From Hyaloraphidium curvatum SAG 235-1 (Eukaryota; Fungi; Monoblepharomycota): a stretch of 64,000 nucleotides of DNA. The position numbers were made by a program, and so were the translations under genes. This document shows, piece after piece, positions 1-64,000 of this stretch. The stretch is taken from positions 372,001 through 436,000 of the forward strand of contig JAIVFI010000025.1 of NCBI GenBank assembly GCA_025558095.1, read 5' to 3'. Positions within the stretch are counted from its first letter, which is position 1; every line of letters begins with the position of its first letter. The notes below the pieces were generated by a model, which saw only the letters and a list, made by a program, of their open reading frames with translations, did no database searches and was not told the origin of the DNA.

Positions 1-73
1 TGTCCGGCGGGCCGGAACCGTCGCGTGCCCTTCGCCTGGACGCACCTCTTGAACACTCGGTCGGGATTCCAAG

Positions 74-3363
<3,290 letters not shown>

Positions 3364-3582
3364 GGACCCGAATACCCGATTACCCAAACTATAGAGCCCT
3401 TTGCGGACCTGTATTCCTTGTACAAAGATATCAAGATTCTTGAGTGCGCATTTGAAATGCGACTATGAACGGAAGCGGACCTCGGAAAGCCGGGATCCGT
3501 GCAGACAAAGTAGTTTTCCCGTGCTTGTCACAAGCGGTCAGTTCTAGTTTCACTCGTCCACGCTCTCCGTGTAAGTCAGGGT

Positions 3583-5587
3583 TCAGATGTTTGGGCAGGT
3601 GAAGGTGGCGTCACCCCAGCACTTGCCAAACCCGCGCAGGCAGCTCTGCGCGTCGCACCACGCCTGCCCGTTGCTCCCGCCATCGTCTTGACAGAACCCG
3701 GACGCCGAACAGCACAGACCGTCCTGACATCTGCGGTACCTAGGAGAGAGAGGCGTCAGCAACCTGCGATGCCAGTGCAAAGAGGTCACAACTCACCCAT
3801 GGTTCGGTCCACACCGGCCCGTAGTTGTGAACTTGATGCGAGGGCACGGCGCCGTCACGGCACCTCCCGATGGCCTGCTTGCCAGAGCGCCCCCGCACAC
3901 AAACGCGCCCGTGCCGAGGCATCTGCCGTACCCGCGCATGCACCCGTTGCCACACGCGGTGGTGCTGGTCCCGCACTGCCCGTCGTTTCCGCAGCACTGA
4001 CCCTGCGGGCACCGCATGCCGCCGTTGTCCGGCCCGCACCGGCCGTTGCCGCTGACGCCGTATGCCGGGCACACGTCCGTGAACTGGCAGTCCCCGTAGC
4101 CGATCTGGCACCCGCCGGGGATTGAGCACCACGCCGAGTTGGAGTCGTCGTTGGGGCTGCCGCCGCTGGAGCAGTAGCCCATGGCGCTGCAGCAGCGCCC
4201 GGCGGGGCAGCGGGCGCCCACCGAGGGGCCGCAGCGGTTGTCGGTCGACTCGCGGAGGCCCGACTGGTCGACCAGGGGGGTGAGGTTCTGGTCGGTGTTG
4301 TCGGTGGTGGAGCCGCCGCCGGGGCGGATGAGGTTGGGCTCCGGGATGGGATAGTTTTGCTCCGTGTACGCAGGCGGGGGGTACTGCGCCCAGAGGCGGC
4401 TGTCGAGGTCGGTGCAGCGCTCCTTCTGCGCGTTCATCTCGGCCAGCAGCGCATTGCACTGGGCCAGCGTGGTCTGTCCCATGTCGGCTTGGGGCCAGCA
4501 GAGCTCCTGCGCGCGGAAAGCGCTGTCGTAGGTCGCCCAACAGGCGGCCTGGATCTCGCGGCGCTCGGCGACGGGGCCGTACGGGTTGCCCATGTTGGAG
4601 TCGGTGTTGTTGGTGTACATGAGCGAGCGCACCGGGCGTCCGCGGCGCCTGCACTCTGCGACGGCGTCGGGAATGCCGGTCTGGTAGCCGCCGGGGCAGC
4701 GGTAGGGGTAGCACTGGTTCTGGCGCTTGCCGTTGCCAAAGTACTGGCACTGGCCGGCGGGGCCGTTGAGCGTGGTCCACGCGTCGCCGCCGCGGAACGT
4801 GGGGCACTGGTTGGCGCGCTTGGAGACGTAAGAAGACATGCTCCCAATGACGGTAAAGTCGACGCACGAGATCCTGCGAAAGGAAGAGGCGGCGATGCGT
4901 CAGCGTGCGAGTCGATGCGGCTGCATTCGTGCGCGCCCACCAATCCGTCTGGCCCTCGTAGATGTTGCCGCGCACGGCGCCGCCGCCGAACCACATCCAC
5001 TGCACGGTGTACCTGCCGTTGGGCAGGTAGCGCGGGATGGTGAAGGTGCCGCGGCACACGTTGCCGTTCTCGACCGTGCCCGGCGGGTCTCCCGATCGCG
5101 GGTCCTCCGGGTAGTAGGCGCCGCGGCAGTTGACCTCGAAGCACGAGTAGCCGACGACACCGACGTCGAAGGACGACTGGAAGTCCGAGCGGTTGTATGG
5201 CGCCACGGCCCAGCGTATGAAGCCGCCCGGGTGGTTGTTGCGTGGCCACGTCACACGCACGGTCTGCCCGCGCCGCAGCTGGAGCCTGGCAGGCCGCCCA
5301 TCCTCCTTCAGAGCCCCACATGGAGCCCAGCAGTTTCCGGCTTGGCAAACATCTTTAGGATACCGTGGCGGGGCCCCTGCGAACGACAGGATACGCGAGT
5401 GTGCGGCGGCCCGTCCGATAAGGAGAAAAAGTCCGAGGAGGCACAGTGCGAGCGGCGCCAGGCCGGGCCGGGGCGGGCGGGCGGAGCGGTGCCGGAAGCC
5501 CGCGCCGCCCTCCGCGCCGTCCGCCGCGCCGCGCCGCCGCAGTGATCGTCCACTGTGGTGCCACGAGGGCTCCGGGGGCGGGTCCAT
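3583..5587 (-). CDS. Secreted LPMO-like (His-brace) protein with three hevein/CBM18 chitin-binding domains
   Basis: Hydrophobic signal ending AAA|H; WPRNNHPGGFIR; YTVQWMWFGG; spliced DWISCVDF; three CG..C..G.CC...G.C hevein repeats; two introns. Confidence 0.75.
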
Positions 5588-6599
5588 GGCGATGGGACCG
5601 AGAGGGGTTGGAGTGAGGTTGCAAGATGACGTTCGGTAGGAGTCCCTACAAGCCGCCTTCTGAACCGCACCGCCCCGCGCAACGCCCCGGTCCGTGGAAG
5701 ACGCCGGACCCGCAGCAATCCAGCTCTATCCGCTTCTGTAAAGCTCCAATTGAGCGGTCCGGAGCCCCGATCACCGCGATTCCGCCGTCGCTTTTCGGTT
5801 GCGGCACAGCCAGCACCTAGGGACGCCCGCCGGGCAAGTCGGCAGGCGTCGTCAGCGAGGCGGCGATCGGCGTAACGGCCCTGCGGAGAGGTGGATGGGT
5901 CGAACGGGACGGGCTACAGGGGTGTTCTGGCCGGCCTGGCTCTCCGGCCCTGGGCGTCCTCGGGCGAGGGACGCTGGGGGATCGGCTCAACCAGTCCGCG
6001 ACTCCACATTGCCACGGGATCGGTCGTGTCGAACGTTTTATTTTGTTGGAAGTCTGTCTATCTGCGATGGACCGCCTGTCGCGGGGGGGTCCTGTGTTGG
6101 ACGAAAGCTCGGTTGGTGGGAAAGTCCCTTTTCCCACCACCGAGGCCATCGACTGCTGCCCACAAGGTCCGCCCACTCCAACACACACTCCCGCCCTCCC
6201 TCCTCCTTCAGGTCGGTATCCTATAGCGCACGGGCCACGGAGCCCGGTGCTGTCGTGCCGTTGCTGCCCGCTGCCCGCCGTTCGGGTCGGAGCGAGCCCC
6301 GCTGGGCCGTGGAATGTCGGTCGATTCCCCGTTGCTGGACGGGCCGCGGGCCGGTCCTCGCGCTCCGGGCCTCTGCTTGCCCAACTGAGCTCGGGAGCGG
6401 GCTTAGGAGCATTTGGCGTGGGCAGCCGGTGGAGCTCGCGGCCGGCGGGGGGCTGACGGAAGCGGTCGGCGGCACGGAAGTAGGCGGGCCGGGTGGCAGA
6501 CTGCAGAGGCTCATCGCCGTTTTCGCACCTCCTCCCTCCCTCCTCCTATTTCTACGGAACCCTTCGGCCACACGCAGCTCCTTGCCTCCCGGAGCAGAG

Positions 6600-7337
6600 A
6601 TGAAGGTCGTTCTCTCCGAGTCCGACATTGTCATCCCGGATGGCGGTGCGTCTCCCTGCCTTGCCCTGCGCCTGGGCGCCGCTGAACCGCCCACCGCAGT
6701 CAAAGTCGAGGCCAAGTCTCGGCAGATCCGGGTGACCGGCCCCCGCGGCGTCCTGACCAAGGACTTCCGCCACGTGAACCTGGAGCTGCAGCGGAGCGGG
6801 AAGAACAAGATCCACGTCGTGGTCTGGCACGGCACGCGGAAACAGATCGCGTGCATCCGGACGGTGTGCTCCGAGATCCAGAACATGATCAAGGGTGTGA
6901 CGAAGGTCGGCTTTCCGTGCGGCACGGACTTCGACGGGGCTAACGGGCCGCTCCCTCGCAGGGCTTCGAGTACAAGATGCGCTTCGTGTACGCCCACTTC
7001 CCCATTAACGTCAACATTACCGAGGACGGAAAGACCGTCGAGATCCGCAACTTCATCGGCGAGAAGCTGACGCGGCGGGTCAGCATGCTTGACGGCGTCA
7101 AGGTCGTGCAATCAACGGGCGGGACCAAGGACGAGATCGTGCTCACGGGCAACGACATCGAGAAGGTCTCGCAGAGCGCGGCGACCATCCAGCAGAGCAC
7201 GACCGTCAAGAAGAAGGATATCCGGAAGTTCCTGGACGGTGGGAATCCGCGTCTGGTATCGCTCGCAGCTCGCGCTGACAATCCGCCTTCATTCAGGTAT
7301 CTACGTCTCCGAAAAGGGGTTGCTCGTCAAGGACTAG
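6600..7337 (+). CDS. RPL9: 60S ribosomal protein L9 (uL6), 4 coding exons
   Basis: [22 protein letters not shown]|[24 protein letters not shown]|GIYVSEKG. Confidence 0.97.
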
Positions 7338-7537
7338 GCGCGCTGTACATTTGATTCAACATGGTTGCCTCGATCTCGACCTGGGCTCAGCCATCGTCTC
7401 GCGCCTTCATCGCTTTCCAGCTATCGAATGCCCGAACGGCTTCTCGATTATCCGCTCCGACGTCGTCCTCGAACGATGCCTGCAGTGGAGTTGTCAGCAC
7501 CTAATCATCCGACGCCTGCGAAAGTCACGAACAAGAA

Positions 7538-8156
7538 TCACTGCGCCTTGGCCTCGCTCCGAGTGGGCCGGCAGATCCGCTTGTGCTCGGGCCAATGGTT
7601 CCGCTGGCACTCCGAGGAGCAGTACAGAAGAACGCCTTGCAGCGGGAGCAGCACTGGAAGTCCCTGTCCATCGTGTGCTTTTCGCAGCCTGCGCAACGCA
7701 TATTTGGTATGGGAGGAACATCCAAGCCGACGACCTTGGTCTTGCCGTAAGCGGTAGCTCGCTTGTCGATCGACATGAAGCAGGCTTCGCATGAAGGGAA
7801 CACGTCGACTTCAAGCGTGTAGGTGCCCTCTAAAGGTTCCATGAGACGCTGGACAGCCACGAGGCTTGCAGCTTGACCGCATCCAAGGCACTTCCTAGGC
7901 CGAATCGCAAGCAATCCATCAACCATTCTTTCGACCTTGGGAAGGATCGAATCCAGAGCAGGAAGAAGGCTGAACTGAAGCACCAGTTCTCCGGCACCCG
8001 GATCTTGCTCTTCGCGGTAGTGATCGCAAAGGCTGGATCGGCGGCGTCGGCGGTCCAGGAATCGCAGACTTGCACAGTGACATTCACCACCCGGGTTTTG
8101 TCGCTATCTTCGGGTTCGTCATCGAGTGCGTCTCCGCGTTCCGGTCGAAGCAGCAT
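7538..8156 (-). pseudogene. MYND zinc-finger protein with two apparent frameshifts
   Basis: CAGC..CSRCKA and YCSSECQRNHWPEHKRIC are in different frames (break ~7625); second frame change ~7980; gaps too short to be introns. Confidence 0.7.
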
Positions 8157-8564
8157 ATTCTCGGTAGCTGCGGCGCAGGGATCCCGATCGCCCAACGACG
8201 TGCAAGTGCAACGTAAGCTCTTTGATTGCGGGGACAACTGACAAACAGGGGTAGCGATGTTTGGCGAGAGCGCAGGGCGCGCGCTTGGTCGGCAAGCACA
8301 CTCACGATGGCTTGGCAAGAGCCCGCGACCAGGACTGGGCAGGTCTTTGAAATGTTGTGTTTGGCGCTGCGAACCACGGCGGCCTTCCCACAATCACGCT
8401 CCGCTTCCGCGGGCCTCGCTCATCTAGAAGATGGCGGCTGTACTTGCATTCTATTGCGAAGCAGCTAGTTATGAAAGCACGACGCTCGACGTCTGAAATG
8501 GACTGCACTGCTGCAGATCCACCACATGGAGCTGTCACGCCGTCGGCAAGCTGAATGATGAGCA

Positions 8565-8830
8565 TCACCACGGGTCACAGCAGTCGTAGTTGCGCTGCTG
8601 CGCGATCTTGCCGCCGCGGAAAGTCAGGAAGACGGCGAACCGCGTCCGCATCTGCCCGCCCTCGGGTATCGACCCGACAGGGATCGCCAGGGTGCCGACC
8701 CACAGCACCTCCAAGGCCACCCTTTCGCCGTCCATGATGCTCTCCAGTATGTCGTGCTTCTGAGCGGAGAGCACAAGCACATCCTGCCCGCGTTCCGCGC
8801 CCGCGAGGAAAATTGGCAGATCGCGGCGCG
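8565..8830 (-). pseudogene. Truncated bacterial-type SnoaL/NTF2-like protein remnant
   Basis: RRDLPIFLAGAERGQDVL..DGERVALEVLWVGTLAIPVG..MRTRFAVFLTFRGGKIAQQRNYDCCDPW; no ATG upstream of the conserved block, N-terminus missing. Confidence 0.65.
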
Positions 8831-8888
8831 GGGCGGTCCGGCAACCCTCGTCGCACCCTTTGCGAAAGTCCGTTGTCGTCCAAAGAGC

Positions 8889-11214
8889 CTACGCGGGCAC
8901 GGTGGCGATCTCCAGCGCGGCCAGCTGCCGCTTCACCTCGGCCCTCCGCTTTCGCTTCTGCACGTTGCGCACCTGGTTGCGGCACTGGAACCACACGAAG
9001 ATGATGAACAGCACGAGCACGATGATGCCTGCGGGTGCGAGAGCCGGGACGCAATGAGTCCCCGAAGACGCATCCGGCCCCGGCGCCCACCCACCCTCCT
9101 GGAACGACGTCTGGATGATCTGCGTGATGATGGCCTGCCTGTCCACGTACGCGCACAGGCTGTTGGGCCCGCCCGCGGTCCAGCACCCCTGGTGCGCGAG
9201 CGACGTGTAGTCCAGAAACACGGCGGTGGGCTCGGCCGACGCGGGGACGGCGAGGAAGGCCTGCCACAGAGCGTCGTTTTCCCGTGCCGTGCGTGGGACG
9301 GAGAAGAAGTAGCCGGAGGGGCAGGCGGCGAGCGCCGACGTGTAGGTGCCGCTGGCGGTCGATACCGTCCACTGCGAACCAAAGTCAGCTGCGACTGGAT
9401 GCGGGGAGGACGGGTGCGCACCACTTCGGGGTTGTACAGCGACTGGCACGCCACGGGGTGGGTCGACGTGCACGAGTCGATGGTCCAGCGGCCGTTGGCG
9501 CGCTGCTGCACGGCGCAGTTGGCCAAAGAGCCGTTGGCGGGCATGTTGACGTCCCAGCTCCAGATGGAGCCGACGAGGACGTCGGGCGAGGTGGCGTTGT
9601 CGACCGCGAGGGGCGAGAAGCCGCAGCGGACGGGGTTGAACCAGCCTGAACGGACGACCCAGCTGAGCACGGATGAACAAACGAGCGAAGAGGCAACTCA
9701 CCGGTGTAGTTGACGCCCGGCGGGAACCCCGTCTCCCCAAAGAACGCGTAAGACCACGTGAGCTCCGTCGCGCCCGGCGGCACCGTCGGCGGCGGCGCCC
9801 CCGTCTCGTTCCCCGTCGGGCCCATGACGATGCTCGGCGCCGGGTACGTGCAGCTCCCGAAGGTGCCCTCGCCCGTGTTGGAAAAGTCCAGCGGGACCGA
9901 GGCGTTGATCTGCTCCGGCGAAAACAGCCACGTCGAGTCGCGGTCCCAATCGTACCCCGCCGGCGCGTCGAGCGAGGCCAGCCCGACGACGAGCCGCTTG
10001 TTGAGCGCGTTGAGGATGAACCCCAGGGTCGGCCAGCCGTTGGCGGTCACCTCCAGCGGGCCCTGCTGCGCGGTGACGAAGTACGGTGACGTGCCGAAGG
10101 TGAGGTTGAGGTCGTCCCGCTCCACGGCGAGGTCCGAGGGTGTGAAGAGCTGCGCGCCCAGCGCGTTGTCGCCGGCAGTGAGCCCGAGGGCGATGTGGAG
10201 CGGGACCGGGGGGACGGCGACCGTGGGGTCGTCGCCGGGAAGGAGCGCGGCATCGTGCAGGGAAAAGATGAGGTAGATGACGTCGCGGTAGAAGGGCACG
10301 ACCGTGTTGGTGAGGTAGGTCTGGATCGACGAGAGGAAGAGCGGGAGAGAGTCGGCATCGATGGAGCACGTGGTCCCGTTCACGGTTATCTCGTTCGGCG
10401 GCGGCGTCGGCGAGGCGGTGGGCCGCAACGTGGTCGTCAACGGAGCCACCGACGTGAGGCTCGAGGCAGATATTGAGGTGCTCAGCGAGCCTGTCCGCGT
10501 TCCGGTAACCGCAGAGGTGCTCGCGGAAAGGGTCTGCGTCAACTGCCGTGCTCCGCGCGCAATGGCAGTGGTGGTTCCGGGAAGCGCGCTCGCCGCGATG
10601 GCCCCGGTCGTCGGACCTGCCAAGGAGACCGAAGACGTCGCGAGCGACGCGTTGCCCGACAGTGCCGATGCAGACGTGGTCCGACTCCGAGTGGGTGCGC
10701 TGGTGGTTGCCAGTGTTGTCCGAGTTGCCGGCAGCGGCAGCGCAAAGGGGCACAGCTGCCACGAGCCCGTCCGCGGGTCGCGGTACAGGTCGAGGTACAC
10801 CCTGCGGTAGCCGGCGACCAGCAGCAGCGACGCGTTTGCCACGCGCGGCGACGAGTAGTTGCCGTCGAACCACGATGTGGAGGCGTTTACAGCGGGCACG
10901 CCGACGCGGTCCATGGGCACCGACGATCCGAGCTCGCGCTGGTTCCGCAGGGCGTTTGCGACGTAGGCGGCGGTCGGGCTGCCGCCGGGCTGCGGGATCG
11001 GGAACAGCCGGCGAACGAGGTGCGGCCGCGGGAGTGTGCCGCGGCCTCTGCCGGGGGTCGCCGCGCCGTCCGTGGCAGGCGGGTGTGGAGACGCGCTCCC
11101 CGGGGCCCCGCCGCCGCCGACACGCCCGGCCAGCGCAAACACGAGCAGAAAAACGACGCAGAGCGCGGCCAGCGGGGGCAGCCGGCCCGCCGCCACGCAC
11201 CGGCCCGCCCCCAT
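8889..11214 (-). CDS. MTC6: MTC6-like membrane protein (PLC-like TIM-barrel-derived domain, lectin-like region, C-terminal TM)
   Basis: LRNQRELGSSVPMD, LLVAGYRRVYLDLY..WQLCPF, CGFSPL, IWSWDVNMP, WT..C...HPVAC, FSVPRTAREN; N- and C-terminal hydrophobic helices; 3 introns. Confidence 0.8.
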
Positions 11215-11309
11215 CGCGCTGCGAGTGCAACGTCCACAAATAACGAACCGTGCGGTGACCGTGAGTGCGGTGACCGCCGTCCCCGAATCAGACCCTGGAG
11301 CTGCCTCCG

Positions 11310-13359
11310 ATGCTCGGCCGGACGCCCTCCTCGGCGGTGCCGACGCCGCGGGGCCGCGCAGTGTCGGCGGCTCCCTCGGACGACGACGAGCCCGAAGCCC
11401 CGAGGCGGAGCCTGCGCCGCCCCGCGACCGCCCCCGCGACCCCCGCGGACAACGAGCACAAGCGGCAAAAGAGGAGGGCGCCCGCACGGGCGGCCTCGCC
11501 GGAGGAGCGCGGCAGCTCAAAGCCCGCCAGCCGCGCTCCCAGCCGCGCCGCCAGTCGCGCGCAGAGCCCCGCCGAATCGGAAGACGAGGAACCCCGCGCA
11601 AAGGGCCGCAAGGCCGACGCGGACCCCGCAGACGATGCGGACTCGGACGACGAGTGGCCGCTCGAGGACATCTCCGGGCTCGAGCACCTGCTGACCGAGG
11701 AGGAGCTCGCCTTCCGCCGCCACGTCGAGCAAACTGCCGACGCGTTCCCGGAGCGCAGGAACCACATAAACCGCCTGGCGCGCTTCATCGGCATCGTGGG
11801 TAATTGCACCCCGCTGCCGCACCCCGTTGCCTTCGCATGCCACTCACCCACGTGTCGCCCCCAGAAATTCGAAAACCCCTCCCTCCCCGCCATCTTTGTC
11901 TGGGGCGCCGCCTCCACCGGCAAGACCTCCGTCGTGCGCCACCTCTTTTCTCCGCTCGGCAAGCGCCACGCCTACGTCGACTGCGCCATGTGCGTCGCCC
12001 CGCGGGCGCTGTTCGAGTCGGCGCTGGACCAGCTGGCCGGCGTCGGCGAGGACGCGGACGCGGACCCGTTCGCGCGCTACGCAAAGTGCGACAACCTGGC
12101 CGATTTCGTGCTGCTGCTGGGCGAGGTGTTTGAGCTGGACAAGGAGAGGTTAAAGGAATGCCGCTATCTCGTGAGTTTCACGTTCACTACCATGATCCGT
12201 CGCCTCACTCGGATTGCAGATCTTTGACAATGCCGAGAAGCTGCGGGACATGGGGCCGAATCTCTTTACCGCCCTCTGCCGCCTTTCGGAGCTCGTGAGT
12301 CTCTGAATCTCTGTGCGCTCGCAAGGCTGACCGCTCGTGGTCCTCCAGGCGGACCGCAACGTCTCGTGCGTCTTCGTCTCCAAAGCCCCCTTCGACAACT
12401 TCCGCCCCAAGCACGGCGTCCTCGAGCCCATCCTCCTCTACTTTGGCAGCTACCCCCGCCCCGCCCTGCGCTCCATCCTCGCGCGCATGCCCCTCTGCGA
12501 GGACGAGGCCGAGCGCCCGCTTCTGCGCCGGTTTGCGGAGCTTTGCCTGGACGTGTTCGGCGGCGCGTGCAACGACGTCGCGGAGCTCAAGCACGTGGTG
12601 TCTCTGCTGTGGCCGACCTATGTGGCCCCCGTGCGGGACGGCGAGCGTGCGTAGTTTCCCCTCTGCCCCGCTATGGCACCGCTGACCCTCCCCGCAACCA
12701 GTCAAGGCGACCGAGACGCACAAACTCTACACCCGCGCCATGCTCCGCATCCGCGAGGTCTCGGACAAGCTCTTCCTGCGCGAGATCTCGGCCGCGGACT
12801 GGCACCGCGAGCCGGCGGCCCCCCCCGCCGCCGCCGGCCCCGCGCGCCCCCGCACCGACGGCGACGCCGTGCACCTGCCGCGCTACGGCAAGTACCTCGT
12901 CATCGCCGCCTTCTTGGCGTCGTACAACCCGCAGAAGTACGACCGCCGGCTGTTCCTGAAGCACGACAATGTGCTCGCAAGGAAGCGGGGCGGCGGGAGG
13001 AAGGGCGGGCAGATCAGGGAGACGTTCGGGAAGGATCGGCAGCAGCTGCTGGGGCCCAAGGTGTTCCCGGTCGAGAGGATGGTGGCGATATTCCACTCGA
13101 TCCTGGACGACCCGCTGGAGGAGGTGACGGTGGATCTCCAGACGCAGGTGGGTTTCCCCGGGCCGCGCCGCGGCGCATTCGACTGACCTCGGCGGCAGAT
13201 CGCGAACCTGTTCTCGCTCAACCTGCTGCAGCGCACGACCGAGGACGGGGTCGAGCGGCTCGAGGGGGTCAGGGCAAAGTGCAACGTCTCGTTCGAGTTC
13301 GTGCAGAGGCTGGCCAAGGACCTGCAGTTCGAGCTGGGCAAGTACCTGTACAACTTTGA
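11310..13359 (+). CDS. ORC5: Origin recognition complex subunit 5
   Basis: IFVWGAASTGKT Walker A, IFDNAEKLRD, KYLVIAAFLASYNPQKYDRRLF, LLGPKVFPVERMVAIF; multi-exon. Confidence 0.93.
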
Positions 13360-13488
13360 GTAGCACGGACATTCGGGGAATGAGGAACCTTCCTGTCTCG
13401 GGAACGGATGGCTCTTTTCCGCGGCTTACAAGCACGGACACCTTCCTACCGCCAGCCATGCAAGCACGGGCAAAGGCAGATCAAGAAC

Positions 13489-14452
13489 CTAAGCTTCCCG
13501 CGCCTCCTCTTCCGATACCGGCGGCGGCCTCGCCCTCTTTTTCGGGGGCAGCCTGGCCCCCGCGTTGGCCGCCTGCTTCGCGTTCTCCTTGCCCGCCTGC
13601 GGGGGCGGCGTTTCGTCCTCGAGTCCCACCCCGCTGTCGCGCGGCCGGCGCCGGCGGTTCTCGGGGGCGCACGGCCCCCTTTCCCCTTCGCTCCGCTCGG
13701 CGTCCGGCGGCGCCAGGGATTTGGGCAGGTCCGCGGGCCTGCACACGAGTCCTTCCCCTGGCCCCTGCGCCGGTTGCGGCGGCGCCTTCGAAAACATGGG
13801 TTGCGAGAGGTCCACGTGCCGCTGCGGCGACATGCCGAGGTGCGCAGTCCGAATCTCGGCCGACGCTGCGAACGGCCGCGCCGGGTCCCCGTGCTCCAGA
13901 TCCCGCCCCTCCTCCTCCTCCGCAGGCGGCATCGCCCAAGACGGTGCACCCGCAGGATCGTACAGCTGCTGTTCCGGCCCGTGCTGCGGCCCGTACGCCG
14001 GCGGCGGGGGCTGCGGCACGTAAAGCGCGTCGTGCGCGCCGTCCCACCGCGGCGCCGAGGCGTAGATGGCCTCCATGATCCTGCTCCTGTGGAAGTGTGC
14101 CTTTTCCAGCGTGGATCTGGCGGGGAACAAGCCGGAGATCAGCGGTGTCCCGTCCGGGGCCTGCACAGCACGCACCTGATGAACATCCGGTCCCTCGTCT
14201 TGCGCTCCCACCGCCCCTTTCCCTGCCTTCCGATCCTCAGGAGAAGCTTGTCCACGCCTACATTGGCCGGGAACGGGCCGTCAGACCCCGGCAAGGCGGC
14301 ACGCGGCGGCGCCACGCACTGGAACACAATATCCGGTCGAGCTGCTGTATCGGGCGGCTGTCCGCGCCCGGCGCGGGCACGGGGGTCTGCTGCCAGCAGT
14401 GTTCATGTGCCGAACAGGCTTCCGGGAAGCGTTCCGGCGTCGGTGCTGCCAT
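13489..14452 (-). CDS. Hypothetical protein, short N-terminal SERTA/IER-like helix motif plus disordered tail
   Basis: Two GT-AG introns join in frame to give RILCSSVDKLLLRIG..RDRMFIRSTLEKA, continuing into ORF 13489..14211. Confidence 0.5.
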
Positions 14453-14551
14453 TCCGCCGGTTCGCTCAGCAGAGTCCACGGCGCAGCAGGAGAAGTTTCG
14501 GCCGGGCGCAGGGCCAGACGGTCCGTCGCCGTCGGTGCCGGCGGCCCGGTT

Positions 14552-15997
14552 ATGGAGCCTGAAGCCGCAGCGAAGTCGGATGGAGCCCGCGGTTCCGGAC
14601 GGGGAGTAGGCCAATTCGAAACAGAGAGGGAAGTCGCGGCCCGGTCGCCCCGTGCCTCCGCGCGGTCTCAAAAGCAATCTCAAGTTCCGGCGCCGCCCTT
14701 CAGCACGATGGAGGCCGACGCAGCGAAAATCTCATCAGACGGCGACCAGGAAAAGACGCAGCATGAGCCCTGTGACGGGGCCAACGACTCGAACAGCTCC
14801 GAGACGGGCGACGAGGCGCCCGCTGCCCGGAGGAAGCGGCGGCGCGAACCCGATGCCCCCGAGGAAAAGGTGGAGAAGAAGCAGAAGGACGACGAGTTCG
14901 ATGACCCGTTTGCGGACGACACGGCGGCGGAACTGGAGCTCGAATCGATACTGGCGGAAGCCGAGGCCAAATTCTCTTCGCCGGCGACTTCCCCCGCCAA
15001 ACCGGTTTCGGTGCCGCGATCTGCCGGTGCCGATGCTGCTGCACAACATGGTACCCACCTCGCCGTGCCCTCGAGTAGCAGACCCTCCTCTCCGCAGCAT
15101 CCCTTGCCCTCGAGCGCCGGACCATCCTCCCCGCAACATGCCCCGCGCCCTCCTCCGGCGCGCCCTTTGCCGACAAAGTGGATACACAGCTTACCAATTG
15201 AAGATCGCGACTCTGTTTTCGTCGGCCACGCCATCGGCGTCCCCGGTGGCGACGAGAACGCGGTCGCAGACGCGATGAAGGCGTTGCGGGCCATCCCGGA
15301 ATACCGAGACTCGCAGCACTACATGTTTGCCGTGCGCCTCCGCGGCCCTCCACCGCGCGAGCTGAAGGACGACGACGAAGAGGCGTACGGCGCGAAGCGC
15401 ATAGCCGATGTGCTCGAGGCCGCCGGCATCGAGGATCTCTTGGTTGCCGTTTCGAGGGTGTTCGGGGGCACGCTGTTGGGTGCCGCCCGGTTCACACACA
15501 TAGCAGCTTGCGCCAGGAATGCCCTGGCAAAGCTCGGGTTGGGCGCGGGCAGCGGCCCCCAGGAACAGCACCCGCGGGCCGCGCCCCCTGCGGACGGGCC
15601 CAAGTGCTCGTGCGGGACTCCGGCGAACCTGAACACGGTTTCGAAGGAGAACAAGAACAAAGGACGGGAGTTCTTTGGATGCCCGAAGTATCCCGCAGCG
15701 GACCAGTGTGGCTTCTTCAAGTGGAGGGAGGACTGGGAGAAGGAAAAGGCCGGCGCAGGATCGTCTCGGGCGAGACCCGGCGGTTCTTCATCCAGGGGCG
15801 GATCGTCGCCGTACCGCAGCCCCGGTCGAAGAGGCGGACCGAGCTCCAGCCCGGGCAAGATCCTCTCGCACGAGCACCTCTGCGAACACGGAGAGCCGAC
15901 GGTGCAGCTGGTCGCCAAGAGTGGGGCCAATGCGGGGCGAAAGTTCTACAAGTGCAACCGGCAGGAGCAGTGCCGCTTCTTTGCGTGGGGAAAGTAG
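14552..15997 (+). CDS. IMPACT/YigZ (UPF0029) domain protein with two C-terminal GRF zinc fingers (start may be 14708)
   Basis: IEDRDSVFVGHA, HYMFAVR, DDDEEAYGA, VSRVFGGTLLGAARFTHI; CSCG..GREFFGC..CGFFKW and CEHG..GRKFYKC..CRFFAW. Confidence 0.85.
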   Translation: MEPEAAAKSDGARGSGRGVGQFETEREVAARSPRASARSQKQSQVPAPPFSTMEADAAKISSDGDQEKTQHEPCDGANDSNSSETGDEAPAARRKRRREPDAPEEKVEKKQKDDEFDDPFADDTAAELELESILAEAEAKFSSPATSPAKPVSVPRSAGADAAAQHGTHLAVPSSSRPSSPQHPLPSSAGPSSPQHAPRPPPARPLPTKWIHSLPIEDRDSVFVGHAIGVPGGDENAVADAMKALRAIPEYRDSQHYMFAVRLRGPPPRELKDDDEEAYGAKRIADVLEAAGIEDLLVAVSRVFGGTLLGAARFTHIAACARNALAKLGLGAGSGPQEQHPRAAPPADGPKCSCGTPANLNTVSKENKNKGREFFGCPKYPAADQCGFFKWREDWEKEKAGAGSSRARPGGSSSRGGSSPYRSPGRRGGPSSSPGKILSHEHLCEHGEPTVQLVAKSGANAGRKFYKCNRQEQCRFFAWGK

Positions 15998-16039
15998 CTG
16001 GTTGGTGCCTTGTATCCAGCTGGTTGGTGCCTTGCATCC
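15996..16039. repeat. 22-bp tandem duplication at stop codon/3' UTR
   Basis: agctggttggtgccttg(t/c)atcc x2. Confidence 0.9.
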
Positions 16040-16343
16040 CAATGAACTGATGAATCTTGCATTCGGTCTCGTGCTCGTGCTTCGAGTCTTAACACCAAGG
16101 AGCTTTGTGCGCGCTCCGCTGTCACGACCGAAATGGGCAGGCAGCGTTCGAGTATCGCAGGCCAGCATTCCGGTCGGCATACAAACACCGACTCCACTCT
16201 CGGACTTTCCACGTCATCGGCTTCTCTGGAGCTCGGTCCGCAAAGAAGACGAGCGCCGGACATTTCATTTCGTTAGCGCCGGACGACCACGTGCTTGCCG
16301 CGCCGGACGACGCTGCGCTGCTCTCGCGCGTGACAGATTCGAG

Positions 16344-17276
16344 ATGACTCGGCCAAGCAGGGCAACCGCGCTTCCAAAGCTGGACATGCGCAAAGCTCAG
16401 CGAGAACTGGCCGTACCGTTTAACACGCCGCTGGAGTCGATGGCGCCGGAACTGCCTGCAGCGGGTTCTGGCGGGCTTGTCTCGGGCGGCCTCCACGCAC
16501 CTGAGCCCGACGAACGCGTGCAACGTGGGGGCCGTGCGGACGTTCTCCGGCGCAGTGCAAAGGCGGGAATCGTCAAGCATTCGTCGGGCAAGGATCGAAA
16601 GAAGGCGTTTGCCAGGGGACTGGAGTCCGAACTGCACGCCAGCGGTACGGCCTTGAGGGACGCCAGCGAACGCGGCGACCTTGAACTTGTGGCCGAGCTG
16701 GCATCCAAAGTGGGAACAGATGTGAGCGCGAGCGACAGCAAGCAACGTACAGCCCTCCACCTTGCGGCGGCGAGGGGACATGCTGCCGTCGCGCAACTCC
16801 TTCTGCTGTCTGGCGCCGCGAAGGAGTCCAAAGATTGCAACGGCAACTCGCCTTTGCACCTCGCCGTCATTGCCGCAAGTGCTCCCACGTGCCTTGTGCT
16901 CCTTCAGCACGGCGCAAGCCCGCTCTCTCACGACAACTCTGGAAGAACTCCGCTTTCGCACGCCGAGGCACGGATCAGGATGCTTTCCGCCCGTGCAGCC
17001 CAAGTGAGCGCCCTCGGTGGGGATGGCCAAGCGGTGAGGGACAGGCTGATCGCAGACATCGGCAAGATCCTGGACCTGTTGCGCGTGTTTGCTGCCAACA
17101 CGTCCAGTACCGCTGTGCGAGAGCGGGCCACGGGACCTACTGACGAGGATCTGCGTTGGGTTTCGAACAAATTAGAGCGGTTCGGAGCGGACGCGGGCAA
17201 CCAGAAAGATTCGGAGGAGCTGCAGGGGATGATTGCCGATCTGCAAGCAATCCTGGACGGAATGAAGCTGTCATGA
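16344..17276 (+). CDS. Ankyrin-repeat protein (ANKRD54-like)
   Basis: RTALHLAAARGH, GNSPLHLAV, GRTPLS repeats; intronless ORF. Confidence 0.85.
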   Translation: MTRPSRATALPKLDMRKAQRELAVPFNTPLESMAPELPAAGSGGLVSGGLHAPEPDERVQRGGRADVLRRSAKAGIVKHSSGKDRKKAFARGLESELHASGTALRDASERGDLELVAELASKVGTDVSASDSKQRTALHLAAARGHAAVAQLLLLSGAAKESKDCNGNSPLHLAVIAASAPTCLVLLQHGASPLSHDNSGRTPLSHAEARIRMLSARAAQVSALGGDGQAVRDRLIADIGKILDLLRVFAANTSSTAVRERATGPTDEDLRWVSNKLERFGADAGNQKDSEELQGMIADLQAILDGMKLS

Positions 17277-17302
17277 TTGGCGTGTAGGCGGGCAGTTTAC
17301 AG

Positions 17303-18937
17303 TCATTCGACATCTTCCTCCTCGTCGCCCTCTTCGACTATCCTGAGGAATCCGGCATCTCCGATCTTTTCCAGCAGCGCCTCCCCTTCTTCCCGCGAGA
17401 GGGTTGACAAGTGGTTGTTGATGGCGTCCACGTCCTCGATGAGCAGGCCCATCTGAAAGTTCGGCGGGAACTCGGCGAAAATCTCGGCCCGGCGCAGGTC
17501 CACTGGGGTCGGTTTCTCGGGCAAAGGCCACCGATACGTTCCATCGGGCTGCCTCGCCGAATCCAGCCTTTCCTTTGCCTTCCGAATCGCCTCCTGCTTT
17601 TCCTTTTCCTCGTTCTCCTGCAACACGGCGACCCGCGCGCTTATGCGGTCGTACATCGACTGCGCGTCGGCGGCGAATCCCTGGTAAGCCGGCCCGCCAG
17701 GATCTCCCGCCACTCTGTGTCGAGGTTGATAAATGAAAGGCGTACCTCGGTGTTCGAATGCCAGCCCACCTCTTGAAGAACAGCGCGACGCCGTCCTTGC
17801 CGCCCTGAGATAGGGTCAGGCAGTAGGACAGGATGGTGCTCTGAAAAACCATCTTCTTGACATCGACCGGCTTGTTCTTGAGCTTCGCGCTGAAAGCGGC
17901 AGCGAGGATCTCGTCCGCATGCTTGGAGCTCACGATGTAGGGGTACTTCTGAATGACCGCAAACGAATCTTCCAGGGAACCAGCAGCAGCAAACTTGGCA
18001 ACGCCGGGGTCCTTGAGCCGACCATCGTCCTCCTCGTCTCCGTCTACTTCCATTTCCTCGGCCTCAGGTTCCTGCGGCGCCTTCGACGACGAAGCACCGG
18101 CGGGCTTGGGTTCGTTCAGCACTTCGATGGTAGAAACCGCTTTTATCTTTTTCTCCGAGACCGGTTTCGCGGCCGAACTGGACGGAGGCGCGAGTGATGC
18201 TTCGTTCACAATCTGCCGACGAACATGTCAAGGGCGAGATGACAGCGGCAGTGTCACCGAAACGAACCGTCTTGTCGAAGCCAACTTGTCCCCAATTCTC
18301 CGATGTGATCTTCTTGTCGCGCTCTTTGATCTCCTTCTTGACCTCCGCGTCCAACGCGGACTGCCGCGCCTTCAGGGACGCGATCACGGCGGCCACCTTC
18401 GATGGATCGTCCTTTGCCTGGGCAAAAGCGTCCTTGTACACGATCCGCTTCTCGACAAACTCGTCGGGCACCGGCGGGCCCCAGCGCTCGTCCCTGTCGG
18501 TGAACCTCATCCGGAAAATGTCCGTCTTCTGCTTCTCCTGAAGCTCGTGGAACTTCTCGGAGAGGTCCTCCACGTCGGACGCGATGGCCGACTTGTCCGC
18601 ACCAGCTCCGAGCTTCGCAGAGAGTGCTTCCAGCTCTCGCAGGAGTTCCGCGTTGAGCGATCGTTCCATCTCCATGGCCGCGATCTTGTCCTTTCGATCC
18701 CTACGGTCCCTGTGAATCGCCTCCTGCTTCCACCGAATGAACGAGCGCCGATCCACATTCGGGCTGCGGAGGGCGGACGGGGCCAGTGAAACGGATCCCG
18801 GCCGTAGATTCGGAGAGAACGCACTGGACGTCGACGTCCTCATCGTCCGACAGCTCGAGCTTATCCCACCTAGGGTCGCGTCAGCGCGGCTTGATGATGA
18901 GAGAACGAAGAACTTGCTTCGAGTAATCGACCGGCAT
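17303..18937 (-). CDS. CDC37: Hsp90 co-chaperone Cdc37
   Basis: Spliced MPVDYSK|WDKLELSDDEDVDVH|PNVDRRSFIRWKQEAIH; LGFDKT-like motif; first intron is GC-AG. Confidence 0.93.
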
Positions 18938-19092
18938 GGCGCAAGAGCCGAGCAAACAGGCCCGAGAGGTGGCGCGCACGGGCGGCCGGTGGTACGCGTC
19001 GATCACTCACGGGATCGCATTCTCACAGTGGCGGATGCCACCGCGATGAAGGCGCGATGTAACTCCGAGCAGAATGACTGAATTGTGACGCG

Positions 19093-20339
19093 ATGTTGCG
19101 CGTTTCGGAAGGGTCTCGATTGCGGAGTGCCGGGGACGGTTCTCCGGCAACTTCGCCAGAGAGCGTTGACACGGAAACTCCACGGACGACGCCAGTGTCA
19201 CCTGCGGGGGACTTCTCCTTCGGCGATTTGTCGCGGGTATTTGCGGTTATGAAGCTGTCTCCGGCTTTTGAGGACGAGGAGTTGTGGCTGCTTTCCTTGA
19301 CCTGGAGGGGTCTCGTGAACGGCAAGGACCAGGACTTGGATGGGCCTCTCGCGAGCTTCGGTGCCGTTTCGGCAGCCAGGGTACCGGCGGCTTTGGAACC
19401 ATCGGTCAGGTCGGAGTTCGAGCGATTTGGCAAGGGGTCGGACCGCCGGAGCCCCTCGTGGGCTACACCGGCCATTGAAGGATTGCAGTTCGACCCGATT
19501 GCATCGACGGATGATGCAGAGGGCGCCAGGCGCGTCTTTGACCTCGCCGACCAGCTCGGCCGTGATCCATCGATCGAACACGGCGATACAATCTTCCAGT
19601 TGAACACGAAGAAGGGCATCTTTCTGCTGCGCGCCTCCGGCCCAAAAGAAAGGCGCCAGCTTGTGAATCTGCTGCGTTTGGTGCTGGGAATCGGGAGGTT
19701 GGAACCAACGACCGGCGCACGGAGGAACGAGACCGCCGCGCTGGAGAAACTCATGGCCAAAGTGGAGACCAACTTCCAGCAAAGCAAGGAGGTTTTGTCC
19801 AAGATGGAGGTCGGAGCGGTTGCTTGAAGGTCCCGAGCACGGATGCTGACCTCATGGAAGTCGGACGTCGACGCCAGAACCGAGTCCCTCACCAAGCTCG
19901 TCGATGAATTGAAGCGCTACGAAGCACAGAAGGTGCAGCTCGCAGTGCAGCTGCGTCAATCCGAGCGGAGCAACGAAGAGCTGGTCGCCAAGCTGGAGGA
20001 CGTTGAGTACAGGTCTTCAGAGCTCACGCAACGGCTCGAAATCATCCAGTCCAACGTGTTTTCTAAGCTGGAGAACATGATGGCAGCACGATCGGTGGAC
20101 AAGCTGAACGAAAGACTGCGATTGGCTCGGACATCTACGCAAAACCTCTCTTCCAGTCTCCTTCGCTATGGTGGGTGGAGCTGCGGCGGAAAAGACAGTC
20201 CTGCTGACGAAAAACAGTCATTGGCGCGGTGATGGCCGTGATGCTTGGAATAGCTGCTTTCTTTTTCATTTCACCATACCCAAAAATCTGGACCTCGACC
20301 AACCTTGTACATAGTCACAATACCAGCACTACATCTTGA
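19093..20339 (+). CDS. Hypothetical PH-like domain + coiled-coil + C-terminal TM protein
   Basis: FQLNTKKGIFLLRASGPKERRQLVNLL (PH C-terminal pattern), heptad-rich second exon, spliced last exon VIGAVMAVMLGIAAFFFI. Confidence 0.6.
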
Positions 20340-20346
20340 TCGACGT

Positions 20347-21411
20347 TTACGGAGACGGTTGCCGGAGGAAGGCCAGGTCCACCTTTCCGGAGACGGGATG
20401 GCGGGCCTCGAAGGCCTCCGTCCGAAACGCTGCCGAAATTTCGTCCGCTGTCCGATAGGTCGTCACGTTCCCCGAAGGCTCTAGCTCTCGAACTTCGCCG
20501 TAACCCAGCTCAAACAGCATCGTGACGAGCGTCTGCGGATCCTGGTCCGGCGTAACGGCTTTCAGGCTCCTCGGCTCGTACTCGAGCATAATGAGCCGCG
20601 GCTTGTGTTCTCCGAGGACCGACTGTCGGCCTCCCTCCAAAACTCTGCGTTCAAAGCCCTCGACGTCCAACTTCACCACATCCGGCTTCAGGTTCAGCAG
20701 CAGGTCATCCAAGCGCGTCATTGCGACGTAAACGCATGACTCCAACCCGAAGCCTCCCGCGGCCGACTCCTTGACCGCCTCGACACGAGTCCGCGATTTG
20801 TCGTCGAACGCGGATTTCAAACAGGCCGCCGGTCCGCCAGCAACGGAGTCACTAAGAGCGACTTTGTAAAGCTTAATCCTGTGCCGGAAGCCACGATTCT
20901 CGGGGATAAGGAGCGACTTTTCGAAAAGGGCAGCGTGCGCTGGAAGAGGCTCGACGGCAAACACCCGAGCATGCTCCCCCGTTTGGGAGGCAATGAAGAA
21001 GCTGATCGTCCCCAAATTGGCCCCGATATCGAGCACCTTGACGTAACCTCCCTGCCGCTTCGCAACACGCTCCTTTCTGATGTCCTCGATTGCCGAGACC
21101 GCAAGCTTCACCATCTCCCGGTGCTGCAGATCTACTCCCAGCTGACCTATGGATCCCGAGTGGAGGTCCGTCATAGGAGGGTGAACATAAAGCTGGAAGC
21201 TTGGGGAGGCATGGATCGTTGCACGGTAGAAGTATTCCACCCGCGGCTCGAGTTGAATGTTCGGATATTGGCGTGTCGAGAACCCGTCCGGCGTCGACGT
21301 GAAATGAATTGTCCGGCGGGAGTTCACAACGACGTATACGAAGACGACGAACAGCCCGACGGCGAGGCCGCGCCGCGTCATGCGATTCGGCATGACCAGC
21401 GTAAACGCCAT
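20347..21411 (-). CDS. FkbM-family SAM methyltransferase, type II membrane protein
   Basis: VLDIGANLG, VFAVEP, VVKLDVEGFE; N-terminal TM. Confidence 0.9.
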   Translation of the reverse strand: MAFTLVMPNRMTRRGLAVGLFVVFVYVVVNSRRTIHFTSTPDGFSTRQYPNIQLEPRVEYFYRATIHASPSFQLYVHPPMTDLHSGSIGQLGVDLQHREMVKLAVSAIEDIRKERVAKRQGGYVKVLDIGANLGTISFFIASQTGEHARVFAVEPLPAHAALFEKSLLIPENRGFRHRIKLYKVALSDSVAGGPAACLKSAFDDKSRTRVEAVKESAAGGFGLESCVYVAMTRLDDLLLNLKPDVVKLDVEGFERRVLEGGRQSVLGEHKPRLIMLEYEPRSLKAVTPDQDPQTLVTMLFELGYGEVRELEPSGNVTTYRTADEISAAFRTEAFEARHPVSGKVDLAFLRQPSP

Positions 21412-21994
21412 GGCATTTAGCAGCAGCCGTCACGTGTCCAAGAGAGCAAGAATATCAAGAATAGTACGCCCTTAAGGAGAAGTGGATGACGGCGAGCGAA
21501 CTCGCGGCCGCGTCGGGCGGAAGAACAACGGGACGGCACTCGCCGTCAATTGACTGACGACGACAGCTCGCGGGCATTTGCGATCAATATGCATACCAAT
21601 GAACCGAGAGTCATCTACACTGAGCTTTCGTTGCCTATCGAGAAACCAGCCATCTCAACTTGGAGCTTCGCACCCTTCGGGGTTCTACACGTCGTGGGCG
21701 CGGTCACTTAGTCACCATCCGCGATCTGGAGCAAGGAGAATGAAACCCTTCTGAATATGTTTCTGTGGAAGTGCGATTAGCTGTTTAGGTGCTGTCGATG
21801 CGCAGAGGAATACGCGGAGGGGAGGGGAAGGGGACGAGGTGATGGGATTCGCAGATCAGAGGAAAACTCTCTCTTTCTCGGGTTTGAATTCGGTGGCACG
21901 CGACGTGGTCGAGCCGGGTCCGGCGACTTCAGCACGCGTCAGGCGTCTTTCCCTTTGTTCTGCGGACGCAGCGAAGGAGCGGAGCCCTGTCGGC

Positions 21995-24900
21995 ATGCCG
22001 TCGAAGGCCGCGGGCGCCGCGGGGGGGGCGGCCATCGCGGCGCTCAAGCAGCTGCTCGATCGCGCCAAGACGACAAAGACGACAGCCAAGTCGCGGCGTG
22101 CGGCCAATGGAAATGCCGAATCAGCCCTGGAGAAAGAGTGGGACGGCCTGTGGTTCGGCCCGGAGGGGACGGCTCATATGCGTCCTTCTCGCGTCCAGCG
22201 TGAAAGCGGCGTTCGCCCGGATAGCCGATCTCTTGTCTGCCGACTTTCTCGACAACTTATCCAGCGCGTCTGATGTGCTTGTCAGCCTGCGGAAGCTCGT
22301 CAGTGTATTTTCACGCGTCCCATCCCTTGCGGAGAAGATTGCCGAGACGGTCGCCGACATCCTCGACCGAGTCAACATTTCTATCCTGCGGGCCAAGGCG
22401 GGACACATTGCGTCACTCAACGAGATAGTCGAGAAGAGCGTCAGCCTCGTTGAGGTGCGTCGATCGCGCACCGTCCTGGACTGGTGCTAACTTCGCGCAA
22501 CTCTGCTCACTTCCAACTCCGTTCTTGCAATCGCTGAACAGGTCATGATCCAGGATGGCTACCTCGGTGAGCTCAGAGGGTTTACGGGGAGACAAGGGCA
22601 CTTATGTCCCCGTTCGAACCACAGGAAACGACGACGCTTCGAAAAGGAGCCTGCAGTGCCTCGTCAGGCTGATTCTGAACGGCAATCGGTACTACATGAA
22701 GAACAGACGGCGGGCAATGGACGTCATTGGGCTCGTTTCTGAAGCGGAGCCAAGCAAGCGGCTTCTTGTTCAGACCCCGTCGCTTCACAAGAGTGTGCAT
22801 CGTTTGCGCGACATCGGAGGTGCACCAGCTCTTGCGTACCTGCTGACAACTGGCCTGACACGCGCCTCGGGCAGATTACTGTCTGCAGGCCGAGTTCTTT
22901 GATGTGCTACGGACAGCTGCACTCGCCGCGGACGACGAGGAGAGGGATGGTTTTCTTGCCAACGCATTCAGGGGCGAGGAAAGCTTTCTGAAGGACTTTC
23001 TGGAGATCGTCCAGCGACCCCATGTGAGTTTGCCGTCCACGTTTCGTACTCGGAGCAGACAGTTTGAACCCACATGAAGGCCGACGTTCGACAACTTCTC
23101 CTAAGCTTCAACGCGGAAGCAAACGGCATCGACAAATGGTGTGCGAGCTCCCGTGCTGCCGAAGCGTGGTTCTCATCGTCTTTTCCAAGTCCGCGATCGC
23201 TCGAAGTGTCTTCCCTGGAGTGCAACAACATCCAAGCTGCGGCTGGGCAAGAGCAGAAGCTCTGGCTCGATCTCAACGTCGATTCTTTGTCTTTCACGAC
23301 GGTGGCTCGGATCGTGGGGCGAGCGCCGCTCTTCGGTTGTCACGCCTCTGACTGTCTGCAGGATGACGCCCAAGACGAGGCCGTCGTCAGCGTCATTTTG
23401 CCTTTCTCGGAAATCAAGAGCTGGAGCTTTGAGAAGGCGGACGGTAATTCGTACGCATTGCTAGCCCGGTCAGATTCAAACAGCATTCCTCTAGAGGACG
23501 TTGTTCGCCTGATCGTCAAGTCGGAAGCTGTCAAGGGCCGGGGGACGGAGAGCAAGACCAGCACCATCACCGCACGAGGAACAATGGGCCGTGATCTATA
23601 CCAGACCGTGACCGCAGCGTTCAAGCGCAAGGAAGTCGCAGGCTTCGTGAAGGGTGCTCCAATTGAGGCGATAAGCAAGGCTGAAGAGCCCCACGCACCT
23701 CGCACACGGTCGGCCAAGGTGTGCGCAGCTCGGTGTGGTGGTCAGCTCGAACTTAATTCGCCTCTTGTAGAAATCCATTGCCGAGCACCGGATCTTGGTG
23801 AAGCCCGCAAGCAAGCCGACCGAGAACGACAGCATTGAAGACGACTTTTCTCATCACGAGAGTGCGGGCCAATTCGAGACACGTCCAGCCGGCGATCGTG
23901 AAAAGTCGCAACGCGCTGTGGAGGCGAGAACCCGCGAAGAGCTGGATTCCTTGATGGAGCCGCCGCAAGATGAAGCCGCTCCTGAACAGCACGAGGCTAA
24001 AGCCGTGGACGACGCCGTTGCCAAGCGTCGCCATCCTGCCCGATCCAAGAAGCGCAAGCATGCGTCGGATGCGGAAGACGACGAGGCTGTCGCCGCCAAG
24101 GAACCTCCGCGCAAGGCAGCTCGCCGCAAGAACCAGACGAAGGAAGATCGAGAGCTTCGTACGACCCCTCGCCGCAAGAACCAGACGAAGGAAGATCGGG
24201 AGCTCGATTCGACGTCTCGCAGCAAGAAGCAGGCAAAGGAAGATCAGGAGCTGGAAGCGACGCCTCGCCGCAAGGACGAGACGAAGGAACGTCGAGAGCT
24301 TGATGAGCCGTCTCGGCGCAAGAAGCAGACGAACGAAGATCGGGAGCTTTCTGCGGCGCCTCAGGATCATCATGGGGCCGGACAGTCACTTGCAGCAGAT
24401 GCGTTGTTCGTGCCCGCGAGCGTTCCGGGACCACGATCGACTCGACGGGTTGAGGAGGGCGCAAATGCTTTGCAACGTGATGTGGATCTACCGGAGAACA
24501 CTGTCTCGGAAGGAGACGATGCCGCAGACGCGAGCAAAGACGTGCACGACGGACATGGAAACTTGCACGTCGGTCCGCTCGAAGGCGGCAACGAAGAGAA
24601 CATGGTGGCCAGCCAGGATCGGTCGGGCAACAACTCTCCGTCTAGCTCGTTGTGGCTGCCGAGGAAAGTTGAACATGCCGGAATCGAAGAGGCAGATGAC
24701 GACGATGTGGTGAGTTGTCCTCTGGTCTGGTGCCCATCGCACGAGCTTCCGAATTCACTGGGCAGATGGGCTTCATTTCCCCAACGCTCGAGTCGATGAA
24801 GGGAAATCAAAGCGCGCAGGTGGTCGCGGCGGCGATGCTGGAGTTTGCTGACTTGGGCACCGGTGGGGATGCCTGCCTTTGCTGACGGCGGTCGATCTAA

Positions 24901-25738
24901 CGACTTTGGCAGGGCGGAGGGGACGTGTTTCTTCCGCACTCATGCTTCCCGCGGCTCCCGCTCAATTGCTGCCTTCTCTGCTAGACAGCCGCTTTGATCA
25001 ACGTGAGTCGTGGAGCAAGCCGATGGTCGGGACGCTGCTGATGCGGGCGATGCGGGCGTATTGCAGAGAAAATCCACCAGGGAAGCCTTGAGTGTGAGTT
25101 TGTCCGAACTCGAATGACCTGTCGTACGCTGACAGCCCGCGATGCAGCGCATGTGCTGGACGGCCTTCTGGGGGCCCTCTCCGAGGCCGCATCCGACGGT
25201 GTAAAGTCAACTTCCTTCCGCGGGAACCACACACGGAACACCGCGCAGATTGAGGAGCTCGACAATGACCAGGACATGGACAATCGTGGCGCCGACATCA
25301 CCTTGATTGACCTCCGTGTCGAGGCGCCGCGCGCGCGAAGACCGAACCTTGCGGCTCCCCCAGTTGCTGAGGAGCCCACTTCGAACACAGATGGAGACGA
25401 TGGTATCGTCGCTCTGTTCATGCAATTGGGCGAGGTACGTGCGGTGACCGCTGCATGAAGGAGCGTATACTGAACTTTGGTTCCGGTCAGCTCGTAAGCC
25501 GTCGCCTCAATGCCAAGGATGCTGAAGCGCGGCTGATGTTCGAAGATGCTGCAAGCGAAGTTGATCAGACTCTCAAGGCGATGCTGACCTCCACGCTGAA
25601 ATCCCGGTACGGTGCGCTGGTATTGAGCCCCGTTCCTGCGATAATCGACTCTTCAACAGCATGCAATCCATCAACGGGTACGCGACGGAAATGGAGAGAG
25701 CGTACGAGAGCCTGGCCAGTGGTCTGGGTCGGAAGTAA
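21995..25738 (+). CDS. Probable SYCP2/Red1/Rec10/ASY3-like meiotic chromosome axis protein, multi-exon
   Basis: Spliced LRDIG|DYCLQAEFFDVLR, DVRQLLLSFN, KLWLDLNVDSLSF; long disordered middle; C-terminal coiled coil. Confidence 0.6.
24122..24361 (+). repeat. Five in-frame 48-bp coding tandem repeats (RRKNQTKEDREL...)
   Basis: cgccgcaagaaccagacgaaggaagatcg(a/g)gagct... five diverged copies. Confidence 0.9.
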
Positions 25739-25883
25739 CTTGAAACGCGGGCGAGGGAGGGTCGCAAGGTTGCAGACGTAATTCGAGAATCAATTCATCT
25801 TCGTCTCATCAATGTACCGTGCTACAGAACAGCTGCCTCTGTCAAAATCCACTCAATTCCATTTCAGCGAACATTCTTCAGTC

Positions 25884-27273
<1,390 letters not shown>

Positions 27274-27359
27274 CGGGGCGACGACAATGAAGGGTGCGCT
27301 CGATCGCGAAGTGATCAACGTGGTGGTCCGCGTCCCACCATTCAAGCTCGGCGACCAAC

Positions 27360-28175
27360 ATGGCGGCACTGCGGCCGGAGGTCGATCCGTACATTCCGGA
27401 AGCCTTTTCGAAGGCGGAATACATCGTGACGGTGGGCGCCTTGTCACGTGCGGGATCCGACGGACTCTGAACGCGTCGGTTTCCAGGACGCGGGCAACCG
27501 CGTCTCCCGGAAAGCCCTGATCCTCGGGAGCCAGAACATCACCGTGGGCGGCAAGGTTGGACCCGGCGTGCCGCGCGGACGCGTGGCCGGCATTTCATTC
27601 GCGGCCGCAGACCATCATTCAGTCGGGCGCGGTCATCCGGGGCGACCTCAGGCGCAGCGCGGGCGTGGGCGCGGGCCAGGCCGCGCTGGTATCTATCGGC
27701 AAGTACGGGATGATATCGCGGAACGTCATCATCCGGCCGCCGTACAAGACGTACAAGGGGTGGGTCGCTGCGCGGCGCCAAACCCAACGAACGTCTGGCG
27801 AACGCGGAATCGGAACAGCGCCTTCAACTATTACCCGGTCAAGGTCGGCGATAACGTGCACATTGGTCAGGGCAGCATCATAGAGGCGGCCAGCATCGGG
27901 TCCAACGTCCACATCGGCAAGAACTGCGTCATCGTGAGTTGGTGTTCGGCTCGCATGAACTCGGCTGACCGTGGGCCGCACAGGGACGCTTCGTGATCAT
28001 CAAAGACTGCGTGCAGATTCTGGACGACGCGGTGGTGCCGGCCAACGCCGTGATCCCGCCGTTTTCTGTGTACGGCGGCAACCCGGCCCAGTTCCTCGAG
28101 GAGCTGCCCGAGTCGTTCCCGGAGGCGCACGAGGAGTTTGTCACGGAGTACTTTGAGCAGTTCCGCGTGCGGTGA
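27360..28175 (+). CDS. DCTN5: Dynactin subunit 5 (p25)
   Basis: GNRVSRKALILGSQNITVGGK, IRGDLRR, IRPPYK, hexapeptide repeats, IIKDCVQILDDAVVP. Confidence 0.93.
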
Positions 28176-28659
28176 AGCGTCGGGTGTTCGGGTTCTCGAG
28201 CGTTTCGGGTCACGCGGATTGCACCTGTCATTTGTAGAGCTGTCGCTGCTCGCCCGACGTCTTCGAGGTCAGGACGCACCTCGTTCCGCAAAGCCCGCCC
28301 GTTTTTAACTTTCAGTGCAGATTTGAAGGCACCACGCTTCCCGCATTGATTCAGAGCTGCAATGCCGCAGCGGGTGGACCAGGAAGCGTCGGAGCAGCAG
28401 GTGGACGGCATGCCAGGAGTTTGGAATACCGGCCCGAGCTCGCGCGGGCCGTCGGAAGATGCCGCGGATCGTGGATTGCGGCGCGAAAGGGACGACTGCG
28501 GGGCCCGCGTGAGGCAGGGTGTGCATGACGAGAAATGCAATGACAAGGAGCCCGAGAAATCGCGCGCGATGCGAGCCTCTACGAGTCATTGGCTGTAGGA
28601 GATCGATGTCAAATCGACGTCGCGGGACAATCTCGTCCCGCCGAATGCTTTTCCGTTTT

Positions 28660-31600
28660 CTATTCCTCGTAGTCGAAACCGGGGAATCGCTTCTTCATCG
28701 AGGGGTAGCTCCAAATGTACTCCCCCGATCGAACTCCCTTGGCCTTCTTGCTCTTGCAATCGCCCTTGTTGATGCCCCCCATGTAAGCCCCGCACCAGTC
28801 CCGCTTGCGCCTCATGATCTCGCCGCAGCCACCGCGGCAGAGATGTATGAGGTCGTAGCGATCGTGGTCGACGGCGTAGTCAATGACGCATTGGCCGCGG
28901 CAAAAGGGAGGATCGCGGAGCTCGCTCTTGTCGCTGGAGACGAGAACAGGATGAGGTTCGGTCCGGATCGATGGGCGGAGGCAAACCCACGTGACCTCAC
29001 CGCCGCATTGCGCGCAGAGAAGGTCAGATTCCGCTTGCAGCATGTCGAGCACGGAGGGTATAAAATAGCTGCCGGATGGCTCCGCGCCCTGCGGAGCGCC
29101 GGAAGCCTGCTTGCTCCGATCGGGCTTCTGGGACTTCTTCTCCTTGACCGCAGGCTGCGACACCGGTTTCGCGACCTTGGCAGCCAGCGATTGCGAGGAC
29201 GAAGGGGTCGAAGTCGGCTGAGCGCGGCTGGGCTTGTCGACCTCGGCCACCTCGGCCACCGTGGGAGTTTGATTGTCGCCTTCGCGCGGCGTCTCCGGGT
29301 AGTGGGTATCGGGAGGGAGCCTGAGCTCCGGAGGAGGCCTGCGCGGCAGGGGATGGAAACGAGCGGCATTGGGGTATCCTGTCGAGGTCGGCGAGGCGGG
29401 GCGGGGCGGAGAGGGTACGATGGGCACGGGCACGTCGACCCGCTTCTTCTGAAACTGGAAGAATGATGCCAAATGTGAGACGCGACAGGAAAAGCGAGGC
29501 GGCGAGAACCAACTTTGGGCAACGGCGTCGGATCACTGCAGAAGATGTCCTTGATGACCATCTGCCCGCCGTCGGTGATTGGAAGATCGCGTGCAACGGA
29601 AGCTTGGTTCCCACGTTGCTTTCCGTCCTTGTCGACGGGCTTGGGTTTCGAGGCATCCTTCTTTGCGTCCGAGCTCGGAGCTCCGGAGTCCTTGGCTCGT
29701 GCGGGGGGCTTGGGCTGCGCAACTTCGCCCCGATGCTTCGGTTTTGGGGCGGCGGACGGCGCGCCCTTCTGCCGGTGCGGAGAGTCGTCCCCAGGCTTCG
29801 GCTTGGATGCAGGCGGCACATCCCTCCGCCTGTGCGGAGAAGGAGGCAAGCTCGGCGGCGCCGCAGGCCGACAAGCGAGGTCCGAAAGGAGGGCCTGCTG
29901 CGCGTCCATCCGCGACACCAGCTGGTTGATGCTCGCTGAGAAGCCATTGAATGCGCCAGGCAGGGTCTGCATTGTCGCGGTGACAGCGGCCAAACCGGCG
30001 GTCATGGCGGCAATCTGAGCGCCCTGATCGGCCAAACCGGAGGTCAGAGCGGCGATCTGAGCGTCCTTCTCCTTGCCGGTGCGTTCAACCTCCCGAACGC
30101 GACCAGCAATGGCTTCGTCGAAAAGCTTTTGGAGCGCAAACTTGCCGTCCACCCGGTCGGCCACGGCAAGCATGAACTCCGAGTCGAGAGCAGAACCTGC
30201 GTTCGCATGCAAGAGCGAACCAGACGCTGCGGCGGCTCCGGCAGCCGCGGCGGCCGCAGCGGCCGCAGCCGCGTCTTCCTCCCTGCCTCCCTCGTCCTCG
30301 GTACACTGGTCTCCGACGTCCCTGCCTCCGTCGTCCTCGGTCGACTGGTCCCCGTCGTCCCTGTAGACGAAACGTTCGCGGGTCGGCGAGCGCGAGAAGG
30401 GCAAAAGAGGGGAGTGCATGGCTGCCCTGCCGCGGGAGGGAGTATGTCCGGCGCGATCGTGGCCCTCGGACTCGCCGTCCGAAGCGTCGCGATCGTCGGG
30501 CCGTGCGGGATGGCGAGCACGCGGAACAGGGCGTGCGGGCGAGGGCGGCAGCTGAGCTCGCAGCTCCTTGAGCTGCTTCGCGATCGCCTTCTTCTCGGCC
30601 TTGGCCTCGTCCGACTGGTCGAAAAAGAGCTCTCCCTCGCGCTTCTCCAGTTCCGCTGCAACGCCTTCCAGCGCGCCGTCGCCGAACAGGTCCGATCGCG
30701 GGTCCGATCTCGCGGATGTCGAGCGCCGGCGGCCAGGAGACAGCGTGAAGCGTACTTCGGGCGGCAGCACGTTTTCCTCGGAAGCAGGGCTGTAAGAGGT
30801 ACGCGGAAATCGGGGTCGGGGCGGAGAGGGGAGGCGAGGACGGCGGTCGTCCAAGGGTGACGGCGGGAGGGGAGGCGAAGAGAGGCGGGAATGCGAGGGC
30901 CGCCAGGGCTCGGGCCGAGGAGCAGCTGGTCGGGCAAGTGCCTGCCGCGCGGGAGGCGCCTTGACGATCCGCTCCGGTTCGTCCTCGTCGGACGAGATCT
31001 CCACAGTTTCGATGACCCTAGGCAGCGCCGGCGAGGCGGATGCCGACAGAGTCCGGCGTGTGGCTGCTTCCTTCGCGGCGAGCTCCTGGTGGTACTTGTT
31101 GACCGCCTTGGTGCTGAAGTCCGGCACGGGCATGATGCTCTTGCTGGCCGGGGTCCTGAGCTGGTTGTCGGTCGCAACCTGCCGCTGCTCGGCGCCAGCT
31201 TGCTTCTGCGCGGGTTGCGGGGCCGGGTCCGAGGCGGGCTTCGCCTGGGGCTTGCGGCTGGGGGCGTTGTCCTTGCCGTTTCCGCCGCCCTTGCCGTCCT
31301 TCCCGCCGCCCTTTCCGTCCCCGCGGCCGTTGTCGTCGTCCGAGTCGGTGTCCGACTCCGTGTCGGGACCCGGCAGGGGCTTCTTGGCCGGCTTGCACTT
31401 GTTCTTCTGCTCGTGCCGGTCCCTATACGACTTTCGGGTGTACTGCAGCCGACGTTAAGCATGCGAAGAAAGCAAGGGTGCATCCACCAACCCCCTTTCC
31501 GCAGATGGTGCAGCAATACGGCGGGTTGTCGTGCATGGCCTGGTGCTTTGCGAACGCTTCGGCGCTCTTGAGCTGCGCAACGGCCGCATCAGCACCAATC

Positions 31601-34600
31601 CTGACCAGGCACGCAGGCACGGGCAACACCTCACCTTCATCTTGCACCGACCGCACTTGAACTCGTCGTGCTGGTCCGCAGGCTCGTTGACCTTGGGCTT
31701 CTTGGCCTTGGACGGCTCGTCGGCGGGTTCCTCGGACGCCCGATCGTCGGGCTGGTCCGCGATCTCGTCGAACTTCCGCTTCTTGACCTGGGGCGGCTTG
31801 TCGGCGGGTTCCTTGGATGCAGGTTTCGGGCCGTCGGTAGGAGGCGGCGCGTGGCGCACGTCGGCACCGCGAGGAGCCGAGGAAGGCGAGCGCAAAAGGT
31901 CTTCGGCAGCGTCGACAAAGATGTCGCGGTCCGAGAGGATCTCATCGCCCGAGGCGGAGCGAGCTCGCGGAGCCGCGGCAGATGCCTGGTCCGCCGCCGG
32001 CTTGGGCAAGTCCGCACCATCCTCCGCGTCTGAGTTGTAATCCGAGTCGTACATGCCGAGCATGGGCAGGGAAACGGGAACGGGGCGGGGAGCCGGCGCC
32101 AGCTTCTTGTCCGAAGACTCTGGCGGCGGCGAGCCCAAGCGCTTGAACCTTCCCGGGTGCTCCTTCGAGCGAAGAGCGAATGGGTCGGCAGCGGGGAGGG
32201 GAGGCACCCGGGGAGCGGCACGAGGCGTCACGGCGCGCTCGGAAACCGGCGAAGGGGAACGGTCCTGGCGAGAGGCGCGCGCCGAAGGAGCGGGAGCAGG
32301 GCCGTTGCGGGGAGCAACGGGCTGTCCGCCCGGCGGAGGATCCGGCCAGGGACCGTTCGGGTCGAACCCGTGGAAGCTGGGATCCTCAGTGGGGAAGACC
32401 TCGAGCTCTGCGGGTTGCGAGGTCGAAGCAGATGGGTCGCAGCATGCCGGTGGCGCGGGCAAAGTAGGCGCATCGGAAGGGATGGGTGGGCAGCGGCAAC
32501 ATGGTCAGCAAAAGCCCGCGATGCCGCGGAATCGATGCCACGCACCGGAGCGGTGGTCGCACTCCTCGCAGTTGCAGACACATGCCACGTCGCAGACGCA
32601 CTTGCCGTCCGGGCGCTTGTAGCACTTGCCAGGACACTTCCGGTGCCTGCGGAAAGGAAACGGCGTGTCAGGCGGCATGATCCAGGCGCACGCCCCGCGG
32701 AAAGCGTACTCCTGCTTCCTGAGGCCGTGCTGGTGGCCGTGCTGGTGGCCATGGCCGTCGCCACGGCGGCCGCGGGACCCCTTGCCCTTGCGAGACTTGC
32801 CCTTCTTGCCGCCGCCGGCCCCGTTCTGCTCGCCCTCCTCGCCTTCCGACCCCGCCTCTTCCGACGCGGACCCCTCATGGCGCTTGCGCTTGCCAGGCTT
32901 CTTCTTCTTCCGCTTCTTGTCGCCGGAGTTGCCCGCGCCCGAACCGCGTCTCCGATCCGGGCCGTCCCGGTCCGAGCCGCCTCCGTTTCCGGAGGCCCCG
33001 GAAGCGCCACCACGGGGCGGGTTGCCCGACGAATCATCGCTGCCCGAAGAAGAAGAGGAGGAGGAAGAGGAACTGTCCGAATCTTTGTCCGGATCGTCCT
33101 TTCCTTGCTCGCCGTCGGAAATGTCCATGCCCTCCTCGGGCCTCAGCACGGCCTTGGCGGTGAGCACGTCGGCGGTTTGCTTGCTGTTGTACGGCGCGTG
33201 GACATCGATCACGGCTCGCGGGTACCTGCAGTCGCGGACGTCAGCAGCATCCCAGGCCAGCGCACGAGCGAACGCAACCCACCTCAAGGCCGCCCTTTCG
33301 GCCAACGCCATCAGCTCCCGCGTGCCCTCGCGCCTCTCCCCCTGCTTGGCAACGGTCTCGGGCGGCGGCCGCTTCCACCGCTTCGGGTACCGCGTGGCGA
33401 GGTTCGGCGCCGAGAAGCCCTCGGCGTTCTTGACGAGCTCGTGGGTGATCTGGCGCGCGATCTCGCAGCCCTGGGAAACGGCAGGCCCGCAGTGCAGGAA
33501 CGGGATGAGCAGGTGCTTTGGCGTGTCCTCCGCGAGGTTGAAGTAGCTGTCCAGGATGCGCATAAAGTCGCGGAACTCGTTCGGGAAGTGGAGCTCGAAC
33601 GTGGCGACGTTGGCGGGACCGCACATCTGATCCAGCATGACACGCGCATTGGGAAAACGCCGGGCGACGTGCATAGGAACGTGCAGCGAAAGGAAGCCGT
33701 CTTCCCGGCTCTCGAACCAGTTCTCGGCGACCTCGTACCGCTTGGAGTGCCGCGAGACCCGGTCGACCGAGGTCGCGGCCACGAGCGTCTTGCCGCGCAT
33801 CCACTCGTCGACGAACGTCGTGATCTTGGTCAGCGAACCCGCGCCTACGGCCGAGACGGCATCCATGGGGAGCACGGCACAGTTGGCGTGTTTGGCGAAG
33901 TAGAAGAAGAACAGCTCCATGAACTCGAGCTGCGTGTTGAGCAGCGAGCTGCCCAGGTCCTCGGAGGACGCAAAGTACTTTTTGCCGCGCGGCGATTCGC
34001 GCGGGACCATGAGGAGGTTGTCGAACCCGCGCATGACGGCCGGGACGAGGTACTGCGGGTGCGAGGGAGGGAGGGAGAGAGGGCAAGGATGGGTGGAGAA
34101 AGCCGGACGGCGGTCAGGAAAGCCATCATCGGCGCAGCAGAGCGGCCCGGCGCACCTTGCGCATCAGGTCAATATAGAGCGACGCCGCCTCGTTCCGGTA
34201 CGAGTTCAGGACCCGCAGCTTCACCGCCCCGGCGTGGCTGGCGACCGATCGCTCCTTCACGTGCACGTTGGACTTTTCGGCCAGGTCGACGAACTTGGCC
34301 AGCATCTCGTCCGCGCCCGGCGCCGAAGGGTCGTAAATGTCGTACCCGCTGCCGTCGGGCATGCCGATGGCGAGCTTGTCCCCCTGCAGGCGGAGGTTGC
34401 GATCCACGTGCTTGTAGTCCGATCCTCTGCGCGAGAAGCGCGAGACGTTGGCCGACACGATCAGGCACTCGCCGGGATTGTCCCGGGGCGGCATGTAGCG
34501 GTTCTGCGGCTTGAGCCTCATCTCGGGGGTGCGGTTGAGTTGCCGGGTGAGCGCGCGCGCGAAATGCTGGCGCCTCCACATGGGGATGGCCTCGTTGGTC

Positions 34601-36621
34601 CGGCCCGCCTCGCTGACGATAGTGACCTTCGAAACCTTCATCGGATCCACGACGAGCTTTGCCGCATCGTCCAAAAGGTTGACTGCCTGCTTGGGCCGGT
34701 CCTCGGCCCGTCCCTGGCGCATGCCCGAGGTGCGCACGGGGATCGTCAGCATCGACGCGTTAATCCTCTTTTCCGGAGGAAGCAGCTCGTCTTCGTCTTC
34801 GAGCGGCTCCTCGCCGTCGCCGCGCTGGGGAGGGAGGCGGCGAGAATGATCGCGAGGCGGAGCGAGGGAGAAAGGAGGGAAGAGCGGAGGAGAGATCGGG
34901 CGCGCATTTCCGTGAGCCATGTGCGCAGCGGGAGCGCGGAAAAGGCCCACCTTGCGCTTCTTGGGCGTCGTGAGGTACGCGGGCTCGAGGTGCCCCGGGT
35001 CGGCCGCCTGCCCCGGCTCCGTCATGTGCGGCACGGGCTTCCGCCGCCCGCGGCCCGGCCGCTTGGCCCGTTCGGCGCCGTCGAGCAGGATCTTGGCCCG
35101 AGACTGGATCTGCGGCGCCGTGCGGCCCGCCTCGTCGATGATGCGCACGTCGGGACCCGCCTTGGCCGCGGTGCGCAGGTCGTGGATCGTCATGCGAGGC
35201 GTCAGCAGGCTCTTTGCCGGCGGGCCCGATCCGAGCGCCTCGAGGTCCAGCGCCTGCACCTCGCCGCCCTGCACGTGCGCCAGATCGTCGACGTCCCTGT
35301 CGACCTCGGCGCCGTCGAGGGGGGGCCGGAAGAACGAGACGAAGGCCGGGTCGACGAGGTCCGTGACGCCGGCGCCGCGCGAGCCCATGACGAAATGCAC
35401 CAGGCGCGGCTCGGCGGTCGTGATGAAGGTCCCGATGTCGGTGCGGTCCCACGGGCGCGTGCCGGGCGGGTCGTAGCCGACGCCGGTGAACCAGACCCGG
35501 GTCGGGAGCGGGTCCTCGAGGCCGCGGAGCCACGCCTTCGCAGCGGCATCGTACCGGCGGTACAGATAGGTGGCAAAGTCCTCGTCCGGGAGGCGTTCCC
35601 CCGCAAGGCCTTTCCTGGTCAGCGCGATGAGCTCCGAGTGGATCAGGTTCACCCCACGCGGAAGCGAAAGCACGCTTTTCAGCTTCCGGTTGTTCCATGC
35701 GGCTTTCTCCTCCGCGCTGGAGTCCCGTTCGTTGAACTGGAACCACATGCGCATGGCGAGGCTCAAGAGGTGCATGGGCGCGATTCTGAGCGGCTGCATC
35801 GCATCAATCATCGCCTGCACTTGCAGCTCGGTGCCCTCGAAGGGCTCGGGCAGGTCGGCGAAGCGAATGCGCGGGACGCCGAGGAAAACATGCACGTAGA
35901 TGTTGGCGTGGCGGGCCGCTTCGTACTTGGCGCCGAAGCGGACCGATCCGTTGAGGGCGTCCGTGCGCGTCGACTGCCAGGCTTCCTTGCGAAGCGGGTG
36001 CGCCGACGACGGATCCGGATCAGGGTTCTTGATGCGCAGCGTGATCGCACGAACGGCGGGCGGCCCTGCGTCGTCGTCGTCGTCGGAGTCCTCCTCCGGC
36101 GTAGCTTCCCCGTCGGTAGGTTCCGCCTCGCGGGGCTTGCCGACGACGCCCCCCTTGCGAGCGAGGGCCGCGATTTCCGGGAACGTGCGGCTCGAGATGG
36201 AAACCTCCATCGAGCTGAACGCGCCGAACGCCCTGATGAACTGAACGAGCAACTCGACGTGCTCCTCCCCGATGTCCGTCCGGAGGAGGAGGGGCGTGCC
36301 GCGGAACCACGGCAGCTGCGGCAACAGCGGCTCCAGCGCGACTTGCCGCCCGTTGAGCTCGTCGTCTTGGTCCGAGTACCTCTGCAGCAGCTTGACCAGG
36401 AGGACGACGACATCGTCGACGCCGACTTCGGGCCGCCTCCCCGTGCCCGGGTCTCGCGGCCGCTCCCGCAGCCACGGGTTGGCCTCCATCGCGGCGGCGC
36501 GGATGGCGGGTTCCGAGGGCGGCGCGGCGCCGGTCGCCCGTGTCGGGGGGCGAGCGAGTCGACGCCTCTTTGGAGGCTGGGGGGGCTGCGAGGAGAAAAT
36601 GGTTGCCGCATGCACCGTCAT
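28660..36621 (-). CDS. Giant (~2,500 aa) spliced protein: two tandem serine-recombinase-like domains, Cys cluster, C2H2/C2HC zinc fingers, coiled coil, C-terminal Cys-rich domain
   Basis: ORFs 34126..36693, 32505..34034, 31455..32462, 28812..31133 and 28660..29472 join in frame through ~6 GT-AG introns; motifs PVRTSG..Q..VSRFSR and VPRESP..SLLNTQ..SVDRVSR. Confidence 0.65.
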
Positions 36622-36981
36622 CGAACAAAGTACAAACAGGCTTTTCTCGACACGCAAAATCGCCGTCGGAGGACGCAAAAACTGCGGATGCAATTGGATT
36701 ACGCTTCGAAAATGTCCATTGGCGGATTTTCCAGGCTACTGCAGCCCGCGGGGACCCACCTCGGGCTTCTCGTCACGTGCGGGTCGGGGAACGCCGGCCG
36801 GAGACCGGCTGGTTGCAAACTCCACTTCTTTTCGACAATCTAAAAGCAACAGGACCAGAAGACTTGACTTCTACCGCAGGTCATCCCGCAGCCGCGGCGA
36901 CCGGTCCCCCAGGTCCCCCAGAGTCCCGCCGCCGCACCCCACACCCCCCCCTTTCCCGGAAAAGACCACGGGAACTGTTTT

Positions 36982-38710
36982 TTACTTCTTTCCCTTTTTC
37001 CCTCCGGCGGCAGCACCGCCCTTGCCGGCAGCCTTCTCGGTCTTCTCGACGGTCTTGATGACGCCGACGGCGACGGTCTGACGCATGTCGCGCACGGCGA
37101 AGCGGCCGAGCGGGGGGTAGTCGGTGAAGGCCTCGACGCACATGGGCTTGGTGGGGATCATCTTGACGATGGCGGCGTCGCCCGACTTGACGGCCTTGGG
37201 CGCGTCCTCGAGCTTCTTGCCCGACCGACGGTCGATCTTCTCGATCAGCTCGGAGAATTTGCAGGCGATATGAGCTAGAGGCGTCAAACGCAGCCGCCGA
37301 GCGTTGCCATGCGACGAGAGAGACGTTAGCGTGTGTCCGGAGGCGTCCGTGGTGGTTGGTGATGGTCGGGGAGGGAGGGGGGGGGGGGGGGGGGGGAGGG
37401 GGTCAGCCACGTGTATACAAACACAAACAACCACCACCACGCACCGGTGTGGCAGTCGAGCACGGGGCAGTAGCCGGCGCCGATCTGGCCGGGGTGGTTG
37501 AGCACGATGACCTGGGCGGTGAACGAGGCCGTCTCCTTGGCCGGGTCGTTCTTCGAGTCCGAGGCCACGTAGCCGCGGCGGATTTCCTTGACCGACACGT
37601 TCTTGACGTTGAAGCCGACGTTGTCGCCGGGCACGGCCTCGGGCAGCGACTCGTGGTGCATCTCGACCGACTTGACTTCGGTGGTGACGCCCGAGGGGGC
37701 GAACGAGACGACCATGCCGGGCTTGAGCACACCGGTCTCGACACGGCCGACGGGCACCGTGCCGATACCGCCGATCTTGTACACATCCTGCAGGGGCAGG
37801 CGGAGGGGCTTGTCGGTGGGGCGGCTCGGGGGCTCGATGGCGTCGATGGCCTGGAGCAGGGTCTTGCCGGTGACCTCGCCGGCCTTGCCCTCCTTCTTCC
37901 AGCCCTTGAACCAGGGCATGTTGTCCGAAGGCTCGATCATGTTGTCACCGTGCCAGCCCGAGATGGGGACGTAGGGGACGGCCTTGGGGTTGTAGCCGAC
38001 CTGGACGACATAAGTCAGCGGCCGTTCGACGCTGAAAGCAGCCCGGCGGCGGGGCCCACCTTCTTGACGTAGGCCGACAGCTCCTTGACGATTTCGTTGA
38101 AGCGCTCCTCGGACCACTTGCACGAGTCCATCTTGTTGACGGCGACGATCATCTGCTTGACGCCGAGGGTGTAGGCGAGCAGGGCGTGCTCGCGGGTCTG
38201 GCCGTCCTTGGAGATACCGGCCTCGAACTCGCCGGTACCGGCGGGCACGATCAGGATGGCGCAGTCGGCCTGCGAGGTGCCCGTGATCATGTTCTTGATG
38301 AAGTCACGGTGGCCGGGGGCGTCGATGACGGTGACGTAGAGCTTGGGGGTCTCGAACTTCCACCTGCATCGCGCATCGCGGTCAGCTATCCGTGCGCGCA
38401 AGGGCGACCGCGCATCCACCCACAGGGCAATGTCGATGGTGATACCGCGCTCGCGCTCGGCCTTGAGCTTGTCAAGCACCCAGGCGTACTTGAACGAGCC
38501 CTTGCCCATCTCGGCGGCCTCCTTCTCGAACTTCTCGATGGTACGCTTGTCGATACCACCGCACTTGTAGATCAGGTGGCCGGTGGTGGTCGACTTGCCG
38601 GAGTCTGGTCACGCGGATCAGCGCCCCATCCGCGGGCCCGCGGCGACGAATCGATGCTCACCGACGTGTCCGATGACGACGACATTGACGTGGGTCTTCT
38701 CCTTGCCCAT
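36982..38710 (-). CDS. TEF1: Translation elongation factor 1-alpha
   Basis: [14 protein letters not shown]|[47 protein letters not shown]; 4 coding introns. Confidence 0.99.
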
Positions 38711-39653
38711 GGCTGCGGCGGTTCGATGTGGATCTGGGATCGGCAGGAGAAAAAGTCAGGGACCCGTCGGCGGCCAACCCGTGCCCGTGACCGCGCGACG
38801 ACGACGGCGCCGGATGCGGCGTGCGCCCCCCCAATGCCTGCGGAGGCTGTAGCGATGCATGCAGCCGTGCGGCCCGGGGGGGGCATCCAAACACGGCGAC
38901 GCCGGACCGGCTGTGCGCGTTGCACTTCCCGGCGACGCCTCCGCGGCGGGCCACGTGGCTGCGAGAGCAGAGCACCACACAACGCGGCCCCGTCGGGCCG
39001 GGAGCGACGCCGCCCGTGGCAGACGACCGCCGGGCACCCCCGAGAAAACCGGGTCGGTGGCACGGCAGCGCTGCCGTGCCCGCCGTCGTGCCCGCCGTGC
39101 GCGCCGCGTCGGTGCAGTCGTCGTCGTCGTCGCCGCCGCGCGGGGCGGCGGATGGGCGTCGGGAACTCACCGGACGGCGAAGTGGATGGGCTCTTTGCGG
39201 GAGTTCAGGGACGACCGCGTTTGTTGACGCCGACGAGAAAAAGCTAGGTTTGGGGCGGAGCCGCCGGGCTCCGCCCCCCACCCGATCGACACCGTTCTAC
39301 GGCCATCCGGACCGAAAGAGCCACATCAAACGATTAATGTAACGCACACAAGAGAGGTTGGGAGCGGACGGCACGGACACGCGTCCCCTGTTCCCTCGCG
39401 AAACCGATATCGCGACCCATCCGAGCAACCAGGTGGTGGGACCCGCGAATCGCGGTCCATTCCGCCAGATCACGTCAGATAGAGGCCATCGGATGTGGAG
39501 TGAGCCGTTCTTCTTCTGCGATTCTAGCTGTGGCGCCGGGAATTGTGGTTCGGCGCGCCGGTCCGAAATCGGACCGCAACAACACTGCCGCCGCTCTCCC
39601 CACGCCGCGCGGACGCGTCACACCTCAGCTACGCGTTTCATTCCTTCCTCGCG

Positions 39654-40530
39654 ATGCCGCCGAAGGGGGCCAAGCGGAAGGCCAAGGCTCCGGAGTCGGA
39701 CGTTTCCTCGGACGCGTCCGACAGCGAGCCGGAAGTGATGCCGGCCAAGAAACCCCGTGGGAGGAAGACTCCGGCCGCGGAAGGCGACAAGCCGGCAAAG
39801 TTCAAAGCCAAGCCGGCCGTGGAAGGCGACAAATCGGCGAAATCCAAAGCCAAGCCAGCGTCGGAGCCCGCCGGGGAAGCCAGCGCTAGTTCGGCTGAAG
39901 GGCCGCGCTATTGGCTCATGAAGGCGGAAGCCGAGACCCGCGTCCACAACGGGCACGATGTCAAGTTCTCCATCGACGATTTGGAGTCAGCGGGGACCTC
40001 CAATTGGTAACGTTTTGCTACACGGCTCCTGGGCAACCGACCTGATGGCCGGGCCAGGGACGGAGTCCGCAACGCGCAAGCAAAGAACTTCATGAAGGCG
40101 ATGGCGCTCGGCGACAAGGTCCTCTTCTACCACAGCAACACGAAGAACGGCAAGAACACGGGCGTGGCCGGTCTGGCCGAGGTGTCCAAGGAGGCTTTCC
40201 CCGATCCTTCGGCGACCGTGGGCTGCCACCATTCCTCCCTCCGCCTTTTCTCCTGACATTCCTTTTCGTGGCATGCAGGATGAATCGCACGCGTACTACG
40301 ACCCCAAATCGGATCCGTCGAAACCCAAGTGGTACTGCGTGGAGGTCAAATTCGTGCGGAAGTTCCCCCGGGTGCTCAATCTCAAGGAGATGAAGGCGCT
40401 TGCGGAGAAGCCCGGATCGCCGATCGCGGAGATGGCGCTGTTCAAGCCGGGAAGGCTGAGCGTCCAGCCCGTGACCGTGCAAGAATACGAATACATCGTC
40501 GAGCTCGCGGCCAAGGCCGGCGAGGAATAG
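39654..40530 (+). CDS. EVE-domain protein (THYN1-like)
   Basis: [17 protein letters not shown]|[30 protein letters not shown]. Confidence 0.92.
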
Positions 40531-40592
40531 GGACACCGCCGGACTCTGCTACACGATACCACAGTTTCGGATCTTGTTCGATTTGTTCTCTT

Positions 40593-41880
40593 TTACAATG
40601 ATTTGAAGATGGCAATGACCTGCATAAGCTGTTGATCCGCGGCCTCGTCCGGGTTGACGAGCGAGGTCAGCTGGGTATCCTTCAAAAAGTCCGTAAGGTC
40701 GTCGATGTCGGCCTCGACGCGGCTTGGTTCCGACGGGTCGGGCAGTTCCCCTTCCTCTTCCAGGTCCTGATCTGAAGCGGCGCCGAAGGATATCAGATCC
40801 CTAAGACAACCGCGGTGCGACGCAGGTACCCACCGAAGCTCCTCAGCCTCCCTGCATCGGGTTTGCGCGCCGCTCTTGCCGGGGGTGCGTCCGCCTCGTC
40901 AAAGGGCAGCTTGTACTTGTCCCCGATGGCACGCTCTCCGCTCTCACCCGGAAGAGCCGGCCCAACGTCGTCCAGCGGGGAACTGAGTACCGGCAGCGAG
41001 GGATCCGCATTGCGGAGCGGGCTGGGCCTGTCTTCGGAGCCGAAAGGACCGGCAGGTTTGGGAGCCGGAGTCGGCGACGGCGGTTCCGATTCGGGCGGCG
41101 AGTCAGGTTGCGCCGGCGGGGTGACCGAGATCGGAGGAAAGGAGGGCACGGCGGGGGAAGGAGGTTTGCCGGCACCGCCCGCCACTGCCGGTGCAATGGG
41201 GGGAGTTGCGACCGCAATGATTGGCGGCGGCGGGGGAGCGACGACGCGGGCGCGGGTGGCGCTCGCGGAGCGTTTTGTCGACGAGCCGGGACCGTTTCCT
41301 GCTGCTACGGTGCCAAACAGTTAGAATCGCAGGTACGCCTCCTTGCCTTGCGAAACCCACCCCGAGTTTTGGGAGAGCTGGTCACGCACTTGCGGAGCTC
41401 CTCCCGAGTCGTGTGCCCCTGGTTGCACAGCGGGCACTGCAGGTGGTGAATGAGGGGCTCATGGTGGGCGTACATGAAGTGCTCGAGGTAAGGCCACGCG
41501 GACGCCTCCATCTTTGGCCGCTTGATCTTTGTCGAGCAGCAGTTGTCCACCGCGACCATTCGGTGCTTGTTCCGCGTCACCACGTGCTTCGGGTGCACCT
41601 TGACGAGGTGCTCTACGAGCGAGCAGAGCTTGTCCATCTCGCGCGGAATGTCCACGTCCTTCAGCGACACTTTCGCGTCGGGCGTCGAAGGTGCTCCGGC
41701 CTTCCACGGCACCCGCCGAGGAAGGTTCTCGCAGGAGCCTTCTTCCGCGCAGATGGGACATCTCCATGTGTTTCTCGAAGGCAGTTGGAGAGGAACGGGC
41801 GGAGAGGGCGTCGGGAGCAACGGCGGAGGGAGGGCCTGCTGTGGAGTGCCAACCGGCGCAGGAACGCGCTTCGGAGCCAT
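40593..41880 (-). CDS. Hypothetical protein with degenerate zinc-finger motifs and Pro-rich region
   Basis: CPIC, HLVKVH, HFMYAH, CPLC motifs; spliced Pro-rich exon and acidic last exon. Confidence 0.5.
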
Positions 41881-42323
41881 AGACGCGTCACAACGCTGAC
41901 AAGGAGCAAATCCTAGAGATGGAAAATGCCTCTGAAAAAGCCGCGAAGCATCTCCGCATAGGCAATCGGCACGTTTAGGGTGGCCGTTAAGTCGTGGGGA
42001 AATGAAGTCCGCCGAACCCCCGATTGACGCGCGGCAACGGTCTCCAGGGGTCCAAAATCGTTCGAAAAGGGTAGAGCGAAGGGATCCGCCGCGTTCCCGA
42101 TTGGCTCTTAACTCTGTCTTTGAAACAGCCTCTGAAATGGAAGAACGGGTTTCCGCAAGGTCGCGGGCTGGTTTCGTGACTTTCTCGCCCGACTCCCGCC
42201 CGCTTCTTGAGATTTGAGATCTCATGTATTGACCTTGGGTATCGACATAAATGCCACAGATCAGACAGAAAGCATGACATCAAGTAGGTGGCCGGCGGGT
42301 GATGCCCAGACCCGTGCGACAGA

Positions 42324-43353
42324 CTACAGCCTCCGCTTCAGGCCTTCCGGGGAACCCGCGGGCTCGAGCGACGTCGACGTCGCTGAGGCAGAACTAGGTC
42401 CGGCTGATAATGATCCGTCTCCAAGTGATGGATCCGATCCGTCCGAGTGTCCGCGTTGATGAGCCTCCTCCTTCTTTTTCCTCTTCGCCTCCGCGAAGCC
42501 CTCCTGGAACCGCCGCGGAACCTTGCGCTGGAAGTGGATCTCCCCGGTGCCTTCCTTGTTGAACTGCATGTTGAAGTTCTTGAGTACGCGGTTGACCTGC
42601 GGCACGAGCCTAGAAAGCGGCCGATGAGCGCAGCGAACGACCAACCGGCGCCGTAACGCACTTCCTAGGCATCACGATGGTGTCGTGATAGAGATCGGAG
42701 AAGAAGAAAAAGTAAGACAGGAAGGATATGGAAGCCAGAAAGACCAGAAAGTTCAGCCAGCGCATCAGCGAAGATGACTCTGCTGCCTGGTCCCGCGGAG
42801 GATGCCGGTATCTGCCCCACATCATGGCATAGAGGGTAACAAAGAGGAGTATGAACGCGACGAGCAAGATTGCTGGGTGGAACGCCGGTCGGTCAGCTTT
42901 CCATCCCCTTGAACGCTCTTGCCCGAGCCCACCCTCGTACACGCGCTGTTCGTGCCGCCGGTCCCTCAGCTGCTGATGCAAACGCTCTTCAAAGACCAGA
43001 ATATCTGGGAGGGAGAATGACCATGGGCGACGTCAAGACCGCCCTCCACGCGGAATGGAAGACGCCGGACGCCGACCTTGATACGCTTTGGAGTCGTCTG
43101 GCGGTGGCGGTCCCGCTGGTCCAGCCGCAGTCGTTCCCGTGCCCTGGCGGCCACCTGGCGGCAGTCCAGAGCGTGTTCCTCCCGGGAGACCTTCGATTTG
43201 CGTCGTGTTGAGCACCGACGCGACGGGCGACGGGGCCGGGCGAGCCACGCCGCTGGGGAACGTCCGAGGAGCCATCGGCGCTGCCGATGATGTCGATGAT
43301 ACCGCATTGATATTGCGTCGATTCAAGCCGGCAGAAAACTCGGCCGCCGACAT
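42324..43353 (-). CDS. Hypothetical two-TM membrane protein, multi-exon
   Basis: ILLVAFILLFVTLYAMMW and WLNFLVFLASISFLSYFFFF helices; short GT-AG introns. Confidence 0.55.
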
Positions 43354-43508
43354 GCGGTATGGGAGAGCGTTGCGCACGATTGACTGATCCGTTGTCGGGC
43401 AACGCCAACACAAGTGGAGTCGGCTTTCGGGGCGCGTGCCTTGACGTGCTCTGTAATGAGTATGAGTAGGGATTCAATCTTGTCCAATGTACATTTCTCG
43501 ACAGTCTA

Positions 43509-44469
43509 TCACAGTCCAAGTGCGAGAGCGGCACCGATCGCCACGAGGACCTGCAAGAGCAAGAGCAGGCGTCCGCCGAGCGGATAGCTGGCCCCGGAAT
43601 CCGCTGCAGTCTTTGTTGTTGTCGTCGTCGGGATGGGTTTCGTTGCGTTAGCCAGCGCTGCTGCGTCGTCCGCCAGCTTCTTGCACCATGCCCCGCGGGC
43701 GGCCGGGCTTTCCGCGGTTTCAGGGCAGGATGAGTAGCAATCCTGGAGCAGACCCAAGAAGGTGGGAGTGCAGGTGCAAGCCGTCTGGTAGGCCGGTCCC
43801 GTTAGGAGGGCAGAACGAGGTCGAACGGTCAGACCCACCACTTCGTCGTAAGTCATGGAGCCGGGATCGCACGCCGCGATGCATTTGCGGCAGGCGGAAG
43901 TCATGCAGCCCCGCGTCGGGTAGCCCCACGACGAGGCAGGTTTCGTGGCGTTGGTGGAGCCGGTGCCGTTGTTCACCGACTGGGTCGAGTTGGTCGAGAC
44001 ACTGTTGAACCAGCCGTTGGAAATGCAAAAGTCCCGGTACAGGCTGAAAGGTGGGATGTGGCTACAGTTGGAAGAGCATAGACGGTACGAGTTGAGGTAG
44101 CTGGCGGAGCATGCGCACCCAAACTGAGGACGGCAGTCAATCAGAGTCAAATGTTGCCAGCATGCCACCCACGTAGCTGTTCTGCGTCTGGTTGTGGTCA
44201 CAACCGTACGTAAGGAACAGACAGGTTTCTCCCAAGCAGCCGTTGTCCAGAGGGGCTCGTTGCTCGTACTTTTTGAAGCCCTCGTAGCTGTCCTGCTGCC
44301 CCTCCTGGCGCGGGCTGAGGAAGCCCCCGTAGTCCACCGCCGGCCGCGCGGCTTTCGGCAAGTTGGCACGATGGTCGCGGTTGAGAACGATGACAAAGTC
44401 CTCGCCCATGAGGAGGGCGGCGATGACGACGGTCACCGACAGGATGGTCAGGGACCTCGGCAGCGGCAT
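43509..44469 (-). CDS. Secreted Cys-rich, probably GPI-anchored cell-surface protein
   Basis: Signal peptide, two C..C...C..CxC...C...C modules, Thr-rich stalk, hydrophobic C-terminus. Confidence 0.65.
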
Positions 44470-44940
44470 TGTTGCGGCACGTCCAAAATCCACAGAGTCC
44501 AGTAGTGGTCCTCAAGAGACTGAAGTCACGATTCCTTGACAGTCAGCTCCAGCAAAGGTCTGTCTGTTTTCGGCCCAGGTGGTCGCGTGTCTCCGGCGAA
44601 CCGACAGTTGGACCCCGCTCCGGTGTGGCGAGACCACACGTCCGCCCAACCTCGCAAGCGACGGCGCGGCTTAAATGCCGGGTCTTTCTGTGCGTCTGAA
44701 CCCGCCGGACTGGCGCCGAGCTTCGCGCGGGGTTCCAACGGCGCTGTGTCAATTCGAGTGTTGTTTGGTCGACGACATCACAAGGCGGGAGAACCCTCGT
44801 CGCTGGCCCGGCGTCTGGTCCGTTGACTCAGAGAAAGCAACCAACGATCTGATATGATGAGAGACAGCCAAGTACAGAATGGAGCTACGGTTTCTGCAGC
44901 GCCGGAATCGATCCCCCTCCACTGAGCCACGTCCCCGCGA

Positions 44941-47900
44941 TCACCTCTTCAACGAATTCGACTTGTGGATGAAGAAACCACGAAGGCTGTTGGATTTGCC
45001 CTTGTTAGAGTCCCCGACCTTGTCGCTGGTTCCCGCCGGGACCTGCTGGGAGTGCAACAGGCCGTCGGTGCGGTAATCCGCTGAACGCCCGAAGAGCTGG
45101 GCGTCCGCGGCGACGATCATGGCCGGCCTCACGATCGTGGGGCCATCTGCCATGGATCCGTCCGAGTCCGAGAAGACGGACCGGGCCTCGGGCGATGCGC
45201 TGCCTGCCGTCGAGGAGCTTGCGCGCTTGTCGCGCTGAGCGGACGGATGCATGCTGAGGGAGCCCTCAAGCGTTGCTGCAGGGGCCAGCCCCAGCCTGTC
45301 GGCGATGGTTCTGAGGGTCTCCTGATAGAGCCGGGCCTGGTTGGCCATCTGATCCCGGTGGAACTTGACGAGGTCGTGGAAGCGCCGCTCCTGCTCGTCG
45401 GCGGCGGCGTCCGCGGCCCGCAGGGTCTCTTCGCGAATGGAGAAAACGTCCGCTTCCAGCTTCCTGAAGTCGCCCGTCAATGTGGTCGCTTTGTGCTCCA
45501 TCTCGGCAGACTTGTTGCGGGCCGCGTCGATGTCGCTGACACGGTCGGCCCAATGCCGCACGAGCGACTCCATCTCCGAGAGCCGGGCCTCGACCGAGGC
45601 CATGGGCGTCTCCGCAATGCTGCTGCCGAGCTGCAGCGACTCCACCGAGGCCGGTCTCCTGCGGGATCGTACAGAGCCTGTCGCGGGAGAATCCAGGCAG
45701 GGCTGCGCGGCGGCGGCAGCAGCCCCTGCAGCCATGGCCATCTCGAGGTCGATCTGCAGCGCATCAATGCGTTCCTGCATGCGGCGCATGGAATCCTGGA
45801 CCTCGGTCTCGGCGGGGCCCCGTGCGGCTTCCAGGTCCTCCAGCTTCCGGTTCACCAGCTCGAGGGTGCGAGCGACGGAGGCGGTGTTTTGTTCCGCAAT
45901 CCACTGCATCTTGCTCTCGACCAGCGAGGCAACGAGCTCCTGGATCTCACTGTCCTTGGCCCCCGCGGCGGGCACGGGGCTCAAAGCCCGCGCCTCCTGC
46001 AGCTCCGCCAGCTTGGCAAAGGCGGACGACTTGACCGCAACCACCTCCTCGACCAGCGAGGCATTCTCCCTCCTGAGCGACTCGACCACCGTCTTGGAAT
46101 CCTCTTCGAACCTGCGCAGGTCCTCGAGGTCCGCCGTGTGCTTGGCGAGGTCCGCGTTGACCCGGGCCACCACGTCGGCGATCTGGCCCTGTAGCTTTCC
46201 CACCGTGGCTTCGAGCTGCTGCGGGCTCGTCGGGCTGGGCTCGCCCTTGCTCGGGCTCTCCTGCTGCATGCTCAGCGCGCGCTCGACCTTGGCCGCGATC
46301 GCCGAGATCTCGGACTGCATCCGGTTGCGCACGCTCAGGGCGACCGACTTTTCCAGGTCCGCCAGGCGCTCGTCGAGGGCGTCCCGCGCCCTCGCCTGCT
46401 CGGTGCGGAGGACATCCTGGTCGGCGGCCAGCTCCAGCATGCGCGTGCGCGCCTCGCCGCGGTCCTTGTCCACGAACTCGCGCAGCTTCAGGATGACGGC
46501 CTGGTGCCCGTCCTGCCGCTCCGTCAGCGCGACGGTGCTCTGGATCAGCGCGTCCAGGCTGCTGCCCAAACTGGCCATGCGGGCTTCGGTGTCGGCGCGG
46601 AGCTTCTTGGAGGCCTCGCCGACGAGGTCCTTGGCGTGCTGCAGCAGCGTCTTGCTGAAGCCGTCCACGGCGTTGAGCCGCTCGTCCATGAGCTCGAGCC
46701 GCTTGGCCCCGCGCGCGGCCTCCTCGGCGATCCGGGCCTCGACGGCCCCCGCGGCCCGGCGCTCGGCCTCGGCGAAGCGCGCATTCAGCATCCCCGAGAG
46801 CTCCTTGCGCTGCTTCTCCTGCGCCTCCCGCACGCGGCCCATCTCGGCGTCGAAGGCCTGCTGCATGGCATCGCGCTCGCCGAGCTTGGAGTGCATCTCG
46901 ATCAGCGTGCCGCCCAGGCCGCGCATCTCCCCCGCGATGCCCGAGAGGTCCGCCTGGAAGGCCGAGGTGATCGAGGCCACCTGGGCCTCGAACCTGTCGG
47001 CGGTCACACGGAGGGCTTCGTCGCGCTCCGCGGTGGCCTTGGCAAACACGGCGTCCACTTCGGCGCGCAGGGCCTCGTCGCGCTCGGCGGCTTTTTCTGC
47101 GGCAGCCTGCACCTTGGCCTCCATCTCGCAGGCCGCGAGACCAATCTTGACCGACTCCTGCTGGACCGACTCGAGCTGCGCGGCAACCGAGGCCTCGAGC
47201 GAGTCCATCCGGGGAGCGAGGGGCAGGAGCGCTTCGACCTCGCGCTGCATCCTGCCCACGTCCGCGCGCAGGCCCGCGGCCTCGGCGACCCGCGTCGCGG
47301 CCTCGTTGGCTTTCACCGCAGCCTCCTCGGCTTTTGCCGCTGCGTCTCCGGCAACGGTGGATGCCTCGCCGACGGCCCTCTCGAGCCCGACCAGCTTGCC
47401 GCCCACGCCGGCGACCTCGGCCCGCACGCCCTCCAGCTCCCGCTTGGACGCATCCGCCTCCCCTTTCACAGCATCCACCTCCCTCCTGACGCCCACCAGC
47501 ACCTCTCCGGTGCGCACGCACCCGTCCTGGCACTCCTCGATCGCCCTCCCCGTGCTCTCCGCCAGCCCGCGCATCTTCTCCACGTTCTCCTGCACGTGCG
47601 CCCACATCCCCTGCACCTCGCCCTCCAGCTCCTTCACGCAGCGCATCACCTCGCCTTTGGCCCCCTCGGCGCGGGCGGTCCACAGCTCCGTCAGCTCGGC
47701 CTTGAGCCCCGGCATCCTCGCGTCGAGCGCCTCGAGGGCGGCGGCGCGGGCGTCCTCCAGGGCGCGGGCGGCGCCCGAGTCGAGGGCTGCGCGGAGGGCG
47801 TCGGGGGCCGCCAGGGCGGGGGCGAGCTTGGAGTCGAGGTCGGCGCGGAGGCGGTCGAAGGAGGCGGCGACGGTCTGCTCGATGAGGGCGTCGATCGCGC

Positions 47901-48249
47901 CGGCGAGCTTGTCGGGGAGCACGGGGACGGCGGGCTGCGGTGCGGTTAGATCACAAATATAGCCGGGAGTGCGAAACGAGCCCACTTCCTCTCCGGCATT
48001 GGGGGCACCTCGGTGTGCGGGAGCGGGAGCGTTCTTCGGCGGCGAAGCGGCGGCGGGCTTCGGCGGGCTGCGCGCGGGCGACGGCGCCTTTGCCGGCGCC
48101 ACGCGGTTCGACTGCGGGCCGGGGAGCGGCAGCGAAGGGCCGCTGGGCTTGCGCGGGGGCGACGGCTTGGGCGTGCGCGATGTTGGCGCGGGCGACACGG
48201 GCCGCGACGCCGGGCGCGACGGCGGGCCGAGCCGCGGGCCTGACGACAT
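44941..48249 (-). CDS. Large coiled-coil protein (~1,090 aa), function unknown
   Basis: Long A/E/L/R-rich heptad ORF; Pro-rich N-terminus; probable in-frame intron near 47.94-47.99 kb. Confidence 0.75.
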   Translation of the reverse strand: MSSGPRLGPPSRPASRPVSPAPTSRTPKPSPPRKPSGPSLPLPGPQSNRVAPAKAPSPARSPPKPAAASPPKNAPAPAHRGAPNAGEEVGSFRTPGYICDLTAPQPAVPVLPDKLAGAIDALIEQTVAASFDRLRADLDSKLAPALAAPDALRAALDSGAARALEDARAAALEALDARMPGLKAELTELWTARAEGAKGEVMRCVKELEGEVQGMWAHVQENVEKMRGLAESTGRAIEECQDGCVRTGEVLVGVRREVDAVKGEADASKRELEGVRAEVAGVGGKLVGLERAVGEASTVAGDAAAKAEEAAVKANEAATRVAEAAGLRADVGRMQREVEALLPLAPRMDSLEASVAAQLESVQQESVKIGLAACEMEAKVQAAAEKAAERDEALRAEVDAVFAKATAERDEALRVTADRFEAQVASITSAFQADLSGIAGEMRGLGGTLIEMHSKLGERDAMQQAFDAEMGRVREAQEKQRKELSGMLNARFAEAERRAAGAVEARIAEEAARGAKRLELMDERLNAVDGFSKTLLQHAKDLVGEASKKLRADTEARMASLGSSLDALIQSTVALTERQDGHQAVILKLREFVDKDRGEARTRMLELAADQDVLRTEQARARDALDERLADLEKSVALSVRNRMQSEISAIAAKVERALSMQQESPSKGEPSPTSPQQLEATVGKLQGQIADVVARVNADLAKHTADLEDLRRFEEDSKTVVESLRRENASLVEEVVAVKSSAFAKLAELQEARALSPVPAAGAKDSEIQELVASLVESKMQWIAEQNTASVARTLELVNRKLEDLEAARGPAETEVQDSMRRMQERIDALQIDLEMAMAAGAAAAAAQPCLDSPATGSVRSRRRPASVESLQLGSSIAETPMASVEARLSEMESLVRHWADRVSDIDAARNKSAEMEHKATTLTGDFRKLEADVFSIREETLRAADAAADEQERRFHDLVKFHRDQMANQARLYQETLRTIADRLGLAPAATLEGSLSMHPSAQRDKRASSSTAGSASPEARSVFSDSDGSMADGPTIVRPAMIVAADAQLFGRSADYRTDGLLHSQQVPAGTSDKVGDSNKGKSNSLRGFFIHKSNSLKR

Positions 48250-48626
48250 CGCGGCTAAGGCGATGCGGCGGACTGCGGGGTCGGCGGGGCTCCGCGGCCT
48301 TGTTAGGCGGGTCGGATTCGGGATGTGGTGACAAGGCCAAACAAAGGACGCACCACCAGGCGACCCCTCCAAGTCGATTGCGTCACACTCCGACACCGGA
48401 CAGGGGACATGCAGGCAGCAACCGATCGGATAGAAACCATCCCAGCCCATCCATTCACCATTACCAGCAACAAATATCCGGGCCGGCGGCCGAAATGTAC
48501 ACCCATCTACGCAACGAATCATGGCATCCGCGAAAGCGGCATCTCGTGTCCGATGGCCGCGCACACCGCGGGCCAGCATGCGCGTGCGCAGTGCGGGCCG
48601 CGGTGCGGGGCGGGGGGAGGGGGGGA

Positions 48627-49316
48627 TCAGAGGCCGCGGGACTTCCAGACGGGGGTGTCCTTGATCTGCGCCCCAGAAGAGGGATGCGTGCGCGGCAGGG
48701 CGGGGGGCATGCAGGGGGTCGGGGAGGGAAGGAAGCAAGGCGCAGAAGGAAGGAGATGCGGGGCAGGCGAGGGCGGAAGAGGGGATCACGGGGATCAGTG
48801 ATCAGATCAGCGGCGCCCCGGGGCCGGCACCGCGCACCTGCTCGGCGGTCGACTTGTTGACCCGCTCGGCGTCCCACTCCTCGATGTGGCCCTGGTTGGC
48901 GCGGATGCGCAGGTCCTGGTCCGACCGCAGCTTGTCGCTCATCTTGTAGATGGCGAAGATGGATGCGGCGCCGACGGGGATGGCTGCGGGGGCGGGTCAG
49001 ACGGGGCGCGGGGCGGCGTGCGGGTGCTGCGCACCGAGGGCGATGATCTCGTAGTTCTTCTTGAAGGCTGGGAGGGGCGGGAGGGGTGCGGAGGGGGGCG
49101 AGCGGGGGGTGTTGGGGAGGCGGGGACGGCGGGGTGCGGGGCGCGGGGGGCGGCGAGGGCGGCGCGCGGGCGGCGGGGAGCGGGGCGGCGGCGGCGGAGG
49201 GCGCGTCAGCGGGCTGCGGCGGCGGATGGACGGGCGCGCGGCGCGCGGGGGCCGTCCGGAGTTGCGCCGTGGCGCGACTCACCGGCGGGGCCAATCCAGC
49301 GTCCGATGACTCCCAT
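48627..49316 (-). CDS. Small mitochondrial NDUFA4/MLRQ(COXFA4)-like protein, 4 exons
   Basis: Spliced MGVIGRWIGPA|AFKKNYEIIAL|AIPVGAASIFAIYKMSDKLRSDQDLRIR..EQ|IKDTPVWKSRGL*; single TM; strong codon bias. Confidence 0.6.
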
Positions 49317-49928
49317 GGCGGCGGAGGGGCGGAGGTGGTACGGAAGGCGAAGAAGGAGGTCGGCGGTCGACGAGCAGATGCGGAGGTGATTGGAGGTGGC
49401 CTCGCCCTCAATGACTCAAGCTTTATAGTGGGAAAGGGAATGGAGTGGCCCTGAAACCGCTCTTGTGACTCAACGGGAGGCTGGGGTGCCACTACGTCAT
49501 CCAACTTCCCACCCGGATCACTGGGCTCCTGCACCATCTACGGCCAATTGGTCCACACCAAGCTTGTTGTTGGTGGTGCCTGCGACCGATCCGGTGCCCG
49601 GAGTGGGCCTGGCCCTCGTCTTGGAACCCCCTTCGCACCCAATGCCGCCGCAGCAGCGCCACGTCTGTCGCCTCCGCTTCCAGGAGCGCTGCCGCTCCGC
49701 ATCGCCATGAATTCTATAGCGCTGGGGACGGTGAAGGTCCTCGATTGGGCGGCGGATGGGCCACGCCTTGCCGGATGCCCTACAGTGCTCCCTCCGCCGA
49801 CTGGCGTTCACCGAGGCACGACATCTGAATCCCCGAACAACGAATGAATTCATAAAGGATAACAACGGAAAACGTGCCCCGGACGGCCCATGAACGCCCC
49901 ACGGCAAGCCGGCGCGGTCCGCACCGCC

Positions 49929-51420
49929 TCACTTGCCAAGCACCTGCTCGAGCACCTCCCCCGCCGCCCTCTCCCCCTCCAGCATCGCCCCGTGCACATA
50001 CCCGCGGTGGTGCTCCCCCGTCCACTCCCCCGCCAGCCACACCCTGTCTCCCGCTGGCTCGCGGACCTCCGGCCCGGGCCGCTCGACGGAGCTGAACGAG
50101 TACGCGCCCAGCGAGAAGGGATCCGTCTTCCACGTCGAGGGCAACCACCGCACGGGGTCGGGCACCGCCTGCGCGCCGTAGGCTTCGCGGAACATGGCCA
50201 CCGACTCGGCGACCACGGCCTCGGTCTCAGTCTCGCACCGCAGGCCGACGTCGCCGTGCGTGAAAGCCAGCAGAACGGCGCCATCCCCGCCGGGACTGGC
50301 GATCCCTGCCGCGGCGGCATCCATCCAGTGCTCGGGCACCCGGATGCGCGCGCCGTCGCGGGGGACGAGGTTGATCTCGGCGACGTCCGCGGGCCAGAAG
50401 CGCCGGGGGAAGTGCAAAAAGAGCTTGGTGAGAGTGCCGGTGGGGAGGGAGGAGAAGGAATCGCGCTGGGCGGCGGGCAAGGGGGGGTTGAAGGCGATGG
50501 AGCCGGATTGGAGGACCGGGAAGGGGGCGGTGACGATCGCCGCCTTGGCCTGCGCGCGCAACGAAAGATCAGATCCAAAAAGCAAAAGAATGAAGCCGCA
50601 CGGAATTGGCACCCACCCTGTACTCTTTGCCGCCGACGGTCTTGAACGCCACGCCGTCCGGCGCACCCTCGCCGCCCCAGATAACCTCGCCCACGGGCTC
50701 GTTCAGGCGCACGTCCACCCCCCTCGCCTTCGCCAGCTCCTGCGGCACGCTCGCAAAGCCGCCTTCGACGAGCACGTACTCGGGCCCGAACTCCCCCTCG
50801 CCGATCGCCTCGAATCCGTCCGAAGCCATCTGCGAGAGGTAGCCCCCCTCGTTCAGCTCCGCGCTCATCCGGAAGAGCATCGTCGCGGCGTCGCTGGGCG
50901 CGCTGCCCTCGGCCTCGAGCTTGGCCCGGAGCATGTCCCAGGCTTCCTGGAGTGTGCGTCCGGGGGCCCCGAACTCGGCCCGGATGCGTTCGGCGTAGGC
51001 GCCCGCGGCCTCCTCGGCCCGCTCCATCTCCTCCCCCGGGATCCGCTCGAAGCCCGGCACAAGGAACCCCTCGCTGGCCCGGCCCTCGTCCTCGTGCTTG
51101 CCGATTTCGCCGTCCGCCTTGCCGGCGCCCTCGTCGCCGGCCCGCTTGCCCTCCTTCCGCATCTCGATCCCGAGCTCCTTCATCAGCGGCAGCAGCGGGT
51201 TGCCCCTGAGCCCCGTGACCCAGGCCCCGCCCATGTCGAACGGCCCGGGCGGCACGGGAAAGTCGGCGGCGGACGAGTTGAGCAGCCGGCCTCCGACCCT
51301 GTTCCTCGCCTCGACCACGATCACTTTCGGCTTGGAGGAGTGGCCGAGCAGCTTGGCGGCGGCCGCGACGCCGGCCATGCCGGCACCGAGCACGAGCACG
51401 TCGCACGATTCGATGGCCAT
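49929..51420 (-). CDS. Flavin-containing amine oxidase (polyamine oxidase-like)
   Basis: VLVLGAGMAG, EARNRVGGR, DMGGAWV, WKTDPFSLGAYS, LAGE..GYVHGAMLEGERAA; one intron. Confidence 0.92.
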
Positions 51421-51709
51421 CCTTGACAGCCTTCGCAGAATGGTCGCTGGTGTCGATGTCAGCAACTCCACGTCGAGTCGCGATGATCGGCCGAGGGTCC
51501 GGCGGAGGATCGGATTGTCTTGTAGCAGCTTTCTCGGCCTTTGGACGCCGCGATTTATGCCTTCGGACGGGTGCCGTTGCGACGGCGCATAGCGCGGACG
51601 CGGATTCAGCCAGCCCGAACTCCGTTCCGTTGCCCCGCCCGCCGCCCGGTGGAGCAGCGGCTCAACGCCGAATACCCGATCGGGAGCACAAAAGGGCGGC
51701 GCCCGCGGC

Positions 51710-53366
51710 ATGGGCGAGGGACTGAGCCCGGAATCCGGCCCCGACGCCTTGGGTGACGGAAGGGACACTTCTTTCTCCCCGCAACCGGAGGCCAGCCCGG
51801 TAACGGCGAGGGCCGGCGAGGACTTGGCCCTTGCGACGAAAGCGGGGCAGGACATGGCGACGGCTTTGGAGGGGCAGTTGGTGGCGGGCCACGGGCCGCC
51901 CTCGCCATCTTTCCCCCTCGGCGCCCTCGGCGGAGCGCCGGAAAAGGAAATCCCGGACGAACAGGAACAGGCTCCCAGGGAGTCGATTTCGGGGGCGACG
52001 CTCGCGGAGGACAAGGACGCCGACGTCGAGGCCGGCGCCGGACCGCTCTCGCCTTCGAAGGGCGAGCTCGTTGACTTTCCCGAGGGCGGATGGATGGCCT
52101 GGCTGCAGGTCCTCATCCTCTGGACGACCGTCGGGTCTTCGATAGGCGTCTGCGTGAACCTGTTCGGGATCTATGTGGACTACTGGAACGAGAACGACAC
52201 CTTCCCCGGGACGAGCCTGCTCCAGCTCGGTTTCGTCATGTCGACCGCCGTGGGCATCTCCGTCATCGTCGGCCCTTTTGCCGGCCGCTTCGCCGAGCGC
52301 GGGCACTACCGCCTCGTCGGCACCGTCGGCGCGCTCCTCTTCCTCCTGGGCTGGACCCTCTCCGGGTCCGTCACCGCCGTGTGGCAGCTCTACCTCACCG
52401 TCGGCGTCCTCTTCGGCACCGGCTTCTCGATGCTCTTCACCGTCGCCGTCGTGCTCCCCTCGCACTACTTCCGCCGGCGGCGCGGTCTGGCCGTCGGCCT
52501 GGCCATCACCGGCACCGGCGTCTGGGGCTTCGCCTTCGGCCCGCTGACGTCGCTGATGCTCTCGACGATCGGATGGCGCTGGGCGTTCCGCGTGCAGGGA
52601 CTGGTGCTCGGGAGCCTGTGCACGTGCGCGGCGCTGCTGATGCGGCCGAGGGTGCCGCCGGACGAGGCGGGGGCGCCGTTCGTGGACCTGAGGATGTTCA
52701 AGAAGGTCGGGTTCTGGTGCTTGGCCGTCGTGCAAGCTTTCGAAGGCTTTTGGTTGGTGTTCTCGTCGGCTGATGCCCGACCTCGCACGAACTGACATGT
52801 CCGCATAAAGGTACTATAGCCTCTATTACTATCTCCCCGCGATCGGCACACACTACGGCGCGACGCCCCAGCAATCTTCCTTCCTGGTCTCGATCCTCAT
52901 GATCGCCGGCCTCGTCGGCCGCGTGGTCCTGGGCTTCGCCTTCGACCGGTGGGGCCACCTCAACGGCTTCACGGGCTCCTACGGGCTGGCCATCGTCTGC
53001 GTGCTGGCGTGGTGGCCGTTCGCGACGAGCTACGGGTCGCTCGCGGCGTTCGCAGCGGTCGTGGGGGTGTTCTTCGGCGGGTACGTCGCGATGCTCCTGA
53101 CGTCGATCGCGGACGTCCTGGGGACCGACGGGCTCGCGACCGCCACCGCGATGGTGTTCTTCTTCGGCATCTTTAGTCAGTTCCTGGGCGCGCCGATGGC
53201 GGGGCTGCTAGTGGACAAGAACACTTCGGAGGACGCCTCGGGGCAAAAGGCCGTGAACTACGTGCCCATGATGATGTGGAGCGGGGCAAGCATGGTGCCG
53301 GGCCTGGTGGCGCTGATGTACCTGCGGATGCGCGAGGCGGGGTGGAAGTGGGCGCGGATCGTGTGA
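51710..53366 (+). CDS. MFS monocarboxylate transporter family (Mch-like)
   Basis: FPEGGWMAW, YFRRRRGLAVGLA..G, about 12 hydrophobic helices; one intron. Confidence 0.92.
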
Positions 53367-53565
53367 TGGGCGGGCGGCAAAAGATGTCGACGCCCGGCTG
53401 CGTGGCTTCGTCGGTCCAATCGGCCGTACATCTCTTGATTTGTTCGTCGTCCACGCCGGACTGCAACGATGAGAGACGGACGGGAACGGCGGAAAGGGGA
53501 CGGTTTCGGTGCAGCAGCCAGCATGTTTCAATTCAGGTCATCCCCCGTGCCACCACCCCGCCCAG

Positions 53566-55032
53566 TCACGCCTCGGGCAGCCAGTCCCAGTTCTCCGGCT
53601 CGAACAGCTCCTTTCCCTTCCCCCTGCACACCGTCAGCGCGCCCTCCCTCGCCATCCCCGAGCGCGCGGACCCCCGCGCGACCATGGCCCGCGACGCGCA
53701 CCCCAGCACGGCGTCCTCGACCTGCGCGGCGAGCAGCGTGCGGCGGCCCGATACCGAGATCGGGTCGCGGGGGAAGCGGGATTCGGCGTCCCGGAGGAGG
53801 GAAGAGAGAGGGGGGTGGGACAGGAGGAGCGGGAGGAGGAGGACGGTGGGGGTCGAGTTGGTGCCCGGGGGTGCGCCGCGCGCCGAGACGAGGGCGTCGT
53901 GCAGCGCGCGCAGCCGGTCGGGCGGCGCGTCGGAAGATACGACGATGCAGGGCGGGGGTGGGGTGGGAGGGCTGTCGCCCTCCTCGTCGCCGCGGCCTGC
54001 CCAGAGGCTGCGGTCGAGCGAGGCAAAGTGCGCGCGGGCGGCGCGGGTCAGCACGGCGGCGGTGCGGGGGAGGTCCGCGGGGCTGAGAAGGGCGGCGGGG
54101 AGGAACGAGGAGAGGTACGGCGGGATCTCCTTCTCGGAGAAGCGCGGCGGCGAGGGCAATGCGCCGGGCGGGTCCTTGCCGGGGGGCGCCAGCTGGCGCG
54201 CGTCCCAGGCGGCCAGCCCGGCGTCGCCCAGGAATATGTGGGCGAGCAGGTCCATGGCCAGCTGGCGCACCCAGTCGGCGGGCCGCACGACGTAGGCGGC
54301 CTCGAGGGCCACCAGCTCGGGCGCCTCGCCGCCCAGCGACGTCGGCAGCCGCAGCGGGAACGGCACGCCGAAGGTGCCGACGAGCGACGTGTTGCCGATC
54401 GACCGCGGGTCCAGCACGACGGTCTCTGCGCACGCGAACGGGCGATGGGGCCACTGGCCGGGCGGCGGCGGGCGGCGCGCCGACTGCGCGTCCACCAGGC
54501 ACGGCACGCGCCAGTCCTTGAATGCGGGCTCGCTGGGCTTCAAGCTGGCGTTGTACTCCGGCGGCGGCAGGAAGCCGTCCGGGCCGTGGGCCCAGCCGCG
54601 GTCCGCGCCGCCCAGGATGTTCCACTCGGCCTCGAACAGCTCGCCGATGCGCACGGAGCCCTGGGCGGGGCGCGGCGCCACGCAGAGGTACGGCCGCACC
54701 ACGCGGCAGTTGAGGATGCGGCGGGCGGTCCACAGCAGCCGGAGCAGGGCGCGCAGCTGGTCGGGCGGGTGCAGCGGCGCCGCATCCCCCGGTGCGTCGA
54801 AGCACACGTGCGCGACGAGCGTGCAGCGCGCCGGCACGCCCTGCGACGGCAGCGCCGACGGCCGCGGGAACGGGCGGAACGGCCACTCGCCGCCGGGCCC
54901 GCTCGCGTTGGAGAGCGTCCACGGCCGCCCCGCGTCCAGCTCGGCCTCCCGCGGCCCCGCTCGCAGCCGCCACGCGACGAGCAGCGCGCACAGCAGCGCG
55001 AGCCCCCAGCGGCCACGCAGGCCGAGCGCCAT
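53566..55032 (-). CDS. Type II membrane protein, possible O-fucosyltransferase-like glycosyltransferase
   Basis: N-terminal TM; IVVSSD and VEDAVLG..S..MV..GS..SG pattern; intronless 488-aa ORF. Confidence 0.5.
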   Translation of the reverse strand: MALGLRGRWGLALLCALLVAWRLRAGPREAELDAGRPWTLSNASGPGGEWPFRPFPRPSALPSQGVPARCTLVAHVCFDAPGDAAPLHPPDQLRALLRLLWTARRILNCRVVRPYLCVAPRPAQGSVRIGELFEAEWNILGGADRGWAHGPDGFLPPPEYNASLKPSEPAFKDWRVPCLVDAQSARRPPPPGQWPHRPFACAETVVLDPRSIGNTSLVGTFGVPFPLRLPTSLGGEAPELVALEAAYVVRPADWVRQLAMDLLAHIFLGDAGLAAWDARQLAPPGKDPPGALPSPPRFSEKEIPPYLSSFLPAALLSPADLPRTAAVLTRAARAHFASLDRSLWAGRGDEEGDSPPTPPPPCIVVSSDAPPDRLRALHDALVSARGAPPGTNSTPTVLLLPLLLSHPPLSSLLRDAESRFPRDPISVSGRRTLLAAQVEDAVLGCASRAMVARGSARSGMAREGALTVCRGKGKELFEPENWDWLPEA

Positions 55033-55805
55033 CGCGGGACCGATCGGGCGTAATGCCGCGCCGTCAGTCAGTCACGGAAATGACTGCGGCGCCCGGGGGA
55101 CTGCACAACTGTGACCCTGAATCAGGGTCCGCTTCGGCTGCGCGAAGCTCGAATCGCGGAGATGCAGGCTGGCCGCAGCCTTTCCGCCGGGATGGAGGCG
55201 AGCCCGGGCCAGCGATCGTCCGCATCCGTCCGTCCGCGGCAGGGGGTGATCGGGTGGCGCGGCACGGCCTCCGGCGCTCGGCAGACGGGCCGGAACAATT
55301 GAGATTGTGTCCGAGGTCGCTCTCGGGGCGTCGGTTGCCGAGATTCGCGGTTTGGAATGGCAGTTGCTTCGGGCGATGATGACGCATCCTGAACCGTCCA
55401 GTCCGGGCGGTCCCCCCTCTCCCGGCGGATGAAGTAACCTACGACATGCGCTGATGGCTGTCATTCCGTGACGCCGAAGCAGGATGGACGGCCTGGATAT
55501 CCATTCGTCGGGCCGTGTGGTGTTTATTCAACGGACGACCTGGCCCCTCGCCCACCCTGGCCGCCCTTCCCGCTCCCTGCTCGCCCGGCCGATGCATCAT
55601 GGCTTCCATTTCCGATGCAGCGATCTATCTGCAAGAGGAAACTGTAATCCGGCGTCCGGCTTGCCACAGTCCAGTTTGCCAGTTTCGCTCGCGGTCCTTT
55701 GCCACATCAACGGCGCATCGTCCCGCTGTCACCCAAAGCTCTTCCGGAGCCAGAGCGGGCCTCACGGTCGATTATTGCCTCCGCCGCTACCCCCTCGGCA
55801 CAAGC

Positions 55806-58800
55806 ATGGCGTCCCCGCGCCCCACCGCCCGCATCTCCCAGCTCTCCTCGCACCTCTGCGCCCCCCCTCCCCCGCTCTCCGCCTCGCCCACCGACGCGCC
55901 CTACGATTCGGAACCCGCCCCGGCGTCCGAATGGGACGCCGAGCTCGCGGAGCTCCGCCTCCGCCTCAAGATGGCGCGCGAGGTGCCCGCGTCGGACCCC
56001 GGCCGCGTGAGGCAGGCGCAGCAGGGCAAGCTGATGGTGCGCGACCGCGTGGCGGGGATGCTGGACGGGGGCAGCCTGGTGGAGATCGGGTCGATCGCGG
56101 GCAAAGGGACGTACGATGAGGAGGGGAACGTACGAGGGTTCACGAGGGCAAACTACGTCGCGGGGCGCGGGACGGTGGGGGGGAGGCCGGTGGTGGTGGG
56201 CGGAGACGACTTCTCGGTGAGGGGAGGACACGCGGACGGGGCCATCTGGCGCAAGGCGCAGTACACGGAGCAGATGGCGCGGGAGCTGCGGATCCCGCTC
56301 ATCAGGCTGCTCGACGGGAGCTCGGGGGGCGGCTCCGTGGCGAGCATCCTGAAAAGATGGATTCGGATATGTGTAGGCCGATTGGTCGACCGATCCGGTG
56401 GGCAGAGTGGGGTGGGTGCTGTCCAAGCAGTCGAAACCCCCAGCGAACCCCCGCCCCGCCCGGCGTGTGATTACATACTCGCGGAAGATTCCTAGCTTCA
56501 TTTCATTGCTTCCTTTAGATTATGTGTTCCCGCCGGGAATTCGAGGCTTTTCATTCTCGGTCGTTCAGCAGACGTAATTGCCCCTCGAACGCGCCCGATC
56601 CCGCGCCCCCCTCCCTCCCGCGCTGCCCCCGAGCGCGAAGCGACGTCCACGGTTTCCATCTGCGCCCGAAATGGATGCCGAATCCGGGCCACTGGGCCGG
56701 CGCCGTCGCCCGGAACACCCGAGATGGCGCCGTCCCTAGGAACCGCCGTCCCTCGTGATCCAGCCACGTCGGGACGATGCCGTCGTCCCCCGAGACGCCG
56801 TTGACGGCGGTGAGCACCTCTAAAGGCCGACGGCAGCGCCAAAGATGGGAATCATGACGCGTCCGAGCAGGTTAAGGTGCCTGGTAGACGTCCCTTCGGC
56901 GACGACTGTCCGCCGCGTTCCTGCCCGAGTACGCACCGCAGCGACGATGCAGGCGGTCAAGTCACATTCCGTAGGTATTGCCACCGTCGGATCCGGCCCC
57001 GCGGGTAGGTTGCCGACGTGTTTCCGTCCCCAGGTGCTCGCCCGTGCGGAAACGTGCTCGCGGGACAGGAAGGCGGCCTCCAAGAGCCGCGGGCCCGACC
57101 TTTCGACGTGAAATCACGACACTTGCCGTCCAGTATCGTCAGATTGGCATCCCGACAGAGCCCCGCGGAGTTGGTCGCCCGGGGGCGATGACGGTGCGCG
57201 AGGCGCGACGCTGCCGTGGCCAAACGGCCCCGAGGATGCCCCGACGGCGGCGGAACCGGCGAGCTCTGCCACCATCAGGAACCTCCCGGGACCGTGACCG
57301 CGGCGTCGGGGCACCGGCGGGGGAACGGGGCGGCGACGTCCCACGAAATGGGACGCCGTCTGGCGCACGGGGGAGAGCCGCCACCGGGTTGCCTGCCCGG
57401 CAGGGGGCGTTTGGAAGCTGCTTCTTTCGGCTTTTGAGCCCGCTTGCCAAGTTCCGGGGCGCTTGTTAGGGACGCCCGCGGGGATAACAGAGATGGCGCG
57501 CGTGGATGCGACCACCAATCATTTTCGAAGCTTCATCTTCGAAGCTTCGCGCGCAGGACAAGCGCAGCGAAGCGCGGCTCGCTGGAACCGCCGGCAAAAG
57601 GCAGCGCAGGCCCTTGGAAGCGAGGAAAGAAGCTCAGCGTTTTCAATTCGGACGAGCAGGAGGCAGAAGGGCCCAGAGCGTGCACGTTCAAAGTCAAATC
57701 AGCAGCTCTACAACTCACCCTCGTCCTCCTTCCTAGCGTCGCGCGCCGCCTCCCTCGACCGCCTCAGATCCTTCGCAGTCTTCAACCTGCTGGGCAACCT
57801 CCGAGACGTCGGTGCGGGAAGGGTCGGGGGGAGCGAAGAAGGAGCGATGCTGGGCTGCGGGCGAAAGAGGGGAGAGTTGAGGATCGAAGCTGCACGTGGT
57901 ACGTCAGAGAAGGCCAGTTGACAACCAGCTGGAGCGACTTACTGTTCTCCAGATCCTCCGTCTCGTCGTCAGACGAGCGGTCGAGGGTGTACAACGAGCG
58001 ACGGCCCAGGTCGTCGTCGTCCAAGTGCGGTGCCTTGCGTTTGCGGATGGGCGGCTTGAAGAAGGAGGCAGGAAGGCGAGGGTCAAGATCTCGTCGACCT
58101 CCCCGCTGTCGAACCTGCCCACCTCCGGGTTTTGCTCGCGGGTGTTTGTCTCCAGGTCTTGCTCGTTGTCGCTCTGCTCCGGGTCGTGCGTCTCGTCAAA
58201 GTCATCTGCAAAGAGAGCGATGATCAGCAGGGAGACTGTCGACGACAGGGGCGCTCACCGAAGGGGACGAAAGCCAAGCGCTCCAGCCCGGCCGCGATCT
58301 GGTGCATCACAGACTGGCCTTGCGGGGCTGCCTGTCGACGGGCTCCGGGGCCGCGCTTGCGACGCTCGTCTGGGAACATGTCCGGGCCGAGGAAGAGGCG
58401 GTCGCCGACCTCGGGGCCCTCGTGCGCGATGAAGGCCCTGAGCTCCTTCTCGGTCCTGGTCGAGCGCGTTTCCTTGAAGGCCTTGATGAAGAACTGCGAA
58501 GGAAACGAAGATCAGCGCGCGGTCGGGTCTGTGCCGACGCCCCACCTCAGCCGCTGCATGCCGCGGGACCTGCTTGGTCTTCTTGACGAGGTCCAGGAGC
58601 GGCTTGGCTGCACGAGCGTCGGGGTCGATGCCCATGTCGCGAAAGGTGCGACGCCTGTGGTCGTTTTCGCCGACCAGCTCGGTCTTCAGGAACTCCTTGT
58701 CAATCATCTTGTGGCCCGGGTAGGCGCGCCGCGCTCGAGCCGAGAGGGGCCCGCCGCGGCGGATGCTGGAGGGCCTTTCGGCCTTGTCTGCAGGCTGCAA

Positions 58801-61800
58801 CGAACGAAGCTTCAGATCACGGTGGGAACAAGCGGGGCGGCGTGCTGCTCACGTTGAGGTGGTCGAGGTGTGCCATCTCATGGACCATCTTCAGCTCCAC
58901 AAGGTTCTCGAACTCGACTTCTTCGTCCTCGTCGGCGTACATCTCGGGCATCAGGCGACAGCCGCAGTCGGCGGGATTCGCGAGGCCGATGACACAAGGA
59001 AAGAAGCCTTTGTCGTGCGGGTGTGCTGCCTGGAGGATTCGCGCCATCTCGCCGAACTTGTACCGGTGGTAAGAGTGGTCTTCGGCCGCGGCCGCGAGGA
59101 CGAGGAGCCTGCGAGCGGCTTCGCGGTTGGCGGACCGTGCCGAGCCATCGCGGATCGAGGAGGGCGGTGCGGCGCTCGCGCGCCCCTTGCCCTTGGCGCC
59201 CGCGGCGGCGGCGAGAAGCTGAGACGACATTTTGGCGGAGGGTAGCGGCACTCTTGGAGGTGAGGTGAGGTGAGGAGATTCTCGGTTTTGTGAGGACCGA
59301 TTACTCAGCGGTCGCGCCTTTGTCGCACCCCGAAGGGCGCGAACCATCGTACGGTTTTGGTCGCGAATCGCCTTCGCGAACCATGCCTATATATGGCCCG
59401 AGATCCAAGGGGCAGCCCGCAACCGCTCGCCCCCCACGCGCTCCACCATGATGGGGCCCGTCAGCCCGTCGTCCTCGCCCCCTCCGCCGGCCTCTCTGCT
59501 GACGGCTCCCACGACGGCCGCCCCCGCGACCAAGCCCCACAAGAAGGGCCGCGCCGAGAACGCCCCCGCGCCCCCTCCCTCCGCGCCCACTCCCTCTGCG
59601 CCCCCTCCCTCTGCGCCGGCCTCGAACGCCGGGTCCGCCTCCGCCCCGCCGGCTCTCATTCAGAAGAGGGGACCGCGGCCGGGAGCGCCGAACGCAGGCC
59701 GGAAGCCCAAGGACGTCTCACATGACCCCAAGAAGCTTGCCAAGCAACAGGCGCAAAAGGCCTACGACAAGCAGCGGAACGACGCGAAGCGTGCCGCGGC
59801 GGCCGCGAAGGAGTTGACGACCTGGGAGGCCAAGACCGCCGAGAAGAGGGCGAAGGAGCTGCAGAACATCGCGGACTCGACGGCGAGGAAAAAGGAGGCG
59901 ATCGCGCAGGGCCTGGTGAGTCACGCCGATCTCGGGTCTTGTTCGCTGACTTCCCGTTGCACAGCTCGTCCCCGGCACCGAAGACAAGCAGCGCGAGATG
60001 GAGTACAGTTACGACAAGTACACGGAACGCCGCTTGCTCACGGGCTGGATCAAGTTGTTCCTGGTGGGGCACGCGCTTTCCCTCTCTGCTGTCCCCATGC
60101 TGACTCTAGGCCAGTGGCTCGAGCAAGACGGCAAGTGCGCGGGCTGCGGTGGGCCGCTCGAGGACCTGATTCTCGACTGCAATCACGCTTTCGGCAAGGT
60201 GAGCTGGAACCGTGCTGGTCACTTAAGGTCCGTTCATTTCGCCTCCTCCCAGAAGCGCTTCCGGCTCGCCAAATCCAGCACTCACAAGCCAAGCGACACG
60301 ATACGCGAGGCCCCCAAGACGGATCTCCGGCATATAATCTGCCACAAGCTTGAAACCCGGCGCCAGATGAAGGCTGGAGAGGTCAAGTTTGGGCGGTCCG
60401 GTTTCTCGAAGGGCCACGGGTCGGCCGAACAGGAGTAATCTATGAGAAAAACAGTTGTAGACGGCTTCCGTACACTGCGAAGCACATTCAATTCAAGGCA
60501 GATTCGAAGGCCTTGTTTGTGTCAACAAGCTCCTCTTTCCGCTCCGCGCACTCCCAGCAGACGCGCATCGACCGTGTGCTCCTTACAGTCGCGTATTCCT
60601 GCCTCGTGTCGCTCGCGGAGAGCTCGCCCGCGGGCGCTTCCGTGGCAGTGCGGCGGTGTCGCGCATCGGCATCGGGTCGACCGTTCGCGAACGTGCGTCC
60701 GGGGCAGCAGCGACGGCGTCTCGACCATCATCATCACGGCAGCGACAGCGGCACGGCGCGGATGCGGCACTTGAACGCCTACCGGCCCGCTCAACTCCGG
60801 TTGGAGCTACAGTTATATCCCTCCCAGCGTCAAGATGGAGCACATGGTGAAGCTGCTGGCGGAGGTGCCGGTCGTGGCGGCGTGCCTGGGGCCTGCTGTG
60901 GGCTTGGCTGCAGCCAAGGCAACCCTCACCCATTTCAGCGTGATGTGCAAGGTGGATATGGCTTCCTCCTGCTCACCGTCTCCTTTCTTACCACTTGCAA
61001 TTGTCACCGGCACGCAGGGCATCGGATCGCTCTTCGCCGCGGGCCCCCCCGTCGTCTCCCACGCCACCCACGAGACCGTGACCAAGAACCAGCTCGGCGG
61101 CCCCTCGATCCACTGCCGCAACGGCACCGTGGACAACGAGTGCGTCGACGAGGGCGAGTGCTTCGCGACGCTGGCGCGGTTCCTGTCGTACCTGCCGTCG
61201 TCGCGGTACGAGCTGCCGCCCTGTGTACCGTACCAGGGGAGGAGAAACAACTGGACGCCCGCGGGGCTGATGGTGGGGGAGGACGCACAGGTCATCGTCG
61301 ATGCGATCCCGCACAACCGCAAGAAGCCCGTGGGCCGACCGGCGCCCCTCGTCGTCCTTATTCGCTGACCGACCGCTCCGCAGTACGACCCCAAGGTCTA
61401 CGTCGAGCGGATCGTCGACGAGGACACGCTGTTCGAAATAGGCCCCGATTGGGGCCGCGAGCACCGCACCTTCCTCGCCCGGCTGGACGGCCGCCCCGTC
61501 GGCGTCCTCGCCTCGGACCCGCGCTTCGGCGGCGCCGCGCTGACCGCCCTGGCGTCGTCCAAGATCGGGCGGCTGGTCGGGATCTGCGCCACCTTCAAGC
61601 TGCCGATACTCAACTTTGTCGACTGCCCGGGGTTCGCAATCGGGACGAGGGCGGAGAAGGAGGCGACCATCAGGCTGGGAAGCAGGCTCGCATGTGTGAT
61701 GTTCGAGAGCAAGATCCCGTATTTTACCGTCATCGCGAGGAAGGTGGGCACTCTCTGGTCACCCTACGTGAAGCGGAGCTGATCTCTCGCCTCCGGACAG

Positions 61801-62272
61801 TGCTTCGGGGTCGCTGGCTCCATCCTCGCCAACCCGGGCCAGGGCAACATCGAGCTCTCTTCCGGCATGGACCTCCGCATCGGGTGGTTAGTGCTGCCCC
61901 CGGATCCGTTACCCGCTGCCGCTGACCGTGCCCCGCAACAGGCCCATGGTCGAGGCCGGCAGCCTGCCCATCGAAGGCGGCATCGAAGCCGCCTTCAAGG
62001 GCGAACTCGAGGCCATCGCCGACCCCGCGGCCCGCGCGGCTCGCAAGGAGGTCATCGACCGCGAAATCCGCGCCTTCATGAGCCCGCTGCGCACTGCCGA
62101 GGCGTTCGACCTCGAGGAGCTGGTTGACCCGCGGAGGACGAGGAGCCTGGCGGTGCCGTGGGTCAGGAGGATGTACGAGGTGCGGCTCCCGCAGCTGATG
62201 CACTTGGAGATGGGGAGGGCGGACGGATGGGGACCCAATGCGGTGGGCGCCAAATCGACGTACTTGCCGTGA
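55806..62272 (+). CDS. Acyl-CoA carboxylase carboxyltransferase (PCC/MCC beta-like), split by a 4.4-kb insertion
   Basis: 5' part: QGKLMVRDRV, DDFSVRGGHADG, RLLDGSSGGGSV (to ~56361). 3' part from ~60806: SYIPP, LGPAVG, FAAGPPVV, LGG, ARLDGRPVG, FVDCPGFAIG. Confidence 0.85.
57533..59230 (-). CDS. Hypothetical protein in the insertion (degenerate Cys/His motif), multi-exon, possible frameshift near 58.1 kb
   Basis: ORFs 58817..59347 and 58255..58800 and downstream segments linked by GT-AG introns; FPC..DCGC..HEMAH. Confidence 0.5.
59448..60438 (+). CDS. Putative zinc-binding HNH endonuclease with coiled-coil N-terminus, 4 exons
   Basis: Spliced WLEQDGKCAGCG..LILDCNH..K|KRFRL..IREAPKTDLRHIICHKLET. 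Confidence 0.65.
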
Positions 62273-62320
62273 TCGGGAGGAAAGGAGAGTCTATAGAGGT
62301 TTTACAATCGTCTTTCAAAC

Positions 62321-64000
62321 TCATGCCTTGATCGGCGTCAGCACTACGCGGACACCGTCCTTGGCTTTCAGTGTGCCAGTGAAGAGCACCTTGAAGGTCC
62401 CAACGTCCGGTTTCCACTCGTACCGCCGAACGAGCTCGGCCGTCGCCATCCGTCCCTCGGCCAGAGCGAGACGCTCTCCAGCACACCGACGAGCGCCGTT
62501 GCCGAACTGTTTGCGGGGCAATCAGTTTCGCTGACCAACCAGACCAAGGGCCAACTCACGGGAGCGTAGGCAAAGAAGTTCACGGCGCCGCCGTTGGGGT
62601 CGTCGAGGAACCTCGAAGGATCCCACTTGTCCGGGTTCGATTTCCAGAAGCGCGGGTCGGTCTGCGCCCCGTACACGAACGGGAGCACCTGGTCGCCCTT
62701 GCGGAACTCGATCGTGGCGGGCTTGCCCGTGGCCGTGTCGGTGTACTCGTACACGAGGTCGCGGTTCATGACGCGGCCACCACCGTACGGTGCGGATGGG
62801 TACAGACGCAGCGTTTCTGCACGGATGGTGAGCCAAGAACGAGGCGAACAGCGCAAAGCAGCTCACCCTTCAAGCAAGCGTTGAGGATCGGCATGGCTTC
62901 CAGCTTCTCGAGGTTGGTGATGAGCTCGCCGGCTCCCGTTGCGGGGCCGAAAGCGTCTAGGACCTCGGCGCGAAGCTTGGACTGCCAGTCAGTGTTCACC
63001 GAAAGCTCGTGCGCCATAAACGATAGAAGCGCGGCGGTGGTCTGCAGACAGCTCAGTCAACGGAGGTAGAACTGATTGCTGCGGAATGACCCACGTCGTG
63101 ACCCGCAAAGAGCAACGTCACAAGCTGCCTGACAATCTCGTCATCCTCCTTGAGCCAATCTGGTACCTTTGCGCTCCTGAAGAAATCGTCCAGGATCGAG
63201 ACCCTGTCCGGATCCTCGCCCCTCTTCCGCCTTGCGACGTTGCGGAGCACGAGCTGGTTGATCGCATCCATGTCCGATTCGTACTGCTTCACTATCTTCG
63301 GGAAGAGACTCCAGATTGGGCGAGCGAAAGTGGCTTGGAGCGCGCTAAGCAGCTGCGACAGGCCGAGCACGCCGTCCCAGGCCTTCAGGTAGCGTTTCCC
63401 TTCCTCGGTCGTCTGGGCGGCCACCGCCTCGCCAAACACGAGCCGGCACACGACGTCGAACGTGAGGTTATTGAACAAAGCCTGCAGCTCGACTTTGCCG
63501 CCGTTGGCCGCCCGTTCCTTTTCCACCCTATCCAGAAAGACCGCAAACTGCTCTCGCATCACAGGGAGATAGCTCCGGATAGCGGGTGCCGCAAAGGTCT
63601 TGGTTCCGAGGTGTTCCCGAGCCTCCCTCCACTTCTGCCCGTTCGGCATCAATATGAGACCACCTGCATGCCGCCGAAGGATCTCGGCGTAGGGATGGGA
63701 GCGGTCGAAGGCCTCCCAGAGCGGTCCGGCGAACACCTCGCGCAACACGGCGGGGTCTGCGACGAGCACAGAGCGGGACCACGGCTTGAAGATGTTGTAG
63801 ATCCTGAGAACGGGCGAACCGAGCTCGCGAATGGTTTCCTTGTGATAGTCGTGGCTATCTCCCAAGCGAGAAATCGGAACCTGCCGAATGAACGGGATCG
63901 AGACGAGCGTCGGAACGCCATCTCTGAAGCTGAGGTATCGCCGGCGGTAGAGCTCCGCGAGAAGAAACAGGACCGAAATGCCGAGCGTCAGACTCGTCCA
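62321..64000 (-). CDS. Cytochrome P450 (5' end beyond window)
   Basis: FAGHD|TT, ETLRLYP, WDPSRF, FGNGARRCAG heme motif. Confidence 0.95.

Follow-up and report, generated by a model that had tools for sequence, protein, structure and literature searches.

A two-gene, 4.4-kb block within a carboxyltransferase gene of Hyaloraphidium curvatum

How did a block of about 4.4 kb, with two genes of its own, come to lie within the coding sequence of a carboxyltransferase gene in Hyaloraphidium curvatum? The locus was analysed in a 64-kb window (the whole stretch of DNA studied here) of contig JAIVFI010000025.1, assembly GCA_025558095.1. An earlier note on this DNA had described a two-gene block of this size interrupting an otherwise intact gene, and our exon mapping leads to the same arrangement. 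The note further proposed that the block is an unclassified element with an HNH nuclease as its only enzyme-like cargo, and it is this part which had to be weighed against other explanations.

The interrupted carboxyltransferase gene

The host gene encodes a propionyl-CoA-carboxylase-beta-like carboxyltransferase (PF01039) and consists of six exons, all of them intact. Exon 1 (55806..56357, plus strand) comprises the N-terminal ~184 codons and is 100% identical to the H. curvatum protein P0001. Its frame, followed from 55806, matches PF01039 positions 2-101 (E = 2.6e-9) and reaches ...GGGSVASILK (K at 56352-56354), the exon ending with ...GGGSVASILK(R). The frame is picked up again at 60814 (YIPPSVKMEHMV..., leading to ...YIPPSVK) and continues in five further exons (60814-60951, 61018-61329, 61384-61743, 61801-61886 and 61942-62269, plus strand) to the stop codon at 62270-62272. 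This right-hand part, counted from a TGGA at the block edge (60802..62272), covers PF01039 positions 164-377. The four downstream introns are 54-66 nt long, each with GT..AG and with the frame kept. Altogether, PF01039 positions 2-101, 164-236 and 258-377 are matched above the gathering score, which places the gene in this family, and carboxyltransferases in the PDB are also matched by the exons (best E = 2.4e-12).

For mapping of the split, 40 full-length homologs were combined into a family HMM. Match state 152 is the last one reached by exon 1, and exon 2 begins at state 158, so that about five residues lie between them; these states and the frames confirm that the coding sequence breaks at GGSVASILK and resumes 4.4 kb later at SYIPPSVK, as previously stated. 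The exons cover states 9-523 of 531 (exons 2-6 correspond to 158-523), and no exon is absent. Of the 153 family-invariant positions covered by the exons, 133 are kept; the nearest intact relative keeps 131 of 161. The earlier observation that both halves lack stops and frameshifts was correct, yet it is weak evidence by itself, because ORFs of 300-500 aa often arise spuriously in a genome of 65-75% GC. The intactness of the gene is better deduced from the retained splice sites of the four downstream introns and from the invariant positions. Judged from its sequence, the gene is thus well preserved and without sign of decay, apart from the block.

The block adds in-frame stops to the carboxyltransferase reading frame. 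The locus does not form one uninterrupted translatable gene: past the break a stop is met at 56493-56495, and there is no usable splice pair. In the NCBI record, exon 1 belongs to a separate 202-aa protein which is spliced into the block (last exon 57033-57111), while the downstream part, read from 60844 on, is given as a separate protein of 420 aa.

A gene so perfectly kept save for the block would be expected if an intact allele were at work elsewhere, or if the block were not real. The arrangement would then be due to a chimeric assembly or to a structural variant carried by only one haplotype of a diploid. The protein collection searched includes only one assembly of the species, and an intact allele of ~596 aa (the sum of the exons) would have fallen outside the 179-570 aa range of the length-limited search. 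However, the block is located deep within a 654-kb contig, it matches the flanks in composition, codon bias and intron style, and a chimera would require two joins at a distance of 4.4 kb, both of them only a few bases from one and the same codon. We consider an abnormal arrangement of this kind quite unlikely.

Block edges and the possibility of a long intron

In every homolog, the carboxyltransferase residues that are separated here by the ~4.4 kb lie within approximately five positions of each other. The letters TGGA, read directly at 56358-56361, mark the left edge, which is ambiguous within these four nucleotides and possibly several more; TGGA is also present at 60802-60805 on the right side. 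Deletion of 56362-60805 results in ILKRWSYSYIPP, which is in frame. The alternative AG/AG join pointed out in the earlier note, corresponding to deletion of 56357-60812, is likewise in frame and gives ILKSYIPP. Both the TGGA flanks and the frame-restoring deletion exist as claimed. As a sign of target-site duplication the TGGA repeat is not significant: when windows of equal sizes were paired at random, 48% of the pairs shared an in-frame 4-mer that was equally good, which puts the repeat at chance level.

Could the block instead be spliced out? We enumerated all in-frame canonical pairs (GT-AG, GC-AG and AT-AC), and none of them yields a homolog-like protein; the in-frame GT-AG options either lose YIPPSVK or add 36 non-coding-like residues. 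Relatives do carry short introns in this stretch of the gene. In Bifiguratus, the Gly codon after ILKA, inside the same 5-residue gap, is interrupted by a phase-1 GC-AG intron, and the introns of Amanita (after SVAV) and of the Logan relative (after SYIPG) are located 4-7 codons from the split. Given the Bifiguratus intron in the same gap, the site of insertion may once have been an intron. More specifically, an ancestral short intron may have taken up the insertion, with the two genes of the block now nested in a very long spliceosomal intron of ~4.4 kb whose removal would still allow the carboxyltransferase to be made. The last 25 nt of the right side indeed resemble an intron 3' end (GCTCAAC, 14 nt, CAG ending at 60812), the left end AAAAG|ATGGAT is one base off the host donor of the next intron, AAG|GTGGAT, and the gene shows no decay. 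Nevertheless, the join AG|AT...CAG needs a non-canonical AT-AG intron and leaves the protein three residues short, with the conserved Gly lost, and no in-frame canonical donor and acceptor pair gives a homolog-like join. Further, the ten introns measured at the locus are only 49-68 nt long, and the NCBI record divides the gene in two. Intron positions differ among the relatives and none is conserved; with ~25 introns (a figure estimated from gene spans) in three relatives over ~550 codons, we estimate a chance of roughly 1 in 4 that one of them falls into a gap of 5 codons. An origin of the block within or as a long intron thus appears very unlikely.

Two divergent genes of host type

The block consists of two genes transcribed in divergent directions, both of host type in their codon bias and in their introns of 49-68 nt, and of non-coding flanks amounting to ~1.7 kb. 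The left arm (56362..57707, ~1.35 kb) shows weak or no codon periodicity in the GC-by-phase profile, and searches of all its ORFs against Pfam as well as Rfam and tRNA scans were empty. The right arm (60439..60801, ~360 bp) is non-coding. Between the start codons of the two genes lies a spacer of 217 bp (59231..59447) containing TATATATGG, which is presumably their shared promoter.

Gene A (57708..59230, minus strand) has six exons (59230-58853, 58794-58546, 58493-58259, 58205-58123, 58054-57943 and 57889-57711, followed by the stop codon) and encodes ~413 aa. Its introns, 52-68 nt long, are canonical (GT..AG) and carry the host-like GCTGAY branch motif, and GC3 is 0.78-0.87 in every exon. Exon 1 carries an HExxH motif (HEMAH), for which there is no family support, and the C-terminal part of the protein is acidic. 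This motif, in the larger of the two genes, had escaped the earlier reader. Gene A has no match in Pfam, PHROG, NCBIfam, PADLOC or PDB; its exon 1 has no match among 1.84 billion representative proteins, and no annotated H. curvatum paralog was found in the protein collections. The gene is missing from the NCBI annotation despite its clean six-exon structure, which repeat masking could explain.

Gene B (59448..60438, plus strand) has two exons and encodes ~313 aa. The sequence encoded by exon 1 (59448-59915) is Pro/Ala-rich and then Lys/Ala/Glu-rich, while exon 2 (59965-60438) contains the stretch CAGCGG..DCNHAFGKV; GC3 of the exons is 0.87 and 0.71-0.91, respectively. The intron of 49 nt has the structure GTGAGT..GCTGAC..CAG, and the GC content at the different codon positions agrees with a plus-strand gene. 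Instead of gene B, the NCBI record has a minus-strand model of 153 aa at 59718-60333, which was probably called on the wrong strand.

The claim that the block carries an HNH nuclease relies on the CAGCGG..DCNHAFGKV stretch. The best family match of gene B is PHROG endonuclease VII with E = 0.1 over 27 residues, followed by PHROG HNH (E = 0.54), and no significant nuclease profile was detected in Pfam, NCBIfam, PADLOC or PDB. The complete motif would comprise CxxC, DH.H, and a Cys pair with Asn; gene B has the first half, CAGCGG..DCNH, and inspection by eye of the sequence downstream did not reveal the second half C..CN, IICHKLE being the nearest candidate. With half a motif, a best E-value of 0.1 and significance in no library, the nuclease identity is not supported. 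A single-sequence AlphaFold model of the protein has a mean pLDDT of 42.8, and neither homologs nor an annotated paralog were found in the protein collections searched.

Several features make the two genes look like native DNA. GC3 of the flanking genes is 0.76-0.95 and that of the cargo genes is in a similar range. The six introns retained in the cargo are 49-68 nt long and have the GTGRGY..GCTGAY..CAG architecture of the carboxyltransferase introns. No relatives of the cargo proteins were found in searches with single exons as queries, by which distant relatives may be missed; such an absence is unusual for transposon proteins. In our reading, genes A and B are putative ordinary host orphan genes and not mobility genes.

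Origin of the block

Signs of mobility were sought along the whole block. No terminal inverted repeats pair the block ends, the longest pairs being internal (14-27 nt, 70-93% complementary), and neither inverted nor direct repeats at the ends exceed the length expected by chance. Long terminal or direct repeats, tandem repeats, a poly-A tail or A-run, and RNA genes were not found in the block, nor was there a second copy of it in the 64-kb window. A Pfam search with all exons and every ORF of the block of at least 88 aa revealed no transposase, reverse transcriptase, recombinase or Rep/helicase domain. Pfam and the repeat scans thus agree with the previous statement that DDE transposase, reverse transcriptase, Rep/helicase, tyrosine recombinase and TIRs are lacking. 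By eye, the ends TGGATTCGG... and ...CTCCGGT(TGGA) do not show Helitron termini (5'-TC ... CTRR-3', a 3' hairpin and an A^T site). An LTR or LINE element or a retrotransposed copy was rejected, since direct terminal repeats and an A-run are absent and the cargo has introns.

Could the block nevertheless be an unclassified mobile element, moved by gene A with its HExxH motif and gene B with its endonuclease-VII-like half-motif, with TGGA as a 4-bp duplication of a staggered cut? The break in an intact exon is clean, removal of one TGGA together with the block restores the frame, and the two genes with their own promoter region form a compact, self-contained unit. The weak endonuclease VII match (E = 0.1) and the missing annotation of gene A, as repeat masking could cause, would also fit. 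On the other hand, 48% of random trials give a repeat like TGGA by chance; TIRs, LTRs, hairpins, poly-A and Helitron ends are all absent, and no known mobility domain is encoded in any frame. Moreover, the cargo is without relatives, gene A exon 1 is without an annotated H. curvatum paralog, and the motif in gene B lacks its second half and is significant in no library. A mobile element is thus without positive evidence, its supposed target-site duplication being at chance level, its termini without structure and its cargo without relatives, and we regard it as unlikely.

The block was also compared with known systems. Pack-MULEs, gene-capturing Helitrons and CACTA elements are gene-carrying DNA transposons and can, similarly to the block, place a few kb of host-like, intron-bearing genes inside a gene. 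In contrast to the block, they have long TIRs with 9-10 bp duplications, or 5'-TC/CTRR-3' ends with a hairpin at A^T, and their cargo usually consists of gene fragments, not of complete genes that come as a pair together with a promoter. Introners likewise insert into coding exons, and what the block shares with them is an aquatic, intron-rich microbe as host, short direct repeats at the ends and a splice-site-like appearance of these ends; but introners are multi-copy, tens to hundreds of bp long and have working GT-AG sites, while the block of 4.4 kb has no working in-frame boundaries. Genes nested in long introns also lie as complete genes between the exons of another gene; they need a spliceable intron, and none can be drawn here, where local introns are 49-68 nt long. 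Free-standing HNH/endonuclease VII homing genes would be comparable in that a cassette with a possible nuclease gene breaks a conserved gene, although the nuclease call is not significant here and the motif is incomplete. Homing endonuclease cassettes normally reside within self-splicing introns or inteins, by which the host gene is kept functional, and to our knowledge HNH/endonuclease VII cassettes are described from phages and organelles and not from nuclear protein-coding exons.

Our preferred reading draws on the capture or relocation of genomic DNA at double-strand breaks by non-homologous or microhomology-mediated joining, as known from yeast, plants and mammals. As in our case, it results in a single insertion of host-like DNA with no terminal structure, few-base homology at most and no mobility genes; captured pieces are, however, usually < 1 kb, whereas 4.4 kb with two complete genes were inserted here. 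Our best reading, with a probability of about 0.4, is a recent one-off, non-transpositional insertion of host-like DNA that disrupted the carboxyltransferase gene. According to this proposal, 4.4 kb of Hyaloraphidium-type DNA would have entered a coding exon in a single, presumably young event, when a genomic segment was captured or relocated and joined at a double-strand break with little or no homology. The piece would comprise two complete, divergent, lineage-specific genes, their promoter region and ~1.7 kb of non-coding flank, and this carboxyltransferase copy would be a knock-out, at best a pair of fragments. Against the one-off insertion it counts that the block may belong to a cut-and-paste or multi-copy family, that gene B contains a half-motif resembling endonuclease VII, that a short intron of Bifiguratus lies in the same gap, and that repeat masking could be the cause of the missing annotation of gene A.

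It is tempting to speculate that the block is the first observed copy of a new mobile cassette of the nucleus in this early-diverging fungus, although we consider it highly improbable. Two proteins without known relatives, one with HExxH and the other a degenerate version of an endonuclease-VII-like protein, would serve its movement with a 4-bp staggered cut (TGGA), and it would bring its own bidirectional promoter; or the block would be precisely removed at the DNA or RNA level by a non-canonical route with the TGGA repeats as pointers. Such removal would explain why the host gene is not decayed.

A one-off insertion, if this is what the block is, would be an ordinary recent knock-out in a draft genome, and the finding would mainly be of use for correction of the annotation, in which two carboxyltransferase fragments appear as separate genes, a six-exon gene is missed and one gene is probably placed on the wrong strand. 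If, by contrast, many copies with the same ends exist, or if the block is precisely removed from transcripts, this would mean an undescribed mechanism of mobility or excision in a poorly studied fungal lineage, and the two orphan proteins would be its candidates.

The interrupted carboxyltransferase gene

Hyaloraphidium curvatum is a monoblepharid, an early-diverging fungus. On its contig JAIVFI010000025.1 (653,716 bp, of which the window is positions 372001-436000), a gene resembling the propionyl-CoA carboxylase beta subunit is split by 4.4 kb, as the earlier note had proposed. The plus-strand frame from 55806 corresponds to positions 2-101 of the Pfam profile PF01039, and frames downstream of 60814 correspond to its positions 164-236 and 258-377. 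In a PDB sequence search, exon 1 aligned to acyl-CoA carboxyltransferase beta subunits of known structure (residues 10-133), and the exon 1 frame is 100% identical to the NCBI protein P0001 of H. curvatum (202 aa, “ClpP/crotonase-like domain-containing protein”). Exon mapping resulted in six plus-strand exons (exon 1, 55806-56354; exon 2, 60814-60951; exon 3, 61018-61329; exon 4, 61384-61743; exon 5, 61801-61886; exon 6, 61942-62269), and from exon 2 onwards each pair of neighbours is joined by a GT..AG intron of 54-66 nt. In one-by-one alignments of the exons to an HMM made from 40 full-length homologs, the last match state of exon 1 was 152 and the first of exon 2 was 158. The gap between them thus amounts to approximately five residues, and no exon is missing. 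Homologs at the break read like ..GGGSVATILKTGHSYIPG.., and the corresponding sequences in the window are GGGSVASILK before the block and (GW)SYSYIPP after it. Translation of the junction confirmed both in-frame joins proposed earlier, and TGGA is indeed present at both ends (56358-56361 and 60802-60805). As judged from the assembled sequence, an insertion has occurred here and disrupts the reading frame. In the public record the gene appears as two separate models (202 aa and 420 aa); the first of them splices from GGGS into the left arm of the block and ends at 57111.

The split gene is without sign of decay. The earlier note had based this view on the lack of stop codons and frameshifts in both halves. 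The view itself holds by better measures, but the lack of stops is weak evidence, since ORFs of 300-500 aa often occur out of frame or antisense in this genome. An annotated single-exon gene at 53566-55032 on the minus strand (488 aa, no Pfam family, in a stretch of 73-77% GC) illustrates the point, because other frames of the same stretch contain two spurious ORFs (487 and 514 aa) that overlap it. The better measures are the four downstream introns, all of which have kept their boundaries and phases, and the 162 sites with at least 90% invariance among the homologs. Of these sites, 153 fall within the H. curvatum exons and 133 of them match; in the nearest relative (52% identical), whose gene is intact, 161 are covered and 131 match. 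This relative is the eukaryote behind a 27-kb Logan contig (SRR23967301, here L002), which has the closest carboxyltransferase homolog, the 52% identity applying to the N-terminal part. Its gene contains two short introns near the position of the H. curvatum break, and no relatives of the two block genes were found on the 27 kb of its contig. Either the event is young, or the function is kept somehow, for which another allele is one possibility.

The earlier note described the feature accurately, and it is real in the assembly; that it reflects an assembly artefact or a variant of one haplotype we consider quite unlikely. When an independent assembly of the species was sought in the protein collection, sequences of the locus were present in the NCBI record only. 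The homolog search covered proteins of 179-570 aa, so that an intact allele, which would have about 596 aa according to the summed exon lengths, lies outside its range.

Genes and arms of the block

The window has a GC content of 60-77%, and its true genes show a strong GC bias at the third codon position (0.76-0.95). The codon-phase GC profile of the block revealed two coding stretches and two non-coding arms. Gene A (minus strand, 59230 to 57708) consists of six exons in three frames with canonical introns of 52-68 nt, encoding approximately 413 aa. Its GC3 is 0.78-0.87 in every exon; exon 1 contains a HEMAH motif and the C-terminal part is acidic. This gene has no model in the annotation of GCA_025558095.1, where it falls into a 2.6-kb gap in an otherwise gene-dense region. 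Gene B is located on the plus strand (59448 to 60438), with an exon 1 that is Pro/Ala-rich and then Lys/Ala/Glu-rich, a 49-nt intron, and exon 2 starting at 59965. Exon 2 was read as continuous, since two further stretches of it that could be introns keep the frame and have a coding-type GC3 (0.71-0.75). The public record instead places a 153-aa minus-strand model at 59718-60333, over part of gene B. The plus-strand GC there is 0.60, 0.42 and 0.92 at codon positions 1, 2 and 3, respectively; based on this and on the intron signals, we favour the plus-strand gene.

The two genes are divergent, with 217 bp between their start codons. Their introns are built like those of the carboxyltransferase gene (GTGRGY at the donor, and GCTGAY approximately 15-20 nt before CAG), and therefore both genes look native or long-resident in the H. 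curvatum genome. The left arm (56362-57707) and the right arm (60439-60801) have little or no coding signal and gave no matches to families, RNAs or tRNAs. A patch of the left arm on the minus strand (56551-56817) shows codon-like GC periodicity and an 88-aa ORF without family matches, and could be a decayed exon.

The earlier note had also assigned an HNH nuclease to the block. This goes beyond the evidence. No exon of gene A or B matched Pfam, NCBIfam or PADLOC, and nothing significant was found when PHROGs was included for every exon and Pfam was applied to the other ORFs of the block. The best match of gene B was to a PHROG named “endonuclease VII” with E = 0.1, over 27 residues around CAGCGG..DCNHAFGKV; another was to a PHROG HNH family in a different stretch (E = 0.54). 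Inspection by eye showed the first half of the endonuclease VII/HNH pattern in gene B but not the second half, which is a second pair of Cys residues and a conserved Asn. The PDB sequence search with gene A exon 1 and gene B exon 2 gave chance matches only, and the AlphaFold single-sequence models of these exons (mean pLDDT 42 and 43, respectively) were too poor for fold comparison. We found nothing relevant in the literature on endonuclease VII in fungal elements.

Searches for relatives were equally negative, with the limit that they, like the structure predictions, used single exons and could miss very distant relatives. A phmmer search of 1.84 billion representative proteins with gene A exon 1 (E <= 0.001) gave no match, which implies that H. 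curvatum itself has no annotated paralog of gene A. Word-indexed searches detected nothing for the C-terminal part of gene B among proteins of 80-255 aa or for its N-terminal part among those of 166-527 aa. The same applies to tblastn-style scans of metagenome and viral contigs with gene B and of prokaryotic genomes with gene A exon 3. Two metagenome matches to gene A exon 2 were rejected as relatives, being short Arg/Ala-rich seed matches.

Comparison with introns and mobile elements

If the block were a long intron, splicing should restore a homolog-like protein. We paired every GT, GC and AT donor in 56325-56495 with every AG and AC acceptor in 60700-60834, and none of these combinations gave an in-frame, homolog-like join. 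Where a GT-AG pair is in frame, the product either loses the conserved YIPPSVK segment or gains 36 residues without coding signature. The AG/AG join of the earlier note would need an AT-AG intron and leaves the loop three residues short, without a Gly conserved in at least 90% of homologs. Moreover, the ten introns measured at this locus have only 49-68 nt. On the other hand, the right end of the block carries a branch-site-like GCTCAAC 14 nt before the CAG at 60812, and the left end (AAAAG/ATGGAT) is one base off a good donor. Short introns also exist nearby in relatives: in Bifiguratus adelaidae, a phase-1 GC-AG intron lies within the same five-residue gap, in the Gly codon that follows ILKA; Amanita inopinata has one after SVAV, and the Logan relative one after SYIPG. 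We treat this coincidence as weak, since the three positions all differ and one intron in a five-codon gap is expected by chance in approximately one of four cases (from ~25 introns, a rough estimate based on gene spans, in three genes and ~550 codons). Altogether, a long intron is very unlikely; the block may have inserted into a short intron that existed formerly. In B. adelaidae (MVBO01000008.1, positions 2260-2370 of our extract L003), the protein model P0059 lacks about ten conserved residues (GSVTLILKAG), apparently because a GT donor inside the coding sequence was used instead of the apparent GC-AG intron (G/GCAAGT...CACTAG).

The earlier note classified the block as an unclassified element, and at the same time saw no transposase, reverse transcriptase, Rep/helicase, tyrosine recombinase or terminal inverted repeats. 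The latter observation is borne out: these domains are absent from the block ORFs in any frame, and we found no inverted repeat pairing the block ends, no long terminal repeats, A-runs or Helitron-type termini, and no tandem repeats, RNA genes or tRNAs in the block. Elsewhere in the window, at 24120-24362, there are four to five tandem 48-nt units with 79-84% identity. The remaining 59 kb of the window contain no other copy or fragment of the block at the DNA or protein level. Retroposition is excluded, because the block genes have retained their introns. TGGA was not counted as a target-site duplication, since the exact ends of the block are uncertain to within several bases and an in-frame 4-mer is shared by 48% of random pairs of equally sized windows from this sequence. 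The 8-mer AAGATGGA (56354-56361 and 60832-60839, the latter 30 nt past the block) was also rejected as a duplication, as it does not keep the frame, is located past conserved coding sequence and occurs five times in the window. Literature on the Hyaloraphidium genome and transposons yielded nothing relevant. Thus, there is no positive evidence for a mobile element; the classification goes beyond the data, and we regard it as unlikely.

Origin of the insertion

We favour, over the alternatives discussed and with a probability of roughly 0.4, a one-off event in which a genomic segment was captured or relocated in a repair-type process. According to this model, host-like DNA with two orphan genes would have entered a coding exon in a single event, which would inactivate this copy of the carboxyltransferase gene. 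The insertion is probably recent, since the split gene shows no decay.

What the first reader, a model, noticed from the sequence alone, without database searches (positions are those of the whole stretch)
59448..60438. Phage/virus-type HNH nuclease gene with three spliceosomal introns inside the insertion
Seen: CAGC..LDCNH..KKRFRL..IREAPKTDLRHIICHKLET. Known: phage and giant-virus zinc HNH proteins follow CxxC..(D/E)FDH..K..I..E..KC.L.CxxCH...T. Variants here are DH to NH and CxxC to HxxC. Inference: a homing-endonuclease-like driver acting on a nuclear protein-coding gene, possibly spreading by cut-and-gene-conversion.
Basis: partly seen in the sequence, partly recalled or inferred. Interest (0 to 1): 0.75.

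Follow-up and report, generated by a model that had tools for sequence, protein, structure and literature searches.

The report
Spliced HNH gene in fungal insert
A 4.4-kb insert that splits a spare copy of a fungal metabolic gene carries a spliced gene for a protein of a bacterial/viral HNH family, likely a DNA-cutting passenger of an unclassified mobile element rather than a homing drive.

Summary
The gene 59448-60438 encodes 278 aa, and contigs of one public run splice all three introns at the predicted sites. The spliced C-terminus matches a profile of 111 viral zinc-HNH domains at 23.8 bits (0 of 2000 shuffles). The catalytic and helix histidines are kept, and both odd variants (NH, HxxCH) occur in natural viral members. 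The family is also common in bacterial and archaeal genomes, and no donor can be named. The gene lies in a ~4.45-kb insert (about 56355-60807) that splits a carboxyltransferase gene of a Hyaloraphidium-like fungus. Both halves are still open frames and an uninterrupted paralog is transcribed. The insert shows no self-splicing RNA, rescue fragment, transposase, terminal inverted repeats or Helitron ends. It holds a second orphan gene and a segment with diverged copies. Classical homing is disfavoured. Most likely the HNH is accessory cargo of an unclassified non-autonomous element; nuclease-driven self-copying is not excluded. Activity is untested. The scan's notes held no look-alike.

The parts
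59448..59915 (+). HNH gene exon 1: Pro/Ala-rich start, basic GRP/GRK stretch (AT-hook-like by eye, recalled motif), Lys/Ala-rich segment
   Evidence: X1 contig piece 59627-59914; start codon inferred
59916..59964 (+). intron 1 (49 nt, GTGAGT..ACAG)
   Evidence: spliced in X1 contig
59965..60063 (+). exon 2, predicted helix before the zinc knuckle
60064..60114 (+). intron 2 (51 nt, in frame, no stop)
   Evidence: spliced in X1 contig
60115..60198 (+). exon 3: CxxC knuckle (60136-60147) and D-C-N-H with the predicted general-base His (60175-60186)
   Evidence: weak PHROGs endonuclease VII hits E 0.03-0.16
60199..60252 (+). intron 3 (54 nt, in frame, no stop), in the loop after the catalytic His
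   Evidence: spliced in X1 contig; fills the gap against viral relatives
60253..60438 (+). exon 4: K-x-F-x-L, E-x-x-K, HxxCH (60331-60345) with the predicted metal-binding His, stop
   Evidence: X1 contig 60251-60711
56355..60807 (.). the whole insertion, about 4.45 kb, ends uncertain by about 6 nt; no TIR, ATIR or Helitron ends; TGGA near both junctions is at chance level
   Evidence: both junctions read through by X1 contigs
55806..56354 (+). 5' half of host acyl-CoA carboxylase carboxyltransferase (PCC-beta-like) gene, open frame ending ..GGGSVASILK
   Evidence: PF01039; 66%/54% to H. curvatum P0001/P0003
60808..62272 (+). 3' half of the host gene, open frame from YSYIPP, four introns spliced in X1
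   Evidence: 53%/49% to P0001/P0003
57708..59230 (-). gene A: predicted 404-aa orphan gene, divergent from the HNH gene, five predicted introns (none seen spliced), HEMAH motif at the end of exon 1
   Evidence: open model, third-position GC 0.75-0.94 throughout; no homologs for the parts searched
56692..56811 (.). non-coding segment with at least two diverged copies elsewhere in the same run
   Evidence: two further X1 contigs with 9 substituted places and 2 indels that then run on into other sequence
56629..59155 (+). spliced plus-strand transcript(s), introns 56810-56870, 56971/56975-57033 and 57899-57952, antisense to gene A, no convincing ORF
   Evidence: strand inferred from GT..AG orientation

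Best explanation
The gene is a transcribed, three-intron nuclear gene for a zinc-knuckle HNH protein of a prokaryote/virus family, and it likely rides as a DNA-nicking or DNA-cutting accessory inside a non-autonomous mobile element that likely landed recently in a spare carboxyltransferase gene. SHOWN: splicing, HNH homology, retention of the catalytic and helix His, a 4.45-kb insert between two open gene halves, an expressed uninterrupted paralog, and diverged copies of part of the insert. INFERRED: (1) An HNH gene came from a bacterium, archaeon or virus long ago and was naturalised; it gained three host-type introns, third-position GC of 0.81-0.87 and a basic N-terminal arm. (2) It was taken up by a DNA element whose mobilising enzyme is supplied in trans and leaves no TIR or clear target duplication (tyrosine-recombinase- or HUH-like behaviour). 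(3) The nuclease helps the element by nicking or cutting target or vacated DNA, as proposed for the His-Me nuclease of KolobokP and by analogy with Fanzor cargo. (4) The carboxyltransferase was an incidental target, tolerated because paralogs exist.
For: Splicing and read-through of both junctions. HNH profile match with controls; Atlas top clusters include a viral HNH cluster (PF01844 on 44% of members) at 0.92. Both host halves are open, with no stops or frameshifts, which points to a recent event. Two diverged copies of 56692-56811 run on into other sequence, as expected of a dispersed family. An uninterrupted paralog reads K-T-G-H-S-Y-I-P-T across the site, the same as H. curvatum P0001. 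There is no rescue fragment. Precedents for nuclease cargo in eukaryotic elements: PMC3627910 (passages) and PMC9587614 (abstract and passages).
Against: No autonomous partner, transposase or recognisable end structure was found. Only about 120 bp of the insert is shown to be repeated, and that stretch could be a separate small repeat nested in it. No second copy of the HNH gene or of gene A was found in any protein library or among the listed X1 pieces. The Cys of the family's KC pair is Thr here and the domain sits on a very long branch, so activity may be lost. No clean cut restores the 91%-conserved Gly at the site, which suits repair capture as well as transposition.
Confidence: 0.5

Rival explanations
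1. Transposase-free, nuclease-driven element: the HNH protein itself would cut chromosomal DNA, and host break repair would copy the cassette into the break at non-allelic sites with little or no homology.
For: The HNH is the only recognisable enzyme in the insert. It is spliced and keeps its key residues. The junctions are imprecise, with 1-4 nt of shared sequence and no TIR or clear TSD. WHO elements mis-home to ectopic sites (PMC7282813, Discussion).
Against: No second full copy is shown. There are no homology arms or rescue fragment. No mechanism is evident that would make repair choose this cassette as template. Flanking RNA shows no guide-like structure.
Confidence: 0.2
2. One-off capture: a stretch of ordinary host DNA holding two orphan genes (one of them a long-domesticated, horizontally acquired HNH) was copied or moved into a double-strand break; the HNH had no part in the move.
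For: Host-type introns and codon GC; no element ends; imprecise junction; no close HNH paralog seen. Eukaryotic PF01844-group proteins are already catalogued (1020 in Table 1 of PMC5714182, passage).
Against: Diverged copies of the left non-coding segment and a spliced antisense transcript over gene A are typical of repeat families (inference). Both genes lack homologs in annotated proteomes, including that of H. curvatum, which contributes proteins to the searched set; repeat-masking would explain that.
Confidence: 0.2
3. One reading: allelic homing. The HNH would cut the uninterrupted carboxyltransferase allele and gene conversion would copy the insert, knocking the gene out each time.
For: The nuclease motif is intact. 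The site lies about 5-6 codons after the near-invariant DGSSGGGSV motif. Paralogs would soften the cost.
Against: No self-splicing or rescue. Local conservation is below average (14th-29th percentile). Halves without decay point to a recent first insertion rather than a long-established homing site. Homing needs heterozygous diploids; Hyaloraphidium is, as I recall (no call), known only to reproduce asexually.
Confidence: 0.08

Closest known systems
Small zinc-knuckle HNH proteins of phages, giant viruses and prokaryotes (PF01844-like; His-Me group 1 of PMC5714182; CxxC..[DE]F[DH]H..K..E..KC...CANCH subfamily)
   Same: Colinear 68-residue match; best pair L112 shares D-C-x-H-A-x-G-x-K-R-F. 46 of 100 alignment members hit PF01844 at E<=0.01. 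The alignment-guided model matches phage, Medusavirus and Clandestinovirus HNH models (E 4e-3 to 3e-2).
   Different: Three spliceosomal introns, a ~165-aa low-complexity basic N-terminal part, HxxCH in place of CxxCH, Thr in place of the KC cysteine, at most 30% identity, nuclear fungal location.
KolobokP His-Me finger nuclease (PMC9587614)
   Same: A small His-Me nuclease carried as a second gene by a eukaryotic nuclear DNA element and proposed to aid its multiplication.
   Different: KolobokP nucleases are I-PpoI-like His-Cys box enzymes in animal elements with a DDD/E transposase, long direct repeats, TIRs and (for the Kolobok superfamily) TTAA duplications; none of these was found here.
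Fanzor1 cargo in eukaryotic transposons, including non-autonomous Helitron2 CRe-1/2/3 (PMC3627910)
   Same: A prokaryote/virus-derived nuclease-family gene, multi-exon, carried by non-autonomous nuclear elements.
   Different: Fanzor is TnpB-related (RuvC and RNA-guided: recalled); here the fold is HNH, no structured RNA was found, and Helitron2 ends are absent.
WHO homing elements at yeast FBA1 (PMC7282813)
   Same: A stand-alone nuclease gene associated with a nuclear protein-coding metabolic gene in a fungus, without self-splicing.
   Different: WHO is an intein-like protein with a zinc finger, lies downstream of its host gene and replaces its 3' end so that the gene survives; this insert interrupts the gene and has no replacement fragment.

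Membership tests
Zinc-knuckle HNH (PF01844-like, KC..CANCH subfamily) | Profile-level homology over the whole domain | tested here: met
   23.8 bits, 0 of 2000 shuffles; upstream-only profile 14.3 bits, 0 of 2000
Zinc-knuckle HNH (PF01844-like, KC..CANCH subfamily) | N-terminal CxxC knuckle | tested here: met
   CAGC aligns with the invariant columns C19/C22
Zinc-knuckle HNH (PF01844-like, KC..CANCH subfamily) | General-base His preceded by a metal ligand | tested here: met
   His invariant in 111 of 111; the preceding N is seen in 4 of 111 viral domains and in 0 of 109 matched prokaryote domains
Zinc-knuckle HNH (PF01844-like, KC..CANCH subfamily) | Helix His after the second zinc pair | tested here: met
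   CH kept; Thr four residues later, as in 45 of 111
Zinc-knuckle HNH (PF01844-like, KC..CANCH subfamily) | Second zinc pair CxxC | tested here: inconclusive
   HxxC here; one natural viral member has HxxCH (L247, 35 bits, 1 of 6 pattern matches); zinc binding not shown
Zinc-knuckle HNH (PF01844-like, KC..CANCH subfamily) | Curated Pfam PF01844 score | tested here: inconclusive
   No hit, but only unspliced frames and single exons could be scanned
Zinc-knuckle HNH (PF01844-like, KC..CANCH subfamily) | Beta-beta-alpha-metal fold | tested here: inconclusive
   Single-sequence model pLDDT 43.7; the alignment-guided model (71.6, with intron 3 read through) is biased towards the family; viral HNH top hits; PDB best Z 4.0, HNH 4h9d Z 3.6 (rmsd 4.2, 64 aligned), tied with LIM/RING
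Zinc-knuckle HNH (PF01844-like, KC..CANCH subfamily) | Metal-dependent DNA nicking or cleavage | not testable with these tools
   needs an assay
Intron- or intein-encoded homing endonuclease | Lies in a self-splicing element that restores the host product | tested here: not met
   No Rfam match at E<=1; the host frame stops inside the insert; contigs read unspliced through both junctions
Intron- or intein-encoded homing endonuclease | Insertion at a highly conserved site | tested here: inconclusive
   14th-29th percentile locally, but next to GGGSV (85 of 120 homologs aligned)
Intron- or intein-encoded homing endonuclease | Cleaves the empty allele | not testable with these tools
   no empty allele or assay available
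WHO-type homing element | Duplicated replacement fragment of the host gene | tested here: not met
   No carboxyltransferase-like segment in the insert by HMM or tblastn; blastn gave one 21-nt match only
Helitron1 / Helitron2 | TC..CTRR ends, or asymmetric terminal inverted repeats with hairpins | tested here: not met
   None over 100 end-pair choices on both strands; terminal hairpins not unusual (19-42% of 30-mers fold as well)
DDE/TIR transposon (incl. KolobokP) | Terminal inverted repeats, target duplication, DDE transposase | tested here: not met
Tyrosine-recombinase element (Crypton-like), non-autonomous | Short terminal direct repeats | tested here: inconclusive
   TGGA at both junctions; a shared 4-mer arises in 20% of random pairs, and using it adds one codon relative to homologs
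RNA-guided HNH (OMEGA/HEARO-like) | Adjacent structured non-coding RNA | tested here: not met
   Rfam none; z +1.54 for 60439-60807 and -0.92 for 56355-56810; 56811-57700 not folded

The most novel reading that the evidence does not exclude
A eukaryotic nuclear mobile element with no transposase, reverse transcriptase or self-splicing RNA, whose only engine is an intron-bearing HNH nuclease of prokaryote/virus ancestry: it cuts host DNA and is copied into the breaks by host repair, with gene A as helper.
Probability: 0.17. Interest if true: 0.85.

Novelty: new variant of a known kind. Interest (0 to 1): 0.52.

Why it matters
It adds a further nuclease type (after Fanzor and the KolobokP His-Cys box enzymes) to the prokaryote/virus-derived cargo that eukaryotic nuclear elements have naturalised with introns, here in a little-studied early-diverging fungal lineage. 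It also points to an element family with no recognisable ends or transposase, which annotation pipelines would miss. If the HNH proved to be the mobilising enzyme, this would be a new mode of nuclear transposition. At present it is one locus with untested activity.

Tried and rejected
Whole-genome search: no genome held, so copy number and empty sites are untested. Homolog searches with the unspliced HNH frame: none at E<=10 among 89-284-aa proteins; one hit among 1.84 billion representatives, a repeat protein that is spurious. Phage tblastn gave 8 chance capsid hits, PDB sequences none, IMG/VR 3 loci matching only the C-terminal tail outside the HNH motif, which I rejected, and metagenomes none. 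All these queries carried intron read-through, which lowers sensitivity. Gene A exon 1: no relatives; Atlas Tudor-like hits at or below 0.77 are leads only. I first read gene A as frameshifted near 58090; a 68-nt GTGGGC..AAG intron gives an open frame instead. Its introns were not seen spliced; contigs show presence, not absence. No joint across the insertion was listed, which is weak for the same reason. Endonuclease VII assignment: PHROGs E 0.03-0.16 on exon 3 only; the C-terminal half fits the KC..CANCH subfamily instead. Phylogeny (quick tree only, careful search unfinished): long branch, no supported group; the reference set was viral and motif-selected. The best pairwise scores are split between viral (27.0 bits) and prokaryote (26.7) members. 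Terminal hairpins and TGGA are at chance level. No other copy of the insert lies in the window. Run X2 (share 0.11) gave only short identical pieces and no joints. Literature: 10 searches listed no paper describing this gene or such an element in monoblepharids; the library lacks most subscription papers and I read no supplements. PMC13533422 (passages) shows giant-virus genes in zoosporic fungal genomes, but its main text does not name Hyaloraphidium, monoblepharids or HNH; its supplements may.

Full report
Setting. The window is gene-dense, GC-rich eukaryotic DNA with ~50-60 nt introns and ordinary housekeeping genes. No whole genome is held. The gene flanking the finding is a PF01039 carboxyltransferase whose best relatives are two Hyaloraphidium curvatum proteins (66% and 62%). 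A contig of run X1 that aligns to its 5' half with 18 listed differences continues as K-T-G-H-S-Y-I-P-T, the same as P0001. I infer a monoblepharid fungus, H. curvatum or close kin, with at least one uninterrupted, expressed paralog.

The observation. Splicing 59916-59964, 60064-60114 and 60199-60252 gives one 278-aa frame from 59448 to 60438. Contigs of X1 skip these three introns and four host introns. This is one run from one study, labelled RNA only by guess, but GT..AG skipping shows that the contigs derive from spliced RNA. The first 60 codons are thinly covered, so the start is inferred.

Is it an HNH? Direct searches with the unspliced frame found no real relative. The Atlas put an HNH cluster (44% PF01844, 93% viral) third at 0.92, behind two unnamed clusters at 0.93 and 0.92. 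PHROGs gave only weak His-Me hits (E 0.03-0.47). I collected relatives by a recalled motif: 121 viral loci gave 121 domains, 114 with an upstream CxxC, 111 distinct. Their profile scores the spliced C-terminus at 23.8 bits; the best of 2000 shuffles scores 10.3. A profile made only from columns upstream of the selecting motif still gives 14.3 against 9.0, so the match is not circular. The unspliced frame is the best of 858 window ORFs. In an alignment with 99 of the 111 domains, the CxxC, the general-base His, E, K, and the CH of the helix are invariant, and intron 3 fills a gap. Asn before the His occurs in 4 of 111 viral members. HxxCH occurs in one natural viral member, 1 of 6 pattern matches. 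The KC cysteine is Thr. A single-sequence model failed (pLDDT 43.7). An alignment-guided model (71.6) matches viral HNH models, including giant-virus ones (best E 4e-3, none under 1e-3), but PDB matches are weak and tied with LIM and RING zinc fingers; this model is not independent evidence. Homology to the family is established; activity is plausible but untested.

Virus-type? The same motif occurs in about 4200 viral and about 2800 prokaryote-genome stretches (estimates). The best pairwise scores are 27.0 bits (viral) and 26.7 bits (prokaryote), and a quick tree leaves the sequence on a very long unplaced branch. The donor cannot be named. Giant viruses do leave genes in zoosporic fungi (PMC13533422, passages), which is a possible route, not a shown one.

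The insertion. P0001 residues 46-200 map to 55896-56354 and residues 203 onward map from 60808, so about 4.45 kb sits between Lys and Tyr-Ser-Tyr. Both halves are open frames, which suggests a recent event, and contigs read through both junctions. No clean cut restores the Gly found in 91% of 85 aligned homologs, so the junction is imprecise. There are no terminal or asymmetric inverted repeats and no Helitron ends (Helitron2 definition from PMC3627910, passages). The TGGA at both ends and the terminal hairpins are at chance level. No Rfam family and no unusually stable RNA was found in the two stretches folded. Pfam showed no transposase, recombinase or reverse transcriptase in the insert frames scanned. 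The insert also holds a divergent, predicted 404-aa orphan gene A with five predicted introns, a spliced plus-strand transcript antisense to it, and a 120-bp non-coding segment with two diverged copies among the X1 contigs.

Mechanism. Homing elements of the known classes spare the host by splicing or by replacing a gene end (PMC7282813, abstract and Discussion). Neither holds here: no carboxyltransferase-like piece exists in the insert and the host frame stops inside it. The site is of below-average conservation, though close to GGGSV. I therefore put allelic homing at 0.08. The best reading (0.5) is nuclease cargo in a non-autonomous element of an unrecognised family, analogous to Fanzor cargo (PMC3627910) and to the His-Me nuclease of KolobokP (PMC9587614, abstract and passages). 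Against it, no partner enzyme, shared ends or second full copy was found. Nuclease-driven copying by host repair (0.2) and one-off capture of host DNA (0.2) remain open, and only a genome-wide copy search can separate them.

Novelty. HNH-group proteins in eukaryotes are catalogued (PMC5714182, passages), and nuclease cargo in eukaryotic elements is known, so this is a new variant of a known kind. Ten literature searches listed no description of this gene or element, and this scan's notes held no look-alike. Earlier notes on other genomes supplied the WHO and rescue-fragment comparison, which I then tested. Interest 0.52.

Noticed in passing
window 58856-58900 (-): Gene A exon 1 ends in VHEMAHLDHLN, an HExxH motif like that of zinc metalloproteases (recalled); no Pfam, NCBIfam or meaningful PHROGs match. 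The preceding segment gave only weak Tudor-like Atlas hits (0.77 or less).
   Followed up: partly
window 56629-59155 (+): Spliced transcript(s) antisense to gene A, with alternative donors at 56971 and 56975; possibly a silencing RNA.
   Followed up: partly
window 59838-60114: An X1 contig joins 59838 to 60114 with non-canonical ends (CC..CA, letters between not known); unexplained.
   Followed up: no
window 60251-62272 (+): Contigs cover the HNH 3' end, the right junction and the spliced 3' half of the host gene without a gap; the orphaned half is still transcribed, perhaps by read-through from the insert, and one contig runs on into the convergent gene.
   Followed up: partly
window 62300-64000 (-): Convergent intron-containing gene that reads like a cytochrome P450 (by eye, not scanned); three introns spliced in X1.
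   Followed up: no
window 33904-36840 (+) and 44944-48801 (-): Long open frames (979 and 1286 aa) without a Pfam match at E<=0.001.
   Followed up: no
window 20350-21429 (-): FkbM-family methyltransferase in one long open frame (PF05050).
   Followed up: no
L247 (IMG/VR contig): A viral HNH with the rare HxxCH zinc site, the only such family member among 6 pattern matches.
   Followed up: partly
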